A stretch of 64,000 nucleotides of DNA from Acidimicrobiia bacterium (GTDB lineage Bacteria > Actinomycetota > Acidimicrobiia > Spongiisociales > JAHEDJ01), in NCBI GenBank assembly GCA_029210695.1, contig JARGFH010000003.1, positions 1 to 64,000 of the forward strand. The letters run 5' to 3'. A program made the position numbers and the translations under genes. The notes beneath the pieces are model-generated. The model ran no database searches and was not told the origin of the DNA. It worked only from the letters and a program-made list of their open reading frames with translations. Shown here one piece after another: positions 1 to 64,000 of the stretch (positions are counted from its first letter, which is position 1; the number at the start of each line of letters is the position of its first letter).

Positions 1-287
1 CCGAGGGCCCGCTTCCAGTCGAGATCCTTGGCCGCTCGCCGCGCCGCCTCCCGATCGCTCACATCGTCGCGCACCTGCAACAGCACCACCTTCATCAGCA
101 GCGAAGGCGGAATCGAAGGGCGTCCCGTACCCGTCGAGTAGCAGTCAGCGAAATCCTCGTCCCTCACGAGGCTGTCACCGTGGGCCGCCATCCGGGCATA
201 AAACGACGAGTCGTCGCCCTCGAAAAGCGGCACCAGAAGCGAATCCACCCCCAAGAAACTCCCCTGACGATCAGCAGTACCAAGCAT
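1..287 (-). CDS. IS1182/IS5-like transposase, N-terminal part (runs off window start; not in ORF track)
   Basis: Manual translation MLGTADRQGSFLG...DEDFADCYSTGTGRPSIPPSLLMKVVLLQVRDDVSDREAARRAAKDLDWKRALG matches the DUF772-type transposase N-terminus; GGAG upstream of ATG. Confidence 0.85.
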   Translation of the reverse strand, partial: MLGTADRQGSFLGVDSLLVPLFEGDDSSFYARMAAHGDSLVRDEDFADCYSTGTGRPSIPPSLLMKVVLLQVRDDVSDREAARRAAKDLDWKRAL

Positions 288-384
288 CGCAAGCTCCAAA
301 GAAGATCATGGCTCCAGTGTGACCGAAAACGACCTCGAACGCGAGCACCCCCGACCCACAACCACCAACTTTTTCGGCAGCCAC
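1..384 (-). mobile_element. Left end of an IS1182-like insertion sequence
   Basis: Minus strand reads CTAG|GTGGCTGCCGAAAAAG about 100 bp upstream of the transposase start. The partner IR is outside the window, so the exact boundary is inferred. Confidence 0.65.
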
Positions 385-852
385 CTAGTAGGCACCGCCC
401 AACCTACGGTGATCCCACGACGCGATACGATCGGGATGTACGGTGACCACGGTGTTCTTGGCTGCACGGGCACCGAACAGAGCCTCCGCAGCCTCAGGAT
501 CGAGAGCCGTACCATCGAACTGGTACTTGGCGGCGACGGCTCCGTATACCTTCAGCACTTCTTGCCTGTCGTCTGAGAGTTCGGCAGTTCCCTTCACCAT
601 GACGCCGCGGAGGTTCTCGTAGGTGTCGCCGGTTTCGACGAGCACGGTGAGCCGCGGATCACGGCCGAGGTTGACGATCCGCTGAGAACGCCGGAACGAA
701 CGAAACGTGATCAAGCCGTTGCGCATGGTGTACCAGAGGGTGGTGACATGCGGCCACCCGTCGAGACCCTTCGTCGCCACCTGGAGGTTCCGACCCGTGG
801 CCAGAAAGGCGTCGATCTCCTCGAGGGTCATACTGATATCGGTGCGTGCCAT
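385..852 (-). CDS. Pyridoxamine 5'-phosphate oxidase-like (PPOX class, probable F420-dependent) oxidoreductase
   Basis: VAT..DGWPHVTTLWY, NLGRDPRLTVLVE, LRGVMVKG, SWDHRRL motifs. Confidence 0.8.
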   Translation of the reverse strand: MARTDISMTLEEIDAFLATGRNLQVATKGLDGWPHVTTLWYTMRNGLITFRSFRRSQRIVNLGRDPRLTVLVETGDTYENLRGVMVKGTAELSDDRQEVLKVYGAVAAKYQFDGTALDPEAAEALFGARAAKNTVVTVHPDRIASWDHRRLGGAY

Positions 853-957
853 ACCGGCAAACTAGCGGCAAGGCTGCGTCCCGAGGCTTCAACCGCGGGC
901 TCTCCACTACCCTTGTCTCAGACATTTCACGATCGAAGCGACGATCGGAGGAGCACT

Positions 958-1827
958 ATGGGTGGCAAGATCACCGTCCCCGACATCCGGGCTCGCAAAG
1001 GCGGCCAGAAACTCACGATGGTGACCGCCTACGACGTGCCGACCGCACGGATCGCATCGGAGGCCGGCGCCGACATGATCCTGGTCGGCGATTCGCTCGC
1101 CAACGTCGTTCTCGGATTCGAGTCGACCCTCGACGTCGACCTGGACATCATGATCCATCACACCGCGGCAGTCGCCCGGTCGGAACCCGATTCGCTCCTG
1201 ATCGGGGATATGCCGTGGATGAGTTACCACGTGTCGGTAGAAGATGCCGTGCGCAATGCCGGACGTCTGGTCCGGGAGGGCGGGGCGGAAGCGGTCAAGC
1301 TCGAAGGCGGACGGAAACGCATCCCGGTTGTTGAGGCGATCCTGAGGGCCGAGATCCCGGTGATGGGCCACCTCGGACTCACGCCGCAGTCCGTCCATGC
1401 GATGGGCGGGTACCGGGTTCAGGGGAAGGCAGTTGAAGAGGCTCGCCAGATGCTCTCCGACGCGATTGCCCTTGCCGAAACAGGTGTCTTCGGAATCGTC
1501 CTGGAAGGCGTTCCGGATGTCCTCGCGCAGATCATCACGAAGGAAGTCTCTGTTCCGACGATCGGCATCGGCGCAGGTTCCGGCACCGACGGACAGGTTC
1601 TGGTGTTTCACGACGTGCTCGGAATGCACGACGGCAAACTGCCCAAGTTCGTGCGGCAGTATGCGGATCTGAAAGGGCAGGCGGTGGAAGGCCTCCGGCA
1701 GTTCTTCCAAGACGTGCAGTCGGGTGCCTTCCCGTCCGATGCCGAGACCTACCACATGGCCGAAGAGGCCGAGCAAGCTTTATTGGAGGGGCCATCAAGC
1801 GACCTTTCCTGGCCGCTGTCCTGGTAA
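958..1827 (+). CDS. panB: 3-methyl-2-oxobutanoate hydroxymethyltransferase
   Basis: TAYD, LVGDS, VKLEGG, GHLGLTPQ, GIGAG motifs; GGAGG RBS before ATG 958; C-terminus possibly extended (see findings). Confidence 0.95.
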   Translation: MGGKITVPDIRARKGGQKLTMVTAYDVPTARIASEAGADMILVGDSLANVVLGFESTLDVDLDIMIHHTAAVARSEPDSLLIGDMPWMSYHVSVEDAVRNAGRLVREGGAEAVKLEGGRKRIPVVEAILRAEIPVMGHLGLTPQSVHAMGGYRVQGKAVEEARQMLSDAIALAETGVFGIVLEGVPDVLAQIITKEVSVPTIGIGAGSGTDGQVLVFHDVLGMHDGKLPKFVRQYADLKGQAVEGLRQFFQDVQSGAFPSDAETYHMAEEAEQALLEGPSSDLSWPLSW

Positions 1828-2351
1828 CGCTGTCGGGGTGCTCCTCGTCCGTCGCAACCACCTCGACAGTTGTGGCCATCGCCCCGGTGACCGCGCAACC
1901 TGAGGTCACCTTCGGGTCAACGACCACCTCGATCACCTCGACCACCTCGACCGGCACGACGATCGACGCAGAATCAGCTACGGGTGACGTCGTCGGGTTC
2001 GATACGACTGAGATCAGTCTCGACGGTCGGACCTGGATCGTCGCGCTCGCCGATTCGCCGGCACTCCGGCAGCAGGGGTTGATGTTTGTTGAGGATCTCG
2101 GCGAACTCGACGGCATGCTGTTTGTGTTCGAAGAGGAGCGCTCCGGGGCATTCTGGATGAAGAACACCTTGATCGCCCTCGACATCGCTTTCTTCGACAA
2201 CGACGGTGCGTTCGTCGGTGGTTTGAGCATGGTTCCCTGCGCGGCCGACCCCTGTCCGCACTACGACGTTGGTCTTCCATACCGGTTTGCGCTCGAAGCA
2301 CCCGCCGGCGCTCTCGTCGATCTGCCGGACGATGCCCGGCTGGATTTGTGA
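1794..2351 (+). CDS. DUF192 family lipoprotein (apparent start codon ATC at 1794; first canonical start 1872)
   Basis: ADSPALRQQGLM, GMLFVF, FWMKNTLIALDIAF; in-frame upstream signal peptide IKRPFLAAVLVTLSGC. Confidence 0.8.
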   Translation: MKRPFLAAVLVTLSGCSSSVATTSTVVAIAPVTAQPEVTFGSTTTSITSTTSTGTTIDAESATGDVVGFDTTEISLDGRTWIVALADSPALRQQGLMFVEDLGELDGMLFVFEEERSGAFWMKNTLIALDIAFFDNDGAFVGGLSMVPCAADPCPHYDVGLPYRFALEAPAGALVDLPDDARLDL

Positions 2352-2451
2352 GCTGGAATGCGCGACCGGCACGCAGGACCCGCCCCGACCACCTCGAAAT
2401 CGCTCCCAAGCGCGTTAGTGATGGTCGAATCGCCCCCGGCACTTGACTGCC

Positions 2452-2486
2452 CGTTACCCGCCACGCATCGAATCTGGCGGGTAACG
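2452..2486. promoter_or_regulatory. 12-bp perfect inverted repeat overlapping a -10 box (operator or hairpin)
   Basis: CGTTACCCGCCA-N11-TGGCGGGTAACG; TAACGT lies 7 nt before ATG 2495. Confidence 0.45.
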
Positions 2487-2494
2487 TGATGGGT

Positions 2495-2818
2495 ATGACG
2501 CGACATAGCGGAACCCTTCAACGTCCGAATTTTGCCGACACGCGTATTCTGTTCCAGGTTTCCGACGGCAAGTGCACGATCGTCGGATCCCCGGGGAAAT
2601 GGATCGGCTCCTTGCGCCTCGACGAAGCGAGCTTCGAACGACGCTCGATTAGGGAGTTTGGATTCCTGATGCAGAACGAGAAGTGGATCTTCGTCAGTGA
2701 TGACCCGGCGTCGTTTGCCGACTCCGTGGGAGTGGTGATCGATCTGCGCTCTGCCTCGCGGTTTGGGTTGGGCGAGCGTGTGCGCCGGGCCCGCGAAGAG
2801 CAGCGCCTGTCAGGCTGA
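2495..2818 (+). CDS. Hypothetical protein
   Basis: ORF fills the gap and has a leaderless-type -10; no motif recognised. Confidence 0.6.
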   Translation: MTRHSGTLQRPNFADTRILFQVSDGKCTIVGSPGKWIGSLRLDEASFERRSIREFGFLMQNEKWIFVSDDPASFADSVGVVIDLRSASRFGLGERVRRAREEQRLSG

Positions 2819-2875
2819 GCAGGATCGGCCTCTGCCCGGCTTGTTGGCCAACGCCGGTCTTCTAAGCTTGTCCCT

Positions 2876-4276
2876 GTGACCGATCGACCGCCCCGGCCCC
2901 TCGTCCGCTTCCTCGGCGCGGCGCGCACGGTAACCGGATCGAAATTCCTCGTCGAGACCCCGAAGGCACGCGTCCTGGTCGACTGTGGTCTCTTCCAGGG
3001 CCACAAGCGATTGCGCGAGATGAACTGGGCGGAGTTCCCGATAGACCCGGCGACGATCGACACGGTTGTTGTATCGCATGCCCACCTCGATCATGTCGGG
3101 TATCTCCCCGCTCTGGTGCGAGAGGGCTTCTCGGGCAGCGTCTGGGCAAGTGAGGCGACCGGGCGGCTGTCTTCGGTAGTGATGGCGGATTCAGGTCGAA
3201 TACAAGAACACGACGCAGAGCGAGCGAATCGCAAGGGCTACACGAAACACACACCCGCTCTGCCGCTGTATACGGAGCACGACGCGATCGTGGCAGCCTC
3301 GCTGTTCCGGGTGGCACCCTGGGATGAAGCGGTGCGCATCGCGGATGGTGTCAAGCTGCGCTTGTATCGAGCCGGACACATCCTCGGCTCCGCCTCGGTC
3401 CTGCTCGAGTTTGACGACGGCACAGCCCCGCTGCATGTATCGGGAGATCTGGGGCGTGGCCGGCATCCGATCCTGGATCCTCCCGACCCTCCACCGGCGG
3501 CCGGGACCGTGATCATGGAGTCGACGTACGGCGATACAGAGCATCCCGAGGCGGACGGTACCGACGAACTGGGCGCGGTGATCTCCCGGACCGTCGCGCA
3601 GGCGGGCTCGGTGGTGATTCCGGCGTTCGCGGTCGACCGAACCGAGGTGGTTCTGGTCGCACTTCGAAGCCTGATGCAGGCTGGGACTATTCCCAGGATT
3701 CCCGTGTTCTTGGATTCGCCGATGGCTCGCTCGGCGCTTGGCTTCTACGTCCGCGCAGTCGCCGAAGGCCAACATGAGATTCTCGATTCGATAGTTGGGC
3801 GACCTGAGATCTTCGACCCGGGCGACCTCACGATCACTGAGTCGGTGGAAGACTCGAAGGCGATCAACCGGGCTCGACCACCGTTCATCGTGATCTCTGC
3901 GTCCGGTATGGCAACGGGTGGACGCGTGCTCCACCACCTCAAGCGAGTGCTACCCGATCCAAAGTCGGCGGTCATCCTGGTCGGCTATCAGGCTGCTGGA
4001 ACCAGGGGCCGGCGACTGGTCGATGGCGAAGATCGGGTCAAGATGCACGGTGAGTTCTGGCCGGTCAGAGCCGAGGTGGCGTCGGTACCGTCCTTCTCGG
4101 TGCACGCCGACCGTTCGGAATTGGTCGACTGGCTGGCGTCGGCACCTACGCCACCCGAGCAAGTCATAGCAGTGCACGGCGATCCCGAAGCCATGGATGG
4201 TCTTCAAGACGCCATCGCCGAACGGTTGAGTCGCAGGATTCTCACTCCCGGCCACGGGGAAACCGTCCTCATCTAG
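2876..4276 (+). CDS. MBL-fold beta-CASP ribonuclease (Ysh1/TTHA0252-like)
   Basis: GAARTVTGS, HAHLDH, AGHILGSA, MESTYG, ASGMATGGR, SVHAD, VHGD. Confidence 0.9.
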   Translation: MTDRPPRPLVRFLGAARTVTGSKFLVETPKARVLVDCGLFQGHKRLREMNWAEFPIDPATIDTVVVSHAHLDHVGYLPALVREGFSGSVWASEATGRLSSVVMADSGRIQEHDAERANRKGYTKHTPALPLYTEHDAIVAASLFRVAPWDEAVRIADGVKLRLYRAGHILGSASVLLEFDDGTAPLHVSGDLGRGRHPILDPPDPPPAAGTVIMESTYGDTEHPEADGTDELGAVISRTVAQAGSVVIPAFAVDRTEVVLVALRSLMQAGTIPRIPVFLDSPMARSALGFYVRAVAEGQHEILDSIVGRPEIFDPGDLTITESVEDSKAINRARPPFIVISASGMATGGRVLHHLKRVLPDPKSAVILVGYQAAGTRGRRLVDGEDRVKMHGEFWPVRAEVASVPSFSVHADRSELVDWLASAPTPPEQVIAVHGDPEAMDGLQDAIAERLSRRILTPGHGETVLI

Positions 4277-4370
4277 CCGGTCGGCTCCCGGCCCGTCACC
4301 CGCGATTCCCGTCATTGTGGCGAGAACAGCAAAAACACCTGAAGAGTCAGCTTCCGCGAACGGGCCGTCC

Positions 4371-4481
4371 TGGTTACACTCGCGGCACTTCCCGCGCGGC
4401 TTTGAGAAGCTACGCGTCCATCCTGCTCCGTCAGATCGGCGGGGCCTTCCACGCAGGTGGATGTCCAGAGGAGGAGAACAG
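4371..4481 (+). promoter_or_regulatory. Extended -10 promoter and probable S6:S18 autoregulatory leader
   Basis: TGGTTACACT, then a two-part stem (TCCATCCTGC/GCAGGTGGA enclosing CTCCGTC/GGCGGGG) with a CC-containing internal loop just before the rpsF RBS. Confidence 0.55.
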
Positions 4482-4778
4482 ATGAGGAACTACGAGGTGA
4501 TGACCATTCACCGGCCCGAAATCGCGGAGGCCGATGTTCGGTTGAAGGTCGCCGAGATCGAAGCGCTGCTCAAAGCACGTGGCGCCGAGGTCACGGACAG
4601 CGATTTCTGGGGCAAGCGCCGTTTTGCCTATGAGATCAACCACATTCGAGAGGGCTTCTACTCGGTCGTGCAATTCGATCTTGAAGCATCGCCCGAGGCA
4701 CTCGAAGATCTCGATCGGGCACTGACTCTGTCCGACGCCGTCGTACGTCACAAGGTCGTGCGACGAGATAACCGCTGA
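4482..4778 (+). CDS. rpsF: 30S ribosomal protein S6
   Basis: MRNYEVM, WGKRRFAYEI, VVRHKV; synteny with ssb-rpsR-rplI. Confidence 0.95.
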   Translation: MRNYEVMTIHRPEIAEADVRLKVAEIEALLKARGAEVTDSDFWGKRRFAYEINHIREGFYSVVQFDLEASPEALEDLDRALTLSDAVVRHKVVRRDNR

Positions 4779-4840
4779 GAAACGGGATCTGTCACACCCT
4801 GCCCGCATAGTGAGGGTGTCCATCCCGAGGAGAGAAGAAC

Positions 4841-5293
4841 ATGGCGACAAATACCGTGACCGTTATCGGCAATCTGGTCGAGGATCCTGAACTTCGGTTC
4901 ACCGGATCCGGCGTGGCGATGGCGAAGATTCGTTGTGCCGTCAACCGGCGCTGGCGTGATCAAGCCGGCGAATGGCAAGAAGAGACCAGTTTCCTGGGCG
5001 GAACGCTCTGGCGTGAGGCCGCTGAGAATGCAGCCGAGTCATTGCAGAAGGGCATGCGGGTGATCGTTACCGGCCGCCTCGAGCAACGCAGTTGGGAAAC
5101 AACGGACGGCGACAAGAGGTCGGTTGTTGAGATTTCCATCGACGAACTCGGCCCCAGCCTCCGGTGGGCCACCGCAACCGTAACGAAGACACAGAAGCAG
5201 GGTGGAGGCGATTGGGGCGACAAAGCCGCGACGTCGATGCCGGCTGCGCCCGTCGCCCGCGAGACATACGGCCCCGACGAAGCGCCGTTCTAG
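4841..5293 (+). CDS. ssb: Single-stranded DNA-binding protein
   Basis: [23 protein letters not shown], acidic DEAPF tail. Confidence 0.97.
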
Positions 5294-5301
5294 GAGACAA
5301 C

Positions 5302-5562
5302 ATGGCACGCCCCGATAACAAACGTAGAAAGCGCCGGCCCGAGAACGGGCGGCGATTCAAGAAGAAGGTCTGCTACTTCTGCAAAGAGAAGATCGAGTAC
5401 GTCGACTACAAAGATGTGGCGATCCTCCGTAAGTACATGTCGGATCGGGCGAAGATTCGCTCCCGCCGTGTGACCGGGAACTGCACCCAGCACCAGCGTG
5501 AGGTGGCCCTGGCCATCAAGAACGCCCGTGAGATGGCGCTGATGCCGTACACGAGCCGATGA
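5302..5562 (+). CDS. rpsR: 30S ribosomal protein S18 (Zn-binding C+ form)
   Basis: [30 protein letters not shown]. Confidence 0.96.
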
Positions 5563-6008
5563 CCAAGCTCATACTGATCAAAGACGTGGACGGGGTCGGC
5601 GCAGCCGGCCAGGTCGTCCAGGTATCGGACGGGTATGCCCGCAACTTCCTTCTTCCGAAGCACCTGGCCGTGAAGGCCAGCGACGGTGCCCTCAAGAATG
5701 CTGAAGCGGCCAACAAGGCTCGCGAGGAGACCGAACGACGCGGCCGGGACGCTGCCCAGCTCATTGCTACGCAGCTCGCCGGTACCCGGGTGGTCATCGC
5801 CGCCCAGGCAGGTGACGAGGGCAAGTTGTTCGGCTCGATCGGTGTCGCCGACGTCGTTGAGGGAGTGCAGAAGTTCACGGGAATCGAACTCGATCGCAGA
5901 ACGGTGCGGCTCGCCGAGCCGATCAAGACGATCGGACTCCACGAGGCAATCATCAAGCTGCATTCCGACGTTGAGTTCCCGCTCTCGTTGGACATCATCC
6001 CGGCCTGA
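5559..6008 (+). CDS. rplI: 50S ribosomal protein L9
   Basis: [21 protein letters not shown]. Confidence 0.96.
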
Positions 6009-8806
6009 TGACGGCTGAGGCCCGACCTCCAACGGGCCGCTCGACGGCTCGCCCCGAATCGCGGGGAAGTTCAGGTCGTGTGCCTCCGCATAATCTCGAA
6101 GCTGAGGAGTCGGTCCTCGGGGCAGTGATGCTCTCGTCCGACGCCGCCAACTCGGTGATGGACAAGCTCGCCCCCGAGGACTTCTACGTCCCGGCCCACC
6201 AAGCGATTTTCGAGGCAGTTGCCCGGCTCTACAACAGCAACCAGCCGATCGATATCGTCACGGTGTCCGATTCCCTCCGCCGCAGTGAGGAGATTGATCG
6301 GATTGGTGGCGTTGTCTACCTCACCGAACTGATGGAGCGGGTGCCGACCGCCTCGAACGTCGACTACTACGCCACCATCGTCGAGGAGCACGCACTCCGT
6401 CGCAGCTTGCTGCAGGCGGGAGCGCGGATCACCGATTTTGCCTTGCAGACGGATGAGGAGATCATCGACATCCTCGACAACGCCGAGCAAACGGTGCTTG
6501 GTGTAGCCGAACGGCGAGTTGGTGACGGATTGCAGCCGATTGCCCCGCTGCTGCAATCGACCCTCGAGGTCATTGAAGAACTCGAGGCTTCGGGGAACGC
6601 GATTACCGGTCTGGCGACCGGCTATCGGGATCTCGATGTCAAGCTGGCCGGATTGCACCCCGCCAATCTGTTGATCGTGGCGGCCAGGCCGAGCATGGGC
6701 AAGTGTCTGGTTGGGTCAACGAGAGTTGTGGACCCGAAGACCGGCGCGATGACGGCGATCGAAGATCTCGTCGGCGATACCGAGTCACAGGGCCTCCAAC
6801 ATGTGTTTGCCTACGATGAAACGGAACGGCAACTTGTGACCGCCAGTCCCTCCGCCTGGGCAGACAACGGCCCGAGGGAGACGTTTTGCCTAACCACGCG
6901 GCTAGGTCGAACGATCACCGCCACCGCTAATCATCCGGTCTTGACCTGGACGGGGTGGAGGCGACTCGACCAGGTGGAGATCGGCCAGCCCATCGCAGTA
7001 GCCGGCCGTGTCGATGTCTTTGGTGTCGACCGCCTTCCCGAAGCCGAGGTCGCACTCCTCGGATTGCTTATCGGTGATGGGACTACGACGGGGACGAGTC
7101 CGAAATTCACTACGGCCGATCCCACGCTTCTCGCCGAACTGGAGCGCCTTGCTCGTGATATGGGCATGCAGGTGACCGGCCATGGGGATCACTCGCTGAC
7201 CTACCGAATTGTCGGACGGTCGGACCGTCCCTCTCAGAAGGATGTCGCCGCTGCTTCCGGAGTATCGGACGCAACGGTCTCACTGGCCCTGTCCGGGAAG
7301 CCGGGACCATCGGAGGCCACTCGGGCTAGCGTTCTGGCAGCTGCGGAGAAGCTTGGGTACAGGAACGAAGGTGCTCGGCCTCCGAATCCATTGGTTGGGA
7401 TCCTTGAACGGCATGGCTTATGGGGCTGCGTTGCCGCAACGAAATTCGTACCCAACGCCGTGTTCAGGCTTCCAAAAGACCAACTCGCGCGCTTCCTTTC
7501 CCGACTCTATGCGACAGATGGCTCGGCCTGGGTATCGGGGGATTGTTACCGCATCGAATACGGCACGGTTTCGGAGCAACTTGCGCGCGACGTGCAACAT
7601 CTCTTGCTTCGGTTCGGCATTGTGGCCAAGTTGCGGCAGCGGCAGGTGCAGTACGCTGGTGATCGGCGGCCTTCGTTTGAGGTGGCGATCCAGGATCCCT
7701 ACTCGGTGCGTTTGTTTGCAGACCAGATCGGGATTCTGTCGAAGGAGCGTCAGGTTGCACAGGTGGTGGCCGCCGCTGAATCTCGTCTCACCGATCGCGC
7801 TCGCTCACGCCTCCTGCCGATGGAAGCATGGGATCTAATCCTTTCCGAGAAGGGCACAGCCAGCTGGGCAGACATCTCTGCTCGTTGCGGCAGGCCTCGG
7901 AACCACAACTGGCATGTGGGTCAACGGCGCCCTTCACGTCGTATCGTGTCTGAGCTGGCCGAAGCACTCAGCAGCGACGCCCTGCGCAGCCTGGCCAACT
8001 CGGATGTCGTTTGGGACGACGTCGTCTCTATCGAGCCCGCTGGTTGGCAGCGCACCTTCGACCTCGAGGTACCTCGTTACTCGAATTTCCTCGCAGGCGA
8101 TGTTGTTGTCCACAACAGCACGTTGGCGCTCAACATTGCCTCCAATATTGCAATGGACGGCGGGACCGTCGCGGTGTTCTCGATGGAGATGAGCAAGGAA
8201 GAGATCATCCAGCGGATGTTGTGCTCCGTCGGCCGGGTGGACTCGATGGCGTTGCGCACCGGCCAGCTCGACGCCAGGGGCTGGCAGCGGGTGGTCAATG
8301 CCGCATCGAAGATGTACCCGGCCCCGGTCTATGTAGATGACAGCGCGTCTGTGACCGTGACCGACATCAGAGCGAAAGCGCGCCGACTGAAGCGGCAGAA
8401 GGGTCTGGCGCTGATCGTCGTGGACTACATCCAACTCATGCAAGGGCGGAATCGTGAGAACCGTCAGCAGGAGATCGCCGAGATCAGCCGGAATCTCAAG
8501 AACCTGGCCCGTGAGCTCGACCTGCCCATCATCGCGGTGTCCCAGCTCAACCGTGGGTTGGAAGCCCGGGAGGACAAACGGCCCCGCCTGGGCGACTTGA
8601 GAGAATCGGGCGCGATCGAGCAAGACGCCGACATCGTGCTGTTCATCTACCGACACGAGTACTACTACCCGGACGATCCTGAATCCAAAGGCCTTGCCGA
8701 GGTGAACGTTGCCAAACATCGGGCCGGCGCAACAGGCAAAGTCGATATGACCTTCCTGCCTCGCTACACCTTGTTTGCCGATGTCGGGCGGGATGTCGGA
8801 CCCTAG
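6008..8806 (+). CDS. dnaB: Replicative DNA helicase with intein
   Basis: PPHNLEAE, ARPSMGK|S Walker A split by an insert, VDYIQLM, SQLNR, DLRESGAIEQDAD. Confidence 0.97.
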   Translation: MTAEARPPTGRSTARPESRGSSGRVPPHNLEAEESVLGAVMLSSDAANSVMDKLAPEDFYVPAHQAIFEAVARLYNSNQPIDIVTVSDSLRRSEEIDRIGGVVYLTELMERVPTASNVDYYATIVEEHALRRSLLQAGARITDFALQTDEEIIDILDNAEQTVLGVAERRVGDGLQPIAPLLQSTLEVIEELEASGNAITGLATGYRDLDVKLAGLHPANLLIVAARPSMGKCLVGSTRVVDPKTGAMTAIEDLVGDTESQGLQHVFAYDETERQLVTASPSAWADNGPRETFCLTTRLGRTITATANHPVLTWTGWRRLDQVEIGQPIAVAGRVDVFGVDRLPEAEVALLGLLIGDGTTTGTSPKFTTADPTLLAELERLARDMGMQVTGHGDHSLTYRIVGRSDRPSQKDVAAASGVSDATVSLALSGKPGPSEATRASVLAAAEKLGYRNEGARPPNPLVGILERHGLWGCVAATKFVPNAVFRLPKDQLARFLSRLYATDGSAWVSGDCYRIEYGTVSEQLARDVQHLLLRFGIVAKLRQRQVQYAGDRRPSFEVAIQDPYSVRLFADQIGILSKERQVAQVVAAAESRLTDRARSRLLPMEAWDLILSEKGTASWADISARCGRPRNHNWHVGQRRPSRRIVSELAEALSSDALRSLANSDVVWDDVVSIEPAGWQRTFDLEVPRYSNFLAGDVVVHNSTLALNIASNIAMDGGTVAVFSMEMSKEEIIQRMLCSVGRVDSMALRTGQLDARGWQRVVNAASKMYPAPVYVDDSASVTVTDIRAKARRLKRQKGLALIVVDYIQLMQGRNRENRQQEIAEISRNLKNLARELDLPIIAVSQLNRGLEAREDKRPRLGDLRESGAIEQDADIVLFIYRHEYYYPDDPESKGLAEVNVAKHRAGATGKVDMTFLPRYTLFADVGRDVGP
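6704..8116 (+). mobile_element. Class 1 intein (471 aa) with LAGLIDADG homing endonuclease and an inserted LacI-type HTH
   Basis: Block A CLVGST, block B TANHPV, LLGLLIGDG and FLSRLYATDG motifs, block F/G TFDLEV...VVHN followed by +1 Ser. Confidence 0.95.
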
Positions 8807-8829
8807 GGCGGGGTGACACGGGTCGCCCC

Positions 8830-8955
8830 AGACAGATGAGACCCCCTACTAAGAGGGGGTCTCGGGTCGCTTTCGCCGGTCGCCGTTCGGGAAGAGTCGG
8901 AGGAAGGGGGTCTCCGTAAGTGCTCGGCAGTCCGTTCCGGTGAAAACGTTCTACT
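8830..8955 (-). ncRNA. Candidate sRNA with C-rich (anti-SD-like) loop
   Basis: TCAAG-N15-GCCGATGA upstream (8987-8960); stem-loop CGGAG-ACCCCCTTC-CTCCG; 10-bp terminal hairpin 8838-8863. Confidence 0.4.
8838..8863. terminator. GC-rich hairpin downstream of dnaB
   Basis: GAGACCCCCT-ACTAAG-AGGGGGTCTC. Confidence 0.7.
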
Positions 8956-9022
8956 CACATCATCGGCGCGATCTAGCCGGACCTTGAGGAGTTTGACCGA
9001 TTTCTCTCTGTAGGCTGCCGGA

Positions 9023-9928
9023 ATGCCCGGGAAATGGACTGCCGCCGTTGTTCTCGCCGCGGTTGCAGCGGCTTGGGGAACGATCCCGCTCATTGTTCGC
9101 ACTGTCGATTTGCCGGCGGAGCAGTTGGTTGCTGCGCGGCTGTGGTTGGGAGCGCTGCCGCTCCTGATCTGGGTAGTTGCCCGGAGACAACATCATCTCC
9201 CGGCTGCCGATAGGGCTCGAGTTCTGACGCTCGGTGTGGTACTCGCCGCTCACTGGGCCGCCTTCTTCTGGTCCCTCAAGACGACCACGGTTGCGATTGC
9301 GCTCGTGCTCGTTTACCTGGCACCTGTTCTGCTGGCCGCCCTGGCTCCCCGGATTCTGGGTGAACATACCGACAAGAGAACCTGGGTCGCCGTAGCAATG
9401 GCGCTGCTGGGCGTCGTGCTCGTTGCCCGACCGGGTGGGGGAGCGACCTTGTCTGGAACGGTGGCCGGGCTGATCGCGGCGGCGACGCTGGCTGCTCTCA
9501 TCCTGATCGGAAAACCGGTCGCGCAGCGACTTGGTGGGCTCCGCTTGGCTGCCTACGAGCACACGGTTGCTGCCCTGGTAATGACCCCGTGGGCCCTGGC
9601 GGCGCTCTTCGAGGTTCCGTGGGAGGCGACCGACAATCCACCGGCTGTGGAAAGCTGGTGGCAACTCCTGGTTCTCGGCATGGTGCTGACGGGTCTTTCC
9701 GGCGTTCTCTACTGGACGTCCGTCTCCCGGCTGCGCGTCACGAGCGTCGGTGTGATCATGTACGTCGAGCCGGCCTCGGCCGTGGTCTGGGCTGCTCTAT
9801 TCCTTGGTGAAACGCCCGGTCTTCCCGCTGCTTTGGGAGTTGTGCTCGTGATCTTGTCCGGGATCGTGGCGGCGGTCGCCGGCGGATATCGGGCGGACCG
9901 GGGCGTCGCAGCTCAAGGTATTCGATGA
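9023..9928 (+). CDS. EamA/DMT family transporter
   Basis: About 10 hydrophobic segments in two repeats; YLAPV and YVEPA motifs. Confidence 0.88.
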   Translation: MPGKWTAAVVLAAVAAAWGTIPLIVRTVDLPAEQLVAARLWLGALPLLIWVVARRQHHLPAADRARVLTLGVVLAAHWAAFFWSLKTTTVAIALVLVYLAPVLLAALAPRILGEHTDKRTWVAVAMALLGVVLVARPGGGATLSGTVAGLIAAATLAALILIGKPVAQRLGGLRLAAYEHTVAALVMTPWALAALFEVPWEATDNPPAVESWWQLLVLGMVLTGLSGVLYWTSVSRLRVTSVGVIMYVEPASAVVWAALFLGETPGLPAALGVVLVILSGIVAAVAGGYRADRGVAAQGIR

Positions 9929-9980
9929 AGTCGCCGATGGAACTTCCAGCGTCGGACAGTCGGGCGAGAAGGGCACGAGG

Positions 9981-10778
9981 ATGTGGCAGGAGATCGCGGA
10001 AGGCGTTTACCGCCGTCGGTATGAGTCGCTCGACCTGAACGTCGGCGTCGTGATCGGCGGAGAGGGCGTCCTCGTCATCGACACGCGTGCCTCTCACCGC
10101 CAGGCTCAACAGCTCCTGGATGAACTGCGGACGTTGACCAGGCTTCCGCCACGCTGGGTACTGAACACCCACTACCACTGGGATCATTGCTGGGGAAACG
10201 CGTTGTTCCCGGCTGCCCAGTTATGGGGCCACGAGCGATGTCGAAGTGCGCTCATGAACGATGGAGAAGCAGCTAGGGCCGGGGTTCTCGAGCGGCTCAC
10301 CGAAGAGCACCGGGCGGACGTCGAAGAGGTGGTCATCACTGCTCCCGATCATACGTTTGGCGTCCGGCATGCCATCGACCTGGGAGGGCGCATCGTTGAA
10401 TTCAAGTATCTGGGGCTCGGGCACACCGACAGTGACGTTGTTGTTCAGGTGGCCGACTCGGGGACGTTGTTTGCCGGCGATCTGATTGAGGAGGGCGCTC
10501 CACCCTCCTTTTCCGACTCGTTTCCGCTGAACTGGCCGGAGACTCTGGATGCTCTGCTGGAGATGACGAGGGGTGTGGTCGTCCCCGGTCACGGAGACAT
10601 CGTCGACAGGGCATTCATCGAAACGCAGAGGGCCGAGATCTCCGCGCTCGCCGGCCTGGCCAGAGCAGCTTATGTTGCCGGCGAACGGGTTGATGAGGTG
10701 GACGTCCACACGAGCCCCTACCCCGAAGAGCCGACCAGGACGGCGATACAGAGGGCCTTTCTCCAACTGGAGGACTAG
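9981..10778 (+). CDS. MBL-fold metallo-hydrolase
   Basis: NTHYHWDH, GHTDSD, FAGDL, VPGHG. Confidence 0.9.
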   Translation: MWQEIAEGVYRRRYESLDLNVGVVIGGEGVLVIDTRASHRQAQQLLDELRTLTRLPPRWVLNTHYHWDHCWGNALFPAAQLWGHERCRSALMNDGEAARAGVLERLTEEHRADVEEVVITAPDHTFGVRHAIDLGGRIVEFKYLGLGHTDSDVVVQVADSGTLFAGDLIEEGAPPSFSDSFPLNWPETLDALLEMTRGVVVPGHGDIVDRAFIETQRAEISALAGLARAAYVAGERVDEVDVHTSPYPEEPTRTAIQRAFLQLED

Positions 10779-10820
10779 CCCCAGAAGCCTCCTTCTGCGA
10801 ATGTGGTGCCTGCGATCCGG

Positions 10821-11387
10821 CTAAGGGTTGAAGTCCTCGTGGACCCGACTGGGCGTCGGGCCGCGCTGACCTTGGTACTTGGACCCGGCCCGGTCGGTCC
10901 CATACGGATGGTCTGCTTCTGTGGATAGCTGATAGAAGCTGATCTGTCCGATCTTCATTCGTGGATAGATGGCGATCGGGAGAGTCGCCACGTTTGATAG
11001 TTCGAGGGTCAGGTATCCGTCGAATCCGGGGTCGACGAATCCCGCCGTCGAATGGATGAGGAGTCCGAGGCGGCCGAGGCTCGACTTGCCTTCGAGGCGG
11101 GCGACAATGTCGTCGCCAAGCCGCACCCGCTCGAGAGTTGAGCCGAGGACGAACTCGCCGGGATGCAACATGAACGCTTCTTCGTCGTCGACCTCAACCA
11201 GTGTGGTCAAGTCGAGTTGAGGAGCCTTTGGATCGATGTGAGGGTATTTGTGGTTCTCAAAGACCCGGAAGAAACGATCGACGCGGAGGTCGATGCTCGA
11301 TGGCTGCACGAAGGAGGGCTCGAACGGGTCGATCTCGATACGACGGCTCTCAATGGCTTCTTTGATGGTCCGGTCCGAAAAGATCAT
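10821..11387 (-). CDS. dcd: dCTP deaminase
   Basis: [37 protein letters not shown]. Confidence 0.95.
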
Positions 11388-11494
11388 GTCGTTCCCCCGA
11401 TGAAGATGATGCACACAAGAGGTATCGGGCACTTGGCAGGTGTGACCGGCGGCTGCCGGAAGCCGACTGCCGTTTGTCCCGTTGCCTGTGGTCG

Positions 11495-11565
11495 AGCGGG
11501 TGAGGGGAATCGAACCCCCGTTCCAAGCTTGGGAAGCTCGTGTTCTACCACTGAACTACACCCGC
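11495..11565 (-). tRNA. tRNA-Gly (CCC), CCA not encoded
   Basis: GCGGGTGTAGTTCAGTGGTAGAACACGAGCTTCCCAAGCTTGGAACGGGGGTTCGATTCCCCTCACCCGCT folds as a cloverleaf. Confidence 0.95.
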
Positions 11566-11646
11566 GGGCACTGGGATTGTACCAATCTGGATCTCTGACG
11601 GCCCGGTCGACCTTCCGCGCGGATGCGGGGGGTTCCGACCCGGCTC

Positions 11647-11862
11647 TCACCCCAAGATGCTCAAGCCTCCCCAGACCCCCATCACGACCCCGACTGCCAT
11701 CAGGAACCACGCACGTCCGGGCCGGAACTCGCCTTCAACGCCGACGGGCTGTTCACCCCGGCGGTGTTTCCACATCGCAAGGCCGTTCCCTACCAGTAAG
11801 GCGAGGCCGACCCCGAATATCAGTTCGGGGAAGATCTGATCGATTCCTATGACGTCACCCAT
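11647..11862 (-). CDS. Small two-TM membrane protein
   Basis: Two hydrophobic helices separated by a charged loop. Confidence 0.65.
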   Translation of the reverse strand: MGDVIGIDQIFPELIFGVGLALLVGNGLAMWKHRRGEQPVGVEGEFRPGRAWFLMAVGVVMGVWGGLSILG

Positions 11863-11919
11863 GAGGAGCGCCACCGTAGCCCGGTATCGTTGAGGCGAGG
11901 AAATCAGCGAGGAGCCACC

Positions 11920-12750
11920 ATGTCACGAACATGCCATGTCGTTCGTGTATTCACGCGCGGAGCGACAGGAGGCAACCACCTCGGAGTGGTGATCAGGTCT
12001 GAAGGACTTGGGACTCTCGACATGCAGGCGATCGCCACAGAACTGGGTTTCTCCGAGACCATCTTCCTCATACCCGGTGATCCGCCGGCGGTACGGATCT
12101 TCACGCCGGGTCGAGAGATGCCGTTTGCAGGCCATCCTCTGGTCGGAATGACCTGGATCCTCAGGGAACTCGATGTGCAACAGACGGATCGGCTCCTCTG
12201 CGGGATCGGCCTCGTTCGGGTCGGCTTCGACGGTCCGGATGCCTGGATCGAGGCACCGCCGGACCGACCGGTCCGTGCGGCCCCCGGCGCCGATCAGGTG
12301 GCGGCGACGCTCGGGCTTGTGGCACCAATCAGCGCGGCTTGGGTCGACATGCCTATTTCGTACCTCGTGCTCGAACTCGAATCACCAGAGGCTGTGGCGG
12401 ATGTGAGCTTCACCGAGGACGCCATGGCGGCGACGGGAGTTGGCGAGCTGTACCTGTATGCATGGGCGAATGGAGATCGAGCCAAGTCGAGGTTCTTCGC
12501 GCCTGAGGCGGGGGTATTCGAGGATCCGGCTACCGGGAGCGCGGCAGTTGCGCTCGCCTCGAAGTTGGCGAACGAAGGACGTTCGAGCGGAACCATCCTC
12601 ATCGATCAAGGTGACGAGATCGGACACCCTTCGACAATCGGACTGAACTGGAGTCCGGACCGGGTACGCATCGGGGGAGGGGTGTCTATGGAGGAGGTCC
12701 GGCTGTTGGACGAGTTGGACCGGCAGCCTCACCGGCCGCACACTGATTAG
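11920..12750 (+). CDS. PhzF family epimerase/isomerase
   Basis: VFT..GGN, GFSETIF, RIFTP, PFAGHP, EDPATGSA. Confidence 0.9.
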   Translation: MSRTCHVVRVFTRGATGGNHLGVVIRSEGLGTLDMQAIATELGFSETIFLIPGDPPAVRIFTPGREMPFAGHPLVGMTWILRELDVQQTDRLLCGIGLVRVGFDGPDAWIEAPPDRPVRAAPGADQVAATLGLVAPISAAWVDMPISYLVLELESPEAVADVSFTEDAMAATGVGELYLYAWANGDRAKSRFFAPEAGVFEDPATGSAAVALASKLANEGRSSGTILIDQGDEIGHPSTIGLNWSPDRVRIGGGVSMEEVRLLDELDRQPHRPHTD

Positions 12751-12922
12751 ATCCGGGCGTCCCGAGGCTCCGAGCCAGGTTTCCTCTGCCTGCCCACCGC
12801 CGCACCGATCCCTCCCATGCCCGCTTCCGGGAGACGGCTCGGTTGGGCCCGGTTTCAGCCGGCTCAGGCGAAGCCCGTCCAGCGCCCACCGAACCCGGCG
12901 CACGAGGTCTTAGAATCCCCTC

Positions 12923-13837
12923 ATGGCAACTGAAGGTTCACGAAAGGCGGTCTTTGCCGCCCTCACCGGGAACGCACTCATTGCAGTTGCCAAATTCATT
13001 GCTGCGGCCCTCACCGGCTCGGCCGCCATGCTCTCCGAGGCTTGGCACTCGGTGGCCGACACGGGCAACCAGACCCTGTTGTTGCGCGGCCTCGCTCAAT
13101 CGCGGCGGGCTCCCGACGCCCAGTACCCCTTTGGACGCGGCAAGGAGACGTACTTCTGGAGCTTCATGGTTGCGGTCATGCTCTTCGTCGGTGGCGCCGT
13201 GCTCTCCATACAGCACGGGATCGACGCGCTCCAACATCCCCACGAACTCGAATCCATCTCCGTCAATGTTCTAGTCCTGGGCTTGGCGTTCGTGATTGAG
13301 GGCTCCGTATTCCTCTTTGCCTACCGGGAGTTCAAACGCGAACGAGGCAGCCGCTCGAACTGGCGGACCTTCCGTGGCACCAAGAACGCTTCCATCCTCG
13401 TTGTGCTCCTCGAAGACAGCGCAGCCATCCTCGGTCTCGTCATTGCCCTCGCCGGCATGTTTCTTTCCGCGGCAACCGGGGACGCTGTGTGGGACGCGAT
13501 CGCCTCACTGATGATCGGTGCCCTTCTCGCCACCGTTGCCGTTCTCCTGGCGACGGAAACGAAGGCACTGCTGATCGGCGAGGCGGCGAGTCGGTCCGAC
13601 CGATCGGGTGTGATGGCGGCGGTGCTGTCACTCCCGCAGGTGAGTGGCGTCGGCCGACTGCTCACCATGCACATGGGCCCCGAGCAGGTGTTGGTCAACA
13701 TCGAGGTCGACTTCGTGGATGGTCTCGACTCTGCGGGTGTCGAGGCGGCGATCGACACCGTCGAAGCAGCCATCCGGTCGTCGCTGCCGCACGCCGGCAA
13801 CATCTTCGTCGAGTTGGAGACCGCCCACCGTGGCTGA
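12923..13837 (+). CDS. Cation diffusion facilitator transporter
   Basis: SAAMLSEAWHSVADT, YPFG, LEDSA, HMGP. Confidence 0.9.
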   Translation: MATEGSRKAVFAALTGNALIAVAKFIAAALTGSAAMLSEAWHSVADTGNQTLLLRGLAQSRRAPDAQYPFGRGKETYFWSFMVAVMLFVGGAVLSIQHGIDALQHPHELESISVNVLVLGLAFVIEGSVFLFAYREFKRERGSRSNWRTFRGTKNASILVVLLEDSAAILGLVIALAGMFLSAATGDAVWDAIASLMIGALLATVAVLLATETKALLIGEAASRSDRSGVMAAVLSLPQVSGVGRLLTMHMGPEQVLVNIEVDFVDGLDSAGVEAAIDTVEAAIRSSLPHAGNIFVELETAHRG

Positions 13838-14678
13838 GGCTACGGCACCAGGATCATCTGCCAACCTCGGACCGGGATTCGATACCCTGGCACTCGCCCT
13901 GGAAATCACCTGCCGGGTGGTGGCCGTACGTGCCCCTGAATGGATGGTGTCCCATCACGGGCCGCATGCTCCTGCGCCGGGGGACGATGATGCTGTGTTG
14001 CTGGCCGCCCGCACCGCCGTCGGCGCAGAGAACCCCCTGAAGCTCGAGGTGTACAACGAGATACCGCTCGGCCGGGGACTCGGCTCATCGGCTGCCGCAT
14101 TTGTCGCAGGCGCGGCCGCTGGTTTGCGGGCAGTTGATCAGCAGGCGGATACGGCCGTTGTGTTGCGGCTGGCTTCCGATCTGGAAGGACACGCCGACAA
14201 TGTGGCCGCCTCGGTATTCGGTGGATTGGTGGCTGCGGTGGGTTCGCTGGCCCAGCCACTCGTGCTGCATCCATCGCTGCGCCTAGTCATTGCCGTTCCG
14301 TCGCGACGTCTCCCGACCAAGTGGGCGCGTCAAGCACTTCCGGAGATCGTTGAACACGACGTGGCGGCCCGATCGGTCGCCAGGGTCGTGGCACTGGTCG
14401 AAGCCTTCCGTACCGCGGATCCAAGGCTTTTCGCGGCGGCGGCCGGTGATGAGCTTCACGAAGCGCCGCGCGGCCCGCTGTTTCCCGAGGCCGAAGATCT
14501 GATGTTCACCGCGCGATCGGCGGGCGCCGTCCATACATGTTGGAGCGGAGCCGGACCGTCGATCCTGGCGGTCGTCGATGGGGATGGGGTAGAGGCGGTG
14601 GCTACGGCTCTTCGAGAGGCACTCGGTAGTGAGGGCACAGTTCTCCTTCCCGCCATCGCCTTTCAGGGGCTCCGTTGA
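13830..14678 (+). CDS. thrB: Homoserine kinase
   Basis: PGSSANLGPGFD, IPLGRGLGSSAA, EGHADN, SGAGPS. Confidence 0.92.
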   Translation: MAEATAPGSSANLGPGFDTLALALEITCRVVAVRAPEWMVSHHGPHAPAPGDDDAVLLAARTAVGAENPLKLEVYNEIPLGRGLGSSAAAFVAGAAAGLRAVDQQADTAVVLRLASDLEGHADNVAASVFGGLVAAVGSLAQPLVLHPSLRLVIAVPSRRLPTKWARQALPEIVEHDVAARSVARVVALVEAFRTADPRLFAAAAGDELHEAPRGPLFPEAEDLMFTARSAGAVHTCWSGAGPSILAVVDGDGVEAVATALREALGSEGTVLLPAIAFQGLR

Positions 14679-14756
14679 TCAATATCTGGTTTGCGAAATC
14701 GGCTTGAAACAGTCATCCTGTAGCTCCATCCACTGATTTCTGGAGAGGATTACTGC

Positions 14757-14849
14757 ATGGGTTCGCTGGTCAAGAAGCGGCGCAAGAAGATGTCGAAGCA
14801 CAAGTATCGCAAGCGCCTCAAGGCAAACCGCCACAAGCGCAAGAGGTAG
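14757..14849 (+). CDS. Small ribosomal protein bS22 (AURKAIP1/COX24 domain), 30 aa; not in ORF track
   Basis: MGSLVKKRRKKMSKHKYRKRLKANRHKRKR with GGAGAGG RBS. Confidence 0.9.
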   Translation: MGSLVKKRRKKMSKHKYRKRLKANRHKRKR

Positions 14850-14896
14850 CCGCACTGCACCGCAATCATGCGGTTCTGAAAGGACCCACCTACTCC

Positions 14897-14924
14897 CGAC
14901 AACGCGCCCGCCGGCGCGTTGTCG
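14897..14924. terminator. Hairpin between convergent genes
   Basis: CGACAACGCGCC-CGCC-GGCGCGTTGTCG. Confidence 0.65.
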
Positions 14925-14944
14925 CTCGTGGGTAGCGCGTCCCC

Positions 14945-15616
14945 TCAGAGGCCCGGCGAAACGAGGCGGCGTGCGAGCAACCCGGCGCCGGCTGCGGCCG
15001 CAATGAGGAACCCAACGACCATAAGCGTGCGCCGTCCGCTCGTGGCAGGCGTCGGGCCGCGATTGCAGACACTTCCGGCCGCGATGACGTCATCGATCGT
15101 ATCATCCGGGTAGTAGGTCCCTCCGTAATCCCACAGGCCTGGGAGGAGATCCCCGAAAAGGAACTGCACGTTGTGTGGTTCGTCGGTCACGATCGTCGCC
15201 TCGAGCAGCGCGCCGCGCGGCAGTTCTTCGAGCATCGTTACCGTTTCCACGAAGGTCGTGGGCGCCTGACCGACTACAAAGACATACCGTTCTTGTGGAT
15301 TGATCGCTATTGCTTCCCAAAGGGTGAGCTCCGGCTCGACCGTCTTGAGCGAGACCGTCTCGACCTTTTCTGCGCCGCAAGGGCGGATCCGAAGGCTGAT
15401 GGCCCCGTCGGTTGGCGTCATTCCGACAGCCACCCGCGGCCCACCCGCTGGGTCGCCGCCGGCGGCCGGAGTCAGACCGATCGCCACCAGCATCACGGTC
15501 AGTCCGAGGATCAGAATGATGGCGAAAATCCAGTCCGGTGAGATATCCCACGCCGGGCGGCGATCCGGGATCAGATCCTGGCCGGAGCGATGGGACGAAG
15601 TGCCTACCGGTGTCAT
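14945..15616 (-). CDS. Hypothetical membrane-anchored protein
   Basis: N- and C-terminal TM segments; ATGA-coupled to the PAC2 gene. Confidence 0.65.
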   Translation of the reverse strand: MTPVGTSSHRSGQDLIPDRRPAWDISPDWIFAIILILGLTVMLVAIGLTPAAGGDPAGGPRVAVGMTPTDGAISLRIRPCGAEKVETVSLKTVEPELTLWEAIAINPQERYVFVVGQAPTTFVETVTMLEELPRGALLEATIVTDEPHNVQFLFGDLLPGLWDYGGTYYPDDTIDDVIAAGSVCNRGPTPATSGRRTLMVVGFLIAAAAGAGLLARRLVSPGL

Positions 15617-16461
15617 TCCGGCTCGCGAAGGAAGCGTTCGATCTCGTTGACGAGACGCTCACCGGCTTCCGGCTCCATTATCAGGTCATCTGCGTCATCC
15701 TCCAGCCCTCCGACGTACTCCTGGAGCTCCGTCGACGCCGCCACCGCTGCTTCAATGTGACGGTGGAAAGCAATCGCTTCGATTTCGATTGCCTCCAGGT
15801 TGATCGCGATCCCGGTGATTTCAGAGGCCTTTTCGAGGAGGGCCATCATTGCCCTGGGATTGGGGTTGCCTGCCAGGTAGTGCGGAATGGCTGCCCAGAG
15901 TCCCACCGTCGAGAATCCCGCACTGCTGCAAGCCGCATTGAGCGCGCCGACGAGGCCCGTCGGCCCCTGATAGTCGGTAGCTAGGAGTTGGTTGTCCTTG
16001 AGAAGGGTCTCATCGCTGGCAACCGCCATGATGGGAACCGGCAACGTGTGTGCGACCCTGCCGATAAACGCACCAAAGAGGACGACGGCAGAGGCCTCCA
16101 TCTCGTGGAAGGCGTCGACGAGGTGATCGGTGAGGGTCGGCCACCGAAACTCTGGTTCGGGGCCTTCAACCACGACCAGATCGTGGTCCGCCCCCGGCAA
16201 GCGAGCACGCGACAGCCGGATGGCCGGCCACTCAATCCCCTGGGTAATCCCGTCGGTGATGTGAATCTCGGGCCTTGTCTGGCTGAAGTCGAAGAACTCC
16301 TCAGCACCGATGGAGGCGAGTAGTTCGACGTCCGTTGCCTGCTCGAGCAGGTAGGCGACGGCTCCACTGGCTGCGTCGGCCGCGTCGCTCCATCCGGAAA
16401 ACCCGACGAACACCGTCGGATCGCGCAACTCCGGTTGGCTGTGCCAGGTGAACGCCTTCAT
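15613..16461 (-). CDS. PAC2 family (proteasome assembly chaperone-like) protein
   Basis: FSGWSDAADAAS, EEFFDF..RP, GPEP..RW, YQGPTG, WAAIPHY. Confidence 0.88.
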   Translation of the reverse strand: MKAFTWHSQPELRDPTVFVGFSGWSDAADAASGAVAYLLEQATDVELLASIGAEEFFDFSQTRPEIHITDGITQGIEWPAIRLSRARLPGADHDLVVVEGPEPEFRWPTLTDHLVDAFHEMEASAVVLFGAFIGRVAHTLPVPIMAVASDETLLKDNQLLATDYQGPTGLVGALNAACSSAGFSTVGLWAAIPHYLAGNPNPRAMMALLEKASEITGIAINLEAIEIEAIAFHRHIEAAVAASTELQEYVGGLEDDADDLIMEPEAGERLVNEIERFLREPE

Positions 16462-16506
16462 TGTGGATCAGGCTAGTTGGCGTTGGGTGCCCGGGCAGGT
16501 GACCGG

Positions 16507-18672
16507 TCACCGACCAAAACGGCGCAGGCGAAGGCTGTTTGAAACCACCGACACGCTGGATGACGCCATGGCAGCCGCCGCGAACATCGGGTTGAGGAAC
16601 CCCAGTGCGGCGAGCGGGATCATGGCGGTGTTATAGAAGAAAGCCCAGAAGAGGTTCTGCTTGATGGTTCGGAACGTCGCCCTGGCCAGCCCCATTGCGG
16701 TGTTGGCCAGCGTCGGATCCCCGGACATCAGTATGACGTCGCCTGCTTCGATGGCTATGTCGGTCCCCGTTCCCACCGCCATGCCCAGGTCGGCTCTGAT
16801 GAGGGCAGGTGCATCATTGATTCCATCACCCACGAAAGCAACCCGCCGACCGTCGGCCTGCAGTCTGGCGACTTCAGCCGCCTTGTCACCCGGAAGAACC
16901 TCAGCGAGTACCCGATCGATTCCTACCGAGCGGGCAATCGAGTCCGCCGTTCTCTGGTTGTCGCCGGTGAGCATGGCTACTTCAACGTGCATCTCTCGAA
17001 GGTGTTGTACGGCGGGGGCCGCAGTCGGACGAAGGACGTCCGCAACGGCCAGGGCACCCCTTGCCTCGCCGTCCCATCCTGCCAGGAACGACGTGTGCCC
17101 CTCGTCCGCCGACTGCTCGAGGGAGTTGGTGTAACGCTGGGGGAGTTGGTGGCCCTGGTCGGCCAGGAACTTGGCCGTACCGACCGTCACGCGGATTCCG
17201 TCTACGGTTCCAACCACGCCGCCCCCCGGGAAGTTCTCGAAGTCGGAAACCGTTCCGAGTTCGATGTCTCGTTCCTCGGCGCCGAGCGCGACGGCTCTAG
17301 CGATGGGGTGCTCCGAAGCTCCCTCGACCGAACCGGCCAGATAGAGGAACCGGTTGGTGTCCTCGTCGGTGACGACTTTGGCGAGGCTCATGAGCCCGCG
17401 GGTGAGGGTTCCGGTCTTGTCGAACACCACGGTGTCTATCGACCTGGCTCGTTCAAAGATCTCCGCCCCCTTGAACACGACGCCGAGTTCGGCACCGCGC
17501 CCGCTGCCGACCATGATCGCGGTCGGTGTGGCGAGTCCCAGAGCACACGGGCAGGCGATTATCAACACCGCCACCGCCGCCCGAACCGCCGGCGAGATCT
17601 CTCCGCCGATTCCCATCCACAACGCCAAGGTTGCCACGGCGATGAGGATGACAACGGGGACGAACACCCCGGATACCCGGTCGGCGAGCTGTTGGATGGG
17701 CGCTTTCGATGCCTGTGCATCGGCGACGAGCTTGACGATCTGCTGCAGGGCTGTCTCCTGCCCCACCCTGGTGGCGCGTGCGGTGATACGGCCCTGCTGG
17801 TTGAGTGTTGCACCGAAGACTTCGTCGCCAATCGTCTTGTCGATCGGCATCGACTCGCCGGTGAGCATGCTCTCGTCGAGCGAAGATGCTCCTTCGGTGA
17901 TCTCGCCGTCCGTCGGGATCTTTTCCCCCGGCTTGATCACCATCAGATCGCCTGCCTGGACCTCTTCGATAGGCACCATGACCTCGACGCCGTCCCGAAG
18001 CAAACGGGCTTCTTTTGCCCCCAACTCGAGGAGCTTGGTAACGGCGGCTGAAGCCCTTCCTTTGGCCCGGGCCTCGAAGTACCGACCGAGGAGAATGAAG
18101 GTGATGATGGCGCCGGCCGTCTCGAAAAAGATCGCCTCGCCCGCGAAGATCGCCCAGATCGAGAAGAAGTAGGCAGAGAGGGTCCCGATCGAAACCAGTG
18201 TGTCCATGCTGGCTCCGAATGAGCGGAGCTGCTTCCCGGCGACTTTGTGGAACTGCCAGCCGAACACGAACTCCACCGGGGTCACTAGCGCCCATTGGAG
18301 CAGGTGGCTCCAGCGTTCGTCGGGGCCGAACATGCCAAGGACCAGGACGGGGACTGTGAAAAGGGCGGCAAGCAGGAAGTTGCGCCACTGGAAGCGCTCC
18401 TCTTCCGAGTACCGTTCAACCTGAGTGATCCGCTCATCATCTTCGTTGACGAGATTGATCTTGTAGCCGATCTTGGAAACCGCGGCCCGCAACGCCTCGA
18501 TATCGACGGCTTCGGCGATGTCGACCCTGGCTTCACCGCCTGCGTAGTTGACCACCGCCTCTACGCCTTCCTGGCGATTGAGCACGCGTTCAACACGCAC
18601 CGCGCACGATGCGCACGTCATTCCCTCAACGTCGAACGTCAGGGTGTCGGTAGCGGTTGGGGGTTTTGACAT
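16507..18672 (-). CDS. copA: Copper-translocating P1B-type ATPase
   Basis: GMTCASC HMA domain, TGES, CPC, DKTGT, HP, GDGIND, YN. Confidence 0.95.
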
Positions 18673-18716
18673 AGTGGGCAACCTTCGGATAGGCGGGCGC
18701 CGCCGACGTTCACGCC

Positions 18717-18926
18717 CTAGCGGGTGACTTCGTAGCCCTGACCCTCGATGGCGCCGATGATGGCGTCGAGTTCCAGCGCTGTGTCATCCCAGGTGACGTC
18801 GACGGTTCGGGGCTCGATGTGAACCTCAGCAACCGTTACACCGGCAAGGTCATTGAGGGCGCCCTCTATGGACATCTTGCAATGGCCGCAAGAAATGTCG
18901 GGAACGGAAAGGGTTTGAGTGGTCAT
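18717..18926 (-). CDS. copZ: Copper chaperone
   Basis: ISCGHC HMA domain, 69 aa. Confidence 0.92.
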
Positions 18927-19222
18927 AGTGCCTCCAGGTTGGGAGCGGGTCCGGTAACGGCCGCGGTGTACTTCATGACTTCCATCAGCTCGTCGACGAC
19001 TTCCAGCGTTCTCCCCTCATCAACCGCGTGAGCGACGCACGTCTCCAGATGGTTCTGGAGAAGAATCCGGTTGACCTTCTCGAGCGAACCCTGGAGGGCA
19101 GATACCTGCTTCATTATCTCGGGGCAGTACCGATCGTCGTCCACCATGCCGATCACGCCATCGAGGTGACCCCGTACGGTCTTGAGCCGATTGAGGGCGG
19201 CCTTCTTGTGGACTTCTTGCAT
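18923..19222 (-). CDS. csoR: Copper-sensing repressor, CsoR family
   Basis: RLKTVRGH, YC...Q, HLETC (C-H-C fingerprint). Confidence 0.92.
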   Translation of the reverse strand: MQEVHKKAALNRLKTVRGHLDGVIGMVDDDRYCPEIMKQVSALQGSLEKVNRILLQNHLETCVAHAVDEGRTLEVVDELMEVMKYTAAVTGPAPNLEAL

Positions 19223-19228
19223 GACCGC

Positions 19229-19256
19229 ACTATAGCACCCCACCTGGGGTGGGGTA
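19229..19256 (-). promoter_or_regulatory. CsoR operator and -10 box of a leaderless promoter
   Basis: ACCCCACC-TGG-GGTGGGGT G/C-tract palindrome next to TATAGT, which lies 6 nt before ATG. Confidence 0.8.
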
Positions 19257-19282
19257 AGACCCCGTCGGGTTTGGTGAGGAAT

Positions 19283-19366
19283 GGGCCAAGGCCCCGGGGA
19301 GGGTGGGTATCCGGGGCCTCGGCGAGATGGCGCCTGCGGAAGTGGGGAGTGCCGAGGGCGCCAAGC
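19283..19366 (-). ncRNA. 6C-like RNA (two hairpins with C-rich loops)
   Basis: GGCGCC..CGG-CACTCCCCACTT-CCG..GGCGCC and GCCGAGGCCCCGG-ATACCCACCCTCC-CCGGGGCCTTGGC. Confidence 0.55.
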
Positions 19367-19433
19367 TTTGTTATCTGTGCAATCGCAGGATGAGGTCGGA
19401 ACAAGTGATTCCGAAACGACGTCCTGTTCGCTG

Positions 19434-19631
19434 CTACGTGCCTTCAGGAACGATCCTGCCCCGGACTCGTGGGAATTTCACGGGCGCATGGGCGTAGCAG
19501 TGCTCGCGCCGGTTGTACTGCGAAAGCCTTGTGTCGCAGTTCGAATCGGCGCAGACACGACCGGTTGTGAAGGTCTTTGAGGGACGAACTCCCCCTCGAA
19601 GACGCCGTCCTTTGAGTGTGTTGTCTGCCAT
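19434..19631 (-). CDS. Small basic protein with C-x4-C...C-x2-H putative zinc site
   Basis: GRVCADSNCDTRLSQYNRREHCYAH; GAGGAGG RBS. Confidence 0.75.
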   Translation of the reverse strand: MADNTLKGRRLRGGVRPSKTFTTGRVCADSNCDTRLSQYNRREHCYAHAPVKFPRVRGRIVPEGT

Positions 19632-19913
19632 GTTGGGCCTCCTCAGGCCTATGTTCCCCGTACAACGCTGGCGAGGTTAGATCTATTTCCACTATCTCGC
19701 CAGTGTATATTCGATTTCCCCTGTTCTACGTACCCGATGTCATTGCCGGATGAATAAATCGTATGCGACAAATCTCACAGGAGCGTTAACGCCGGGTGAA
19801 GATCCGGTAAGAACCCCCCGGGGCTTCTTGTGTGTGTCGACACGAGGGTTCTCATGCCCCTTATACGCTCGGGGGCGGGCCGTGGTTCCCGGGAAAGCCC
19901 GGATTTCGCCCGG

Positions 19914-21872
19914 CTACCGGCTGATGCCCAGCTTCGCCAGAAACGCGGCGTTGGATGGTTCTCGCCCGAGGAAGTCACGGAGGAGCTCTGCGGCATCCTT
20001 GGATCCATTCGGCTCTAGGACGGCCTTCCGGTATGAACGGCCGACCTCCGGGTTGGTGACGCCTGCTTCAGAGAACTTGCTGAACATGTCGTCGCCGAAG
20101 ACCTCAGACCACAGGTATCCGTAGTAGCCGGCGTCGTAGCCGCCCATGAGGTGGCCGAAACTCGAGGGGAAGAACGTGTCTTCATGGGGTGGAAACAGCG
20201 TGATCTCCTGCGATTCGGTCAGTATCGCATCGAGGTCGCGATCGTCTCGCGGTCCGTGCATACCCATGTCGAGCCACCCGAAGGAGATCTGCCGGAGGGT
20301 GGTGAGCGCAACGTTGAGATCCCGGGCGGCGACGAGTTGCTCGACCAGGTGAGTGGGAATCGGTTCTCCCGTCTGATAGTGCCGGGCGAACCGGCCCAGC
20401 ACCTCCGCGTTCCAGCACCAGTTCTCCATGATTTGTGAAGGTGCCTCGACGAAGTCCCACTCGGTGTTGGCAGCTGAGAATCGCACGAATTCCGCCCTGG
20501 TGAGTGACATGTGGAGGATGTGGCCGAATTCGTGGAACAGGGTGACAACCTCGTTGTGCTGTAGCAACGAGGGCTTGCCGGTGGTCGGTTTCGTGAAATT
20601 GGCGACGATAGCGGAGACGGGTGTCTCGAACCCCCCACCGGCAGATAGATGGCCCGGCACCAGCGGGAAGGCAGCCGCGTGGCTGTACTTGCCCTGGCGC
20701 GGAAACAAGTCGGCGAAGAAGTGGGCAATCAGCTCTCCGGAGGCCGTATCCCGGACCTGATACAAGGTGACATCGTTATGCCATGCACCGGGCGACTCGA
20801 TCCGCTGGTAGTCGAGCCCGAAGACCTCGCCGGTGATCGCAAACATGCCTTCGATGACTTGCTCGATCGGGAAGTACTGCGCTACCTCGTTCGGATCAAC
20901 ACCGTATCGCTCTTTGCGAAGCCGGGTGTCGTAATAGCGATAGTCCCATCCACGCAAAGTGTCGTCGTAGCCGTCTTTCTGCAGGAGGGCGGTCATCGTC
21001 GCTCGTTCCTGTCCGCCCTTTGCGGACAGGGGTGGGATGAGGCCCTCATAGAACTCGAACACCGCCTCGGGGCGCTTCGCCATCTTGACTTCCATGCTGT
21101 GGTGCGCCCATGAGGGTTGGTCGAAGATCGCGGCGATTCGTTCCCTGATTCGAACGGCTTCCTCGAGGATCGGCCGGTTGGATTCGACCGCCTGAGTGTT
21201 GAACTTGAACGTCAGTTGCTCACGCAGGTCTCGACGCCTGGCGCTCTCCATGAATGGGACGACGTCCGGATAGTCCATCGAGATCTTGAGGCTTCCCTCC
21301 TCATCTCCAGGCTTGAGCTGGGCTGCGTAGCCGTCGGGTAGCCCATCGAGATCCGCGGACGTGACGATCAGGTAATCCTCGTACTCGGCCAGGTTCTTGG
21401 AGAACGCCACAGAGAGCTCGACCAGCCGGTCCTGATGATCCTTGAGCTCTGCTCGCGCCTCGTCACCCAGCTCGTGCCCGGCCCGGCGAAAGTCCCGCAT
21501 CGTGAAGTCGAGAAAGCGACGCTGCTGGGGCGTGAGTCGACGGGCTTCTTCCGTTTCGGAGAACTCCCTGACGGCCTCGTAGAGGTCCTGTCGGAATTCG
21601 AGTTCGACCTGCCACTTCGACAGACGCTCTTCGGCTTCCCGGGCGGTATTACGGATGTCCTCCTCGGTTGAGACGTTCCCGAGGAACGGTCCCCGACCGT
21701 ACGCATGACCCACGAGAACGGCGAGGGAATCGAGCGGCTGCATGGTGTTGGCGAACGTGCGATCGCCGGTGAGGTCAACGATCTCCTGGATCAGCTGGTT
21801 GCCGCCGGACACGGCTCGGTCGACGGTCGCATGAATGGAGGCCCCGGTAGCGGAGGTGTAGTCGAATGGCAT
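19914..21872 (-). CDS. M3 family oligopeptidase (thimet/OpdA-like)
   Basis: TLFHEFGH, DFVEAPSQ, GYDAGYYGYLWS. Confidence 0.93.
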   Translation of the reverse strand: MPFDYTSATGASIHATVDRAVSGGNQLIQEIVDLTGDRTFANTMQPLDSLAVLVGHAYGRGPFLGNVSTEEDIRNTAREAEERLSKWQVELEFRQDLYEAVREFSETEEARRLTPQQRRFLDFTMRDFRRAGHELGDEARAELKDHQDRLVELSVAFSKNLAEYEDYLIVTSADLDGLPDGYAAQLKPGDEEGSLKISMDYPDVVPFMESARRRDLREQLTFKFNTQAVESNRPILEEAVRIRERIAAIFDQPSWAHHSMEVKMAKRPEAVFEFYEGLIPPLSAKGGQERATMTALLQKDGYDDTLRGWDYRYYDTRLRKERYGVDPNEVAQYFPIEQVIEGMFAITGEVFGLDYQRIESPGAWHNDVTLYQVRDTASGELIAHFFADLFPRQGKYSHAAAFPLVPGHLSAGGGFETPVSAIVANFTKPTTGKPSLLQHNEVVTLFHEFGHILHMSLTRAEFVRFSAANTEWDFVEAPSQIMENWCWNAEVLGRFARHYQTGEPIPTHLVEQLVAARDLNVALTTLRQISFGWLDMGMHGPRDDRDLDAILTESQEITLFPPHEDTFFPSSFGHLMGGYDAGYYGYLWSEVFGDDMFSKFSEAGVTNPEVGRSYRKAVLEPNGSKDAAELLRDFLGREPSNAAFLAKLGISR

Positions 21873-21908
21873 GCCGAAACGATAGTGCGGCTTCGCTACC
21901 GTGAGGCC

Positions 21909-22676
21909 ATGGATACAGGTTTGGGCGGCAAGCGCGTACTCGTCACCGGAGGCGCGGGAGGTATCGGGGCCGCCGTCGTCAGGGCCTTCGCTTCCGAAGG
22001 AGCCGCCGTGGCGGTGCACTACCACTCCTCGCGAGAACAAGCCGAGGTCCTCAGCGCCGAGGTTGGCGGCATTGCGTTGTTTGCCGATCTGACCGTTGAG
22101 GAACAGTCGGCCGAGTTGATTCCCGCTGCAGCCGCGGGTCTAGGGGGTCTGGATGTGTGCGTTGCCAACGCCGGAGCTTATCCGGCCGACCCGACGCCGT
22201 TGTGGGAGATGTCGCTCGAGCGCTGGCACAGGGTGCTCGACGCCAACCTGACGTCGGTGTTCTTGACCGCTCGCGGGTTCCTTCGTCACGTTCGGCAGAC
22301 GGGAGCCGGGAACCTCGTGCTAGTCGGGTCGACTGCCGGCACGTTCGGTGAAGCCGGGCACTCGGACTACGCGGCTGCCAAGGGAGCGATCGGCTCCGGG
22401 TTGCTGGCCTCGCTGAAGAACGAGGTGGTTGACCTCGGCCCGGGCGTGCGTGTGAACGCGGTCGCTCCAGGTTGGACGGCCACCCCCCGGCGGGTCTCAG
22501 CCGGGATCGATCCGCGGCACTTCGAGCGGGCCACCTCGACGATGGCCCTCAAGAAACTCGCCACTCCCGAGGACGTGGCAGCTCAGGTGGTCGTGCTTGC
22601 GTCTGATCGTCTGTCCGGACACGTGACGGGTCAACTCGTGACGGTCTCCGGCGGCATGGAAGGCCGCCTCATCTGA
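21909..22676 (+). CDS. SDR oxidoreductase
   Basis: TGGAGGIG, ANAG, YAAAK, VNAVAPG. Confidence 0.92.
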   Translation: MDTGLGGKRVLVTGGAGGIGAAVVRAFASEGAAVAVHYHSSREQAEVLSAEVGGIALFADLTVEEQSAELIPAAAAGLGGLDVCVANAGAYPADPTPLWEMSLERWHRVLDANLTSVFLTARGFLRHVRQTGAGNLVLVGSTAGTFGEAGHSDYAAAKGAIGSGLLASLKNEVVDLGPGVRVNAVAPGWTATPRRVSAGIDPRHFERATSTMALKKLATPEDVAAQVVVLASDRLSGHVTGQLVTVSGGMEGRLI

Positions 22677-22792
22677 GTTTTCTCCGCAATGCTGTGTATT
22701 GCCACGGTCCATTGCATTGCGGAGAAAACCATCTCCCGTTTCTCGGCAATGCTGTGTATTGCCACGGTCCATTGCATTGCGGAGAAAACTCA
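22674..22792. repeat. Tandem pair of palindromic REP-like units, 60-bp period
   Basis: TTTCTC(C/G)GCAATGC...GCATTGCGGAGAAA twice. Confidence 0.9.
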
Positions 22793-23530
22793 GAAGAAGA
22801 GCATTCGGGTGGCGGCGACCACCGCCATCACGATGATCACCCATCGGATCCATCCTGCCCCCTTGGCGACGGCTAGGCGGGTGGCAAGGATGGCTCCGCT
22901 CACGTTGCCGATGCCCATGACCAGCCCGTAAGACCAGTTGACCTGGGCGGCCGAGGCGAACAGCAGCAGCGCTACCGGCGTGTAGACCAGGATCAAGAAG
23001 ACCTTGGCAGCATTACCGCGCACCAGATCCAATCCGCCTCCGACGACCAGGGCCGCCAGCAACAGGAATCCGACACCCGCCTGCACAAACCCGCCGTAAA
23101 AGCCAACCCCGAAGAAGATCAAGCTTCTGAGGGGCTCGCGGATCGACTTCTCCTGTCCACCGAGCCACTGTGACGGCTTGATCAACACAGACGCAGCTAC
23201 GAGCACGAGGACGAATGCGAACACCTTCGTCATCGCCTCTGAGTCGAGCCGCGTTGCGATCCACGCACCCGTGATGGCACCGATCACCGTCGCCGGGACG
23301 AGTGGAACGACCTTTCTCCAGTCGAGTTTGCCCGCTCGACGAAAACCCGCAACGGCTGCGACTTGCGCCATCAGGATGGCGATCCGGTTTGTTCCGTTGG
23401 CGATGCCTGCGTCACCGAGCGCTTCGAGGAGCACGGGGATCGTGATGACCGACCCACCGCCGGCCACGGTATTGACGAAGCCTGCCGCGAATCCGGCCGC
23501 AATCAACAGCGCTGCCGTGAGGGGATCCAT
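22790..23530 (-). CDS. TauE/SafE (TSUP) family exporter
   Basis: AGFVNTVAGGG, ANGTNR, GFYGGFVQAGVG. Confidence 0.9.
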   Translation of the reverse strand: MDPLTAALLIAAGFAAGFVNTVAGGGSVITIPVLLEALGDAGIANGTNRIAILMAQVAAVAGFRRAGKLDWRKVVPLVPATVIGAITGAWIATRLDSEAMTKVFAFVLVLVAASVLIKPSQWLGGQEKSIREPLRSLIFFGVGFYGGFVQAGVGFLLLAALVVGGGLDLVRGNAAKVFLILVYTPVALLLFASAAQVNWSYGLVMGIGNVSGAILATRLAVAKGAGWIRWVIIVMAVVAATRMLFF

Positions 23531-23634
23531 GACGGGGGATGTTAGAGCGCCCGGTGTGAGCAGGGCCCGTCTAGAGGGTTGAGAACCGGTGCTTTGAGTC
23601 GCACCGGTAGGAAATGAGGGCATATGATCGAGCC

Positions 23635-24000
23635 ATGAGCGAAGAAGTACGCGTCACGGCGATCATGCACGACACAACCGACCTCGATCAGGCGGTCGAT
23701 TTCTGGACGGCAGTCCTCGGCATCGAGGTTCTCGAGCGAGCGGGCAACTTCGTGTATCTCGGGCGCCTCAGCGGCGAAGGCCCTCACCTCGCCTTTCAGC
23801 TCGTCCCGGAAGCCAAGGAGGTCAAGAACCGCCTTCATCTCGATATCCAGGTCCCCGATCGAGCTGATTTCGCAGCCAGGATCGAGGAGCTTGGAGGCCG
23901 GCGCCTCGGCGAACATCAGGAGGGCGAATTTCCCGCCTGGATTGTCATGGCCGATCCGCAGGGCAACGAGTTCTGCATATACGACGGGCGCTCTGCATAG
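23635..24000 (+). CDS. VOC/glyoxalase family protein
   Basis: FWTAVLG, KNRLHLD, MADPQGNEFC. Confidence 0.9.
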   Translation: MSEEVRVTAIMHDTTDLDQAVDFWTAVLGIEVLERAGNFVYLGRLSGEGPHLAFQLVPEAKEVKNRLHLDIQVPDRADFAARIEELGGRRLGEHQEGEFPAWIVMADPQGNEFCIYDGRSA

Positions 24001-24207
24001 GGCTGGAACGGTGCGCCTCCAGGGCCACCTGGCCGGCGGAGGTGAGCGGTCCGGCCTTTGGCGTTGGGCGACCGGCCGGCGGTGGCCTGCCGTGCGAGTC
24101 CCGACGGTGCCGGCACTTACGCCTCTGACTCCCTGGTTCTGCCCTACCTGTTGATTTTCTTTGGCCAAACGCTTGGTTCAGAAGGGGCGGCTGGTCAGAC
24201 TGTTGTC

Positions 24208-25308
24208 ATGTCCCGATCGTTGATTGCCTTTGTCCTGCTGCTGGCAGGATGTGGTTCCGGTGTCGCGACGGTTGAAGTGCTCGTTCCACCAACCGCGCCG
24301 ACGACCACGACCGTTGTCGCCGATGTGCGGCCGTCCACCACGATCGGGGCACCTCCGCTCGCCACTGTCACCCTCGCATTCGGTGGGGATACGTCCTTCA
24401 CGCATGGACTGGCGAACGCCGACCCGTTTGCAGGCGTCGCCGGGTTGATAACGGAGGCTGATCTCTTCTGGATCAATCTCGAGACGGCCGTCGCCGAAGA
24501 AGGCGTTGGGACCACTCTCGACAAGGAGTACGTATTCATTTCACCACCGGTGACAGCCGAGCTACTGGCGGCGGCCGGCGTGGATGGTGTGGCACTGGCC
24601 AACAACCATGCGATGGACGCCGGGATCAACGGTCTCGCGCGGACGCTCGACTTGCTCGACGCGGCCGGGGTCGCCCATGCGGGAGCCGGCCTGAATCGAG
24701 CTGAGGCGTATGCCCCCGCGCTGGCGAGGGTCGGATCTGAGTCGGTAGCCGTCGTCTCGTTCTCCCGGGTGCTGCCCTCCGATTCCTGGACGGCGACCGA
24801 GAACCGGCCGGGCTTGGCATCTGCCTATCAACCGTTCGTCGACGAATCCGTCGCGACTGTTTCCAGGGCGGCGCAACTGGCAGACCTCGTCGTTGTGATG
24901 GTGCACTGGGGCATAGAGCGCTCAGAATGCCCCGAGGCGTACCAGCGGGAACTGGCCGTGCAGTGGGCGGGTGCCGGTGCCGATCTCATCATCGGAAGCC
25001 ATCCTCACGTTCTACAGGGCGTTGAACGCATCGCCGAAACCTGGGTGGTCTACTCGACCGGCAATCTCGCCTTTCCGTCGGCCTATTCGGAAGACACTAC
25101 GCAGACGGCCCTATTTTGGTTCACGACCACGGATGACGGTACCGAGTTGCACGCCACACCCGTGCGGATCGTCGAAGGGCGGCCGAAGATCGCCTCGGAC
25201 GCCGATCGAGCGACAATCCTCGGCACGCTGAATGGCCGTTCGATCAATGTGGTGTTCGATTCGGCAGGGAGGGCAACGGTCGCCGGCGGCGACTCAGTCT
25301 GTCGCTGA
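24208..25308 (+). CDS. CapA family metallophosphoesterase-fold lipoprotein
   Basis: LAGC lipobox, GGD, NLET, ANNHAMD, HWG, GSHPH. Confidence 0.9.
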   Translation: MSRSLIAFVLLLAGCGSGVATVEVLVPPTAPTTTTVVADVRPSTTIGAPPLATVTLAFGGDTSFTHGLANADPFAGVAGLITEADLFWINLETAVAEEGVGTTLDKEYVFISPPVTAELLAAAGVDGVALANNHAMDAGINGLARTLDLLDAAGVAHAGAGLNRAEAYAPALARVGSESVAVVSFSRVLPSDSWTATENRPGLASAYQPFVDESVATVSRAAQLADLVVVMVHWGIERSECPEAYQRELAVQWAGAGADLIIGSHPHVLQGVERIAETWVVYSTGNLAFPSAYSEDTTQTALFWFTTTDDGTELHATPVRIVEGRPKIASDADRATILGTLNGRSINVVFDSAGRATVAGGDSVCR

Positions 25309-26874
25309 CTTCGCTTCCCAAACGACCGGGCTGGCCGGCCACGCAATCGGTTCCCCTTCGATCCAGGTCGCCAGAACCTTTGTTTCCCGTAGCCGGTCGG
25401 GGTCAACCTCCACCGGATTGCGATCGACGATGGTCAGATCACAAGGTTCACCCACTTCGAGCCGTGGTGAGCCGGTGGCCCTCGCCGCACCGGTGGTGAA
25501 CAGAGCCAGGGACTCAGTGGCGGTGAGGCGTTCGGCAGGAGTCAGCCCTGCTCGGTCCCGGGCAGCTGCCATTCCCCACCATGGAGACGGAGGCTCCACA
25601 GGGCAGTCGGAACTCCCGGCCAGGGGCACACCCTCCTTCAGGAGCGACCGGAATGCATAGGTGCGGTCGAGCCGCTCTTTCCCGACCCGGCTCTCCAGCC
25701 ATCCTGCTTCCGACATGAGGAAGGACGGCTGAACAACTGCCGTTGCTCCGAGTTCGGCCATGCGTTCGACGTCCCGCTCCGTGATGACGGAGACATGCTC
25801 GATGCGCAAGTCTTCCGGATCGGCTCCGCTCTCCAGCAAGCGTTCGTACATGTCGAGCACGGCCGCGTTGGCCCGGTCGCCGATGGCATGCACGGCGACC
25901 CGGCCATCCAACTCGAGGGCCGCCCGCGCCATTTGCTCGGTGCCGGCGTCTATCCGGATGGTCCCGGTGGTGTCGTGATCGGCGAATGGTTCGTACATCG
26001 CCGCCGTATGCCCCCCGAAGCTTCCGTCTGCGAACTGCTTCACGCCCAGAAACCGAACCCAGGGCCCGGCATTGGAGAGCCGTCCGGCTGCCGATTCCAG
26101 GGCTTGCGGATCGTCCGTGATGGCAAGCACCGACATTCGCAGCGGCAGATCCGGGCCGACTTCGGTCACGAGATCGAGTTCGTTGCCGACCCCGCACCAC
26201 AAGTCCCCGCTCAGGTCGATGATCGCCCCGAGCGACGTCAGCCCCAGCGAAGCAAGCCCGTACATGGCCGTCAGGAACTCGTCGGGGGTGAGATTGCCGG
26301 TGCGCCCACCAACCGGACCGGCTGCCAGGGCAATAGCCGTCTCGCGCAGGACTCCGGTCGGGATTCCGTCGGCGTCCCGATCGATGATCCCCCCGATTGG
26401 GGTGGGGCTGGTCGCGGTAACTCCGGCCAATTCGAGTGCGGCAGTGTTGGCAACGGCCACATGACCGCAATAGCGGTAGAGCAGCACCGGCCGGTCCCCG
26501 ACCACTGCATCGAGGTCGGTTCGAGTTGGGAAGCGCCCAATCGCCTGATCATCGAACCGGGTGCCGACCAGTGCGCGGCCCGGCTCGAGTTGTGACGCCG
26601 CCTCACCGACCATGGCGATGAGATCCGCAATGCTGCCGGCGTCGTCGAGGTTCAACCTCATCAGGGCCGTCGTATAACCCAAGGGGTGGAAATGGGCATC
26701 GACTAGGCCCGGGGTGATCACTCCTCCGGAGTAGCGCTCCTCGACGAGGCCCGATGCTCGTAGGTCCTCCGCCCACCCGATTGCCTCAATCCGGCCGTCC
26801 CGTACCAACACGGCGTTGCCGCCCGCTCCATCCGGAGTAACGATTGATTCGGCGATGATCAGGCGTCGTCGCAT
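25294..26874 (-). CDS. Amidohydrolase 3 (YtcJ-like)
   Basis: PGLVDAHFH, DGSFG, HAIGD, RIEH, GSSDCP. Confidence 0.9.
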   Translation of the reverse strand: MRRRLIIAESIVTPDGAGGNAVLVRDGRIEAIGWAEDLRASGLVEERYSGGVITPGLVDAHFHPLGYTTALMRLNLDDAGSIADLIAMVGEAASQLEPGRALVGTRFDDQAIGRFPTRTDLDAVVGDRPVLLYRYCGHVAVANTAALELAGVTATSPTPIGGIIDRDADGIPTGVLRETAIALAAGPVGGRTGNLTPDEFLTAMYGLASLGLTSLGAIIDLSGDLWCGVGNELDLVTEVGPDLPLRMSVLAITDDPQALESAAGRLSNAGPWVRFLGVKQFADGSFGGHTAAMYEPFADHDTTGTIRIDAGTEQMARAALELDGRVAVHAIGDRANAAVLDMYERLLESGADPEDLRIEHVSVITERDVERMAELGATAVVQPSFLMSEAGWLESRVGKERLDRTYAFRSLLKEGVPLAGSSDCPVEPPSPWWGMAAARDRAGLTPAERLTATESLALFTTGAARATGSPRLEVGEPCDLTIVDRNPVEVDPDRLRETKVLATWIEGEPIAWPASPVVWEAKSATD

Positions 26875-26902
26875 CGAGCCGCCCGTTGGTTGGTTGTTGC
26901 CA

Positions 26903-27703
26903 TCAAGACGAAAGTACCCGCTTGATGGACGGTTCGAGCATTGTCTGGAGAGCGCGGTGGATGCCACCATTGGTGGCCAGGACAAAGCGATCGTCTACCC
27001 GGGAGGCGTCACCAGTTTCATTGGTGACCCGGCCGCCCGCTTCGGATACGAGGAGGATTCCGGCTGCCACATCCCAGGGCTTGAGGCCGAACTCCCAATA
27101 TCCGTCCAGACGTCCTGCCGCCACCCAGGCAAAGTCGAGGGATGCAGTCCCGAACCGCCGCACACCTCGCGCAACGCGTAATGCATCTGTCACCGGCGCC
27201 GTGTATAGGTCGGCGCGTTCCTGCCGGTCGTAGGGGAACCCGGTAACCAGCACACTCGAGCCGAGATCGGTGCGACCCGTGACCCTGATCGGCTTCCCAT
27301 TCAGGAGAGCGCCTTGTCCCCGGTCGGCCGCGAAGACGTCGTCACGCATAACGTCGACGACCACGCCCACCAATGGCTCCGCCCCGTCCCACAGACCGAC
27401 CGAGACTCCGACGTGTGGAACCCCTGCAACGAAGTTGACCGTTCCATCGAGCGGGTCGATGATCCACCTGCGTCCAGCCCCACCCGTCTTTCCACCGCTC
27501 TCCTCCGCCAGCACTCCGTCGTCCGGGCGGTGGGCATGGATGACCGTCAGAATGGCGTGTTCGGACTGGCGATCGGTCTCCGTCACCGGATCGACCGCGC
27601 CCTTCATCTCCGGGGGAATGGAGGCACCGAAACCATCGCGAACCACCTCCGCGCCGGACAACGCCGCCTGCACTGCAACGTCGAGATCTGAAGTAGATGT
27701 CAT
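26903..27703 (-). CDS. suhB: Inositol monophosphatase family protein
   Basis: WIIDPLDGTVNF, TGFPY, PWDVAAG. Confidence 0.88.
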   Translation of the reverse strand: MTSTSDLDVAVQAALSGAEVVRDGFGASIPPEMKGAVDPVTETDRQSEHAILTVIHAHRPDDGVLAEESGGKTGGAGRRWIIDPLDGTVNFVAGVPHVGVSVGLWDGAEPLVGVVVDVMRDDVFAADRGQGALLNGKPIRVTGRTDLGSSVLVTGFPYDRQERADLYTAPVTDALRVARGVRRFGTASLDFAWVAAGRLDGYWEFGLKPWDVAAGILLVSEAGGRVTNETGDASRVDDRFVLATNGGIHRALQTMLEPSIKRVLSS

Positions 27704-27774
27704 ACCGCAGAGGCTAGGCCAAAGGAACCCATGAATAGTGGCCTGAGGCGGACGGTGCCATACAATCGAGCGCC

Positions 27775-29250
27775 ATGGTGTCGTTCGTAGTTGCGCTTCT
27801 GGCGGCCCTCGTGGCCGTGCTTGCCTTTCCTCCTTTCGGCCTCGGGTTCCTCGCCCTGCCGGCGGCGGTCCTGTTGCTGTGGGCCCTGCGCAGGGCTCCT
27901 TCCGCGCTGGTGGCAGCATTGTCGGCCGCCGGCTACGGCATCGCTTTCTTTGGCTTCCTCATGTGGTGGATCAGCAGAACTGAGCCGATTGCACTCCTCG
28001 CCCTCGTCGTCACCGAGTCCCTGTTTCTGACCGGAATGGGTTGGTTCGTCTACCGGCAGCGTCGACTCCCTTTGTGGTCATGGACCGCGGCTATCGCGGG
28101 TGGATGGGCGCTGATGGAGATTCTGCGCGGATGGATGCCGGTCGGCGGCCTTCAATGGGGCGGTCTCGGCTACGCGCTGGCCCCCTACGCACCGGCGCGC
28201 GGGGCCGCGGCGTTGATCGGCGCCTCCGGATGGTCGGTCGTCATCGTGATGACGGCGGCCGTCGCCGTCGGTATCTTCGAGGGGCGGGCTCGCCGCGTCT
28301 GGATGCTTCCACCCCTCAGTCTTTGGGTCGTGCTCCTGAGCGCCGGGGCGTTGTGGCCGGCGGTTGCCGATGGGCCGTCGCTGCGGGTGACCGTGGTGCA
28401 GGGGAGCACGCCGTGCGTCGAGCATTGTGCAGGCGATCGTCTGGCGATTTACGAGAACCATCTGCGACTCACGCAGACCTTGCCTGCCGGGTCGGCCGAT
28501 CTCGTCGTGTGGGGGGAGAGCGCAACGGGATACGCAACCGACCCCTTGCTGGAGCCGACCGTTGGGGCTTCGATCGCAGACGAAGCCACCCGCATTGGAG
28601 CGTACTTCCTGGTTGGTGGCGATCGTCCGATTGGAGACGATCACTTCGTCAACGCCAACATGTTGTTCGACGCGACCGGGGCCTACCTCGGTGAGTACAA
28701 CAAACGGCAGCCCGTCCCATTCGGTGAGTATGTTCCTTGGCGTAGTGTCTTTGGATTGATACCCGCCACCGATCGGGTCCCACGCGACATGTTGCGGGGG
28801 ACGGGTCCCGTTGTATTCGACCTCGGCCCCGGTTCCATCGGATCAGTGATCTCCTTCGAGGGTTCGTTCGCCCGGCATACCCGGGAGCACGTCCGGGACG
28901 GCGCCCGGTTGATGGTGGTGACAACCAACGAACGCAGCTACGGGCTAGGACCGGCGGCCGATCAACTGATCGACATGACGAGAATGCACGCGGCCGAGAA
29001 CGGTATCGATCTCGTCCAGGCGGCCATCACCGGGAAGTCGGCCATTATCACCGGTGGGGGGGAGATCACTGCAGTCACCCCCCTCTATGAGGAGGCGGTC
29101 ATCAGTGAAACCGTGCGATTCCGATCGTCCGGAAGAACGTTGGTCAATTTGTGGGGAGACTGGGTCTCGATCCTGGCGGTGGCGGCCCTGGTGGTCTCCC
29201 TCGTATGGTCGAGGCTAGAGCCGAATCGGAATGAGCGGAGGGCCACATAG
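27775..29250 (+). CDS. lnt: Apolipoprotein N-acyltransferase
   Basis: N-terminal TM helices; WGE, K..PVPFGEY, ISFE (Ser at the usual Cys nucleophile position). Confidence 0.88.
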   Translation: MVSFVVALLAALVAVLAFPPFGLGFLALPAAVLLLWALRRAPSALVAALSAAGYGIAFFGFLMWWISRTEPIALLALVVTESLFLTGMGWFVYRQRRLPLWSWTAAIAGGWALMEILRGWMPVGGLQWGGLGYALAPYAPARGAAALIGASGWSVVIVMTAAVAVGIFEGRARRVWMLPPLSLWVVLLSAGALWPAVADGPSLRVTVVQGSTPCVEHCAGDRLAIYENHLRLTQTLPAGSADLVVWGESATGYATDPLLEPTVGASIADEATRIGAYFLVGGDRPIGDDHFVNANMLFDATGAYLGEYNKRQPVPFGEYVPWRSVFGLIPATDRVPRDMLRGTGPVVFDLGPGSIGSVISFEGSFARHTREHVRDGARLMVVTTNERSYGLGPAADQLIDMTRMHAAENGIDLVQAAITGKSAIITGGGEITAVTPLYEEAVISETVRFRSSGRTLVNLWGDWVSILAVAALVVSLVWSRLEPNRNERRAT

Positions 29251-29263
29251 TGTGGCCCTCCGC
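29235..29263. terminator. 13-bp hairpin with the lnt TAG stop as its loop
   Basis: GCGGAGGGCCACA-TAG-TGTGGCCCTCCGC. Confidence 0.7.
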
Positions 29264-29412
29264 CAGCCGGCTCTGAGAACCCTGAGGTTCTCGCCAGGGA
29301 CAAGCCGGCGGCAAGTAAGTTCTACCGTCTGCAACTATCTGCCGTCCACTTCCTCGCGGACCTTTGACCGGCTTCACAACTGACTAGTTACCGGTCGATC
29401 CCTTTCGATGGA

Positions 29413-30699
29413 TCAGTTACCGGGACCGCCTTCGTACGCGGCGAGAGCGCCATCGATCACGTCGATGGCCGCGTCGAGTTCATCCAGGGTGGCAGTCAGA
29501 GGCGGAATGAACCGGATGATGTTGCCGTCCGGCCCGCAGGGGATCACGATCAACTCGTGGGCGACGCCGTAGGAGGCGATGAAGTCCATCGCCCCGGGAT
29601 CAGGCGTGCGTGTTGCCCGGTCGCTCACCAACTCAACGCCGATCATCAACCCCAGCCCACGCACGTCGCCGATCGTGTCGTGGCGAGCTCTGAGGTCGTC
29701 GAAGCGTTCGAAGGCTCGTTTGGAGAGGTCACGGGCATGCGGCAGGAGCGGCTCCATCACGTCGATCACCTTGGCGGCCGCCGCGCAGGCGACGGGGTTG
29801 CCACCGAAGGTCGTGCCGTGAGCACCGACCGGCCATTTGTCGATGATCTCGGAGGCGGCGCCGTATGAGCTCAACGGCAGTCCGTTAGCGATTCCTTTTC
29901 CCATCACGAGTACGTCTGGTCGGATCCCGTAGTGGTCGGCGGCGAACCAGTTGGCGGTGCGACCGAAACCGGTCTGGACTTCATCGAAGACCAGCATGAT
30001 TCCGTGCTCGTCCGCCAGGTCCCTCACAGCTTGGAGGAACCGTTGCGGGGCGGGGTAGTAACCACCTTCTCCCTGGACCGGTTCAATCAGGAAGGCGGCA
30101 ATGTTGTGCGGCATGACCTCGTGCTTGAACTTCTTGGCGAGTTCATCGAGGGCAAGGTCGGTCGCTTCATCCTCCGTCATTCCCCACCGGTACGGGTGCG
30201 GAAAAGCAGTTACGAAGACCGAGCCGAGAATCGGATGGTAATTCTCGCGGTACTTCGCATTGGAGGTCGTATAGGCAACCGATCCCATCGTGCGGCCGTG
30301 GAAGGCACCCCGGAAGGCGATGACACCTTGCCGTTTCGTGGAGTAGCGAGCCAGCTTGACCCCCGCTTCGACCGCTTCGGCACCCGAGTTGGCAAAGCCG
30401 AATTTCTCGATTCCCCCTGGCGTGATTCGCCGGAGGCGTTCCGCCAGCTCGACTATGGAGTCGTATCGGAACACGCATCCAGCATGGGCGAGTTTGTCGA
30501 GTTGTGCCTTGGCCGCGGCGATCACCTCGGGATGGTTGTGACCGAGATTGGCTACCGCCGTCCCACAGGCGAAGTCGGCCCACCGGTTGCCGTCGGCGTC
30601 ATACACCCACGGTCCCTCGGCATGGTCGGCGTGGATGTCGGTGTCGAAAGCCAGCATGGGAGCGACTGAGCTCTCATGCCGGCGGAGGAGGTCGCCCAT
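29413..30699 (-). CDS. Class III PLP aminotransferase (GabT-like)
   Basis: NSGAEAVE, FHGRT, EPVQGEGG, DEVQTGFGRT, GKG, TFGGNP. Confidence 0.92.
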   Translation of the reverse strand: MGDLLRRHESSVAPMLAFDTDIHADHAEGPWVYDADGNRWADFACGTAVANLGHNHPEVIAAAKAQLDKLAHAGCVFRYDSIVELAERLRRITPGGIEKFGFANSGAEAVEAGVKLARYSTKRQGVIAFRGAFHGRTMGSVAYTTSNAKYRENYHPILGSVFVTAFPHPYRWGMTEDEATDLALDELAKKFKHEVMPHNIAAFLIEPVQGEGGYYPAPQRFLQAVRDLADEHGIMLVFDEVQTGFGRTANWFAADHYGIRPDVLVMGKGIANGLPLSSYGAASEIIDKWPVGAHGTTFGGNPVACAAAAKVIDVMEPLLPHARDLSKRAFERFDDLRARHDTIGDVRGLGLMIGVELVSDRATRTPDPGAMDFIASYGVAHELIVIPCGPDGNIIRFIPPLTATLDELDAAIDVIDGALAAYEGGPGN

Positions 30700-30848
30700 T
30701 TGGTGGCTCCTTTCGGTCGAGTAACCGGATGCGGCAGTACAAGGTCCGGTCAACGGGACTCGCACAACGGGCGGGAACGGTCCGCCGTCCTCCCATTCTG
30801 GCACAGCAGCCTTCCGCCCGATCTGTGGCGAGCGGTGATACTGGTGGG

Positions 30849-31190
30849 ATGCAACGATTGATCGTCACCGAGGCCTGGACCTCCACCTACGACGACCCGA
30901 TCGTGGTGGCACCCGGCGAACACGTGTCCGTCGGCCGGCGCGATGTCGCCTGGCCGGGATTCGTGTGGTGTATCGGCAGCGGAGGTGAGGAGGGCTGGGT
31001 GCCTGAGGAAGCCTTGATGTTCGAGGGAGACTCCAGTGCGATTGTGGCCCGGTCCTACGACGCGCAAGAGTTGACGGTGAGGGTGGGCGACTCGGTCCGA
31101 GCAACCGAGTCAATAGCCGGGTGGACCTGGTGTGAGGGTGATGACGGCCGGGCCGGGTGGGTTCCTGATAGGTGCTTGAGAGGCGGGTAA
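30849..31190 (+). CDS. Tandem SH3-like domain protein
   Basis: Two repeats ending WC...GWVP. Confidence 0.75.
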   Translation: MQRLIVTEAWTSTYDDPIVVAPGEHVSVGRRDVAWPGFVWCIGSGGEEGWVPEEALMFEGDSSAIVARSYDAQELTVRVGDSVRATESIAGWTWCEGDDGRAGWVPDRCLRGG

Positions 31191-31351
31191 ATCCCGGGAC
31201 CCCCGCCGGTCGGGAAGCCGCTGGAGTGTTCTGGTCTATTGCAGACATACCGCTTACGTTCGCCTTAGCGGCAGCACCGCGGGCAATCTGAATCCTGCGA
31301 AGTCGTTTGAGATGGGCCATGTGTACACCGGGTCGGGTGTACGATCGGAGT

Positions 31352-31588
31352 GTGGCGAGACGGCCGGAACAACCTATGCCCGATGATCTCCTGGTGGAAC
31401 TCGATCAGCGGGGATTACTCGATTCCTATCGAGCGCGGCCCTTCTACCAGCGCAACGATTATCTCGCCTGGATAGGACGCGCCAAGCGGCCTGAGACTCG
31501 CCACAAGCGAATTGACCAGATGCTTGACGAACTCGATGCGGGCGGTTCGTACATGGGGATGGAGCATCCGCCCAGCCGGAAGAGCTGA
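31352..31588 (+). CDS. YdeI/OmpD-associated family protein
   Basis: RPFYQRNDYLAWI..AKRPETR..RI.QML. Confidence 0.8.
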   Translation: MARRPEQPMPDDLLVELDQRGLLDSYRARPFYQRNDYLAWIGRAKRPETRHKRIDQMLDELDAGGSYMGMEHPPSRKS

Positions 31589-31680
31589 GGCAGAAGTTCC
31601 CCGACCACAACTCCTGCGTCTCATGCATAAACCAACGACGGGTGGCTGTTCGAGGACCGGGAGTTGCGAACCGGGGGTGG

Positions 31681-32187
31681 TCAGGACGTGAACCCCGGCA
31701 GTCCTTCCGGCAGCTCGATGAGCACGGCGTGACCCTTGGCCGTGACCGTCCCACCGACCGACAACTCGGTGTCCACGACGACCTTGCGACCTTTGGATTC
31801 CACTTCAGCTCCGACGAGGTGCATTGGACCCAGGGGGGTAGGAGCCAGGTAGTCAACACCGAGGTGCGCCGTGACGAACCGCGGCGATGCCTCGTCACCC
31901 ACCTGCCGGCCTGCTGTCCGCATCGCGAAAATGGCGGCGGATCCAGTTGAGTGACAGTCGATGATCGAGGCGATCAACCCCCCATAGGCGATCCCGGGAA
32001 CCGCGGTGTGATATGGCTCCGGGGTGTAGTCGGTCACAGTGTGATCGCCATCGAGACGGGTCTTGATCTTGTGGCCGGCGTCGTTGAGTTTCCCGCACCC
32101 GTAGCAGTGGGCGACGTCGTCCGGATAGAAGTCCTGTATGGCCTGAGCCACATCGAACCGGGCCGCCCCAGCCGGAGATTCGCTCAC
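31681..32187 (-). CDS. PaaI-type hotdog thioesterase
   Basis: CYGCG, YGGLIASIIDCH, VDYLAPTP. Confidence 0.85.
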   Translation of the reverse strand: MSESPAGAARFDVAQAIQDFYPDDVAHCYGCGKLNDAGHKIKTRLDGDHTVTDYTPEPYHTAVPGIAYGGLIASIIDCHSTGSAAIFAMRTAGRQVGDEASPRFVTAHLGVDYLAPTPLGPMHLVGAEVESKGRKVVVDTELSVGGTVTAKGHAVLIELPEGLPGFTS

Positions 32188-33128
32188 AGCCCGCACCCAC
32201 AGGAGAGGACCTTGACCGGACCGACGTCATCATTGACGTACTCCCAGGCCTCGAGGAATGCTCCTTCCCAGACCCGGCCGTTGACGACGATCTCCATCTT
32301 GCCGTCTCCGTTGAGGTCGGCCACCGCCGCCACTTCGTAGATGATTATGTTCTGTGGGAGGTCATCGAACGAGGTGATGATGCTCTCACCGAGAATCGCC
32401 GTCTGTATGTCCCCCTCGATGATCTTGCGGAGATACAAGATCGAGTAGGCGCCGGGGGCCGTGTCCATGAAGCCGTCCGGCACCGTCGAGGCCGCCACGA
32501 TCACCTCCATGACTCCGTCACCCTCGAGATCAGTACGGATGACCTGGGTGTTGTTGATGATTGGCACCGCCGCCACCTTGCCGGCCAGCAGGTTGGCGGT
32601 CGCTTCCACATAGGCCTCGTTGCTGTTGGATAGGAACTCGATGGGATGCGGGCGGACATCACTCGAGGTCTGAATCCCGATTGCGTCGAGTTCTTGGAAG
32701 TCACCGGCCAGCGGCGGATCGAACTGGACGTTCAGCAGGTCGAGTGGTTCGCACCAAGGCTGGGGGTCGGTACCGAAGGCGTTCGTGATCGGCTCGTCGA
32801 GGCGCACCACCTGGTATTCCTCACCCCCGGTCACGGGTGGTACGCCTTCATTGGACCAGTTGCCGCTAGGTCCGTCCGACCAGCCGAGCATGCAGGTCTT
32901 GCCGGCGACGAGGAAGGTGTCGAGGAGTGGGGCAGTAGTGGTGGTTGTCGTCGGAGCGACGGTCGACGTCGTAGTTGACAGAGACGTCGTGTCCGTGTGC
33001 CCCGACGTGGCGGTGGTTGATGTCGCCGCCGCCCGCCCGCTCGTTGTGGACGTCGTGCTCGACGCCCCGCTACAAGCGGCAGCGACCAGGGCCAGCGATA
33101 GCAGCGCAGTGCCGATTCGGAAGCTCAC
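32184..33128 (-). CDS. Lipoprotein with Thr-rich linker and FG-GAP-like DxxGDG motifs
   Basis: AAAC lipobox, DLEGDGVME, DLNGDGKME. Confidence 0.75.
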   Translation of the reverse strand: MSFRIGTALLSLALVAAACSGASSTTSTTSGRAAATSTTATSGHTDTTSLSTTTSTVAPTTTTTTAPLLDTFLVAGKTCMLGWSDGPSGNWSNEGVPPVTGGEEYQVVRLDEPITNAFGTDPQPWCEPLDLLNVQFDPPLAGDFQELDAIGIQTSSDVRPHPIEFLSNSNEAYVEATANLLAGKVAAVPIINNTQVIRTDLEGDGVMEVIVAASTVPDGFMDTAPGAYSILYLRKIIEGDIQTAILGESIITSFDDLPQNIIIYEVAAVADLNGDGKMEIVVNGRVWEGAFLEAWEYVNDDVGPVKVLSCGCGL

Positions 33129-33214
33129 GTTGTCCTCTCGGTGCTAGGACCAGCCTATCTCGCTCGCCGGTTCGGCAGTTGACCTTCCCGGGTGGAGATC
33201 CTCGAGTGGCCGGC

Positions 33215-34231
33215 CTAGTTGCGCAACCGGACCTGCGTTGGCCCCGGGCCGACGCGTCCGACCGCACGGGCCGAGTGCCCGTGGGCGTCGAAGGCGGCGA
33301 CGACGGCCTCGACCTCACCTGGAGCGACGATGGCCAGATAGCCGATTCCCATATTGAACACCCGGAACATCTCGTCTTCTGAGATGCCTCCCCACTCCTG
33401 GACCACCCCGAACACATTTGGCCGTTCCCACGAGTTCATGTCGATATCGGCGCACAGACCTTCCGGAAGGACGCGGAGGAGATTGCCGGAGATCCCTCCT
33501 CCGGTTACATGAACGAAGGCGCGCACAAATCCGGTGGTTGCCGCCTCGAGAACAGCCGGCGCATAGATGACGGATGGCGACAGGAGAACCTCGCCGATCG
33601 AGCCGTCTTCCCCCGGGAACGGATCATCGAGTGACCGGGACCCCAGGATCTTGCGTACCAGTGAGTATCCGTTCGAGCGAAGGTTCGGGCTCTCCACCCC
33701 GATAATTGTGTCGCCGGCCGCGACCGATGTACCGGTGATCTCTTTTCCGCTCTCGACGACCCCAAGAGCCGCCCCGGCCAGATCGACATGGTCGGAATCG
33801 ACGATACCCGGGTGTTCGGCGGTTTCGCCGCCCACGAGTGCGCAGCCGGCCAGGACACAAGCGTGCGCAACCGAACTCACGATGAGGCGATCCCGGTCCG
33901 AATCGATACGCCCTACCGCCAGGTAGTCGGTGAACGCAATGGGGCGGGCTCCGACGGCGGCAAGATCATCGACGCACATGGCGACCAGATCATGGCCTAC
34001 ACCTTCGTACCGGCGGGTGCGGCGGGCGACCTCGAGCTTGGTCCCGACCCCATCCGTACTCATCATCAACACCGGATTGGTGTATCCGGCCGGAATCGTC
34101 ACTCCGGCCGCGAATCCGCCGAAACCTCCCACGACGTTTGGTCCCCAGGTCGCCGTGACGGACTCGGAGATTCCGGCCACAAACCGTTCGGCTTGCTCGA
34201 GGTCGACCCCCGCCTCCCGATACGTCGCCAT
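33215..34231 (-). CDS. purM: AIR synthetase
   Basis: TYREAGVD, DGVGTK, GGETAEHP, HVTGGG, FNMGIG. Confidence 0.96.
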   Translation of the reverse strand: MATYREAGVDLEQAERFVAGISESVTATWGPNVVGGFGGFAAGVTIPAGYTNPVLMMSTDGVGTKLEVARRTRRYEGVGHDLVAMCVDDLAAVGARPIAFTDYLAVGRIDSDRDRLIVSSVAHACVLAGCALVGGETAEHPGIVDSDHVDLAGAALGVVESGKEITGTSVAAGDTIIGVESPNLRSNGYSLVRKILGSRSLDDPFPGEDGSIGEVLLSPSVIYAPAVLEAATTGFVRAFVHVTGGGISGNLLRVLPEGLCADIDMNSWERPNVFGVVQEWGGISEDEMFRVFNMGIGYLAIVAPGEVEAVVAAFDAHGHSARAVGRVGPGPTQVRLRN

Positions 34232-35673
34232 CAGCGTTGCTCCAGTGCGAACTTGTCGTTCAGGCCGGCAACCGGAGTGGGATAGTTGCCACTCAGGCAG
34301 GCGTTGCAGAAACCCAAACCAGTTCCACCGGCCGATTCCTCCAACCCGCCAAGTGAGAGGTAGGCGAGCGAATCGGCATCGAGGAACTCCCTGATCTCAT
34401 CAACGGATAGCTGGGCGGCCAGCAGTCGCGATCGATCGGACGTGTCCATGCCGTAGAAGCACGGCCACCGATATGGTGGGGAAGAGACGCGAAGGTGGAC
34501 CTCCGTCGCCCCCGCTTCCCGAACCATCTTCACAAGCTGGCGGGTGGTGCTCCCGCGAACGATCGAGTCGTCGACCAGCACGATTCGCTTGCCGGCCAGG
34601 TTCTCAGGGATCGGGTTGAGCTTGAGTCTGATGCCGCGGTCCCGCAACATCTGCGTCGGTTCAATGAACGTCCGGCCGACATAACGGTTCTTAACCAGAC
34701 CGTCGGCATAGGGGATTCCGCTCCCGGCGGAAAAGCCCTGGGCGGCCGGAATGCCGGACTCGGGCACGGGGACGACAACGTCCGCCTCGACTGGTGACTC
34801 GATTGCCAGTTTCCTTCCCATCCGTTGGCGAGCGCCGTGGACGCTCTGGCCGTAGAGATTGCTGTCCGGTCTTGCGAAGTAGACGAACTCGAATATGCAG
34901 AGACGGGGGTCGACCGAGTCGAAGGGTTGGAAGCTGCGGACGCCACCGGCGTCGATAACGACCATCTCACCGGCTTCGATATCTCGTACGAACGTGGAGC
35001 CGACCAGATCGAGGGCCGCAGTCTCCGAGGCGAGGACCCAGCCGCCCTCCGGGAGCGAACCCAAGCAGAGCGGCCGGTATCCGTGCGGATCGCGAACGCC
35101 GACGAGATGCCCCTGATCCATGATCACGAGCGAGAATGCACCTTCGAGTTGGTGGAGGACGCTCATGAGCGCTCGTTCGAGCTGGCGCCCATCGGATCTT
35201 CCGTCCTGGATTGCCCTTGCAATAGCGTCCAGCATCAACATCGAGTCGGTGGTGCTGGAATCGTCTCCGAGTTTGGCCGCCAACTCCACGGTGTTGGTCA
35301 GGTTGCCGTTGTGACCGAGGGCGATACCCGTGTGTTCGACCTGGCGATAGGCCGGCTGAGCGTTCTCCCAGACCGTAGAACCGCTCGTCGAATACCGGGT
35401 GTGGCCGATTCCGAGGTGTCCGGGGAGGCCGGCGAGGTTGGTCTCATCGAAGACCTGTGACACGAGCCCCATGTCTTTGAACACCGTCGTAGTTTGACCA
35501 TCCGAGGCCGCAATGCCTGCGCTCTCCTGCCCGCGATGCTGCAGAGCAAAGAGCCCGAAGGAGATGATGTGAGCGGCGTCCTGTCCGGGCGCGTATACGC
35601 CGAATACACCGCATTCTTCACCGGGAGTGCTTTCGAAGGTCGATTCCACGCTATCGCCGAGTGTAGGACCCAT
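34231..35673 (-). CDS. purF: Amidophosphoribosyltransferase (start uncertain)
   Basis: EECGVFG, QHRGQES, GHTRYST, VDDSIVRG, PCFYGMD. Confidence 0.96.
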   Translation of the reverse strand: MGPTLGDSVESTFESTPGEECGVFGVYAPGQDAAHIISFGLFALQHRGQESAGIAASDGQTTTVFKDMGLVSQVFDETNLAGLPGHLGIGHTRYSTSGSTVWENAQPAYRQVEHTGIALGHNGNLTNTVELAAKLGDDSSTTDSMLMLDAIARAIQDGRSDGRQLERALMSVLHQLEGAFSLVIMDQGHLVGVRDPHGYRPLCLGSLPEGGWVLASETAALDLVGSTFVRDIEAGEMVVIDAGGVRSFQPFDSVDPRLCIFEFVYFARPDSNLYGQSVHGARQRMGRKLAIESPVEADVVVPVPESGIPAAQGFSAGSGIPYADGLVKNRYVGRTFIEPTQMLRDRGIRLKLNPIPENLAGKRIVLVDDSIVRGSTTRQLVKMVREAGATEVHLRVSSPPYRWPCFYGMDTSDRSRLLAAQLSVDEIREFLDADSLAYLSLGGLEESAGGTGLGFCNACLSGNYPTPVAGLNDKFALEQR

Positions 35674-35687
35674 TCGTTGCTTGGTAC

Positions 35688-37913
35688 TCAGGACCCGGTA
35701 CTCGTTGCCGTTTGGGGCTCCATTCGACCGCGGATGGCGTTCCGCCACGCCTCCGTCGCCTCGCCGAGGCCGATCGAGGTCTCGACGTCCCCATCGCCAA
35801 AGAACTCAATTGTCTTCCCACCCAATGATCCGATTCTTTGTGCGACTACCCCGGAATCTGCGGCTGCCGCGCGGATGGAACCGGCTGCTTCGGGGTCGGC
35901 AACGGCAAGGAACCGGTGGGGGTCCTCGGAAAACAGGGCTCGCCAATCCGCATATTGGATCCGGGCGCCGAGGCCGGACCGTATGCAGATCTCCGCAATC
36001 GCAACGGCCAATCCACCGTCCGAGAGGTCGTGGAGCACGGGTGCCGTTCCCTCTGTGGCGAGATGGCGGGCGAGATTGATGATCGCGTTTGCCTCGAGCG
36101 AATCGGGCTCGCCGGGACGGCCACCCACATGACGTCGCATGATCCTCTCGAAGGCGCTGCCGGCGAGGTTGACCGCCGCATTCGATCCCATCAACCAGAC
36201 TTCCATGCCCTCCCGGCCGGCTTCGAGTCTGGGAGGCTCGGCGGGCATCGGGTCGGCCAGGCCGAGCATGCCCACTACCGGAGTCGGGAAGATGTCCACG
36301 CCGTTGGTCTCGTTGTAGAACGAAACGTTGCCGCCGATGACCGGAATACCGAGCGCTTCACAGGCCTGTGAGATTCCTTCGACCGTTTCGACGAATTGCC
36401 ACATGACGTCGGGCTTCTCCGGGTTTCCGAAGTTGAGGTTGTCGACCACGGCTAGTGGCCGGGCGCCAACCATCGCCACGTTGAGGGCCGATTCGTACAC
36501 GAGTCGGGCAGCACCGCGGCGCGGATCGAGATAGCACAGGCGGCCGTTTCCGTCTGTTGAGACCGCCAGGCCCTTGGACGTTCCCTTGATACGTAGCAGG
36601 GTTCCGTTGTCGCCTGGTCCCACGACGGTGTTGAGAAACAGCATGTGGTCGTACTGCTCATATACCCAGGAGGGATCGCCGATCGAGGGATCATCGAGGA
36701 TGGTCAGGAGGCTCTCTCTGATGTCGGGGGACTGAACGAACTCGATGGTGTCGCTCCACAGATCGGCTTGCCAGCCGGGTTCACCAAACGGGCGATCGTA
36801 GGTGGGGGCATCCTCGCTGAGTGAGGCGGCCGGAACCTCGGCGACGAGATCTCCGTCCTTGAATACGCGCAACATGCCACCAGACTTCACCTCTCCGACG
36901 ATGGAAGCGTCGATCTCCCACTTTCCGGCAACCGCCATCACATCGTCGAGTTGGTCTGGGTGCACGAAAGCCATCATTCGCTCTTGCGACTCGGACATGA
37001 GCAACTCGGCCGGCGTCATGTCGTGCTCGCGGACATGGACTCGATTCAGGTCGACTTCCATCCCCATGCCTGCCCGGGCGGCTGGTTCCGAGGTCGAGCA
37101 CGACAGACCGGCCGCTCCGAGGTCCTGGATTCCCACTACGAGGTTGTCTTTGTATAGCTCCAGACATGCCTCGATCAGTTTCTTCTCTTGAAAGGGATCT
37201 CCGACCTGAACCGATGGGCGCTTGCCACTGCTGTCTTCCGCGAAGCTCGCCGACGCCAACACGGAGGCGCCGCCGATGCCGTCCCGACCGGTCGAGGCGC
37301 CCAGCAACACGGCGATCGTCCCGGCCTCGCCGGCCGTTCCGAGTACGAGTTGTTCCCTCCGGAGGATTCCGAGGCACATGACGTTCACGAGAGGGTTGCC
37401 GTCGTAGCAATCCTCGAAGGCAACTTCCCCGCCTACCGTTGGAACACCGACTGCGTTGCCGTATCCGGCGATGCCCGCCACGACACCCGAGAAGAGGTAC
37501 CGGTTGCGGGGTTCGTCGATGTGGCCGAACCGGATCTGGTCCCACAGAGCGATTGGCCTGGCTCCCATCGTGAAAACGTCGCGCAGGATGCCTCCGACAC
37601 CGGTGGCCGCCCCCTGGTAGGGCTCGACGAATGAGGGGTGGTTGTGGCTTTCGATCCGGAGGGCAGCCAGCCAGCCATCTCCTAGATCGACCACGCCGGC
37701 ATTCTCACCGGGGCCGACCACAACCCACGGGGCTTCCGTTGGGAAACGGCTCAGATGGGGTCGCGACGACTTATAGGAACAATGCTCCGACCACATCACC
37801 GAGTACATGGCCAGTTCTGCGAGGCGCGGGTCTCTTCCGAGCAGGCCGACGACGCTCGAGAATTCGGAGTCGGTCATTCCCAAATCCCGATGGAGGGGAC
37901 GTGCGTCAGACAT
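35688..37913 (-). CDS. purL: FGAM synthase large subunit
   Basis: [37 protein letters not shown]. Confidence 0.96.
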
Positions 37914-38607
37914 GCGCCGGTTTTCCTGCTGCGAACTCCCAAACCGAGGCGCCAAATGACTCGAGCAGTACCCGGCCGTCTGTTGAGCCGAGCAGCGTCT
38001 CGATGGCCCGTTCCGGGTGGGGCATCAGTCCTGCCACGTTTCCGGCGCGGTCGGCGATGCCGGCGACGTTGTCGGCCGAACCGTTGGGATTGGCCGCTTC
38101 GGATACCGTCCCGTTCGCGTCCGAATAGGTCAGAACGACCCGGCCGCTGGGGTTGGCCGGATCCATCGTGTAGTTGCCCTCGTATGAGTTCAGGGGGATC
38201 TCGAGGACGTCTCCGACCCGGGCGGAGCGGGTCAAGATCGACGTAGTCGACTCGACTCGAATGTGCACCGGCCTGCAGATGAACCGGAGGTCGCGATTGG
38301 CGAGGAGTACGCCGGGAAGAAGGCCGGCTTCGGTCAGAATCTGGAACCCGTTGCAGATGCCCAGCACCGGTGCTCCGTCGCCGGCCAATCGGCGGACCTC
38401 GGCCATCACCGGTGAGAAACGTGCGATGGCTCCTGTGCGAAGGTAGTCACCGTGGGCGAATCCACCGGGGAGAACAACTCCACTGAACCCGGAGAGGTCC
38501 TTCTCCCGGTGCCACACCAGTTCGGCTTCAACTCCGAGATCGTTGAGTGCGAATACGACGTCCTGCTCGCAGTTGCTACCCGGGAACACAGTCACGGCGA
38601 CCGTCAT
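37906..38607 (-). CDS. purQ: FGAM synthase glutaminase subunit
   Basis: FPGSNC, PGGF..GDYLR, GICNGFQ, MPHPER. Confidence 0.96.
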
Positions 38608-38864
38608 GCCCCGTTGCCGTCCTCCCCGAGAAGTCGGATCTCGTAGTCCTCCATTACCGGGTTGGCGAGGAGCTGTTCACACATGGACTCGATATCGGCC
38701 GTGGCCCGATCGGCGTCGGCCGTTTCGACCACGAGGGTGATCACTTTGTCGATTCGCACGGAAGCAACCTCAGAAAACCCCAGATCACGAAGGCCGCGCA
38801 GCACCGCCGCCCCCTGGGGGTCGGCGATATCGGAGCGCCTTGTCACATGGACGGTCGCTTTCAT
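38604..38864 (-). CDS. purS: FGAM synthase PurS subunit
   Basis: DPQG, LLANPVME. Confidence 0.94.
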   Translation of the reverse strand: MKATVHVTRRSDIADPQGAAVLRGLRDLGFSEVASVRIDKVITLVVETADADRATADIESMCEQLLANPVMEDYEIRLLGEDGNGA

Positions 38865-39745
38865 CTCCCCATCTCCAGCAGGTAGGTATCGAATGGACGG
38901 CCGGTGATTCTCTCGAATGCGTCGGTGTACTTGGCTCTTGTTTCTGTGATGACGTCCGCCGGGAGGCGCGGTGCCGGTGGCGTATGGTCCCATCCGACCG
39001 AATCGAGCCAATCGCGAACGAACTGCTTGTCATAGGAGGGCACCACGGTGCCGGGGTTCCACCGGTCCCGGGGCCAATAGCGGGAGGAGTCGGGGGTGAG
39101 GACCTCATCGATGAGCAACAACTCGCCGTTAGACCATCCGAATTCGAACTTTGTATCTGCAAGGATCACGCCGCGTTCGGCCGCGTAGCGGGCGGCCGTC
39201 AGGTACACGTCGATCGAAGTTCGCTTGAGTCGCTCATAGAGGTCGTCACCGAGCAGTTGCCGTGCGCCGGCTTCCGTGAGGTTTTCGTCGTGGCCCGAGG
39301 CGGCTTTGGTGGCTGGCGTGAAGATCGGTTCGGAGAGTTCGTCGGCCATGTCCAGTCCGGCCGGCAGATGCTCGGTCGTCGGTCCGCCGCCGTCTCGGTA
39401 CTCCCGCCAAGACGACCCGTAGAGGTAGCCGCGTACGACACACTCGACCGGGATGACGTCCGCCCGCCTGACCACCATGGCCCGACCGGCGAGATCGTTG
39501 CGTTCGAGGTCTGTCAATGGCCCGATGTCTGATAGGTCCGTCGTCAGCAGGTGGTTGGGGGTCTCGAGGAGTCCGAACCAGTGCAGCGAGAGCCCGGTGA
39601 GGACGCGGCCCTTGTCTGGAATCGGATCCGGGAGAATCACGTCGTAGGCGGAGATTCGGTCGGTCGCCACAAACAGCAACCGCTCCCCATCGATCTCGTA
39701 GATTTCACGGACCTTGCCTGAGGCAAGGTGTTTCAATGCCGGCAC
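38861..39745 (-). CDS. purC: SAICAR synthetase
   Basis: SGKVRE, DRISAYD, DTKFEFG, TPDSSR, DKQFVR. Confidence 0.96.
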   Translation of the reverse strand: MPALKHLASGKVREIYEIDGERLLFVATDRISAYDVILPDPIPDKGRVLTGLSLHWFGLLETPNHLLTTDLSDIGPLTDLERNDLAGRAMVVRRADVIPVECVVRGYLYGSSWREYRDGGGPTTEHLPAGLDMADELSEPIFTPATKAASGHDENLTEAGARQLLGDDLYERLKRTSIDVYLTAARYAAERGVILADTKFEFGWSNGELLLIDEVLTPDSSRYWPRDRWNPGTVVPSYDKQFVRDWLDSVGWDHTPPAPRLPADVITETRAKYTDAFERITGRPFDTYLLEMGR

Positions 39746-39782
39746 GCGGCGGGATGGTAGCGGCCGCACGGGCATCACAGTA

Positions 39783-39894
39783 TTTTCTCCGCAATGCTGT
39801 GGATTGTGGCGATTCAGTGCATTGCGCAGAAACCTCTATGCACTTTCTCGGCAATGCTGTGGACCGTGGTGATTCATTGTATTGCCGAGAAACG
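39783..39894. repeat. Second tandem pair of the same palindromic units, 60-bp period
   Basis: TTTCTC(C/G)GCAATGCTGTGG...ATTGC..AGAAA twice, more diverged than the first pair. Confidence 0.88.
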
Positions 39895-39929
39895 GAACAA
39901 TCGGTCCGGTCGGCCGGTTGTTGAGGGCT

Positions 39930-40703
39930 GTGAACGGCCCCAACCCCATCCGAGTCGCCTGGTCGATGCTTCGCAACCAGCTGACCGTCGCACGACCACG
40001 CCCTGCCGGAACCGGCCGTTTCGATCACTCAGCCTTGTCGCCACCGCTCGAGGCGCTGGCGCGGGGCAAGATGGCTGCCCTCGGAGGATTGCGGCCTGCA
40101 CTCGATCACTACATAGATGGCCTCGCCGCCGTCGATCCAAATGAGCTCTCGAGCAATGAAGCACTGGCCTTCTGGCTGAACCTCTACAACGCAGGGGCAC
40201 TCCGGCTGGCGGCCGACGCGGTTACATCAGGTGAGGAATCGGTACTGCGGGTGCCCGGCGCCTTTGACGGACCGTTCGTTGCCGTCGCCGGCGAACACCT
40301 TTCCCTCGACGCCATCGAACATGCCAAGATCCGGCGTTTCGGAGACCCCCGAATTCACTCGGCGATCGTCTGCGGATCGGTGTCCTGCCCGACCCTCCGG
40401 GGCGAACCCTACGACGGTGATCACCTCGATCGGCAACTCGAAGATCAGATGCGGCATTTCCTCTCGTCGGGAGGTGCATCCGCTTCCGAAGGTGTGCTCC
40501 TGCTGTCCCGCGTGTTTCTCTGGTACGGAGCCGACTTCGTTCGCCCCGGCCGGATGCCCACCTGGCTCCCAGCTTCGCCAAAGCGAGTGGCGGTGGCTCT
40601 CCGGCCGTGGCTCAACGAGGAAACTGCGAGCGTCTTCACCGTGACGTCGCCCCGGATCGATTTCCAACCCTATGACTGGGGACTGCGCTGCGCGATCGGC
40701 TGA
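39930..40703 (+). CDS. DUF547 domain protein
   Basis: LAFWLNLYNA, LDAIEH, DPRIH..VCGSVSCP, YDW. Confidence 0.85.
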   Translation: MNGPNPIRVAWSMLRNQLTVARPRPAGTGRFDHSALSPPLEALARGKMAALGGLRPALDHYIDGLAAVDPNELSSNEALAFWLNLYNAGALRLAADAVTSGEESVLRVPGAFDGPFVAVAGEHLSLDAIEHAKIRRFGDPRIHSAIVCGSVSCPTLRGEPYDGDHLDRQLEDQMRHFLSSGGASASEGVLLLSRVFLWYGADFVRPGRMPTWLPASPKRVAVALRPWLNEETASVFTVTSPRIDFQPYDWGLRCAIG

Positions 40704-41302
40704 CGGACCGCGGCGCCCAGTGAACCGAGAGCGAGTAGCGCGGCCATCGCGTCGAAAGGGAGCACCCACCGCACGAGAGCGCTGCCGTCGATGAGCCATC
40801 CCCCCTCGTCGGAGAATCCGACGATGCGGAGGTAGTTCCAGATCGACCAGATGCAGATGACTGAGAGAACTCCCGCGCTCAGGCGCGCCGGCCACTCACC
40901 CGTCAACCACCGAACCCCGAAGTACAGTGCCGCCACCGACCAGGCGATGTCGAGAGTCGACAGAAGCTGAAGGAACTGCAGCGATGGATCGAGTCGAAGC
41001 GCCGCCGACGTTGCGAGCGTGACGAGCGCCACGACACCGGTGTCCAGAGCCACGAGCGATCCGGCAGTCGTGAAACGGCGGAGGCGATCGCCGCGAATCG
41101 ACGTGAACATTGGCTGATCCACATAGCGGGACAGGTCGATCATCGTCGCGAATCCGAGCAGCACGATCATTGCCACATGGAGCGTGGACCAGGTGAGCAG
41201 GGACCCGGATTCCGGCTGTGGAAGGAGGAGCAGGAAAGGTGAGATCGCCAGCCCCAGCATCAGCCAGCGGAGGGAGCGCAGAAGGGCTTGTTCGAGGGCC
41301 AC
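40670..41302 (-). CDS. Hypothetical integral membrane protein
   Basis: About 6 hydrophobic segments. Confidence 0.7.
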   Translation of the reverse strand: MALEQALLRSLRWLMLGLAISPFLLLLPQPESGSLLTWSTLHVAMIVLLGFATMIDLSRYVDQPMFTSIRGDRLRRFTTAGSLVALDTGVVALVTLATSAALRLDPSLQFLQLLSTLDIAWSVAALYFGVRWLTGEWPARLSAGVLSVICIWSIWNYLRIVGFSDEGGWLIDGSALVRWVLPFDAMAALLALGSLGAAVRQPIAQRSPQS

Positions 41303-41372
41303 CAGCAGAGGGTACCGGGTAACGGATAGTCGGCGTGCTCGTTACGGACGACATGCAACAAACCGCTCGCCG

Positions 41373-42191
41373 CTAATGCTCCCCGTGGCCGGTGCGGTCG
41401 AAGTGCTGGTGCCGCCCGTCAACCGGGTTGTGGGCGGAGTCGTCCAGTAGTGGTGCTCCGCTCTCGTCTTCGATGATCTCAATCCCGTAAGCCCTGGCCA
41501 GATGCTCCGAGGTCAGGACTTCTCCCGGAGCGCCTTCTGCAACGACCCCACCCGACAAGAGGAGCACATGATCGGCTTTGGCCGCCTCGCTCAAATCATG
41601 AGTTGTGGCGACGACGGTCCGGCCCCGACGGCGCTCCTCGAAGATCGCCTCAATAATGAGATTTCTCGACACGAGGTCGAGGGCGTTCAGCGGCTCATCG
41701 AGCAACAGCAGGTCGGCGAGCTGCGCCAGTCCCTGGGCAACGAACACTCGCTGGCGTTCCCCACCAGACAACTCACCAAGGTGCCGGCTGGAGAGGCGTG
41801 CGACGTCCAGTCGCTCAAGGGCTTCATCGACGATTTCCCGATCGGGCCTGCGGATGAACCCAAACACACCCCGGTCGACGTACCGGCTCATCGTGACGAC
41901 CTCGCGCACGGTCACGGGCAGACGGTCGTTGACCTTCGTGGCCTGCAGTACATATGAGGTTCGCGTCCTGGCACTGAGCGGATCGGTGTCGAGCACTTCC
42001 AGGACGCCGTCCGCGAGAGTAACGAGTCCGGCGATGGCATTGAGCAGTGTCGACTTACCTGATCCGTTTGGTCCAATCACGGCCGTCACTGCTCCGGCCG
42101 GAATCGACACATCGGATGAGCGAAACGCCACCCGATCACCATAAATCAGCGTGACATCGGAGCCGCGCACGGCTACTGGCATTGACTGCAT
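41373..42191 (-). CDS. Zn/Mn ABC transporter ATPase (ZnuC/AztA-like)
   Basis: GPNGSGKST, LSGGERQR, LLLDEP, THD. Confidence 0.92.
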   Translation of the reverse strand: MQSMPVAVRGSDVTLIYGDRVAFRSSDVSIPAGAVTAVIGPNGSGKSTLLNAIAGLVTLADGVLEVLDTDPLSARTRTSYVLQATKVNDRLPVTVREVVTMSRYVDRGVFGFIRRPDREIVDEALERLDVARLSSRHLGELSGGERQRVFVAQGLAQLADLLLLDEPLNALDLVSRNLIIEAIFEERRRGRTVVATTHDLSEAAKADHVLLLSGGVVAEGAPGEVLTSEHLARAYGIEIIEDESGAPLLDDSAHNPVDGRHQHFDRTGHGEH

Positions 42192-42619
42192 AGCCCCTCC
42201 AGATCAAGGCGGTGCCCTGAGACCCGGAAACCAGCAGATGCGCCCGCCTCGTCGGCGAACCGGCGGATGGTCGTTTCTGTCTCCTGGGCGAAGTCGATAT
42301 CGCGGGTCGTACCGCACTGGGTGCAGGTGATGTGATGGTGGTGCCCGGTGAGCCATTCTGCCAACTCGTACCTGGCATTCCCGGCACCGTCGTGGAAGCG
42401 CTCTAGGGCTCCGTTCGTGGACAGCACGCTGAGCGTCCGATAGAGAGACGAGACGGGAACTGCGGAACCAAGGAGGATGTTGATCTCGTCGGCGGTGTGC
42501 GGTCCGCCTTCTCGGCTGAGCTTCTCGAGGACCAGCCGGCGAGCCCGCGTTGTCCGTACCCCGGAGCGTCGGAGGTGCTCTTCTGCAAGATCCGCAATCG
42601 GTCGTCGTTGCGCGCTCAT
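42173..42619 (-). CDS. Fur family regulator, probably Zur
   Basis: SLYRTL, HHHHITCTQCG, C-terminal CSQC; adjacent to the Zn ABC genes. Confidence 0.88.
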   Translation of the reverse strand: MSAQRRPIADLAEEHLRRSGVRTTRARRLVLEKLSREGGPHTADEINILLGSAVPVSSLYRTLSVLSTNGALERFHDGAGNARYELAEWLTGHHHHITCTQCGTTRDIDFAQETETTIRRFADEAGASAGFRVSGHRLDLEGLCSQCQ

Positions 42620-42644
42620 GGAGGAAATGGTAGCGTAGAATGAT

Positions 42645-42663
42645 TATGAGAACAACTCTCATT
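42645..42663. promoter_or_regulatory. Zur/Fur-box-like palindrome
   Basis: ATGAGA-ACAAC-TCTCAT next to divergent -10 boxes TAGAAT (+) and TACCAT (-). Confidence 0.65.
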
Positions 42664-43551
42664 CTCAGAATGACCGGCGCCGTCCTTGCGCTTGCTTTGG
42701 CCTCCTCAGCGTGTGCCTCTGATGCCTCCGATGGCTCTTCTTTCACCGTCGTCGTTACCACATCGATTCTGGGAGATATCGTCACGAACGCGACCGAACT
42801 TGGAGCGAACGTCGAGGTGATCATGCCGGTCGGGGCGGATCCGCACGAGTTCGAACCGTCCGCTCGCCAGGTGGCGTCGATTCGCTCGGCCGACCTTGTG
42901 ATTGCCAACGGCCTTGGGCTCGAGGAGGGGCTGGAGGACGTTTTGGCTTCCGCGGCAGAGGACGGTGGGCTGGTGCTGGAAGTCGGACCGGCAATCAACC
43001 CGTTGACCCTTGGCTCGTCCGGCGATCTCGATCCCCACGTGTGGCTCGATCCCACCAGAATGGCCGCGGCCGTCGACGTGGTGGTCGGGGCGCTCCGCGG
43101 TCTGGACCCCTCCGTCGATTGGGCTCAGATCGCCGCCCCCTACCGGCAGGAACTGCTAGATCTCGATGTGTGGATTGATGCTCGCCTCGCAGCAATACCT
43201 CAGGAGGATCGAGTTCTCGTCACCGGCCACCAGGCCTTCGGGTATTTTGCCGATCGATACGACTTCGAGATCATCGCCACGATTCTTCCCGGAGCGACGA
43301 CGATGGTCGAGCCGAGCGCGGCGGGTTTCGCCGACATCGTGACGATCCTTGAGGCGTCGGATACACCGGCCGTGTTTACGGACCTGGGTGAAAACCAGGC
43401 TCTGGCAGATCAGTTGAGCGTCCAGGTTGACCGGCCCGTCCTCGTCGTCCCCCTATACACAGGTGCACTCGGCGAGCAGGGATCGGGTGCCGGGACATAT
43501 CTAGAGATGATGCGCTGGGATGTTGAAGCGATCGCGAGGGCATTCGAATGA
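42646..43551 (+). CDS. Zn/Mn ABC substrate-binding lipoprotein
   Basis: SSAC lipobox, DPHEFEP, NGLGLE, DPHVWLDP, H.AFGYF. Confidence 0.92.
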   Translation: MRTTLILRMTGAVLALALASSACASDASDGSSFTVVVTTSILGDIVTNATELGANVEVIMPVGADPHEFEPSARQVASIRSADLVIANGLGLEEGLEDVLASAAEDGGLVLEVGPAINPLTLGSSGDLDPHVWLDPTRMAAAVDVVVGALRGLDPSVDWAQIAAPYRQELLDLDVWIDARLAAIPQEDRVLVTGHQAFGYFADRYDFEIIATILPGATTMVEPSAAGFADIVTILEASDTPAVFTDLGENQALADQLSVQVDRPVLVVPLYTGALGEQGSGAGTYLEMMRWDVEAIARAFE

Positions 43552-44378
43552 TTGGGTGGTTCACCGATCCGTTCTCCAACGAGTTTATGGTCCAGGCACT
43601 GCTGGCCGGGATTCTGGCCGTTGTCACCACGTCGCTGATCGGGACCTGGGTCGTACTGCGCGGGCTGAGTTTCATGGGCGACGCCATGGCACACGGGGTC
43701 TTGCCGGGTATCGCACTGGCATTCATCTGGGACTTCAATCTCACCATCGGTGCTGTGCTGAGCGCCCTGGTCATGATCGCCGGCATCGAGTATGTGCATC
43801 GCCGCGCCCGCCTCAGTGAGGACACCGCCATCGGACTGCTCTTCGTCGGCATGCTGGCCCTCGGTGTCATCATCATGTCCAGGGCCCCCTCGTTCGCCGG
43901 AAGTCTCACCGGATTCCTGTTCGGCAACATCCTGGCGGTTGGGCGGGCGGAACTCGTCATCCAGGCCCTGGCTGCCTGCGCCACCGCGCTCGCCGTCCTC
44001 GTCTTCTACCGCCCGTTCCTAGTGTTGTCGTTCAACGAAGACAAGGCCGAAGTGCTGGGCATGCGGCCCCGGGTGGCCCATTCCGTGATGCTGGCGTTGC
44101 TCACTCTCGCCATCGTGACGTCGTTCCGGGTGGTCGGCAACCTGCTCGTATTCGGGTTGCTGGTCGCCCCGGCGGCTACCGCGTCGCTGCTCGTACGCAG
44201 AGTCCCGACGATGATGGTCACCGCCGTTGCGATTGGAGTTGCATCGGTCACCGGTGGGCTCCTGCTCACCTGGTACGCCGATACCGCGGCAGGAGCGAGC
44301 ATCGCTGGAGCATCCGTTGGTCTGTTCTTCCTCGTTCTCGTCGTGCGCCAGCTGGTGTCCGCCATCCGCCGCGCCTGA
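43548..44378 (+). CDS. Zn/Mn ABC permease
   Basis: GDAMAHGVLPG, EDTAIG, FLFGNIL. Confidence 0.92.
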   Translation: MIGWFTDPFSNEFMVQALLAGILAVVTTSLIGTWVVLRGLSFMGDAMAHGVLPGIALAFIWDFNLTIGAVLSALVMIAGIEYVHRRARLSEDTAIGLLFVGMLALGVIIMSRAPSFAGSLTGFLFGNILAVGRAELVIQALAACATALAVLVFYRPFLVLSFNEDKAEVLGMRPRVAHSVMLALLTLAIVTSFRVVGNLLVFGLLVAPAATASLLVRRVPTMMVTAVAIGVASVTGGLLLTWYADTAAGASIAGASVGLFFLVLVVRQLVSAIRRA

Positions 44379-44395
44379 TCGGGGATGTGTGGGAG

Positions 44396-45559
44396 ATGGC
44401 GGTTGCGTCTAGGATTCGGCGTCGCCGACCATTGAGACCGAGGATGCACTCCCGAACCGTTCGCCTATTTCTTTCGATTGTCCTCGGCACCGTCTTCGTT
44501 GTGGCGGTGGCCGGTATGCGCGTTGGTCTGGCCTACTGGTCGATCGAGCGAGACGAGTTCGATCCCGGCGCGGCGCGCGATCGGCTCGGTGCCATGACGG
44601 AGGCCGACACGGCCCAGGCCCAGCAGGATCTGGCGGTCCTCGAATCGCAGCTGAGCGAGGACGATGAGCCGGTCGCATTGCCAGATGCCGGCGTGGAATC
44701 GAGCAATGGGTTCGTACTCGAACCGGTCGAAGATGACCCCAGGTTTCCCTTCATGCGCAGCCCTGCGCTGCCGGATGAGCTGTTCACATCGTTCTTGCTG
44801 GCGGGCGTCGATCTGAGTGGTCAACTGGCCGATGTCATCATTCTGGTGTTGTTGCCGTCGGACGGGTCGCCGCCGATTCTGGCCAGCCTTCCCCGCGACC
44901 TTTATCTGCCGAGCCTGTGCACGGACAGCTACTCGCGAATCAATGCCGCCCTGGGGGGATGCCGGGGGGTTGCCACCGGGCCCGAGCTTCTCTCGCTCAC
45001 CGTGGAGGATTTCACCGGCATCGCGGTGGATCACTTCGTACAGGTGAACTTCTCCGGGTTCCGGCAAGTGATCGATGCCCTCGGGGGTATCGAAGTCTGT
45101 GTTGAAAACCCGACCCGCGACTTCAAAGCGGAGCTCTACCTCAACGCCGGCTGCACGCAGGCCGATGGAACACAGGCGCTGGCCTGGGTCCGGTCCCGCC
45201 GAACCCAGCAGTTGATCGATGGCTCATGGCAGTCGATCGGGGCTAGTGATTTCACCCGGCAGGACCATCAGCAAGCGGTGCTCATCCAACTGCTCGGCAA
45301 GCTGAGCGGGTACAAGTCGCTGTCTGCGGTCGGTGAGATCGCCAATCAACTGGCCGACTTCGTTCGGCTCGACAAGCGGTTCTCGATCGGAGACGCCGTT
45401 TCGCTGGCGTGGAGGTACAGGAACATCGATCCTGAGTCGCTCAGCCGCGTCTCCATCATCTACGACAACTACCGAACGCCGGCCGGGGCGGCAGTGCTGC
45501 TTCCCACCAGCTCATTCACCGACGCCCTGGCGGATGTGTATCCGCCCATTGCCGGCTAG
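44396..45559 (+). CDS. LCP (LytR-CpsA-Psr) family protein
   Basis: SLPRDL, RINAA, IDALGGIEV, ALAWVRSR, DFTR. Confidence 0.9.
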   Translation: MAVASRIRRRRPLRPRMHSRTVRLFLSIVLGTVFVVAVAGMRVGLAYWSIERDEFDPGAARDRLGAMTEADTAQAQQDLAVLESQLSEDDEPVALPDAGVESSNGFVLEPVEDDPRFPFMRSPALPDELFTSFLLAGVDLSGQLADVIILVLLPSDGSPPILASLPRDLYLPSLCTDSYSRINAALGGCRGVATGPELLSLTVEDFTGIAVDHFVQVNFSGFRQVIDALGGIEVCVENPTRDFKAELYLNAGCTQADGTQALAWVRSRRTQQLIDGSWQSIGASDFTRQDHQQAVLIQLLGKLSGYKSLSAVGEIANQLADFVRLDKRFSIGDAVSLAWRYRNIDPESLSRVSIIYDNYRTPAGAAVLLPTSSFTDALADVYPPIAG

Positions 45560-45562
45560 GGC

Positions 45563-46222
45563 TCAGAACCCCGACTTCTGCCCGGTCCACGGTTGTGGAG
45601 CGGCGGCGGCGAACTCCTCCACCGAAGGTCCGGCCAACCGGGTGAGGAGGCGACGTCCCCAGATGTATGTCGCCACGAGCAAGACGAGCAGCGCAGGCCA
45701 CCCGGCCACCACTCGAAACGTCGTGGCCGTGCCCGTGTTCTCGAGCGTGAGCCACTGTCCGACCGACCGCGTTGCGAAGAAGGCGGCCCACATCCACGAA
45801 ACCGTTGTATAAGCCGGCCGGACCTGTGGATGCCAGTACCAGTCGATCGGCCAGTCTCTCGCCAGCCAGCTGGTCCAGGCAACGAAGGGGCGCCGGGCGA
45901 TGATGCTGATGACGATCAGTACGGCGGTAGCTGCGCCCGAGATGATCGACGGTAGGAAGAAACCGTCTGGGCCCTTCCAGATAGACGCGAGAGACGCGAT
46001 GAGGACCCCGACGAAGCCTGCCAGCGCGAACTTGACGGAGCGCCCTCGCAGCAGGCGGGCCAGGACGATGAGAATTGATGTTGTGAGGGCGGCGAGCGCC
46101 GCCATCCGAACACCCGTCAGCGCGTTCACGACTCCGAAGATGATGGGAGGAACGATGCCGTCGAGGATGGAAGCCCGTCCGAACACGACGGTGCGCAACT
46201 CGCTGGTGAGCTCGGATGGCAT
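45563..46222 (-). CDS. DUF3159 family membrane protein
   Basis: FFLP, SIIARRP, AYT.VS.MW, GWP pattern. Confidence 0.75.
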   Translation of the reverse strand: MPSELTSELRTVVFGRASILDGIVPPIIFGVVNALTGVRMAALAALTTSILIVLARLLRGRSVKFALAGFVGVLIASLASIWKGPDGFFLPSIISGAATAVLIVISIIARRPFVAWTSWLARDWPIDWYWHPQVRPAYTTVSWMWAAFFATRSVGQWLTLENTGTATTFRVVAGWPALLVLLVATYIWGRRLLTRLAGPSVEEFAAAAPQPWTGQKSGF

Positions 46223-46271
46223 TCACTGAGCATACGGGCGTCGGACGTCTACCGGTAGAGTCGAGGGGGTC

Positions 46272-47192
46272 ATGGTGCGCATCGGAATCGACCTCGGTGG
46301 AACGAAGATCGAAGCAATCGCGCTGGGCAGCACCGGTGAGGAGTTGGTACGTCGTAGAAGGTGGTCGCCCCGGTCGGACTACAGAGCGATCGTCGCAGCC
46401 ATCGCCGACCTCGTTGACGAAGTCGAACATGAAGTCGGCGCTGAGGGAACAGTCGGCGTTGGCCATCCCGGCACCATTTCGCCTGCCTCTGGTTTGATTA
46501 AGAACTCCAACTCGACGGTGCTGCTCGGCAAGGCTCTGGACCAGGATCTGCAAGATGCGCTGGGTCGGCCTGTTCGCCTTGCCAACGATGCAGACTGCTT
46601 CGCTCTCTCTGAGGCTACCGATGGAGCAGGGTCGGGCCGGGCGTCCGTCTTTGGAGCGATCCTCGGCACCGGAGTCGGAGGAGGGGTGGTGATCAACGGG
46701 CACCTGCTGCATGGCCCCAACGCCATCGCAGGCGAATGGGGTCATAATCCGCTTCCTCCCAGTGAGGCTGATCCCGTCGAGCCGATCGACTGCTACTGCG
46801 GCAGGTCCGGCTGCATCGAGAAGTACTTATCCGGGCCGGGACTGGCGGCCGACCACGCTCGAGCAACTGGAGCCGAATTGGTACCGGAGGCAATAGTGGA
46901 GGCTGCCGGCCTCGGTGACTCGGGAGCTGTGGCCACGATGCACCGGTATGTCGAGCGCCTCGCCGCCGGTCTGGCTGTGGTCATCAATGTGCTGGACCCC
47001 GACGTCGTGGTGCTCGGCGGCGGCCTTTCCAACGTGGACATGCTCTACGAACGTGTCGCCGAGCGATGGAGGAGCTACGTCTTCAGCGACGTCGTCGACA
47101 CCGAGCTGCTGCGGAACCAGCACGGCGATTCCAGCGGCGTTCGAGGTGCCGCCTGGCTCTGGGACCGAAACGTTCTGGATTCCGGGCAGTAG
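46272..47192 (+). CDS. ROK family sugar kinase (Mak/fructokinase-like)
   Basis: GIDLGGTKIE, NDADCFALSEA, GEWGH, CYCG..GCIE, HGDSSGVRGAA. Confidence 0.92.
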   Translation: MVRIGIDLGGTKIEAIALGSTGEELVRRRRWSPRSDYRAIVAAIADLVDEVEHEVGAEGTVGVGHPGTISPASGLIKNSNSTVLLGKALDQDLQDALGRPVRLANDADCFALSEATDGAGSGRASVFGAILGTGVGGGVVINGHLLHGPNAIAGEWGHNPLPPSEADPVEPIDCYCGRSGCIEKYLSGPGLAADHARATGAELVPEAIVEAAGLGDSGAVATMHRYVERLAAGLAVVINVLDPDVVVLGGGLSNVDMLYERVAERWRSYVFSDVVDTELLRNQHGDSSGVRGAAWLWDRNVLDSGQ

Positions 47193-47243
47193 GCCTCTTG
47201 CGGCTCTGCGCCAGAACCAAACCGCAGAGCTCTGATTCCCGAT

Positions 47244-47507
47244 CTACTTCTCGCGGCCCGCCACGATGTAGAAGATGAGCCCGAGGAGTGGAGCGAAGGC
47301 AACCACGAGGATCCAGAGGACCTTCGTTCCAGAGGACTTCTTCGTGGAACCGACGATGTCGACGACGGCCCAGATGATCACAAGGAGGTGAATGAGGCCG
47401 AAGAAGCCGGTGAACGTGTTGGGGCGCAGTGCCTTGGGGACCGCGCTGCACGCCGCCAACGTCAAAGAGGTGGCGGCCAGCGTGAGAGCATGTCTGTATT
47501 TCTTCAC
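47244..47507 (-). CDS. Small PLDc_N-domain membrane protein
   Basis: IWAVVDI...KVLWILVV..P.LG.I.Y. Confidence 0.7.
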   Translation of the reverse strand: MKKYRHALTLAATSLTLAACSAVPKALRPNTFTGFFGLIHLLVIIWAVVDIVGSTKKSSGTKVLWILVVAFAPLLGLIFYIVAGREK

Positions 47508-47575
47508 AGGGCCGAGGCTAGTCGCAGCCCCCGTCCGTCCGTCGGTCGGTGGCACGGGCACCCAATCGCCACTCG

Positions 47576-48907
47576 CTATGAGCCGCCGGCTTCGAGCGGT
47601 TGGCCGGCCAGATCCAATGCCTCGAGACGCTCGAAAACGACGCTTGCATTGCGCAGGAACCGGTCGGTTGAGAAGCAGACGGCCAGAGCAGCATCTGTCA
47701 GTGGCACCTCGGGATCGGCGGCGAGGGTTTCCTCGAGTTCGGCTCCTTCGTCCCAGCTCCGCATGGCGCTGCGCTGCACGATTCTGTAGGCGTCGTCTCG
47801 TGTCATCCCTGTTTCGATGAGGGCGAGCAGAACTGCCTGACTGAAAACAAGGCCATGTGTTCCACCCAGATTGACCAGCATCCGGTCGGTATCAACCACG
47901 AGATTGGCGATGAGATCTGTGAACTTGGCCAGCATGTAGTCGAGGGCCAGGCAAGCGTCGGCGAGTATGACCCGCTCGGCCGAGGAATGGCTGATGTCGC
48001 GTTCGTGCCACAACGCCACATTTTCGAGGCCTACTTGCGCATATCCACGCAGGAGCCTGGCCATGCCGGTCATCCGTTCGGATAGGATCGGGTTGCGCTT
48101 GTGCGGCATGGCAGAGGAGCCCTTCTGGCCCCTTCCAAACGACTCGCGTGCTTCGGCGACCTCGCTTCGCTGGAGGTGCCGGATCTCTGTTGCGAAGCGC
48201 TCGATCGAGGCGCCGGTCAGCGCGATTGTCTGGAGGAACTCGGCGTGCCGGTCGCGGTGAGTGATCTGTGAAGAGGCCGGTTCCACCCGCAATCCGAGCC
48301 GGTTACACACGGACTTCTCGACTGCCGGAGGTGTATGCGCATATGTACCGACCGCCCCGCTTATCTTGCCGACCGCTATTGCCGATCGGGCGCGCAACAT
48401 CCGTTCATGGTCCCGCGCCAGCTCGAAGGCCCAGGTGGCGAGTTTCAGGCCGAACGTGGTCGGCTCCGCCCAGATCCCGTGGGTCCGCCCGAGCATGACC
48501 GTATGGCGATGCTCTGTCGCCAGAGCTTTGGTGACGTCAAAGAGCCCCCCAATTCGTTTGACCAGGAGGTCGGCTGCCTCGACCATCCTTGCCCCGTTGG
48601 CGGTATCGAGCACATCGGACGATGTGAGCCCGTAGTGAATCCACTCGCCGCCGGTGGATACCGACTCGGCAAGGATGTCGACGAAGGCTGCGACGTCGTG
48701 GTTCGTTATCTTCTCGCGCTCCGTCACCGCCGCCGAATCCACCGGTGGGGCTGCCCGAAGGGCTCTCGCCGCGGCCGCCGGTGCCACTCCAAGCTCTACC
48801 CACGCCTCGACGACCAGCGTCTCGACCTCCTGCCAGATCTCGAACTTGTGATCTTCCGACCAGATGACGGACATCTCTGGTAGCGAGTATCGAGGAATCA
48901 TGGCCAC
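47576..48907 (-). CDS. purB: Adenylosuccinate lyase
   Basis: MIPRYS, HYGLTSSD, GRTHG, GSSAMPHKRNP. Confidence 0.96.
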   Translation of the reverse strand: MAMIPRYSLPEMSVIWSEDHKFEIWQEVETLVVEAWVELGVAPAAAARALRAAPPVDSAAVTEREKITNHDVAAFVDILAESVSTGGEWIHYGLTSSDVLDTANGARMVEAADLLVKRIGGLFDVTKALATEHRHTVMLGRTHGIWAEPTTFGLKLATWAFELARDHERMLRARSAIAVGKISGAVGTYAHTPPAVEKSVCNRLGLRVEPASSQITHRDRHAEFLQTIALTGASIERFATEIRHLQRSEVAEARESFGRGQKGSSAMPHKRNPILSERMTGMARLLRGYAQVGLENVALWHERDISHSSAERVILADACLALDYMLAKFTDLIANLVVDTDRMLVNLGGTHGLVFSQAVLLALIETGMTRDDAYRIVQRSAMRSWDEGAELEETLAADPEVPLTDAALAVCFSTDRFLRNASVVFERLEALDLAGQPLEAGGS

Positions 48908-48921
48908 ATGATCCCATACGA

Positions 48922-48968
48922 GCGCGAGTCGCGACTCGGGACTCGCGAGTCGCGACTCGCGACTCGCG
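48922..48968. repeat. Heptamer (GCGACTC/GAGTCGC) tandem and inverted array
   Basis: gcgagtcgcgactcgggactcgcgagtcgcgactcgcgactcgcg. Confidence 0.8.
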
Positions 48969-49061
48969 AATAGAGTGCGGCCTACTCGGGACAGGGGCCG
49001 GCTTGATGATCGTCGTCAACACCGAAACGAATCCAGGTGATGAGATCACCGGGTTGGCGTT

Positions 49062-50243
49062 GTGAGGTCTCTCAGCATGGCACAGGCCCGGCGGGTCGCC
49101 CTCGCCGCGCAAGGGTTCGGAGGACGGCGCCCGCTCGACCGGGTTGACGTTCGGCATGTTCGTCGCTTCTTTGCCGATGTGGGTGTGCTGCAGATCGACT
49201 CGGTCAATGTGGCCGTCAGGGCGCACTACATGCCGATGTTCTCCCGATTCGGCCCATACGGTCACCCTCTGATCGATGAGGGCGCCTATGGGCGGCGCGA
49301 GCTATTCGAGTACTGGGGGCACGAAGCATCGTTTCTACCGAGTGTCCACTATCCCCTGCTGCGACACCGGATGGAGGCAATCCGGCCGTGGCACCGGGTG
49401 CGTGCCTTGAAGGAGGAACACCCGGAATACCTGGACCAGGTTTACCAGGAGGTGCTCGAGTACGGTCCGATCACGGTCTCTGATCTCGAAGACCCCGGGA
49501 AGCGGACCGGTCCGTGGTGGGGCTACGGCAAGGGAAAGATCGCTCTCGAGTTCCTCTTCGCCACGGGCAAGTTGGCGATTGCCGAGCGGCGCAACTTCAC
49601 CCGCTACTACGACTTACCCGAACGTGTTCTTCCGGCGGAGATCCTGGCGCTGGAGTCGCCGGGTACGGAGGAGGCGCAACGGCAACTGCTCTTGATGGCC
49701 GCCGCCTCGACCGGGATTGCGACTGCAGCAGACCTGGCCGACTACTACCGCATTCGCATGCCGGCTGCCCGCCCTCGTATCGCAGAGCTGGCAGAATCGG
49801 GGGCCTTGGAAGAAGTTACGGTCGAAGGGTGGGACAAGCCCGCCTACAAGGTGCCGGGTACGCCGGTGCCGCGGGCCATCGACGCCGCCGCCTTGATCAG
49901 TCCGTTCGATTCGCTCATCTGGTTCAGGGAGCGCACAGAACGGCTCTTTGGCTTCCATTACCGGATCGAGATCTATGTGCCAGAGCCGCAACGCATATTC
50001 GGCTACTACGTCTATCCCTTCCTGCTAGGAGACGAACTGGTAGGTCGCGTTGACTTGAAGGCCGATCGGACGGCCGGGAAATTGCTGGTTCGCGGATCGT
50101 TCGCCGAGGATGGTCGAGATCATGACCGCATTGCCTCGGCCCTTGCCGAAGAACTTCACCTCATGGCCGGTTGGCTGGACCTCGACGATGTTGTCGTGGA
50201 GAGAAGGGGCGACCTGGCGACGGAGCTTGTCAAGCGAGTGTGA
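49062..50243 (+). CDS. YcaQ/AlkZ-like winged-helix DNA glycosylase
   Basis: LQIDSV, FEYWGHEA, SPFD, YRIEIYVP, GYYV.PFL, GRVDLK. Confidence 0.9.
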   Translation: MRSLSMAQARRVALAAQGFGGRRPLDRVDVRHVRRFFADVGVLQIDSVNVAVRAHYMPMFSRFGPYGHPLIDEGAYGRRELFEYWGHEASFLPSVHYPLLRHRMEAIRPWHRVRALKEEHPEYLDQVYQEVLEYGPITVSDLEDPGKRTGPWWGYGKGKIALEFLFATGKLAIAERRNFTRYYDLPERVLPAEILALESPGTEEAQRQLLLMAAASTGIATAADLADYYRIRMPAARPRIAELAESGALEEVTVEGWDKPAYKVPGTPVPRAIDAAALISPFDSLIWFRERTERLFGFHYRIEIYVPEPQRIFGYYVYPFLLGDELVGRVDLKADRTAGKLLVRGSFAEDGRDHDRIASALAEELHLMAGWLDLDDVVVERRGDLATELVKRV

Positions 50244-50283
50244 GCCACACGTAGTCAATAACCCGGGCGAATCAAGCGGAGCT

Positions 50284-50742
50284 CTAGCCGCGCAACGTCG
50301 CTCGTCTCAGGTCTTCCCGGTACTCCTTCAGCTTGGCGTCCAGCCGTGGATTGCCGAGCGCCAGGATGGCGATGGCCAGCAACGCCGCGTTGGTAGCGCC
50401 ATCGATCGCCACCGTGGCAACCGGGATTCCCGTTGGCATCTGCACCGTGGCGAGGAGTGCGTCCATGCCGTCGAGGGAGGCAGAGAGCGGGACCCCTATC
50501 ACCGGCAGCGTCGTCTTGGCGGCCATCACGCCGGCCAGGTGGGCAGCTTTGCCGGCTCCGGCGATGATCACGGAATAGGTGTTGGAGGCATTCGAGGCGA
50601 ATTCGATGGCGTCGTCCGGTGTTTTGTGAGCAGATAGCACCCGCATGTCCCATCCGACGTCGAACTGGTCGAGTGTGGTGCCTGCCTTTTCCATGATGGG
50701 CCGGTCCTTGCCCGACCCCATCACGATTGCCACGCGACTCAT
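50284..50742 (-). CDS. purE: PurE (N5-CAIR mutase / AIR carboxylase)
   Basis: [38 protein letters not shown]. Confidence 0.95.
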
Positions 50743-50803
50743 GATCGTCTCACCTCTCCCCGCTTGACGGATTCATCTCGTGCCAGTCCTAAATGCCCGG
50801 TAC

Positions 50804-52066
50804 TCATTTGGCGCTTGCGATGTCCCGGCGGAACTGCCGGCCGGCCCACGTGACCTTGGCGGCTGCCGCATATGCCCGTTGGCGGGCGGTCTCGGTGTTC
50901 GGCCCGGTTCCGACGATATTCAGCACCCGGCCGCCAGCGGTGATTATCCGACCGTCGTCGATCGCCGTGCCCGCGTGGAAAACGAGCACACCTTCGTCTG
51001 CGGCCGCGGCGTTGATGCCCGAGATTGGATCGCCCTTTCGTGGCGCCTCCGGGTAGCCGTCGGCGGCCAGAACAACGTTGACTGCTGCTCCCTCGAACCA
51101 GGTGACCGTTCGGATGCTCAAGCTCCCATCGAGCGAAGCAAGGAGCAACTCCATCAGATCGTCCTCCATCAGGGGCAGCACGACCTGCGTCTCAGGATCG
51201 CCGAGCCGGCAGTTGAACTCGAGCACCTTGGGTCCGTCGGCAGTCAGAACGAGTCCTGCGTAGATGAAACCCACGTACGGATTTCCGTCGGCGGCCATGG
51301 TCTGGAGGACCGGGTCGATGACCTGCGTCATCGTATGCTCGACGATCCCGTCTGGAAGCCCATCGACGGGCGAGTAGCAGCCCATGCCGCCGGTATTGGG
51401 ACCGGCATCTCCATCTGCGAGGCGCTTGTAATCCCGGGCCGGTACCAATGGCAGAGCGTTGGTCCCATCGCAGATGGCGAAGACACTCAACTCGGGGCCG
51501 TCGAGGAACTCCTCGATGACAACCGTGTGACCCGCCGCCCCGAAATCCCCGTTGAGGCAGCGGTCCACCCAGGCGCCGGCCGCACTCCGGTCTTCCGTTA
51601 CGAGCACGCCCTTGCCCGCCGCCAGACCATCTGCTTTCACGACGAAGGGACCGGGCATCCCGGCCAGGTAGGTGAGGGCTGAGTCGCGTTCGGAGAAAGC
51701 CTGCCAGGCGGCGGTTGCAACGCCGGCGCGATCCATGATCGCTTTGGCGAACTGTTTCGAACCCTCCAAGCGGGCGGCCGCCTTCGACGGGCCGAAGGCC
51801 GCAATCCCTCTTCCGGCCAGGGCATCGACCAACCCGGCTGCCAGCGGATCTTCCGGGCCGACTACCACGAGGTCGACCTGCTGTGCCTCTGCCATGTGGG
51901 CTACTGCACCAACGTCGGTGGCGTCGATTCCCTCGACGGTGCTGCCGAGGCCGGCCAGCCCCGGATTGCCGGGCAGCGAAATCAGCTCATGAACGAGCGG
52001 GCTTTGCGTGATCTTCCAACCGAGTGCGTGTTCCCGGCCCCCACCTCCGACGAGCAGGACCTTCAC
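50804..52066 (-). CDS. purD: GAR synthetase
   Basis: GGGGREHAL, VGPE, KADGLAAGKGV, GPNTGGMG, EFNCRLGDPE. Confidence 0.96.
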   Translation of the reverse strand: MKVLLVGGGGREHALGWKITQSPLVHELISLPGNPGLAGLGSTVEGIDATDVGAVAHMAEAQQVDLVVVGPEDPLAAGLVDALAGRGIAAFGPSKAAARLEGSKQFAKAIMDRAGVATAAWQAFSERDSALTYLAGMPGPFVVKADGLAAGKGVLVTEDRSAAGAWVDRCLNGDFGAAGHTVVIEEFLDGPELSVFAICDGTNALPLVPARDYKRLADGDAGPNTGGMGCYSPVDGLPDGIVEHTMTQVIDPVLQTMAADGNPYVGFIYAGLVLTADGPKVLEFNCRLGDPETQVVLPLMEDDLMELLLASLDGSLSIRTVTWFEGAAVNVVLAADGYPEAPRKGDPISGINAAAADEGVLVFHAGTAIDDGRIITAGGRVLNIVGTGPNTETARQRAYAAAAKVTWAGRQFRRDIASAK

Positions 52067-53337
52067 GTCTTCTCCACCAACTGCTGGCGTTCAGGGCCCA
52101 CTGAAATCCACCGGATCGGAACTCCGATGTTCGATTCAATGAACTCGATGTAGTTGCGGGCCTCCTGCGGCAACTCGTGGTAGTGGCGGACCCCGGTGAT
52201 GTCGGTGCCCCAGCCCGCAAACTCCTGATAGACGGGGACGCAGTCGTAGAGGACCCGCTGCTGGCGCGGGAACTCGTCATGCCGCTCTCCTGCGGAGGTG
52301 TAGGCCAAGCCCACCTTGAGGGTGTCGAAGTGGGAGAGCACGTCGAGTTTGGTGAGGAACAAATCGGTAAGGCCGTTGATTCGAACCGCATAGCGGAGGG
52401 CGACGAGGTCCAGCCACCCGCATCGGCGGCGGCGGCCGGTGACCGTTCCAAACTCGCCGCCGATCTCCACCATTCGATCGCCGACCTCATCTTCGAGCTC
52501 GGTGGGGAACGGGCCCGTTCCAACGCGGGATATATAGGCTTTGGCAATCCCGACTACTCGATGGACGTCCTTTGGTCCGATGCCAACGCCCGTCAGCACA
52601 CCCCCGGCCGTTGGGCTGGACGATGTGACGAACGGGTACGTTCCGTGATCGATGTCGAGCAACGTCCCCTGGGCCCCCTCGAAGATGACTTCCTTGCCGT
52701 CCCGGATCGCTTCCCACAGCAGCAGGGAGGTGTCACTGACGAGCGGCAGGAGCCGCTCGGCGTAGGCGAGGTACTCGTCGGCGATGGGACCCGGATCCAT
52801 CGGGAGCTGGTTGTAGATCCTGGTCAAGATCTTGTTCTTCTCTTCGAGGGCTACCTCGAGCTTCTTGCGGAAGATCTTCGGGTCGAACAGATCCTGGACC
52901 CGGATGCCGTGGCGGGCGTACTTGTCCGTGTAGGCGGGTCCGATGCCTTTCTTGGTGGTGCCGATCTGGCTTCGCCCGAGGTAGCGTTCCATCATCGCAT
53001 CGAGCTTGCGGTGATAGGGCATGATCAGATGAGCGTTCGACGAGATCCTGAGGCGGCTCGTATCGATCCCCTTGTCGGCGAGCATGTCGATCTCGGCTAG
53101 AAGCACTTTCGGGTCGATGACCATGCCGGAGGCGATCACGGGAATCACCTGGGGGTACAGGACTCCGCTGGGGATGAGCGAGAGAGCCAGCCGCTGATCT
53201 CCGACGATGATCGTATGACCGGCGTTGTTGCCACCCTGGTACCGAACGACGTAGTCCGCCGTCTCCGAGAAGTAGTCGGTTGCCCGACCCTTTCCCTCGT
53301 CTCCCCACTGAACTCCTAGAACTGCCGTGGCGGGCAT
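52063..53337 (-). CDS. purA: Adenylosuccinate synthetase
   Basis: QWGDEGKG, GGNNAGHT, EGAQG, GTVTGRRRRCGW, TKLDVL. Confidence 0.97.
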   Translation of the reverse strand: MPATAVLGVQWGDEGKGRATDYFSETADYVVRYQGGNNAGHTIIVGDQRLALSLIPSGVLYPQVIPVIASGMVIDPKVLLAEIDMLADKGIDTSRLRISSNAHLIMPYHRKLDAMMERYLGRSQIGTTKKGIGPAYTDKYARHGIRVQDLFDPKIFRKKLEVALEEKNKILTRIYNQLPMDPGPIADEYLAYAERLLPLVSDTSLLLWEAIRDGKEVIFEGAQGTLLDIDHGTYPFVTSSSPTAGGVLTGVGIGPKDVHRVVGIAKAYISRVGTGPFPTELEDEVGDRMVEIGGEFGTVTGRRRRCGWLDLVALRYAVRINGLTDLFLTKLDVLSHFDTLKVGLAYTSAGERHDEFPRQQRVLYDCVPVYQEFAGWGTDITGVRHYHELPQEARNYIEFIESNIGVPIRWISVGPERQQLVEKT

Positions 53338-53432
53338 GGATCCTCCTCGCGAGCCGCCATGCGACATCGTAGCCCCGGTGTGTCGGTGGGCAGACGCGTG
53401 GAGGGGTCGTACACTGAGTCGCCGGAGGAACG

Positions 53433-54041
53433 ATGCCAAGGATTCGTGCGGGCAATATCGAACAGCACAAGGAACTGACCCGCGGTCAGATCCTCGAGGC
53501 TGCACAGGAGCTATTCAGTGAGCACGGTTACCGGGAAACTGCGCTCGGCGACATTGCTGCTTCCGTGGGCATCGGGCGCACGACGCTCTATGAGTATTTC
53601 AAAGACAAGGAGGACTTGCTGGCATCGCTTGTGGACGAAACTCTCCCGCAGGTGTTCCGTGAAATGGCCGAACAGGTCGACGCCTCCGCCTCTTTTCTCG
53701 ATCAGCTGGCCGGTCTGGCCGTTAGTTTGACGGAGTGGGTCGTGACGGACCCGACGCTGGGTCTCCTGCTGCATCGAGAGGTACCCCGCCTGTCCGACGA
53801 GACGCAGCAGCGGATCCTCTCCGCGCATGCCGACCTCTCGAAGGAATATGCCAGGATCTACCGAGGAGGGGTGATGGGTGGCGAGATGCGAGCCCTTCCA
53901 TGGGATCTCGCCGGGCGTTTCGTCCAGGACCTCGTGATGTCGGCATCGAAAGTACTCCTTGACTCGGAGGATCCTAAGAAGCGCATGCGCGAAGTGTGTG
54001 ATGCGATGGTCGACTTCCTCAAGAACGGTATCGGAGCCTGA
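53433..54041 (+). CDS. TetR/AcrR family regulator
   Basis: N-terminal HTH IAASVGIGRTTLYEYF. Confidence 0.9.
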   Translation: MPRIRAGNIEQHKELTRGQILEAAQELFSEHGYRETALGDIAASVGIGRTTLYEYFKDKEDLLASLVDETLPQVFREMAEQVDASASFLDQLAGLAVSLTEWVVTDPTLGLLLHREVPRLSDETQQRILSAHADLSKEYARIYRGGVMGGEMRALPWDLAGRFVQDLVMSASKVLLDSEDPKKRMREVCDAMVDFLKNGIGA

Positions 54042-54043
54042 GC

Positions 54044-55237
54044 GTGCGAACGCTGTTTCGTGGAGGGCACCTTTTCGACGGTGAGTCGCTCGGCCTTGCG
54101 GACGTTGTTGTCGAAGGCGATCGGATCGTCGATGTGGGACCCGGCCTCGATGCGGATTCCTCCGTCGATTGCGCCGGCAAGACGATCCTGCCCGGCTTGT
54201 TCGACACGCACGTTCACCTCGTCCTCTCACACATCAACGTCTGGCAGATTCTCCAGACACCTTTCTCCTATCGCTACTACGAAGCGATGCACAACATGGC
54301 GGCGACCGTTCGGGCCGGGATCACGACGGTTCGTGACGCCGGCGGCGCCGACCTGGGCATGAAGGAGGCAGTCGAGAACGGTCTCATCGTCGGACCGCGT
54401 ATGCACATCGCCTTGTCGATGCTCAGCCAGACGGGTGGCCACGGCGACGGATGGCTACCGTCCGGCGCCAGCGCCGATTTTCTGCCGTCCTACCCTGGTA
54501 TGCCGTCGACGATCGTCGATGGAGCCGAGGAGATGCGCAAGAAAGTGCGCGAACTCGTGCGAGCAGGGGCAGACGTCATCAAGGTGGCGACGTCCGGGGG
54601 AGTGCTGTCACCGCGCGACGAGCCGACCCATGCACATTTCAGTCTCGAAGAACTCGAGATGCTGGTCGCCGAGGCGTCGGCGGCCGGCCTCTGGGTGATG
54701 GCCCACGCCCAGGCGACGGACGGCATCAAGAACGCTATCCGGGCCGGGATCCGCTCGATCGATCATGGGATCTATCTCGATGATGAAGCGATCGGGATGA
54801 TGCTCGAACGCGGCACGTTCCTGGTTCCGACTCTTGTCGCTCCGCGAGGTGTTACCAAGGCTGTCGAGGCCGGCGCTCAGATTCCGGAGGCGTCGATCCG
54901 CAAGGCTGAGGAGGTGGTCGAAGCGCACCGAGATTCATTCAGGCGGGCCGTGCAGGCCGGTGTGAAGATCGCAATGGGAACCGACAGCGGCGTCACACCG
55001 CACGGCGACAACCTCGAAGAGCTGACGCTGATGGTAGAAGGCGGGATGACGCCGCTCGCGGCGCTCACGGCCACGACCAGGACCGCCGCCGAACTCATGG
55101 GGATGGCCGACCAGTTGGGGACGGTCGAAGCCGGCAAGGTCGCCGATCTAGTAGTGGTCGGCGGCGATCCGTTCGAGTTCGACACCCTCGGACGACGAGT
55201 CGAGCAGGTCTGGATGGCCGGATCCCAGGTGATCTGA
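54044..55237 (+). CDS. Metal-dependent amidohydrolase (prolidase-like)
   Basis: PGLFDTHVH, GITTVRDAG, IKV, AHA, DHG, GTD. Confidence 0.9.
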   Translation: MRTLFRGGHLFDGESLGLADVVVEGDRIVDVGPGLDADSSVDCAGKTILPGLFDTHVHLVLSHINVWQILQTPFSYRYYEAMHNMAATVRAGITTVRDAGGADLGMKEAVENGLIVGPRMHIALSMLSQTGGHGDGWLPSGASADFLPSYPGMPSTIVDGAEEMRKKVRELVRAGADVIKVATSGGVLSPRDEPTHAHFSLEELEMLVAEASAAGLWVMAHAQATDGIKNAIRAGIRSIDHGIYLDDEAIGMMLERGTFLVPTLVAPRGVTKAVEAGAQIPEASIRKAEEVVEAHRDSFRRAVQAGVKIAMGTDSGVTPHGDNLEELTLMVEGGMTPLAALTATTRTAAELMGMADQLGTVEAGKVADLVVVGGDPFEFDTLGRRVEQVWMAGSQVI

Positions 55238-55240
55238 CCC

Positions 55241-55288
55241 TTCTGGCGTCAAAAAGCGCGCAATTGTGGCGGGTTCCTGACGCCAGAA
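55241..55288. repeat. Single palindromic element
   Basis: TTCTGGCGTCA-N26-TGACGCCAGAA. Confidence 0.7.
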
Positions 55289-55328
55289 CGGGAGGGGATT
55301 CCGGCTCGGCTAGCGTAGGCAGCGACCT

Positions 55329-57365
55329 ATGAAACCGAGCACCAGATATATCGATCGTGAGCTTTCCTGGCTCGACTTCAACTCCAGAGTCCTTCATATT
55401 GCCGAGGATCCGGACACGCCTCTCCTCGAGCGGATCAAGTTCCTTGCCATCTTCACAACGAACCTCGACGAATTCTTCGAGATCCGCGTGGCCGGGATCC
55501 TCGAGCAGGTTGCGGCCGGCGTTCGACGGCCCGCCCAGGGTGGCATGTATCCGATATCGCAGCTCCGGGCGATTCGTGCGCGGGTCGAGGAGATGTATGT
55601 GCGTGTCGACACCGTGTTGCGCGAGGAGATCATCCCCGGACTCGCAAAGGAGGGTGTCCATTTCCGTTCGTGGGAGGAGCTGAGCGACGCCGACAAAGCG
55701 TTCTTGACCGTCCAGTTCCACACCAGGGTTTTCCCGGTGGTAACTCCCTTGTCTGTCGACCCTGGTCATCCGTTTCCGTACCTCTCCAACATGTCGCTCA
55801 ACCTGGCGGTCACGGTGCGGGATCCGTCGAGCGGGAAGTCCCGGTTCGCCAGGGTCAAGGTTCCGCCGATCCTGCCGCGCTTCCTGGTTCTCCCGGGCGG
55901 TGAACAGATCATCGCCCTCGAGCAAGTCATTGCAGCCCATCTCGACTTCCTATTCCCCGGCATGGAGATCGTCTCGCACGTCGCCTTCCGCGTGACCCGC
56001 AACGCCGACATCACCATCGAGGAGGAAGAGGCCGACGATCTGCTCGAGTTCATCGAGAGCGAACTCAGTCGGCGGCGACTCGGCCGGGTCGTTCGCCTCG
56101 AGGTCGAGCCCGGCATCACAGATGATTCGCTCGGGTTGCTGGTCCGCGAACTCAACATCGCCCCGGAGCAGGTATACGTTACGGAGGGGCCGCTCGATAT
56201 GACCGGTTTCTGGGGTCTCTACGATCTGGAGCGTCCCGACCTGAAATGGGATCGCTACGTCTGGGTCACTCCTCGCCAGCTGGCCTCGATTCCCGGCGAA
56301 CGGATGAACATCTTCGATCGGATTCGCGAGGGTGACATCTTCGTGCAGCATCCATACGACTCGTTTGCCGCCTCCGTCGAGGAGTTGGTGAACCAGGCGG
56401 CCAACGATCCGAAGGTGCTGGCCATCAAGCAGACCCTCTATCGAACCTCTGCCGAATCCCCATCGATGCGCTCGCTCATCGCCGCGGCCGAAGCAGGCAA
56501 ACAGGTGGTGGCACTGGTCGAACTCAAGGCGAGGTTCGACGAGCGAGCCAACATCGAATGGGCCCGGCGCCTCGAGGAGTCGAGCGTCCACGTCGTATAT
56601 GGTCTCGTAGGGCTCAAAACGCATACCAAGACAACCCTGGTCGTGCGTGACGACGGTGACGAGATTCGGCGTTACTCACATGTGGGAACCGGGAACTACC
56701 ACGACAAGACCGCCAGGATCTACGAGGACATCGGGCTCCTGACTGCCGATCCCGAGATCGGAGCCGACCTCTCCGACCTCTTCAACTACTTGACGGGATA
56801 CAGCAAACAGGTCGACTATCGCAAACTCCTGGTCTCGCCGATCACGCTTCGAGACCGAATGATCAGGCTCATCCGCCGGGAGGCCAAACGCGAGGATGGC
56901 CACATCGTCATGAAGATGAACTCACTCGTCGACGGTGGCATGATTCGTGAGCTCTACAAGGCCTCGCAGAAAGGCACGCCCGTTGACCTGATCGTGCGAG
57001 GAATCTGCTGCTTGCGACCAGGAGTAGAAGGCAGATCCGAAAATATCACTGTCCGGTCGCTGGTCGGCAAGTATCTCGAGCACTCGCGGATTTACCGGTT
57101 TGGCACCCATGAAAGAGGGTATGACTACCTCATAGGTTCCGCGGATCTCATGCCGCGTAACCTCGACCGCCGGGTTGAGGTGGTTGTGCCGATCGGTGAC
57201 CCAACCCACCACGACCGCCTCGACGAGATCTTCGAGATCCTCTTCGCCGATGATCAGCTCGCATGGGAACTTCACCCGGACGGCAAATGGAGCAAAGTCG
57301 CGGCCGGGGGCGGAGTGAATGCGCATCTTCGCCTCCAGGAGTTGGCAATCGAACGTACGAGGTGA
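55329..57365 (+). CDS. ppk1: Polyphosphate kinase 1
   Basis: RELSWLDFN, NLDEFF, ELKARFDE, KTHTK, LEHSR, SADLMPRNL. Confidence 0.96.
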   Translation: MKPSTRYIDRELSWLDFNSRVLHIAEDPDTPLLERIKFLAIFTTNLDEFFEIRVAGILEQVAAGVRRPAQGGMYPISQLRAIRARVEEMYVRVDTVLREEIIPGLAKEGVHFRSWEELSDADKAFLTVQFHTRVFPVVTPLSVDPGHPFPYLSNMSLNLAVTVRDPSSGKSRFARVKVPPILPRFLVLPGGEQIIALEQVIAAHLDFLFPGMEIVSHVAFRVTRNADITIEEEEADDLLEFIESELSRRRLGRVVRLEVEPGITDDSLGLLVRELNIAPEQVYVTEGPLDMTGFWGLYDLERPDLKWDRYVWVTPRQLASIPGERMNIFDRIREGDIFVQHPYDSFAASVEELVNQAANDPKVLAIKQTLYRTSAESPSMRSLIAAAEAGKQVVALVELKARFDERANIEWARRLEESSVHVVYGLVGLKTHTKTTLVVRDDGDEIRRYSHVGTGNYHDKTARIYEDIGLLTADPEIGADLSDLFNYLTGYSKQVDYRKLLVSPITLRDRMIRLIRREAKREDGHIVMKMNSLVDGGMIRELYKASQKGTPVDLIVRGICCLRPGVEGRSENITVRSLVGKYLEHSRIYRFGTHERGYDYLIGSADLMPRNLDRRVEVVVPIGDPTHHDRLDEIFEILFADDQLAWELHPDGKWSKVAAGGGVNAHLRLQELAIERTR

Positions 57366-58840
57366 ACGTGCTCGAGCGTGAGCTGAAGCTCGCCGTCGGA
57401 GATGCCTTTGATTCTTCTGCGCTCAGCGGGCGGCTCGGCCCTTGGCAGCTCGAGCTCCTCGAGTCGGTGGCTCTTGATGCCGAGTATTACGACACCACCG
57501 ATTTCCGGTTGCTCCGCAGCGGAATCTCATTGCGGTTCAGGGAGGGTTGGATGGTCAAGCTGGCGCAGCCGTCCGATCGACCCGAGCTTTTGCAGCGGAT
57601 CGAGATACCGTTCGACGGTCCTGAAGGGAGCATTCCGGCTGGTGTGCTCGACCTGACTCGTTCCGCCGCTCGCTCGGCCCCGGTGCTGCCCGTCGCGCGA
57701 TTGTCGACGGCCCGTCAGACATTTGCCCTTCGTGACGACGCCGGAGTCGATCTGGCTGAAATCGTCTTCGACGAGGTGGAATCAGCCGCGAAGGGCCGGG
57801 CGCATGTGGAGTTTCGGGAACTCGAGATCGAGCTGGCGGAAGGGGCGCCGGTTTCCGTGCTCGGTCCGGTGGTTGCGCGACTCAGGCAGTTGGGCGCAGG
57901 TGGAGTGATCGCAATTCCCAAGCTTGCTCGTGCGGTGGGAATGTCGGCGGTGCCGGAGGCCGTGGTACCGGTCTGGGAACCCGGAGCGGCGCCGGCCGTA
58001 ACCGAGATCGTTCATGGTGCCATCGCCAGATCGGTGCGCCGTTTCTTGGACCACTGCCCGGCCGTCATTCTCGACGAGGATCCGGAGGGGGTGCACCAGG
58101 CCAGGGTGGCCATCAGGCGTCTCCGCTCCGACCTTCGCACCTTTCGCCGTTTCCTCAACCGGACCTGGGCCGATCAGCTCAGGACTGATCTCCGCGCCCT
58201 CACCGACCTCCTGGGGAGCGTGCGCGATCTCGATGTGCTAAAGCTCCGGTTGGCGCTTCTGCTGGAGGACGTTCCTGACCCCGAACGAGAGGCTGCCGAG
58301 GCGATCATCGCCACGCTGAGCGCCGAGCGAGCGGACGCTCACCAACGAGTTGTCGAGGCGCTTCGGGAGGATTGGTTTCTCTCTCTGCTCAATCGTTTGG
58401 TGGCGGCGGCCAACGCACCTCACGTCACCAAACTGGCAGGGAAACCGGTCGATCCCACTCTCTTGAAGTTGGCGCGCAAACCCTGGCGAGTCCTGGTAGC
58501 CGCAGTCGGTCAACTCCCCGAGCTGCCGTCACCGGATGAACTGCATAGCGTCCGGATCCTGGCGAAGCGGACCCGGTATGCCGCGGAGGCCTTGATTCCG
58601 GTGGTCGGGGCGAATGCGGAGCTCTTTGCCGTTCGCCTCTCCGAACTGCAGGATGTGCTCGGCGAACATCAGGACGCGGTGGTCGCCGCCGCCTGGCTCC
58701 GGCGTCGCCATCCATCCCAGGCCCTGGCGGCGGGGGAGCTCATCGGTTTCGAAGTAGCGCGGGCCAACCGGGCTGCCGAGGGATGGCGGGACGTCTGGGA
58801 GTCGATCAACCGCCACCCGATGACTTCCTGGATGGGGTGA
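57362..58840 (+). CDS. CYTH + CHAD domain protein
   Basis: ERELK, YYDT, ELEIEL, HQARVAIRRLRS, KRTRY, LQDVLG..QD. Confidence 0.9.
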   Translation: MNVLERELKLAVGDAFDSSALSGRLGPWQLELLESVALDAEYYDTTDFRLLRSGISLRFREGWMVKLAQPSDRPELLQRIEIPFDGPEGSIPAGVLDLTRSAARSAPVLPVARLSTARQTFALRDDAGVDLAEIVFDEVESAAKGRAHVEFRELEIELAEGAPVSVLGPVVARLRQLGAGGVIAIPKLARAVGMSAVPEAVVPVWEPGAAPAVTEIVHGAIARSVRRFLDHCPAVILDEDPEGVHQARVAIRRLRSDLRTFRRFLNRTWADQLRTDLRALTDLLGSVRDLDVLKLRLALLLEDVPDPEREAAEAIIATLSAERADAHQRVVEALREDWFLSLLNRLVAAANAPHVTKLAGKPVDPTLLKLARKPWRVLVAAVGQLPELPSPDELHSVRILAKRTRYAAEALIPVVGANAELFAVRLSELQDVLGEHQDAVVAAAWLRRRHPSQALAAGELIGFEVARANRAAEGWRDVWESINRHPMTSWMG

Positions 58841-58945
58841 AGAGGCCCGCGGCGTTGTCAATTGACCGGACCGGACTCGCGACCTGAAATCGCCATCTAT
58901 GATCGCCGGGTCGACTCATCGCACCCGCGAGCAGGAGGGATATGG

Positions 58946-59683
58946 ATGCCGGCAGCGAGGACAACCCAGAGAAGTGTCATCGCGGTTCTGGCGTTTGCCG
59001 TGCTCTTCGGCATAGGAGCGGTCGCCGGAGCGCAGGAGCAGACCGTGGAGTCGACGACACCGACTGAATCTCGGGAGGTCAACGTGGCCGGCCAGGCCGT
59101 GTATGACTCGGTGTGCTTCGCCTGCCACCAACCGAACGGGGAAGGCTCCAGCGTTTTCCCGCCGTTGTATCCGAATCCTCATGTTGAGGACGCGGCCTAC
59201 GTCGAGGACGTTATCCGCAACGGCCGGACGGGTGAGATCGTGGTCAATGGTGTCACCTACAACAGCTCCATGCCGGCGCAGAATCTCACGGACGAGGAGA
59301 TCGTTGCGGTCATCGACTATGTGCAGAACGATCTCGGTCGCCTGCCGGTCGTCGTCGGTGAGACCGCAGAGGCAGATGCGTTCCCGTGGGGGCTGGTCGC
59401 GCTCTTCACCCTTGTGTCTGTGCTGGCCGTCGGAATCGCCTACGTCATAGTGACACCGGGTGCGCAGGGATTCACGTGGGCACGGGCCTGGTGGCTGGCC
59501 ATCATCGTGTTCCTCTATTTCGCGATCGGAACGGTGTGGCTTCCCGACTATGTGATCAACGAACCGACCCTGAAGTCGATGCCGGATCTCGTCAAGGACC
59601 TCGCCGCCTCAAGTGCCTGGTTCGTTGCTTTGGCTGTGGGGATCTACGCACTCCGGCTCCTCCAGAAACAGGGGCGGGTCTAG
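58946..59683 (+). CDS. Membrane-anchored monoheme cytochrome c
   Basis: Signal peptide, CFACH, distal MP, three C-terminal TM helices. Confidence 0.88.
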   Translation: MPAARTTQRSVIAVLAFAVLFGIGAVAGAQEQTVESTTPTESREVNVAGQAVYDSVCFACHQPNGEGSSVFPPLYPNPHVEDAAYVEDVIRNGRTGEIVVNGVTYNSSMPAQNLTDEEIVAVIDYVQNDLGRLPVVVGETAEADAFPWGLVALFTLVSVLAVGIAYVIVTPGAQGFTWARAWWLAIIVFLYFAIGTVWLPDYVINEPTLKSMPDLVKDLAASSAWFVALAVGIYALRLLQKQGRV

Positions 59684-59929
59684 GCGAGCGCAGCGCGCTC
59701 GCCGTTACCACGTGTTGCGCAGAACCAGCTCGATTCGCCGGCCGGCGCCGTTCTCGACCCGCGACGTCGAGAGCGGGCGATTCTTGGTACGGAACGCTCG
59801 TGCTGTTGAGTCCCCCAACGTTTTCCGAGGCTATGTTGCCATCGTCGTCGGGCGTCCTCTATGCTCGCCCGCGTTGCGTACCGAGTTCCGACGAGCCGCC
59901 GACCGACGTCTGGTGGAAGAGTAAGGACC

Positions 59930-60070
59930 ATGGAAGAGACCACATCCACTGAGGAACAGCTCCATCCGAAAGGAACGTTGCTTGTCCTGGCGATATTCGT
60001 TCTCGTTCTGATCTTGCTGTGGGCGACCGTGTATTTGATTCTGCTCTCGAGAGGGATGACGACCGTATGA
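59930..60070 (+). CDS. ba3-type oxidase subunit IIa
   Basis: 46 aa single TM, PKGTL...W..VY..LL.RG. Confidence 0.85.
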   Translation: MEETTSTEEQLHPKGTLLVLAIFVLVLILLWATVYLILLSRGMTTV

Positions 60071-60579
60071 CCGAGGTTCCCGGCGACGGCTCAGTCCAGA
60101 CGTCGCTCCACATCGATCCGTATGAGCGGAACTGGATGCGCCTCACGGTGGTGCTCTTGGTGGTGTTCGCCACAGCCGTCACCATCGCCGGGTTTGCCCT
60201 CGGTTTTCAGGTGCCCAGTCCCGAAGAGCGCGTCGACCCGAACACGGTTGCGATTGGAGATGGGCCTTTCGCAGAACCCGGCTTGCGCGAATACCCGGAC
60301 GGAAGCTACGACCTCTACATCGTCTCGCAAATGTTCTCCTTCACTCCCAACGAGGTGACGATTCCTGCCGGTTCGGAGGTCACCTTCTACGTCACTTCGG
60401 TCGACGTCCAGCACGGTTTCAAGCTCCAGAACACCAACGTGAACATGCAGATCGTTCCGGGGCAAGTTTCGAAACTGACGATGACCTTCGACGAACCCGG
60501 CACGTACGACTTCATCTGTACCGAGTACTGCGGCAGTGCCCACGCGCAGATGTACGGCACGCTGACCGTCGAGAAGTGA
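60067..60579 (+). CDS. cbaB: ba3-type cytochrome c oxidase subunit II (CuA)
   Basis: YERNW, single TM, DVQHGF, CTEYCGSAHAQM. Confidence 0.93.
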   Translation: MTEVPGDGSVQTSLHIDPYERNWMRLTVVLLVVFATAVTIAGFALGFQVPSPEERVDPNTVAIGDGPFAEPGLREYPDGSYDLYIVSQMFSFTPNEVTIPAGSEVTFYVTSVDVQHGFKLQNTNVNMQIVPGQVSKLTMTFDEPGTYDFICTEYCGSAHAQMYGTLTVEK

Positions 60580-60595
60580 GCGCAAAGGGATTGAG

Positions 60596-62257
60596 ATGCT
60601 GACCACGCCGACCTACGTACTCACAAAATCCGAGAAGAGCTTCATCTCGCAACACCTGCTGTTCGCGTTCATCGCGCTTGCGATCGGGTCTTTATTCGGC
60701 CCCCTCCAGGCGTTCGAATTCAGCGGGGTCGACTTCTATCCGCTCCTCGAGCCGGTGATCCAGTCCTACTACCAGGGACTGACACTCCACGGCGTGCTCA
60801 ACGCACTGATATTCACGACCTTCTTCATCACCGGTTTTCTCACGCTGACCACGATCTACGGACTCAAGCGTCCGCTCAAATACCCGCTCCTCAACCGGAT
60901 CGGTTTCTGGACGATGGTCGTGGGTCTCTTGATGGCGGCGGTGCCGATCCTGCTCAACGAAGCCAGTGTTCTCTACACCTTCTATCCGCCCCTCCAAGCC
61001 AACGTGTTCTTCTACTTCGGCTTGACCCTGGTGGTGGTCGGCAGCTGGCTTGAAGGCTACGGATTCATCTTCACCTGGCGCGAGTGGCGCAAAGAGAATC
61101 CGGGAGTTCGGACGCCGCTAATGACCTTTGGCGGCCTAATCACCATGGTGATGTGGCAACTTGCCACGCTCGGCATTGCAGTTGAAATCTTGACAATGCT
61201 CATTCCCTGGGCGTTGGGGTGGATCGACGGAGCCGATCCACAGCTGGCCAGAACTTACTTCTGGTTCACGGGTCATCCACTGGTCTACTTCTGGCTCCTG
61301 CCTGCCTACGTGTCGTGGTACGCCATGCTTCCGAAGCAGGCCGGCGGGAAGCTCTTCAGTGATTCTCTGGCGAGGATCGCCTTCTGGTTGTTCCTGCTTC
61401 TGTCGGTGCCTCTCGGGTTCCACCATCAGTTCGTCGACCCGGGCGTTCCGGCGGGGTGGAAGTACATCCATGCGATCCTCACCTACGCGGTGTTCTTCCC
61501 TTCCATGATCACTGCGTTCACAGTCATCGCTTCGCTCGAACGTGCAGGACGAAATCGAGGCGGCAAGGGGTGGCTCGGCTGGATACCGAAACTCCCGTGG
61601 AATGATCCGTCGGTCAGCGCCCAGTTGCTCGCCGGCATTCTGTTCTTCTTCGGAGGCATCGGGGGGATTACCAACGCCTCCTACAACATCAACCTCGTAA
61701 TCCACAACACGGCCTGGGTCTCCGGGCACTTCCATCTCACCGTGGCCTCGGCCTCCGCATTGTCGTTCATGGGGATCTCCTACTGGCTCGTGCCGTATCT
61801 CCGCGGCAGACGGCTGTGGAGTCGCAAATGGGCCCAGATCCAAACGTGGCTCTGGTTCGTTGGGATGCTGATCTTTTCGAATGCGATGCATGTCCTCGGT
61901 CTGCTCGGTGCACCGCGACGGACACCGCTGGGTGAGGCGCCGTATGTGCCGGACGAATGGAGCGGCCATCTGCTGCGCACCAGCATCGGCGGCGCCATCC
62001 TGTTCGTTTCCGCCTACATGTTCATCTTCAATATCGCCAGGACCTGGTGGTCGAAGAAACTGCTCGCCGGCCCCGGTGAAGAAGTAGAGATCCCGGCGGC
62101 GGAATCGGTGCATCCAGCTCAGGAGACGCCGGCGAAGCTCGACTGGTGGACGCCCTGGCTGATCGGCACGGTGGCGCTGATCCTGGTTGCCTACGGTCCA
62201 CAGTTGATCGAGCAGATCGGCAACATCGATCTGTCGTCTCCGGGGTTCAGGCCCTAA
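60596..62257 (+). CDS. cbaA: ba3-type (B-family) cytochrome c oxidase subunit I
   Basis: YYQGLTLHGVLNA, WFTGHPLVYFWLLPAY, GFHHQF, GHFH, PRR. Confidence 0.95.
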   Translation: MLTTPTYVLTKSEKSFISQHLLFAFIALAIGSLFGPLQAFEFSGVDFYPLLEPVIQSYYQGLTLHGVLNALIFTTFFITGFLTLTTIYGLKRPLKYPLLNRIGFWTMVVGLLMAAVPILLNEASVLYTFYPPLQANVFFYFGLTLVVVGSWLEGYGFIFTWREWRKENPGVRTPLMTFGGLITMVMWQLATLGIAVEILTMLIPWALGWIDGADPQLARTYFWFTGHPLVYFWLLPAYVSWYAMLPKQAGGKLFSDSLARIAFWLFLLLSVPLGFHHQFVDPGVPAGWKYIHAILTYAVFFPSMITAFTVIASLERAGRNRGGKGWLGWIPKLPWNDPSVSAQLLAGILFFFGGIGGITNASYNINLVIHNTAWVSGHFHLTVASASALSFMGISYWLVPYLRGRRLWSRKWAQIQTWLWFVGMLIFSNAMHVLGLLGAPRRTPLGEAPYVPDEWSGHLLRTSIGGAILFVSAYMFIFNIARTWWSKKLLAGPGEEVEIPAAESVHPAQETPAKLDWWTPWLIGTVALILVAYGPQLIEQIGNIDLSSPGFRP

Positions 62258-62293
62258 CCGCACCAGGAGTTCCGGCGCGACGCGTCCGTTCGG

Positions 62294-62381
62294 TCCCCCC
62301 TTGGGGGGAAGGGACCCGCTGCGCAAGCAGCGGGTAGGGGGGCACCGGACTCCTAGGTTCTGGGTTTTAGGTTCTGGGTTC
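62294..62381. repeat. Double-hairpin intergenic element followed by four heptamers
   Basis: TCCCCCC-TT-GGGGGGA, ACCCGCTGC-GCAA-GCAGCGGGT, then T(A/G)GGTT(C/T) x4. Confidence 0.6.
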
Positions 62382-62478
62382 TACCTCGTCACGCTCGACG
62401 CGGTCGGCTCACCGCCTATGGCTGATTGCCAATTCCGGCGATCAGCGGCATACGGCTCGCCATTACTCTCCCCGACCT

Positions 62479-64000
62479 ATGAACACCGAGCGTCTCAACG
62501 AACTCCAGCCTGCGGTCGACTGGGACGCCCGCCAGGGCGGAGTGGTCAAGCGGTGGCTCAATCGGTTCGAGTCGTGGTCTCTGGCTGTTGAGCGTCTCGT
62601 TGGTAGATTCGTTCGTGACCAGAACCTGAATCCGCTTTATCACACCGGCACAATCACGGTCTTCTTGCTGGTGCTGCTCCTCCTGACGGGCATCTATTTG
62701 ACGCTGTTCTATCAGTTCGGATTCGACGCCACCTACGTGGCCGTGGCGGGCATTGAGAGCAACCCGGTCGGCCGGATCATCCGTGCCGTTCACCGTTATG
62801 CCTCCGCAGCCACGCTGATAACGGCCGTTATCCACGCATGGAGAACGTTCTTCATGGATCGATTCCGGGGAGCCCGCTGGACTGCGTGGGTCACCGGCGT
62901 GGCCTCTGTGTCGCTTGTTTGGCTGGCGGGCGTCACAGGCTATTGGATGATTTGGGACGTCACCGCCGGCCCATTGAATCAGTCGTTGATCGACCTGATC
63001 GATTGGGTTCCCGGCGCGGATGCGTTCATCGTCAACACACTCACCCCTGGATTTTCTGGATCTGGCTGGGTGTTTCTCGTGTTGGTCATCACTGCGCATG
63101 TGCTGGTGAGCGCGATCATCGGCGTGATGCTCTGGTATCACCTCCGGCGGCTGAACCGGGCTCACTGGTTGCCACCTGCCCATTGGATGTGGGTATCCGG
63201 CGCTGTATTGCTGTTAGCTGCCATTGCGATGCCGGTCGGGATGCTTCCTGCGATGGACGTCACCGAGCGGGTTGGGACGCTCGACCTCGATCTGTGGTTT
63301 CTCACCTACCTTCCTGCTGCGTTGCGCAGCCCCCTGTTGGTATGGGTTGCCGTTGCCACGGTGACGATCCTTGGAGCTGCGATCCCCTGGTTGCTGCGGC
63401 GCAGGCTGCCGGCCCCGGTGGTGGTGGACGCGCTGCGGTGCACCGGGTGCACGCTCTGTTTCGTCGACTGCCCGTACACGGCGATCACGATGGGCCGGCA
63501 GGAAACCGGTGATCTGCTGGCCATCGTCGATCCACGAAAGTGCGTTTCGTGTGGAATCTGTATCGGGAGTTGTCCACCGCTTGCCATCTCTTTTGACGGC
63601 AAGCCACCCGAGACCGGTTGGCCTTTGGTTCACCCGGAATTCCGGGAGGGAGCGGAAGTCTCCTATGTATGTGAGCGGCATCTGCAGCAGGGGGCCCGCG
63701 ACGTGTCGGGAATCGTGATTCCGGTTACGTGCGTCGGGATGATCCATCCTGATGAGGTAGAGGCAGTGCTGTTTGCGGGAGCCAGTCGGGTGCGCCTGAT
63801 TGGATGTCCGCCGGACGACTGCTCCAACCGGGAGGGAAATGAGTGGGCCCAGGCCCGATTGACCGGGCAGCGGCGCCCGAAAGCCCATGAGGGACTCGAT
63901 CTCGATCGGGTCGAATTCGACTGGAGAGCGCCGGGGAATTCCCCGACGGTCAATGCTCCGGTGAGGTTCCGGGAGGTGGTTCCACCGCCACATTGGAAGC
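62479..64000 (+). CDS. Cytochrome b + 2x[4Fe-4S] ferredoxin + MvhD/FlpD-like fusion (runs off window end; not in ORF track)
   Basis: Manual translation: NPLYHTG, RAVHRYAS..IHAWR, WVTG, GYW, AH..WYH; CTGCTLCFVDCP and CVSCGICIGSCP; YVC, TCVG, GCPPDDCSNREGN. Confidence 0.9.
   Translation, partial: MNTERLNELQPAVDWDARQGGVVKRWLNRFESWSLAVERLVGRFVRDQNLNPLYHTGTITVFLLVLLLLTGIYLTLFYQFGFDATYVAVAGIESNPVGRIIRAVHRYASAATLITAVIHAWRTFFMDRFRGARWTAWVTGVASVSLVWLAGVTGYWMIWDVTAGPLNQSLIDLIDWVPGADAFIVNTLTPGFSGSGWVFLVLVITAHVLVSAIIGVMLWYHLRRLNRAHWLPPAHWMWVSGAVLLLAAIAMPVGMLPAMDVTERVGTLDLDLWFLTYLPAALRSPLLVWVAVATVTILGAAIPWLLRRRLPAPVVVDALRCTGCTLCFVDCPYTAITMGRQETGDLLAIVDPRKCVSCGICIGSCPPLAISFDGKPPETGWPLVHPEFREGAEVSYVCERHLQQGARDVSGIVIPVTCVGMIHPDEVEAVLFAGASRVRLIGCPPDDCSNREGNEWAQARLTGQRRPKAHEGLDLDRVEFDWRAPGNSPTVNAPVRFREVVPPPHWK

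Follow-up and report, generated by a model that had tools for sequence, protein, structure and literature searches.

I-TevI, I-BmoI and other GIY-YIG/HNH enzymes combine a nuclease core with a small, distinct DNA-binding module by which the target is extended; those of the I-TevI/I-BmoI type have a nuclease fold different from LAGLIDADG and carry a C-terminal HTH on a long flexible linker. WhiA, in which the nuclease function has been lost, is a free-standing protein with the HTH as its C-terminal domain. Among inteins built from HINT (splicing) and LAGLIDADG domains, extra non-catalytic domains are found in the archaeal TliVMA (7qss), PI-TkoII (2cw7) and PI-PfuI (1dq3), where the accessory domain (ACD) lies between the endonuclease and HINT, as well as in PI-SceI, where the DNA recognition region lies within HINT; two of these domains are HTH-like and they have no significant sequence family. 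Deletion of the HTH-like accessory domain of TliVMA lowered DNA binding and altered the cleavage pattern without abolishing cleavage, and a 434-repressor DNA-binding domain grafted by Beyer et al. changed the digestion profile (accessible portion of PMC8966425). WhiA likewise unites a LAGLIDADG fold and an HTH in one chain (extracts of PMC3240954 and PMC11701221), and the insertion point in the P-loop of DnaB has been named the 'b' site (extract of PMC4760082). Full-text searches, with most subscription journals outside their coverage, returned no paper on a LacI- or XRE-type HTH within the endonuclease of an intein. An earlier note on the DnaB intein analyzed here had regarded a LacI headpiece inside its endonuclease as a novelty, which over-rates the case: HTH accessory domains in inteins have been published, XRE-type modules occupy the same endonuclease loop, and PF00356 is already annotated on DnaB proteins of this kind in public Pfam data. 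The LacI module is most likely an unusual variant of a known accessory-domain type.

The window, i.e., the whole stretch of DNA that was analyzed (64,000 nucleotides), carries the gene row rpsF-ssb-rpsR-rplI-dnaB with dnaB at its end, and the features of the latter are collected in Table 1. The intein junctions read ...ARPSMGK/C upstream and HN/STLALNIA downstream, and all signs of a class 1 intein are present (insertion in Walker A, Cys1, T74..H77, H470 N471, and Ser at +1), with C1 and H77 invariant across 77 aligned rows. As dnaB is an essential gene and the motifs are intact, this 'b'-site intein would be expected to splice. Its endonuclease can be assigned to the double-motif monomeric LAGLIDADG homing endonucleases, since both motif helices end in an acidic residue (D125, D272) and the alpha-beta-beta-alpha-beta-beta-alpha fold of the half-domains is recognizable. 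The AF2 model of the whole intein (pLDDT 95.6, pTM 0.92) matched best to 2cw7 (Z 33.6) and 7qss (Z 33.3; 379 of 471 residues aligned). In this model, the N-terminal half-domain consists of helix 113-125 and strands 134-136, 155-159, and 166-171, its first hairpin being reduced to the single strand 134-136, while the region of residues 346-431 forms helices 348-359, 375-383, 388-394, 412-422, and 425-431. Judged by the whole-model similarity to TliVMA and PI-TkoII, this helical region takes the place of the accessory domain of archaeal inteins, meaning that the DnaB intein probably has helical structure at the usual ACD position in addition to the module described below.

Table 1 Features of the intein-containing dnaB gene (positions in the window; slashes mark splice junctions)
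Feature	Position	Intein residues	Strand	Evidence
dnaB precursor ORF, 932 aa (replicative helicase)	6008..8806		+	ORF call; DnaB_C 324 bits, DnaB N-terminal domain 125 bits
Intein, 471 aa, in Walker A P-loop, GK/C...HN/S	6704..8116		+	Junctions; Intein_splicing 61.7 bits
HINT (splicing) domain, N-terminal part; C1, block B T74/H77	6704..7033		+	Ssp DnaB mini-intein 1mi8, E 3e-20
N-terminal LAGLIDADG half-domain up to strand beta4	7034..7216		+	AF2 secondary structure
LAGLIDADG motif 1 LLGLLIGDG, catalytic D125	7055-7081	118-126	+	Sequence motif
Inserted module and linkers	7217..7387	172-228	+	Pfam, AF2, Foldseek, phmmer
LacI-type headpiece proper	7229-7363	176-220	+	Helices 178-185, 189-196, 204-217
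Helix alpha3 of N-terminal half (229-236) and linker with K247 (TKFVP)	7388..7474		+	Model, alignment
C-terminal LAGLIDADG half-domain	7475..7726		+	LAGLIDADG_3 70.9 bits; model
LAGLIDADG motif 2 FLSRLYATDG, catalytic D272	7493-7522	264-273	+	Sequence motif
Helical region between endonuclease and C-terminal HINT part	7739..7996	346-431	+	Model
HINT domain, C-terminal part, ends H470-N471, then Ser+1	8006..8116		+	Junctions, alignment

The headpiece region (7229-7363, + strand) translates exactly to PSQKDVAAASGVSDATVSLALSGKPGPSEATRASVLAAAEKLGYR, in frame within the DnaB ORF and placed between the two LAGLIDADG motifs. Pfam LacI (PF00356, curated cut-off 27 bits) matched it with 41.8 bits (E 9e-11) in the full-length protein, with 48.3 bits (E 8.9e-13, profile positions 3-44 of 46) when the 45 residues were searched alone, and with 46.9 bits in a six-frame search of the genome, while HTH_3 reached 18-20 bits and thus stayed under its cut-off of 23 bits. 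With phmmer, the significant matches among PDB sequences were LacI-family regulators only (4o5a E 2e-10, 3kjx 7e-7, 3bil 6e-5, and CcpA 2e-4), and the alignment to 4o5a extended over 47 residues, taking in ALxGKPGxSxATR and the first hinge residues (LGYRNEGAR vs. LGWRPNGAA). The 59-aa module was modeled by AF2 (pLDDT 84) with helices 9-16, 20-28, and 35-48, and in the whole-intein model the pLDDT by block across the module was 87, 97, 94, 97, 92, and 80. Among the Foldseek matches listed for this model, all 39 rows above rank 46 were LacI/GalR proteins, most of them with an rmsd of 0.6-1.6 Å over 44-49 columns (e.g., CcpA 3oqo with 0.7 Å, 46 columns, and 46% identity), and the first non-LacI row listed was HipB at rank 46 with an rmsd of 8.2 Å; the E-values were modest (best 5e-3) because the headpiece is a small domain. 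When a library of 1.84 billion representative proteins was searched, 147 of the best 150 had no flanking endonuclease sequence and three were DnaB-intein forms; a Pfam scan of 16 of these 150 returned 11 LacI-family regulators or HTH proteins and the three intein forms, and the nearest kin in the best rows listed were LacI headpieces with 45-66% identity. The region 7229-7363 is therefore a genuine LacI-type three-helix headpiece.

In sequence and fold the module shares this headpiece with the LacI/GalR regulators (4o5a, CcpA 3oqo, LacI headpiece 1l1m/1lcc, PurR, CytR). Unlike in these regulators, it is not N-terminal, has Leu at the position of Arg22, and lacks hinge helix, core and dimer: in the model, LGYR is followed by 11 non-helical residues and then by endonuclease helix alpha3, and Pfam gave no Peripla_BP match, i.e., no periplasmic-binding-protein-like effector/dimerization core, in the 932-aa protein. 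The earlier note had postulated precisely such a LacI headpiece between the two LAGLIDADG motifs, with hinge helix and sugar-binding core missing, and it was right on both counts: the LacI, Intein_splicing, and LAGLIDADG_3 profiles all matched the intein, the predicted structure resembles a three-helix LacI/GalR headpiece, and alignment to alleles with and without the insert found it conserved in 24 others. A recent capture from the genome's own LacI genes was rejected, as the three headpieces encoded by these genes are only 47%, 41%, and 29% identical to the module and the insert has the same GC3 as the intein (0.64 vs. 0.65).

A chimera, made during assembly by joining part of a LacI regulator gene into dnaB, appears exceedingly improbable. 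The source assembly comprises 181 contigs, which would leave room for such an error, but the frame is open across both junctions, the insert recurs at the same residue position in 24 proteins of other assemblies and in eight other genomes of the order, its GC3 matches the remaining intein sequence (0.65), and the intein folds as a whole in AF2 at the high pLDDT reported above. From public reads (two DNA runs, shares 0.16 and 0.06), four contigs of ~150 bases were placed, none of them over 7229-7363.

The intein itself looks mobile because its codon usage differs from that of the host gene (GC3 of 0.65 vs. 0.75 and 0.80 in the exteins). Of 401 genomes sampled from the order, nine from four families had the HTH form, and within the genus one of the six other genomes sampled had the module while five gave no match. 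A search of metagenome contigs with the 152-aa endonuclease plus HTH piece gave 266 pattern matches, none of which was confirmed. In two congeners (G288 and G294) dnaB is uninterrupted, the empty P-loop reading ARPSMGK/STLALNIA with identical extein residues. Distribution, empty sites, and deviant GC3 thus make the intein look like a mobile element, and homing cleavage of the intein-free allele is predicted from the empty congener sites, the sporadic spread, and the GC3. No HTH-linked pattern emerged from the 60-base flanks of the insertion in nine HTH-form alleles, eight without insert, and three empty ones, a comparison in which n was small and the groups differed in taxonomy and extein sequence.

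Within the AF2 model, the module sits between strand 166-171 and helix 229-236, that is, in the beta4-alpha3 loop of the N-terminal LAGLIDADG half. The matching junction in the C-terminal half-domain is a two-residue turn in the same model, and the loop of insert-less alleles comprises only 7-10 residues. Whereas the archaeal ACDs link endonuclease and HINT, the LacI module lies inside the core fold of the endonuclease, in its N-terminal half; it is HTH-like, as two of the archaeal/PI-SceI domains are, and differs from them in being a clear member of a bacterial repressor domain family. By analogy, we propose that the module may be ACD-like in its working, though not in its placement. Nesting in the catalytic domain also sets it apart from the HTH of I-TevI/I-BmoI type enzymes and from that of WhiA, the intein having moreover kept its catalytic residues.

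We consider it most probable, at roughly 60%, that the headpiece serves the homing endonuclease as an accessory module for DNA binding and that it was captured from a LacI-family regulator. A headpiece would have been taken from the gene of such a regulator into the beta4-alpha3 loop of a DnaB 'b'-site intein, where short linkers would hold it rigidly in the endonuclease. We infer that the module binds DNA, to one side of the target and with an effect on specificity: it may contact DNA beside the core target in intein-free dnaB, and during homing the added contacts could make binding tighter and the recognition of targets longer or less strict. A LacI headpiece that lacks a hinge and a dimer partner has only weak affinity for DNA, which counts against this reading. 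Neither splicing nor retention of the endonuclease would require the module, and since it is excised together with the intein it would have no role in DnaB function, with no evident bearing on the helicase. Of the three roles that the earlier note had proposed, the altered or extended DNA recognition by the endonuclease is the one that fits the surface loop, the catalytic residues kept in 25/25 carriers, the clean loss, and the parallel with accessory domains.

In order to follow the module among its relatives, 110 allelic DnaB inteins were compared (25 short forms with a LacI module, 28 long forms with an XRE module, and 57 insert-less forms), a sample that favors intact copies since the relatives were picked by similarity to this endonuclease. 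The LacI module is in register in 25 of the 110 (that of the window and 24 others), without frameshift or stop in any of the 25. LacI was the best HTH family in 23 of the 24 relatives, 15 of them scoring over the Pfam cut-off, eight below it, and one giving no match. Mean column conservation was 0.58 in the module and 0.60-0.62 in the adjoining intein domains. In all five pairs of genomic alleles pN was lower than pS in the module segment, and the three pairs that allowed an estimate gave a dN/dS of 0.15, 0.18, and 0.46; the module is under purifying selection. It had the highest pN of all intein segments in three of the five pairs (L040/L041, L042/L043, and L044/L045), e.g., 0.21 vs. 0.05-0.14 for the other segments in L042/L043, and this fast change at the protein level could be due to either relaxed constraint or changing specificity. 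The catalytic D125 is present in every short (25/25) and long form (28/28) and in 55 of the 57 insert-less ones; all 25 short forms also have D272, and K247 is found in all 110 inteins. Among the LacI carriers, C1, H77, K247, and N471 are each kept in 25/25 and H470 in 24/25.

These patterns bear on the alternative that the headpiece is a passenger or structural filler, captured once and tolerated in a permissive loop without binding DNA or adding anything to homing, and persisting since clean deletions are rare. The residue equivalent to LacI Arg22, which we take to be a base contact, is Leu in 18 and Ile in one of the 25 carriers, and the first position of the recognition helix in the window's module (DATVSLAL, intein 189-196) is Asp; 4o5a, the closest solved LacI regulator, also has no Arg at the equivalent position (Tyr). 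The Leu in 18/25 carriers would agree with a filler, as would the high pN in three pairs, the eight relatives under the Pfam cut-off together with the one without match, and a clade of 21 rows that has no module and retains the catalytic residues. On the other hand, pN lies well under pS in all five pairs, the 25 carriers are free of frameshifts and stops, and conservation falls on the LacI signature positions, among them the Ser/Thr residues of GVS.ATVS and the invariant Thr ahead of helix 3, presumably phosphate contacts. Mere tolerance is also hard to square with an unrelated HTH family in the same loop of the sister clade, and we regard a pure filler as unlikely.

Two changes are required for the LacI form on the tree of the 110 allelic inteins, and the preferred reading is a single gain followed by a clean loss. 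The insert-less clade of 21 rows is nested among the LacI carriers (support 100), and forcing the carriers into a single clade was marginally rejected (AU p 0.04). The clean loss in this nested clade suggests that the module is accessory and dispensable, and as clades without it keep their catalytic residues, its benefit would not be large. In the sister clade, the other deep clade of the tree (support 100), XRE modules (HTH_3/HTH_31) occupy the same loop. These inteins belong to the same family with the same insertion site in dnaB, examples being DnaB proteins of cyanobacteria, gammaproteobacteria, and Rubrobacteraceae, and their modules are ~30 residues longer than the LacI module owing to an extra N-terminal helix and a C-terminal segment. 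HTH_3 or HTH_31 matched 25 of the 28 XRE forms and LacI none of them (E ≤ 0.01).

LacI and XRE headpieces have a lambda-repressor-like fold in common, and the LacI module could alternatively have originated in situ, as a shortened and diverged form of an ancestral XRE-type HTH of DnaB-b inteins with the same function as proposed above. The shared fold speaks for such a descent, and so do the placement of both types in exactly the same loop and the profile-profile comparison of the two insert alignments (probability 96%, E 2e-9, 43 columns); parsimony on the tree is weak evidence to the contrary, as deletion is easier than gain. Nevertheless, the Pfam matches exclude each other reciprocally (LacI in 23/24 short and 0/28 long forms, HTH_3/HTH_31 in 25/28 long forms), the 47-residue alignment to 4o5a runs through ALxGKPGxSxATR into the first hinge residues, and the closest kin in the protein library are the LacI headpieces with 45-66% identity. 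In addition, five basal insert-less groups (26 rows) part the two HTH clades on the tree, and the short form requires two changes. We thus find the descent from an XRE module doubtful, somewhat less so than the filler. A capture from a LacI-family regulator remains our preferred origin, and we tentatively suggest, as a possibility we hold for slightly better than the XRE descent, that the beta4-alpha3 loop works as a plug-in socket into which two unrelated repressor headpieces, of the LacI type in one deep clade and of the XRE type in the other, were captured independently and from which they can be cleanly lost, such that a swappable, fast-evolving module may extend or loosen target recognition and aid the invasion of diverged dnaB alleles across families.

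Homing endonucleases serve as scaffolds in genome engineering; how their accessory domains for DNA binding work is poorly understood. The DnaB intein may represent a natural counterpart of the repressor-domain graft of Beyer et al. (accessible portion of PMC8966425), with a repressor headpiece of known binding mode set rigidly in the LAGLIDADG core. Natural controls are at hand in the form of close inteins without a module or with a different HTH, which makes for a testable system regarding the effect of an added HTH on the affinity, length, and tolerance of target-site recognition. It would also be an example of a selfish element recruiting parts of host regulators.

A further set of roles, suggested in the earlier note, would make the excised intein a moonlighting regulator produced 1:1 with DnaB or render the splicing of the helicase DNA-responsive. 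Although the module has its origin in a repressor family, the AF2 model shows the excised intein as a stable, folded protein, and WhiA is an example of a LAGLIDADG scaffold with an HTH that turned into a transcription factor (extracts of PMC3240954 and PMC11701221), these roles are unsupported and seem very unlikely. Each monomer has a single headpiece without hinge helix or dimerizing core, both catalytic Asp are kept in 25/25 carriers, unlike in a domesticated scaffold, and the codon usage of the intein differs from that of its host gene. The module is unmatched in five of six congeners, two of which were examined and have a dnaB without intein, and across the order nine of 401 genomes have it, which suggests that no conserved host function depends on it. 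Weak WhiA-LAGLIDADG Pfam matches were seen among the relatives.

The 45 residues that the earlier note had read from positions 7229–7363 were reproduced exactly by our translation and correspond to intein residues 176–220. They are a LacI headpiece lying between the two LAGLIDADG motifs, as that note had claimed, and three independent routes (Pfam profiles, PDB sequence search and fold search) led to this identity. The LacI profile (PF00356), proposed in the note for a profile search, scored 41.8 bits in the whole protein and 48.3 bits when the 45 residues were scanned by themselves (cut-off 27), covering profile positions 3–44 of 46, while HTH_3 stayed below its Pfam cut-off for the window's module. 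When the 59-residue module was searched against PDB sequences, the significant matches were LacI-family regulators (4o5a, E-value 2e-10; 3kjx, 7e-7; 3bil, 6e-5; CcpA, 2e-4), and the alignment of intein ALSGKPGPSEATR with 4o5a ALNGKPGVSDATR extended to LGYRNEGAR in the intein and LGWRPNGAA in 4o5a, reaching the start of the hinge region. For the fold search, an AF2 model of the module (24 relatives as alignment input; pLDDT 84, three helices) was searched against the PDB, and all 39 of the 39 rows shown above rank 46 were LacI/GalR proteins (including CcpA, CelR, LacI, RbsR, PurR, CytR, and SghR), typically superposed with an rmsd of 0.6–1.6 Å over 44–49 columns; the first non-LacI match among the rows shown was HipB (rank 46, rmsd 8.2 Å). 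The best E-value here was only 5e-3, owing to the small size of the domain.

Three ordinary LacI regulators are also encoded in the source genome; the intein copy shares 47%, 41%, and 29% identity with their headpieces and ends where their hinge helix begins. The Pfam scan, the model and the comparison with these native regulators all agreed with the earlier statement that hinge helix and sugar-binding (effector) core are absent from the module and the protein. With the module plus its adjoining flanks (86 aa) as query, a library of 1.84 billion representatives yielded 922 proteins at E ≤ 0.001; among the best 150 of the 922, 147 had no adjoining endonuclease sequence and three were DnaB-intein forms (P0128, P0136, and P0198). 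A Pfam scan of 16 library matches found 11 LacI-family regulators or HTH proteins and three proteins of the intein form. Two giant proteins from the library, P0123 (3982 aa) and P0196 (1268 aa), have an odd architecture made mostly of repeated HTH domains, P0123 reaching 197.7 bits for LacI in 5 stretches, next to many other HTH families, with 10 stretches matching the query. Nine others of ~700–830 aa (P0124, P0130, P0132, P0134, P0138, P0141, P0193, P0210, and P0235) have two LacI headpieces each, most of them also with 1–2 periplasmic-binding-like cores, and look like tandem LacI-family regulator fusions or fused gene calls.

The host gene lies in the conserved row rpsF-ssb-rpsR-rplI-dnaB (4317–8806). 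Its longest ORF begins where rplI ends and the database protein P0003 (908 aa) begins 24 codons downstream, so that the true dnaB start is uncertain. The intein interrupts the Walker A loop, a site named "insertion point b" in PMC4760082, with ARPSMGK followed by CLVGSTRVV at the first junction and GDVVVHN followed by STLALNIA at the second. The splicing residues are Cys1, T74/H77 of block B, the terminal H470-N471, and Ser+1. GC3 is 0.65 in the intein, 0.64 in the module, and 0.75 and 0.80 in the exteins.

Features of the dnaB gene and its intein (secondary structure from the whole-intein model)
Feature	Window position	Intein residues	Length	Remarks
dnaB	6008–8806		932 aa	Pfam: DnaB_C 324 bits, N-terminal DnaB domain 125 bits
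Intein	6704–8116	1–471	471 aa	interrupts dnaB Walker A loop
LAGLIDADG motif 1		118–126		LLGLLIGDG
LAGLIDADG motif 2		264–273		FLSRLYATDG
N-terminal half, LAGLIDADG helix		113–125		model
N-terminal half, strand		134–136		model
N-terminal half, helix		140–152		model
N-terminal half, strands		155–159, 166–171		model
Headpiece helices		178–185, 189–196, 204–217		model
N-terminal half, helix after headpiece		229–236		model
C-terminal half, equivalent strand		320–329		model
C-terminal half, helix		332–341		model
Second extra helical region	7739–7996	346–431		five helices, incl. SWADISARCGR

Structure prediction, also proposed in the note, gave a whole-intein model with pLDDT 95.6 and pTM 0.92 (80–97 pLDDT for the module and its linkers of ~6 and ~11 residues) in which the headpiece helices sit between a strand and a helix of the N-terminal half. 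From this order, and since only two residues separate the equivalent strand and helix in the C-terminal half, the module occupies the beta4-alpha3 junction of the N-terminal half. The model most resembles archaeal endonuclease-bearing inteins, namely PI-TkoII (Z 33.6) and TliVMA (Z 33.3; 379/471 residues aligned). The second extra helical region, which separates the endonuclease from the C-terminal splicing part, is found at the position of the accessory domain in these archaeal inteins, and the intein may thus carry two accessory DNA-binding modules.

Relatives were collected with DnaB residues 340–560 (best 120 of 543 matches). Set aside were P0003, which is the protein of the window itself, six proteins truncated at the N-terminus and lacking a parsable P-loop (P0010, P0023, P0054, P0058, P0095, and P0108), and four in which the intein end could not be parsed (P0071, P0089, P0092, and P0093). 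The 110 inteins kept, including the window's, all occupy one dnaB site. The loop is a short turn of 0–24 residues in 57 (7–10 in 51), a ~45-residue module like the window's in 25 (short form), and a ~75-residue module in 28 (long form), so that the alignment of alleles with and without the insert envisaged earlier comprised 24 other carriers and 57 insert-less inteins. A misassembly at the module, which the note had named as grounds for refutation, is contradicted by these carriers and effectively excluded. Pfam cleanly separated the two module types: LacI was the top HTH family in 23/24 short-form relatives (15 above the cut-off, 8 at 18–25 bits, no match in P0026) and in none of the 28 long forms at E ≤ 0.01, 25 of which matched HTH_3 or HTH_31 (13 above a curated cut-off). 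PF00356 also appears in the precomputed Pfam annotation of 19 among the matches listed.

In a tree from which the columns of the insert had been excluded (IQ-TREE quick, LG+G4, 411 columns), two clades with support of 100 each united all 28 long forms with 10 insert-less rows and all 25 short forms with 47 insert-less rows. Within the latter, the insert is missing from five basal groups (26 rows), and the short forms fall in a group of 46 rows (support 83; 44 of the rows at 99) with a 21-row insert-less clade (100) nested inside, and the short form thus takes two changes on the tree. We read this topology as a LacI headpiece that was probably captured once and cleanly deleted once later; constraining the 25 carriers to be monophyletic cost 50.9 log-likelihood units, with a marginal AU p of 0.04 for a group chosen post hoc. 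The short and long insert profiles align with each other (96% probability, E 2e-9), as would be the case if an XRE-type module were ancestral to both, yet such an alignment is expected from related HTH folds and the short form specifically resembles LacI regulators, hinge start included. A common XRE-type ancestor therefore seems rather unlikely, and the XRE-type and LacI-type modules probably represent two captures.

Mean column conservation (frequency of the commonest residue, 25 carriers) was 0.58 in the module, 0.62 in HINT-N, 0.60 and 0.77 in the N- and C-terminal halves of the endonuclease, and 0.69 in HINT-C. The conserved module columns are those of the LacI signature (Q.D+A..+GVS.+TV+L.L....T+.+V..AA..LGY), the Thr before helix 3 being invariant. 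The module is under purifying selection, as indicated by five pairs of genomic alleles: pN/pS was 0.22/0.74 for L038/L039 (dS saturated), 0.21/0.63 for L042/L043 (dN/dS 0.18), 0.32/0.73 for L040/L042 (dN/dS 0.15), 0.04/0.085 for L040/L041 (dN/dS 0.46, few changes), and 0.51/0.76 for L044/L045 (dS saturated), next to 0.03–0.49 for other intein segments and 0.00–0.17 for exteins. Even so, in three of these pairs (L040/L041, L042/L043, and L044/L045) no other segment of the intein changes as fast in protein sequence. That the module is a tolerated passenger without function is improbable. Arg22 of LacI contacts a base; the equivalent position is Leu in 18/25 carriers and Ile in one, and the window's module has Asp at position 1 of the recognition helix, both of which point against canonical DNA reading, although the concern over Arg22 is weakened by the Tyr found there in 4o5a, the nearest solved regulator. 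D125, D272, K247, C1, H77, and N471 are kept in 25/25 carriers and H470 in 24/25, in a sample picked by similarity to an intact endonuclease.

We consider the module to be, with a probability of roughly 0.6, an accessory DNA-binding part of the homing endonuclease. The headpiece is tethered by short linkers within a loop of the endonuclease, whose catalytic residues are preserved, and it would bind DNA beside the core target, adding affinity and extending or loosening target recognition. A role as a regulator, or in making splicing responsive to DNA, is very improbable. Accessory DNA-binding domains of inteins, some of them HTH-like, have already been published; what sets this case apart is the nesting inside the endonuclease core fold, the clear sequence membership in the LacI headpiece family, and the second HTH family in the same loop of a sister clade. 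No description of a LacI-type or XRE-type HTH nested in an intein endonuclease was found in the full-text literature, the coverage of which is incomplete. The closest experimental precedent is the accessory domain of TliVMA, for which PMC8966425 describes that deletion lowered DNA binding and removed second-site cleavage without abolishing cleavage, and that a grafted 434-repressor domain altered the digestion profile.

The intein behaves as a mobile element and is sporadically distributed. Some intein match occurred in 62/401 sampled genomes of the class (a tally including the unpublished G389), but only the source genome and G266 matched over residues 1–471. A DnaB-b intein could be parsed at 13 of 30 class loci (the other 17 did not parse as DnaB-b): two with the module, eight of 416–418 aa without it, and three shortened to 188–378 aa, the first LAGLIDADG motif being degenerate in several. 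Six loci of other class genomes (L008, L009, L011, L023, L024, and L028) show stages of decay, from loss of the first LAGLIDADG acidic residue (e.g., LIGSGC) through shortened endonucleases (331 and 378 aa) to a 188-aa mini-intein, a series that fits the homing cycle, in which inteins invade, decay, and are lost. Across the order, a 152-aa endonuclease and HTH piece was matched end to end in 9/401 sampled genomes from 4 families (source genome included), and nine others matched it through LacI regulators only. Within the window's genus, the piece was present in one of six other genomes (G413, 70% identical in the piece), and in G288 and G294 dnaB is uninterrupted, with identical extein residues (ARPSMGK directly followed by STLALNIASNIAMDGG) and N-exteins 87–89% identical to the window's.

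Bin G266 contains both intein-bearing and empty dnaB alleles. The occupied one (L002/L034, C387) is a dnaB fragment on a 1.8-kb contig with a 466-aa intein and LacI module, and the empty one (L033, C14) has nearly identical extein residues; the two diverge most in the codons directly after the insertion point, Ser+1 being encoded by AGC in one and by TCG in the other. The pair may come from a mixture of strains, or an empty, possibly resistant allele may coexist with an occupied one. In the flanks compared, the +1 Ser codon was AGC or AGT in 9/9 HTH-form alleles (L038–L045 and L002), while TCC, TCG, or ACG (Thr) also occur in alleles that are empty or lack the insert, a pattern that may stem from the target preference of the endonuclease or simply from taxonomy.

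Follow-up and report, generated by a model that had tools for sequence, protein, structure and literature searches.

In many uncultured Chloroflexota and Actinomycetota, high-affinity oxygen reduction is the task of B-family oxidases, whose electron supply in such bacteria is, to our knowledge, assumed rather than known. In Sulfolobus, the SoxABCD operon associates haem-copper oxidase genes with a cytochrome b of its own, namely SoxC. The latter is named as the cytochrome b homologue of the SoxABCD quinol oxidase in Kao and Hunte (2014; PMC4122944), where a "PDWF-FeS clade" is also described, that is cytochrome b combined with 4Fe-4S and MvhD domains in two bacteria, in a gene cluster without Rieske protein and with a function stated to be unknown. 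This clade probably belongs to the "subfamily H" that Dibrova and colleagues distinguished in 2017 (PMC5600118). Besides, for the anammox Rieske/cytochrome b complexes bearing a cytoplasmic NAD(P) oxidoreductase subunit, quinol bifurcation with a low-potential cytoplasmic exit has been proposed (Kartal et al., as related by Hauser et al., 2025; PMC12954380). A literature search returned no paper on the architecture presented here other than PMC4122944 and PMC5600118, and neither the main text nor seven supplementary files of the PNAS 2024 NOR survey (PMC11214002) mention any ferredoxin or iron-sulfur partner.

The locus considered here lies towards the end of the window, i.e. the whole stretch of 64,000 nucleotides of an acidimicrobial contig that was analysed, and encodes a fusion protein likened by description to the PDWF-FeS clade, with which it has in common the cytochrome b including the region of the Qo motif, the 4Fe-4S and MvhD domains and the lack of a Rieske gene in the cluster. 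That clade, as described there, comprises two sequences (Magnetospirillum and Turneriella) with the motif PDWF, whereas the motif is LDLW here; the seventh helix, the beta-sandwich, the fused cytochrome c and the linkage to an oxidase are found at the present locus and are not mentioned in the accessible text of PMC4122944 and PMC5600118. An earlier note on this DNA considered the architecture as one without assigned function; the architecture is not entirely new to print, the combination of cytochrome b with 4Fe-4S and MvhD domains already figuring in Kao and Hunte (2014).

As in SoxABCD, a haem-copper oxidase operon carries its own cytochrome b; SoxC is nevertheless archaeal and lacks iron-sulfur, MvhD or cytochrome c domains, and its likeness to the fusion is at superfamily level only, the NCBIfam matches to SoxC (E 4e-11), SoxB (3e-12) and SoxA (5e-10) being weak and all far under the cut-offs. 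As in the anammox complexes, the N side of the cytochrome b would be wired to a cytoplasmic Fe-S chain instead of, or besides, a Qi site. Those complexes are described there with a Rieske protein, haem cn, multihaem cytochromes c and an FAD/NAD(P) module as separate subunits, none of which the fusion possesses, and the fusion differs from them by an MvhD [2Fe-2S] centre as the end of the chain and by its tie to an oxidase. Regarding the iron-sulfur part, the 2x[4Fe-4S] domain has its match in the ferredoxin domain at the C-terminus of HdrA (5odc_A) and the MvhD-like domain matches an MvhD chain (9sw2_D, E 1.2e-8); as at the C-terminus of HdrA2, two [4Fe-4S] motifs are followed by a four-Cys FlpD fold in the same order (model positions 572-754 of 777). 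Unlike MvhD of the Mvh-Hdr system, this domain has no linked Mvh-type partner gene, and the domain set is flanked by membrane-spanning helices of a respiratory protein, in an organism that is an aerobe. Finally, the structure that residues 641-743 match best is that of the cytochrome c domain in a caa3 oxidase (1w2l_A; 37% identity and Z 11.9, with an rmsd of 2.6 over 92 residues); this class-I domain, the donor to CuA, is borne by subunit II in caa3 oxidases and by the cytochrome b protein here.

Predicted architecture and conservation of the fusion protein

The frame starting at 62479, reported in the earlier note as at least 507 codons long, is open to the end of the window (507 codons) and continues for 236 more codons to contig position 64710, giving a product of 743 aa. 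Judged from its sequence, the fusion is a seven-helix, six-cofactor membrane protein containing two b haems, two [4Fe-4S] clusters, one [2Fe-2S] cluster and one c haem, in which a six-helix cytochrome b, a 2x[4Fe-4S] domain, an MvhD-like [2Fe-2S] domain, a seventh helix, a beta-sandwich and a class-I cytochrome c follow each other (Table 1). Four Pfam families match above their curated cut-offs, namely Cytochrome_B (residues 48-225, E 8e-12), Fer4_7 (residues 320-366), FlpD (residues 413-490, E 7.5e-11; 42.5 bits for a cut-off of 22.3) and Cytochrom_C (residues 646-742, encoded past the window end). No NCBIfam family matched above its curated cut-off, the best being ExtP (64.7 bits, cut-off 290), HdrA2 (56, cut-off 1100) and b6 (54.8, cut-off 325). 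An AF2 model of the fusion (pLDDT 83.5, pTM 0.79) contains helices A-F, the cytoplasmic domains and the seventh helix, and by the modelled topology the Fe-S domains are inside the cell and the c haem outside, with which the distribution of charged residues agrees under the positive-inside rule. For the beta-sandwich, structural matches were generic Ig-like ones only (Z at most 8.5; Atlas feature scores at most 0.84), and neither the structure nor the Atlas feature comparisons pointed to a cofactor-binding family; H547 of this domain is His in 44 of 85 relatives. Among 47 shorter matches, mostly marked partial or located on short contigs, no convincing natural split form of the fusion was found.

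Table 1. Features of the oxidase cluster and segments of the fusion protein (window positions unless stated otherwise; residue numbers refer to the fusion)
Feature	Position	Strand	Details
Membrane-anchored monohaem cytochrome c, 273 aa	58862..59683	+	Pfam Cytochrom_C, E 7e-12; first gene of the cluster
Small ORF with one transmembrane helix	59861..60070	+	probable ATG at 59930, 46 aa; from ORF list and translation
Oxidase subunit II	60019..60579	+	CuA motif CTEYCGSAHAQM; Pfam COX2, E 3.6e-11
B-family (ba3-type) oxidase subunit I	60596..62257	+	phmmer against Thermus thermophilus ba3 chains
221-bp gap between subunit I and fusion	62258..62478	+	8-bp GC-rich hairpin at about 62311-62340; weak terminator-like site at 62352-62364
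Cytochrome b part, helices A-F	62479..63408	+	residues 1-310; H105, H119, H207, H221, D271 (codon 63289-63291)
2x[4Fe-4S] ferredoxin domain	63418..63603	+	residues 314-375; Pfam Fer4_7; cytoplasmic by topology
MvhD/FlpD-like domain	63646..63948	+	residues 390-490; C398, C418, C443, C448; Pfam FlpD
Seventh transmembrane helix, start	63985..64000	+	residues 503-527
Beta-sandwich	past window end, before 64710	+	residues 532-640
Cytochrome c domain	past window end, to 64710	+	residues 644-743; C662, C665, H666, M719; CxxCH

Conservation was considered in 42 homologues (42-88% identity) and in 85 representatives down to 23% identity. All the cofactor ligands are invariant in the 42 homologues, which confirms the four bc-type haem histidines, the two CxxCxxCxxxCP motifs and the four-Cys MvhD/FlpD-like domain pointed out in the earlier note. 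The histidine pairs H105/H119 (helix B) and H207/H221 (helix D), which align with the haem ligands of cytochrome b6, are invariant in all 85 representatives as well; the eight Cys of the two ferredoxin motifs (C321-C331 and C355-C365) and the four Cys of the MvhD-like domain are invariant among the 42, with C448 present in 72 of the 85. With Foldseek, 285-327 columns could be aligned to full-length cytochromes b of bc1/bcc complexes (E 5e-6 to 5e-4): the cytochrome b fold is present including helices E/F and the ef loop, helices G/H are missing, and helix C retains the GVTGYxxxWD stretch of b6.

The motif LDLWF, said earlier to stand in the place of PEWY, is indeed found at residues 270-274, and D271 is Asp in 83 of 85 relatives and Asn in the other two; its equivalence to PEWY was set by inspecting the flanking FLF/YLP pattern and not by a computed alignment, since the HMM alignment to the split cytochromes b of the same genome stopped short of the ef loop. 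In this register by inspection, the Pro, Trp and Tyr positions of the motif vary across the 85 relatives, the Trp being retained in only 25; according to Kao and Hunte (2014; PMC4122944), this Trp occurs in 96% of cytochromes b. The retention of D271 in such distant relatives makes a quinol site likely in the fusion. The most conserved part of the protein is its N-side surface, with N51, P52, G57, R102, R106, R133 and R224 each kept in at least 87% of the 85. Position 55, the counterpart of the haem-cn Cys35 in the alignment with b6, is an invariant His in the close clade of 42 and is distributed as H (39), Q (17), Y (14) and R (7) across the 85, that is a hydrogen-bonding residue in 77. A general role of His55 as ligand of a third haem was dropped, as it is His in only 39 of 85, and the position is kept as a polar pocket residue.

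Oxidase operon and linkage across the family

The operon successively encodes an anchored cytochrome c, a subunit IIa-like ORF, the CuA subunit II, the ba3-type subunit I, the fusion, a lipoprotein cytochrome c, two Sco1 and PCuAC, with a lipocalin-like lipoprotein gene also lying downstream of the fusion. The first protein begins with a signal/anchor, carries a CFACH motif and has hydrophobic helices towards its C-terminus. The stop of the small ORF, which we take to resemble ba3 subunit IIa (CbaD), overlaps the probable ATG of subunit II. Subunit I was aligned with the Thermus thermophilus ba3 chains over residues 13-552 (E 5e-149 to 1e-142), and its active-site motifs, with the CuB and haem histidines and the cross-linked Tyr, coincide with those of ba3, namely GHPxVY (GHPlVY here), HH (GFHHQF) and GHFH (GHFHL); by these criteria of sequence, the neighbouring oxidase is a B-family (ba3) haem-copper oxygen reductase. 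A terminator in the gap preceding the fusion was considered and rejected: the site has a weak 5-bp stem, and the 11 such sites in 8.2 kb do not differ significantly from the 6.2 +/- 2.9 of shuffled sequences. A search of sequencing runs returned no RNA run; its three hits were DNA runs from sediment, with small fractions (0.05-0.07) of the sampled words in common.

The absence of a Rieske or c1 gene noticed in the window extends to the DNA retrieved downstream of the fusion, where no Rieske, c1 or Hdr gene and no conventional Rieske/cytochrome b or Hdr complex occurs. No Rieske gene was found on the contig, nor any among the 14 downstream and 8 upstream ORFs scanned; likewise, the cluster harbours no Mvh hydrogenase or heterodisulfide reductase genes, and no conserved cytoplasmic partner gene was seen among the neighbours of the fusion.

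Beyond this genome, the family amounts to 619 clusters at 50% identity with E <= 1e-30 among 1.84 billion representatives, and 519 stretches of a collection of species genomes match the fusion, many of the carriers being Anaerolineae. Among the best 80 of these 519, surveyed for their neighbours, 66 of the 69 loci with enough upstream DNA have a COX1 gene on the same strand whose end is under 500 bp upstream, and 45 of 46 loci have a Sco1 gene within 6 kb. A paralogous clade without cytochrome c adjoins divergent haem-copper enzymes (COX1 neighbour in 4/4 loci scanned) and also travels with a Cu-type P1B ATPase and DsbD_2. The gene linkage of the family to haem-copper enzymes is near-obligate. 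With this linkage, and with the lack of any conventional Rieske/cytochrome b or Hdr complex downstream, the idea put forward in the earlier note, of a wire without Rieske protein leading to cytochrome c and a high-affinity oxidase, stands as the leading reading.

Candidate electron routes

From its sequence and gene context, the fusion probably feeds electrons to the neighbouring ba3-type oxidases. The explanation that we favour, with a probability of roughly 0.4, is that it would be the dedicated partner of the co-encoded oxidase, i.e. an input module that oxidises quinol without a Rieske protein and has an iron-sulfur branch on the cytoplasmic side. Menaquinol would be oxidised at a Qo-like site facing outwards, where D271 would stand in for the glutamate of PEWY; the first electron would pass to the fusion's own c haem, possibly also via the adjacent lipoprotein cytochrome c, and from there to CuA and O2, and the second would cross the membrane via bL and bH to the 2x[4Fe-4S]/[2Fe-2S] chain. 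The latter would replace a conventional Qi site and exchange electrons with a cytoplasmic partner encoded outside the cluster, either out of the membrane (bifurcation) or into it (ferredoxin-assisted Q cycle). Oxidase and fusion together could then constitute a self-contained quinol oxidase, with a role for the fusion like that of SoxC in the Sulfolobus SoxABCD. A low-potential branch of cytochrome b ending in a cytoplasmic Fe-S chain has a proposed precedent in the anammox complexes (PMC12954380). Against this explanation stand the degeneracy of the Qo motif apart from its Asp, the lack of a Rieske head to take the first electron to the c haem and the absence of helices G/H and of the usual Qi residues from the fusion.

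The potentials of ferredoxin-type clusters usually lie far below those of b haems; this speaks for electrons running outwards from the cytoplasm and hence for a quinone-independent transmembrane wire from a low-potential cytoplasmic donor through [2Fe-2S], 2x[4Fe-4S], bH, bL and the c haem to CuA. Ferredoxin supplied by 2-oxoacid:ferredoxin oxidoreductases could act as the donor, and so could a hydrogenase or a flavoprotein that docks on the MvhD-like domain; the high-affinity oxidase would burn surplus low-potential reductant or scavenge O2, energy being conserved by the oxidase alone. In addition to the expected downhill thermodynamics, such a plain wire suits the arrangement of six conserved cofactors in one series from the N side to the P side of a single polypeptide, the resemblance of the ferredoxin-MvhD pair to the HdrA2 C-terminus (5odc_A, 9sw2_D), the native function of MvhD as an electron connector between proteins, the frequency of Anaerolineae among the carriers and the presence in the genome of three POR_N-type ferredoxin-reducing enzymes and one NiFe hydrogenase match, the latter on another contig. 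It would however give no reason for the retention of Qo-site elements, namely helices E/F, the ef loop and the near-invariant D271, the neighbourhood offers no conserved donor gene, and the outward flow of electrons would dissipate the membrane potential. Doubtful when taken alone, the wire ranks just below the quinol-oxidising module, to which it comes close in likelihood. A ferredoxin-assisted Q cycle would employ both the Qo features and the low potential of the Fe-S clusters: in it, quinol is oxidised at the Qo-like site and the Fe-S chain delivers a second, cytoplasmic electron to an N-side quinone-reduction pocket by bH, with two protons moved outwards per electron travelling from the cytoplasmic donor to the oxidase. 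The proposed route of ferredoxin into haem cn of b6f, itself unproven, is an analogue. The strong conservation of the N-side surface, with its seven residues kept in at least 87% of the 85 relatives, and the hydrogen-bonding residue found in 77 of 85 at the position aligned with the haem-cn Cys35 are consistent with this cycle, but no bc1-type Qi ligand can be aligned and quinone binding is putative on both sides, which altogether leaves it an unlikely scheme. An accessory role rather than electron donation, as an assembly, redox-sensing or protective factor keeping for instance CuA/haem reduced during maturation beside Sco1/PCuAC, would be in keeping with the copper chaperones as constant companions (Sco1 in 45/46 loci) and with the Cu-type P1B ATPase and DsbD_2 accompanying the clade without cytochrome c. 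A membrane-spanning chain of six cofactors seems nonetheless excessive for a chaperone, the C-terminal domain resembles the cytochromes c that donate to oxidases and every redox ligand is strictly conserved, making such a role very improbable.

If the fusion does feed the oxidase, it would represent an unrecognised respiratory complex, and the scoring of complex III as present or absent in metagenome reconstructions would change. It would also offer, on a single polypeptide, a natural test of the function of a Qo-type site without Rieske protein and of the coupling of the low-potential branch of a Q cycle to cytoplasmic redox chemistry, which is proposed and unproven for the anammox complexes. 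A stronger version of the quinol-oxidising module, which we regard as rather unlikely, would make it a quinol oxidase that bifurcates electrons without a Rieske protein: with ba3 reducing O2, the first electron would be drawn from menaquinol through the c haem of the fusion, and the second, strongly reducing, would be driven via bL and bH into the Fe-S/MvhD chain, towards a low-potential cytoplasmic reductant at or near the level of ferredoxin; the reverse would be a ferredoxin-assisted, proton-translocating Q cycle. Were it bifurcating, the fusion would provide aerobes and microaerobes with an oxygen-driven source of low-potential electrons independent of the pmf; whichever way it ran, it would add a third type of complex III to Rieske/cytochrome b and ACIII, one confined to B-family oxidases and the NO-reductase-like enzymes related to them.

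Genomic background

The genome contains seven Rieske matches, all on other contigs, with three conventional Rieske/cytochrome b6 clusters, as well as an A-family oxidase; the FlpD match of the fusion is the only one. A conventional cytochrome b6 with an adjacent Rieske gene is also present in 5/5 other fusion-carrying genomes, so that the module is not needed as the only link between quinol and cytochrome c, and a "sole complex III" test consequently gave no discrimination. Regarding the earlier reading of a Rieske-less wire, the linkage and the cytochrome c domain of the fusion itself speak for it; it is only partly supported given that the path and the direction of the electrons are what we infer, that three Rieske/b6 clusters and an A-family oxidase coexist with the module and that the architecture had been mentioned in print before. 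The genome also has a cluster with the same gene content as the anammox Rieske/cytochrome b complexes.

A conserved six-cofactor membrane-spanning protein

The open frame from 62479 described in an earlier note is real: it runs uninterrupted to the end of the window and closes at contig position 64710, giving 743 residues, and it encodes a conserved six-cofactor membrane-spanning protein whose outward-facing c haem belongs to the oxidase-donor type. Pfam models scoring above their curated cut-offs mark out Cytochrome_B (residues 48-225), a 4Fe-4S dicluster (320-366), FlpD (MvhD; 413-490) and a class-I cytochrome c (646-742), the last of these past the window end and so out of the earlier note's sight. 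On the fusion, every NCBIfam model stays below its cut-off; the N-terminus is partially matched best by ExtP, cytochrome b6 and SoxC, and residues 314-488 by the C-terminal ferredoxin and MvhD part of HdrA2. A genome-wide domain search returned no FlpD domain elsewhere in the genome.

In the AlphaFold2 model (mean pLDDT 83.5, pTM 0.79), six cytochrome b-type helices lead into a pair of alpha/beta domains on the cytoplasmic side; beyond these, a long helix 7 (503-527) precedes a beta-sandwich (about 529-637), and the C-terminal domain is helical. In Foldseek, full-length cytochromes b from bc1 and bcc complexes align with the model over 285-327 columns, and the likeness therefore takes in helices E and F as well as the ef loop, whereas helices G and H of those proteins are missing from the fusion. 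Basic residues are concentrated behind helices D and F and ahead of helix 7, with acidic ones in the remaining loops. Given a cytochrome b N-terminus inside, this sequence pattern places the Fe-S domains in the cytoplasm and the beta-sandwich and cytochrome c outside, each cofactor type thus being in a compartment where it can be inserted. Residues 497-743 were also modelled separately (pLDDT 80.1); the nearest structural counterpart of the fused cytochrome c is the corresponding domain of a caa3 oxidase (1w2l_A; Z 11.9, rmsd 2.6, 92 residues, 37% identity), and structure comparison of the beta-sandwich gave generic Ig-like matches only (Z <= 8.5).

Regarding cofactor ligands, 651 proteins among 8000 candidates scored E <= 0.001, and the 120 listed have 97-100% coverage and 736-831 aa each. 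In a close alignment of the query with 41 homologues picked from these 120 (42-88% identity to the query), the haem and Fe-S ligands to which the earlier note had drawn attention are all invariant in the 42 sequences, namely the haem histidines H105, H119, H207 and H221, the eight cysteines of the two CxxCxxCxxxCP motifs and the MvhD cysteines C398, C418, C443 and C448, as are C662, C665, H666 and M719. The best match of the corresponding profile is to cytochrome b6 chains (E 3e-21); at residue level the four histidines fall on the b6 haem ligands, and the helix-C stretch GVTGYxxxWD of b6 is kept. Against 1.84 billion cluster representatives, the profile retrieved 619 proteins at E <= 1e-30, and 84 of the 150 listed were combined with the query into a distant alignment that omits 66 shorter entries, i.e. 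fragments and forms of ~440-580 aa ending after MvhD or lacking the N-terminus. There, each haem histidine is present in 85/85 and the Fe-S cysteines in 84-85/85, but C448 in 72/85 and the C-terminal CxxCH in only 16/85.

The earlier note knew of no assigned function for this architecture. The domain combination itself is in print: a "PDWF-FeS clade", made up of two cytochromes b from bacteria that carry fused 4Fe-4S and MvhD domains and lack a Rieske gene in the cluster, figures in the available parts of Kao and Hunte (2014; PMC4122944), which together with Dibrova et al. (2017; PMC5600118), where "subfamily H" probably takes in this clade, was the only relevant literature found on the architecture. 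The oxidase linkage, the seventh helix and the fused cytochrome c go unmentioned in the available parts of both. Likewise, the architecture is not described in the accessible portions of Chloroflexota respiration papers, nor in those of the main text and supplements of a NOR survey (PMC11214002).

Association with a CuA-containing haem-copper enzyme

The fusion is almost always encoded alongside a CuA-containing haem-copper enzyme, to which it probably supplies electrons. The window's subunit I scores E 5e-149 against Thermus ba3, and its CuB and haem histidines and cross-link tyrosine are all in place, which justifies, at the level of sequence, the label ba3/B-family oxygen reductase and upholds the earlier identification of a ba3 oxidase ahead of the fusion. 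The small one-helix ORF presumably resembles ba3 subunit IIa (CbaD). The lack of Rieske and c1 genes noticed in the window holds past its end, with no Rieske, c1 or Hdr gene among those surrounding the cluster; the seven Rieske matches in the genome all lie on contigs other than C115. The small lipoprotein beyond the window carries an LGAC lipobox, matches the LIC10280 family weakly and resembles lipocalins in its Atlas model; besides the lipobox it has no conserved Cys, His or Met.

Coordinates of the features (positions without a handle are those of the window or its contig, C115; L-handles are stretches around loci; G000 is the window's genome)
Feature	Position	Strand	Remark
Membrane-anchored cytochrome c	58862-59683		upstream, first in order
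Small one-helix ORF	59861-60070	+	69 codons; probable start 59930 (46 aa); overlaps subunit II start
Oxidase subunit II	60019-60579		upstream; CuA motif
Oxidase subunit I	60596-62257		upstream
Fusion	62479-64710	+	
Lipoprotein cytochrome c	directly downstream of fusion		120 aa; paralogous to fused cytochrome c domain
Small lipoprotein	L002:5102-5569 = 65102-65569	-	past window end
Two Sco1 genes, PCuAC, low-molecular-weight phosphatase, then Pst/PhoU/PhoBR	further downstream		
GltD-like NAD(P)-type flavoprotein (C-terminal 2x[4Fe-4S]), cytochrome b6, subunit IV, Rieske, cytochrome c	L107:6766-10776 = G000:C94:46766-50776	+	
Divergent COX1 and second Rieske/b6 cluster	L106:1890-9475 = G000:C109	- (COX1)	COX1 (116 bits) adjoins the 310-aa 2x[4Fe-4S] protein that starts the cluster
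Cytochrome c-less paralogue clusters	L104:8180-15498, L108:2052-9548, L109:5926-13443		subunit II-like (CuA motif kept), divergent COX1, P1B ATPase, fusion paralogue

The 221 bp that separate the fusion from subunit I contain a perfect, GC-rich 8-bp hairpin (62311-62340) that closes on a GCAA loop and is not followed by a T tract; by tblastn distances, related loci likewise have a gap here, of about 50-390 bp. Phosphate genes flank the oxidase cluster on both sides, with ppk1 and a CYTH-CHAD protein upstream (55329-58840) and pstS-like, pstCAB, phoU and a PhoB/PhoR-like two-component pair downstream (L002:8294-15657).

The neighbourhood survey for oxidase linkage that the earlier note had called for bears the linkage out. 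A species-genome collection gave 568 pattern matches, 519 of them encoding a relative, and the best 80 of these 519 loci were searched by tblastn with the window's own proteins; these are the closest relatives, all MAGs labelled Acidimicrobiia/Actinomycetota or Chloroflexota (mostly Anaerolineales), and the counts are valid for this clade only. Among the 69 loci with at least 2.5 kb upstream (the other 11 were not counted), 66 have a same-strand COX1 homologue with its end under 500 bp upstream and the remaining three have a COX1 about 1-6 kb upstream, and COX2 is within 3.2 kb in 66. Sco1 occurs within 6 kb in 45 of the 46 loci having 6 kb on both sides. A homologue of the small lipoprotein lies at most 1.8 kb downstream in 57/67 loci (same strand in 31, opposite strand in 26), further off in four, and was not found in six. 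Within the window's class the distribution is patchy, the gene being present in 9/151 sampled genomes, this one counted, all of one order.

Cytochrome c-less forms of ~690-750 aa are also oxidase-linked, with a divergent COX1 (155-226 bits) within 5 kb at 4/4 loci scanned (L104, L105, L108, L109). In three of the four, COX1 and the paralogue have a Cu-type P1B ATPase between them; the enzyme at L104, L108 and L109 is possibly NO-reductase-like. A DsbD_2 gene also lies between COX1 and the ATPase in two Anaerolineales loci (L108, L109).

Clues to a putative quinone site and possible electron routes

Where the earlier note read LDLWF in place of PEWY, the acidic residue stands (D271 is Asp in 83/85 and Asn in 2/85 of the distant alignment), while the other three motif positions are degenerate, with Trp in 25/85; in the available parts of Kao and Hunte (PMC4122944) this Trp is 96% conserved across cytochromes b. 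Comparing the flanking pattern x-D-x-aromatic-aromatic-L-F/x-Y-L-P of the family with P-E-W-Y-F-L-F-A-Y, D271 appears to take the place of the PEWY glutamate, in a register set by inspection and not by computed alignment; the HMM alignment of the family to the genome's split cytochromes b ended short of the ef loop. Because D271 would stand in that place and is near-invariant despite its degenerate neighbours, there is moderate evidence for a putative quinol-oxidation pocket retained on the outer face. The positions conserved on the inner face in the distant alignment are N51, P52, G57, R102, R106, R133 and R224. His55 falls on the haem-cn cysteine when aligned with b6, but was rejected as a haem ligand as the position varies across the family (H, Q, Y or R in 77/85), and is kept only as a polar residue of a putative N-side pocket.

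The reading given most weight, at roughly 40%, is that menaquinol would be oxidised at the Qo-like site without a Rieske protein, one electron passing through the c haem to CuA and the other through the b haems to the Fe-S chain, which would stand in for Qi and exchange with a cytoplasmic partner. Only somewhat less likely is a plain wire from the cytoplasm to the oxidase, which would better fit the low potentials expected of the clusters but leaves the conserved Qo features unexplained. A ferredoxin-assisted Q cycle seems improbable, and an accessory or assembly role more improbable still. No conserved cytoplasmic redox enzyme adjoins the fusion gene at its own or related loci; elsewhere, the genome encodes three 2-oxoacid:ferredoxin oxidoreductases of POR_N type and a single NiFe hydrogenase.

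Other cytochrome b clusters in the same genome

The organism has complex III besides this module, with conventional Rieske/b6 pairs in its genome and in 5/5 other carriers checked. Three further cytochrome b6 genes accompany Rieske genes, and two of these three clusters start with a cytoplasmic Fe-S protein. The GltD-like cluster has the same gene content as anammox Rieske/cytochrome b complexes, here in an Acidimicrobiia-like aerobe; for the anammox complexes, quinol bifurcation to NAD(P)+ is proposed in the available part of the source (PMC12954380). The second cluster also encodes a 565-aa petD-like protein, a Rieske protein and a dihaem cytochrome c, and its cytochrome b6 bears the CLGG (haem cn) motif with LYHLHPVKV upstream of it. 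In another carrier genome, G155 (L111:6183-16330), a GltD-Fer/cytochrome b6/Rieske/cytochrome c cluster stands divergent and back-to-back with a COX2-COX1-311 aa-fusion cluster. Judging from the clusters with the GltD-type and 310-aa Fe-S proteins and from this back-to-back arrangement, these organisms repeatedly wire the N side of a cytochrome b to Fe-S clusters in the cytoplasm.
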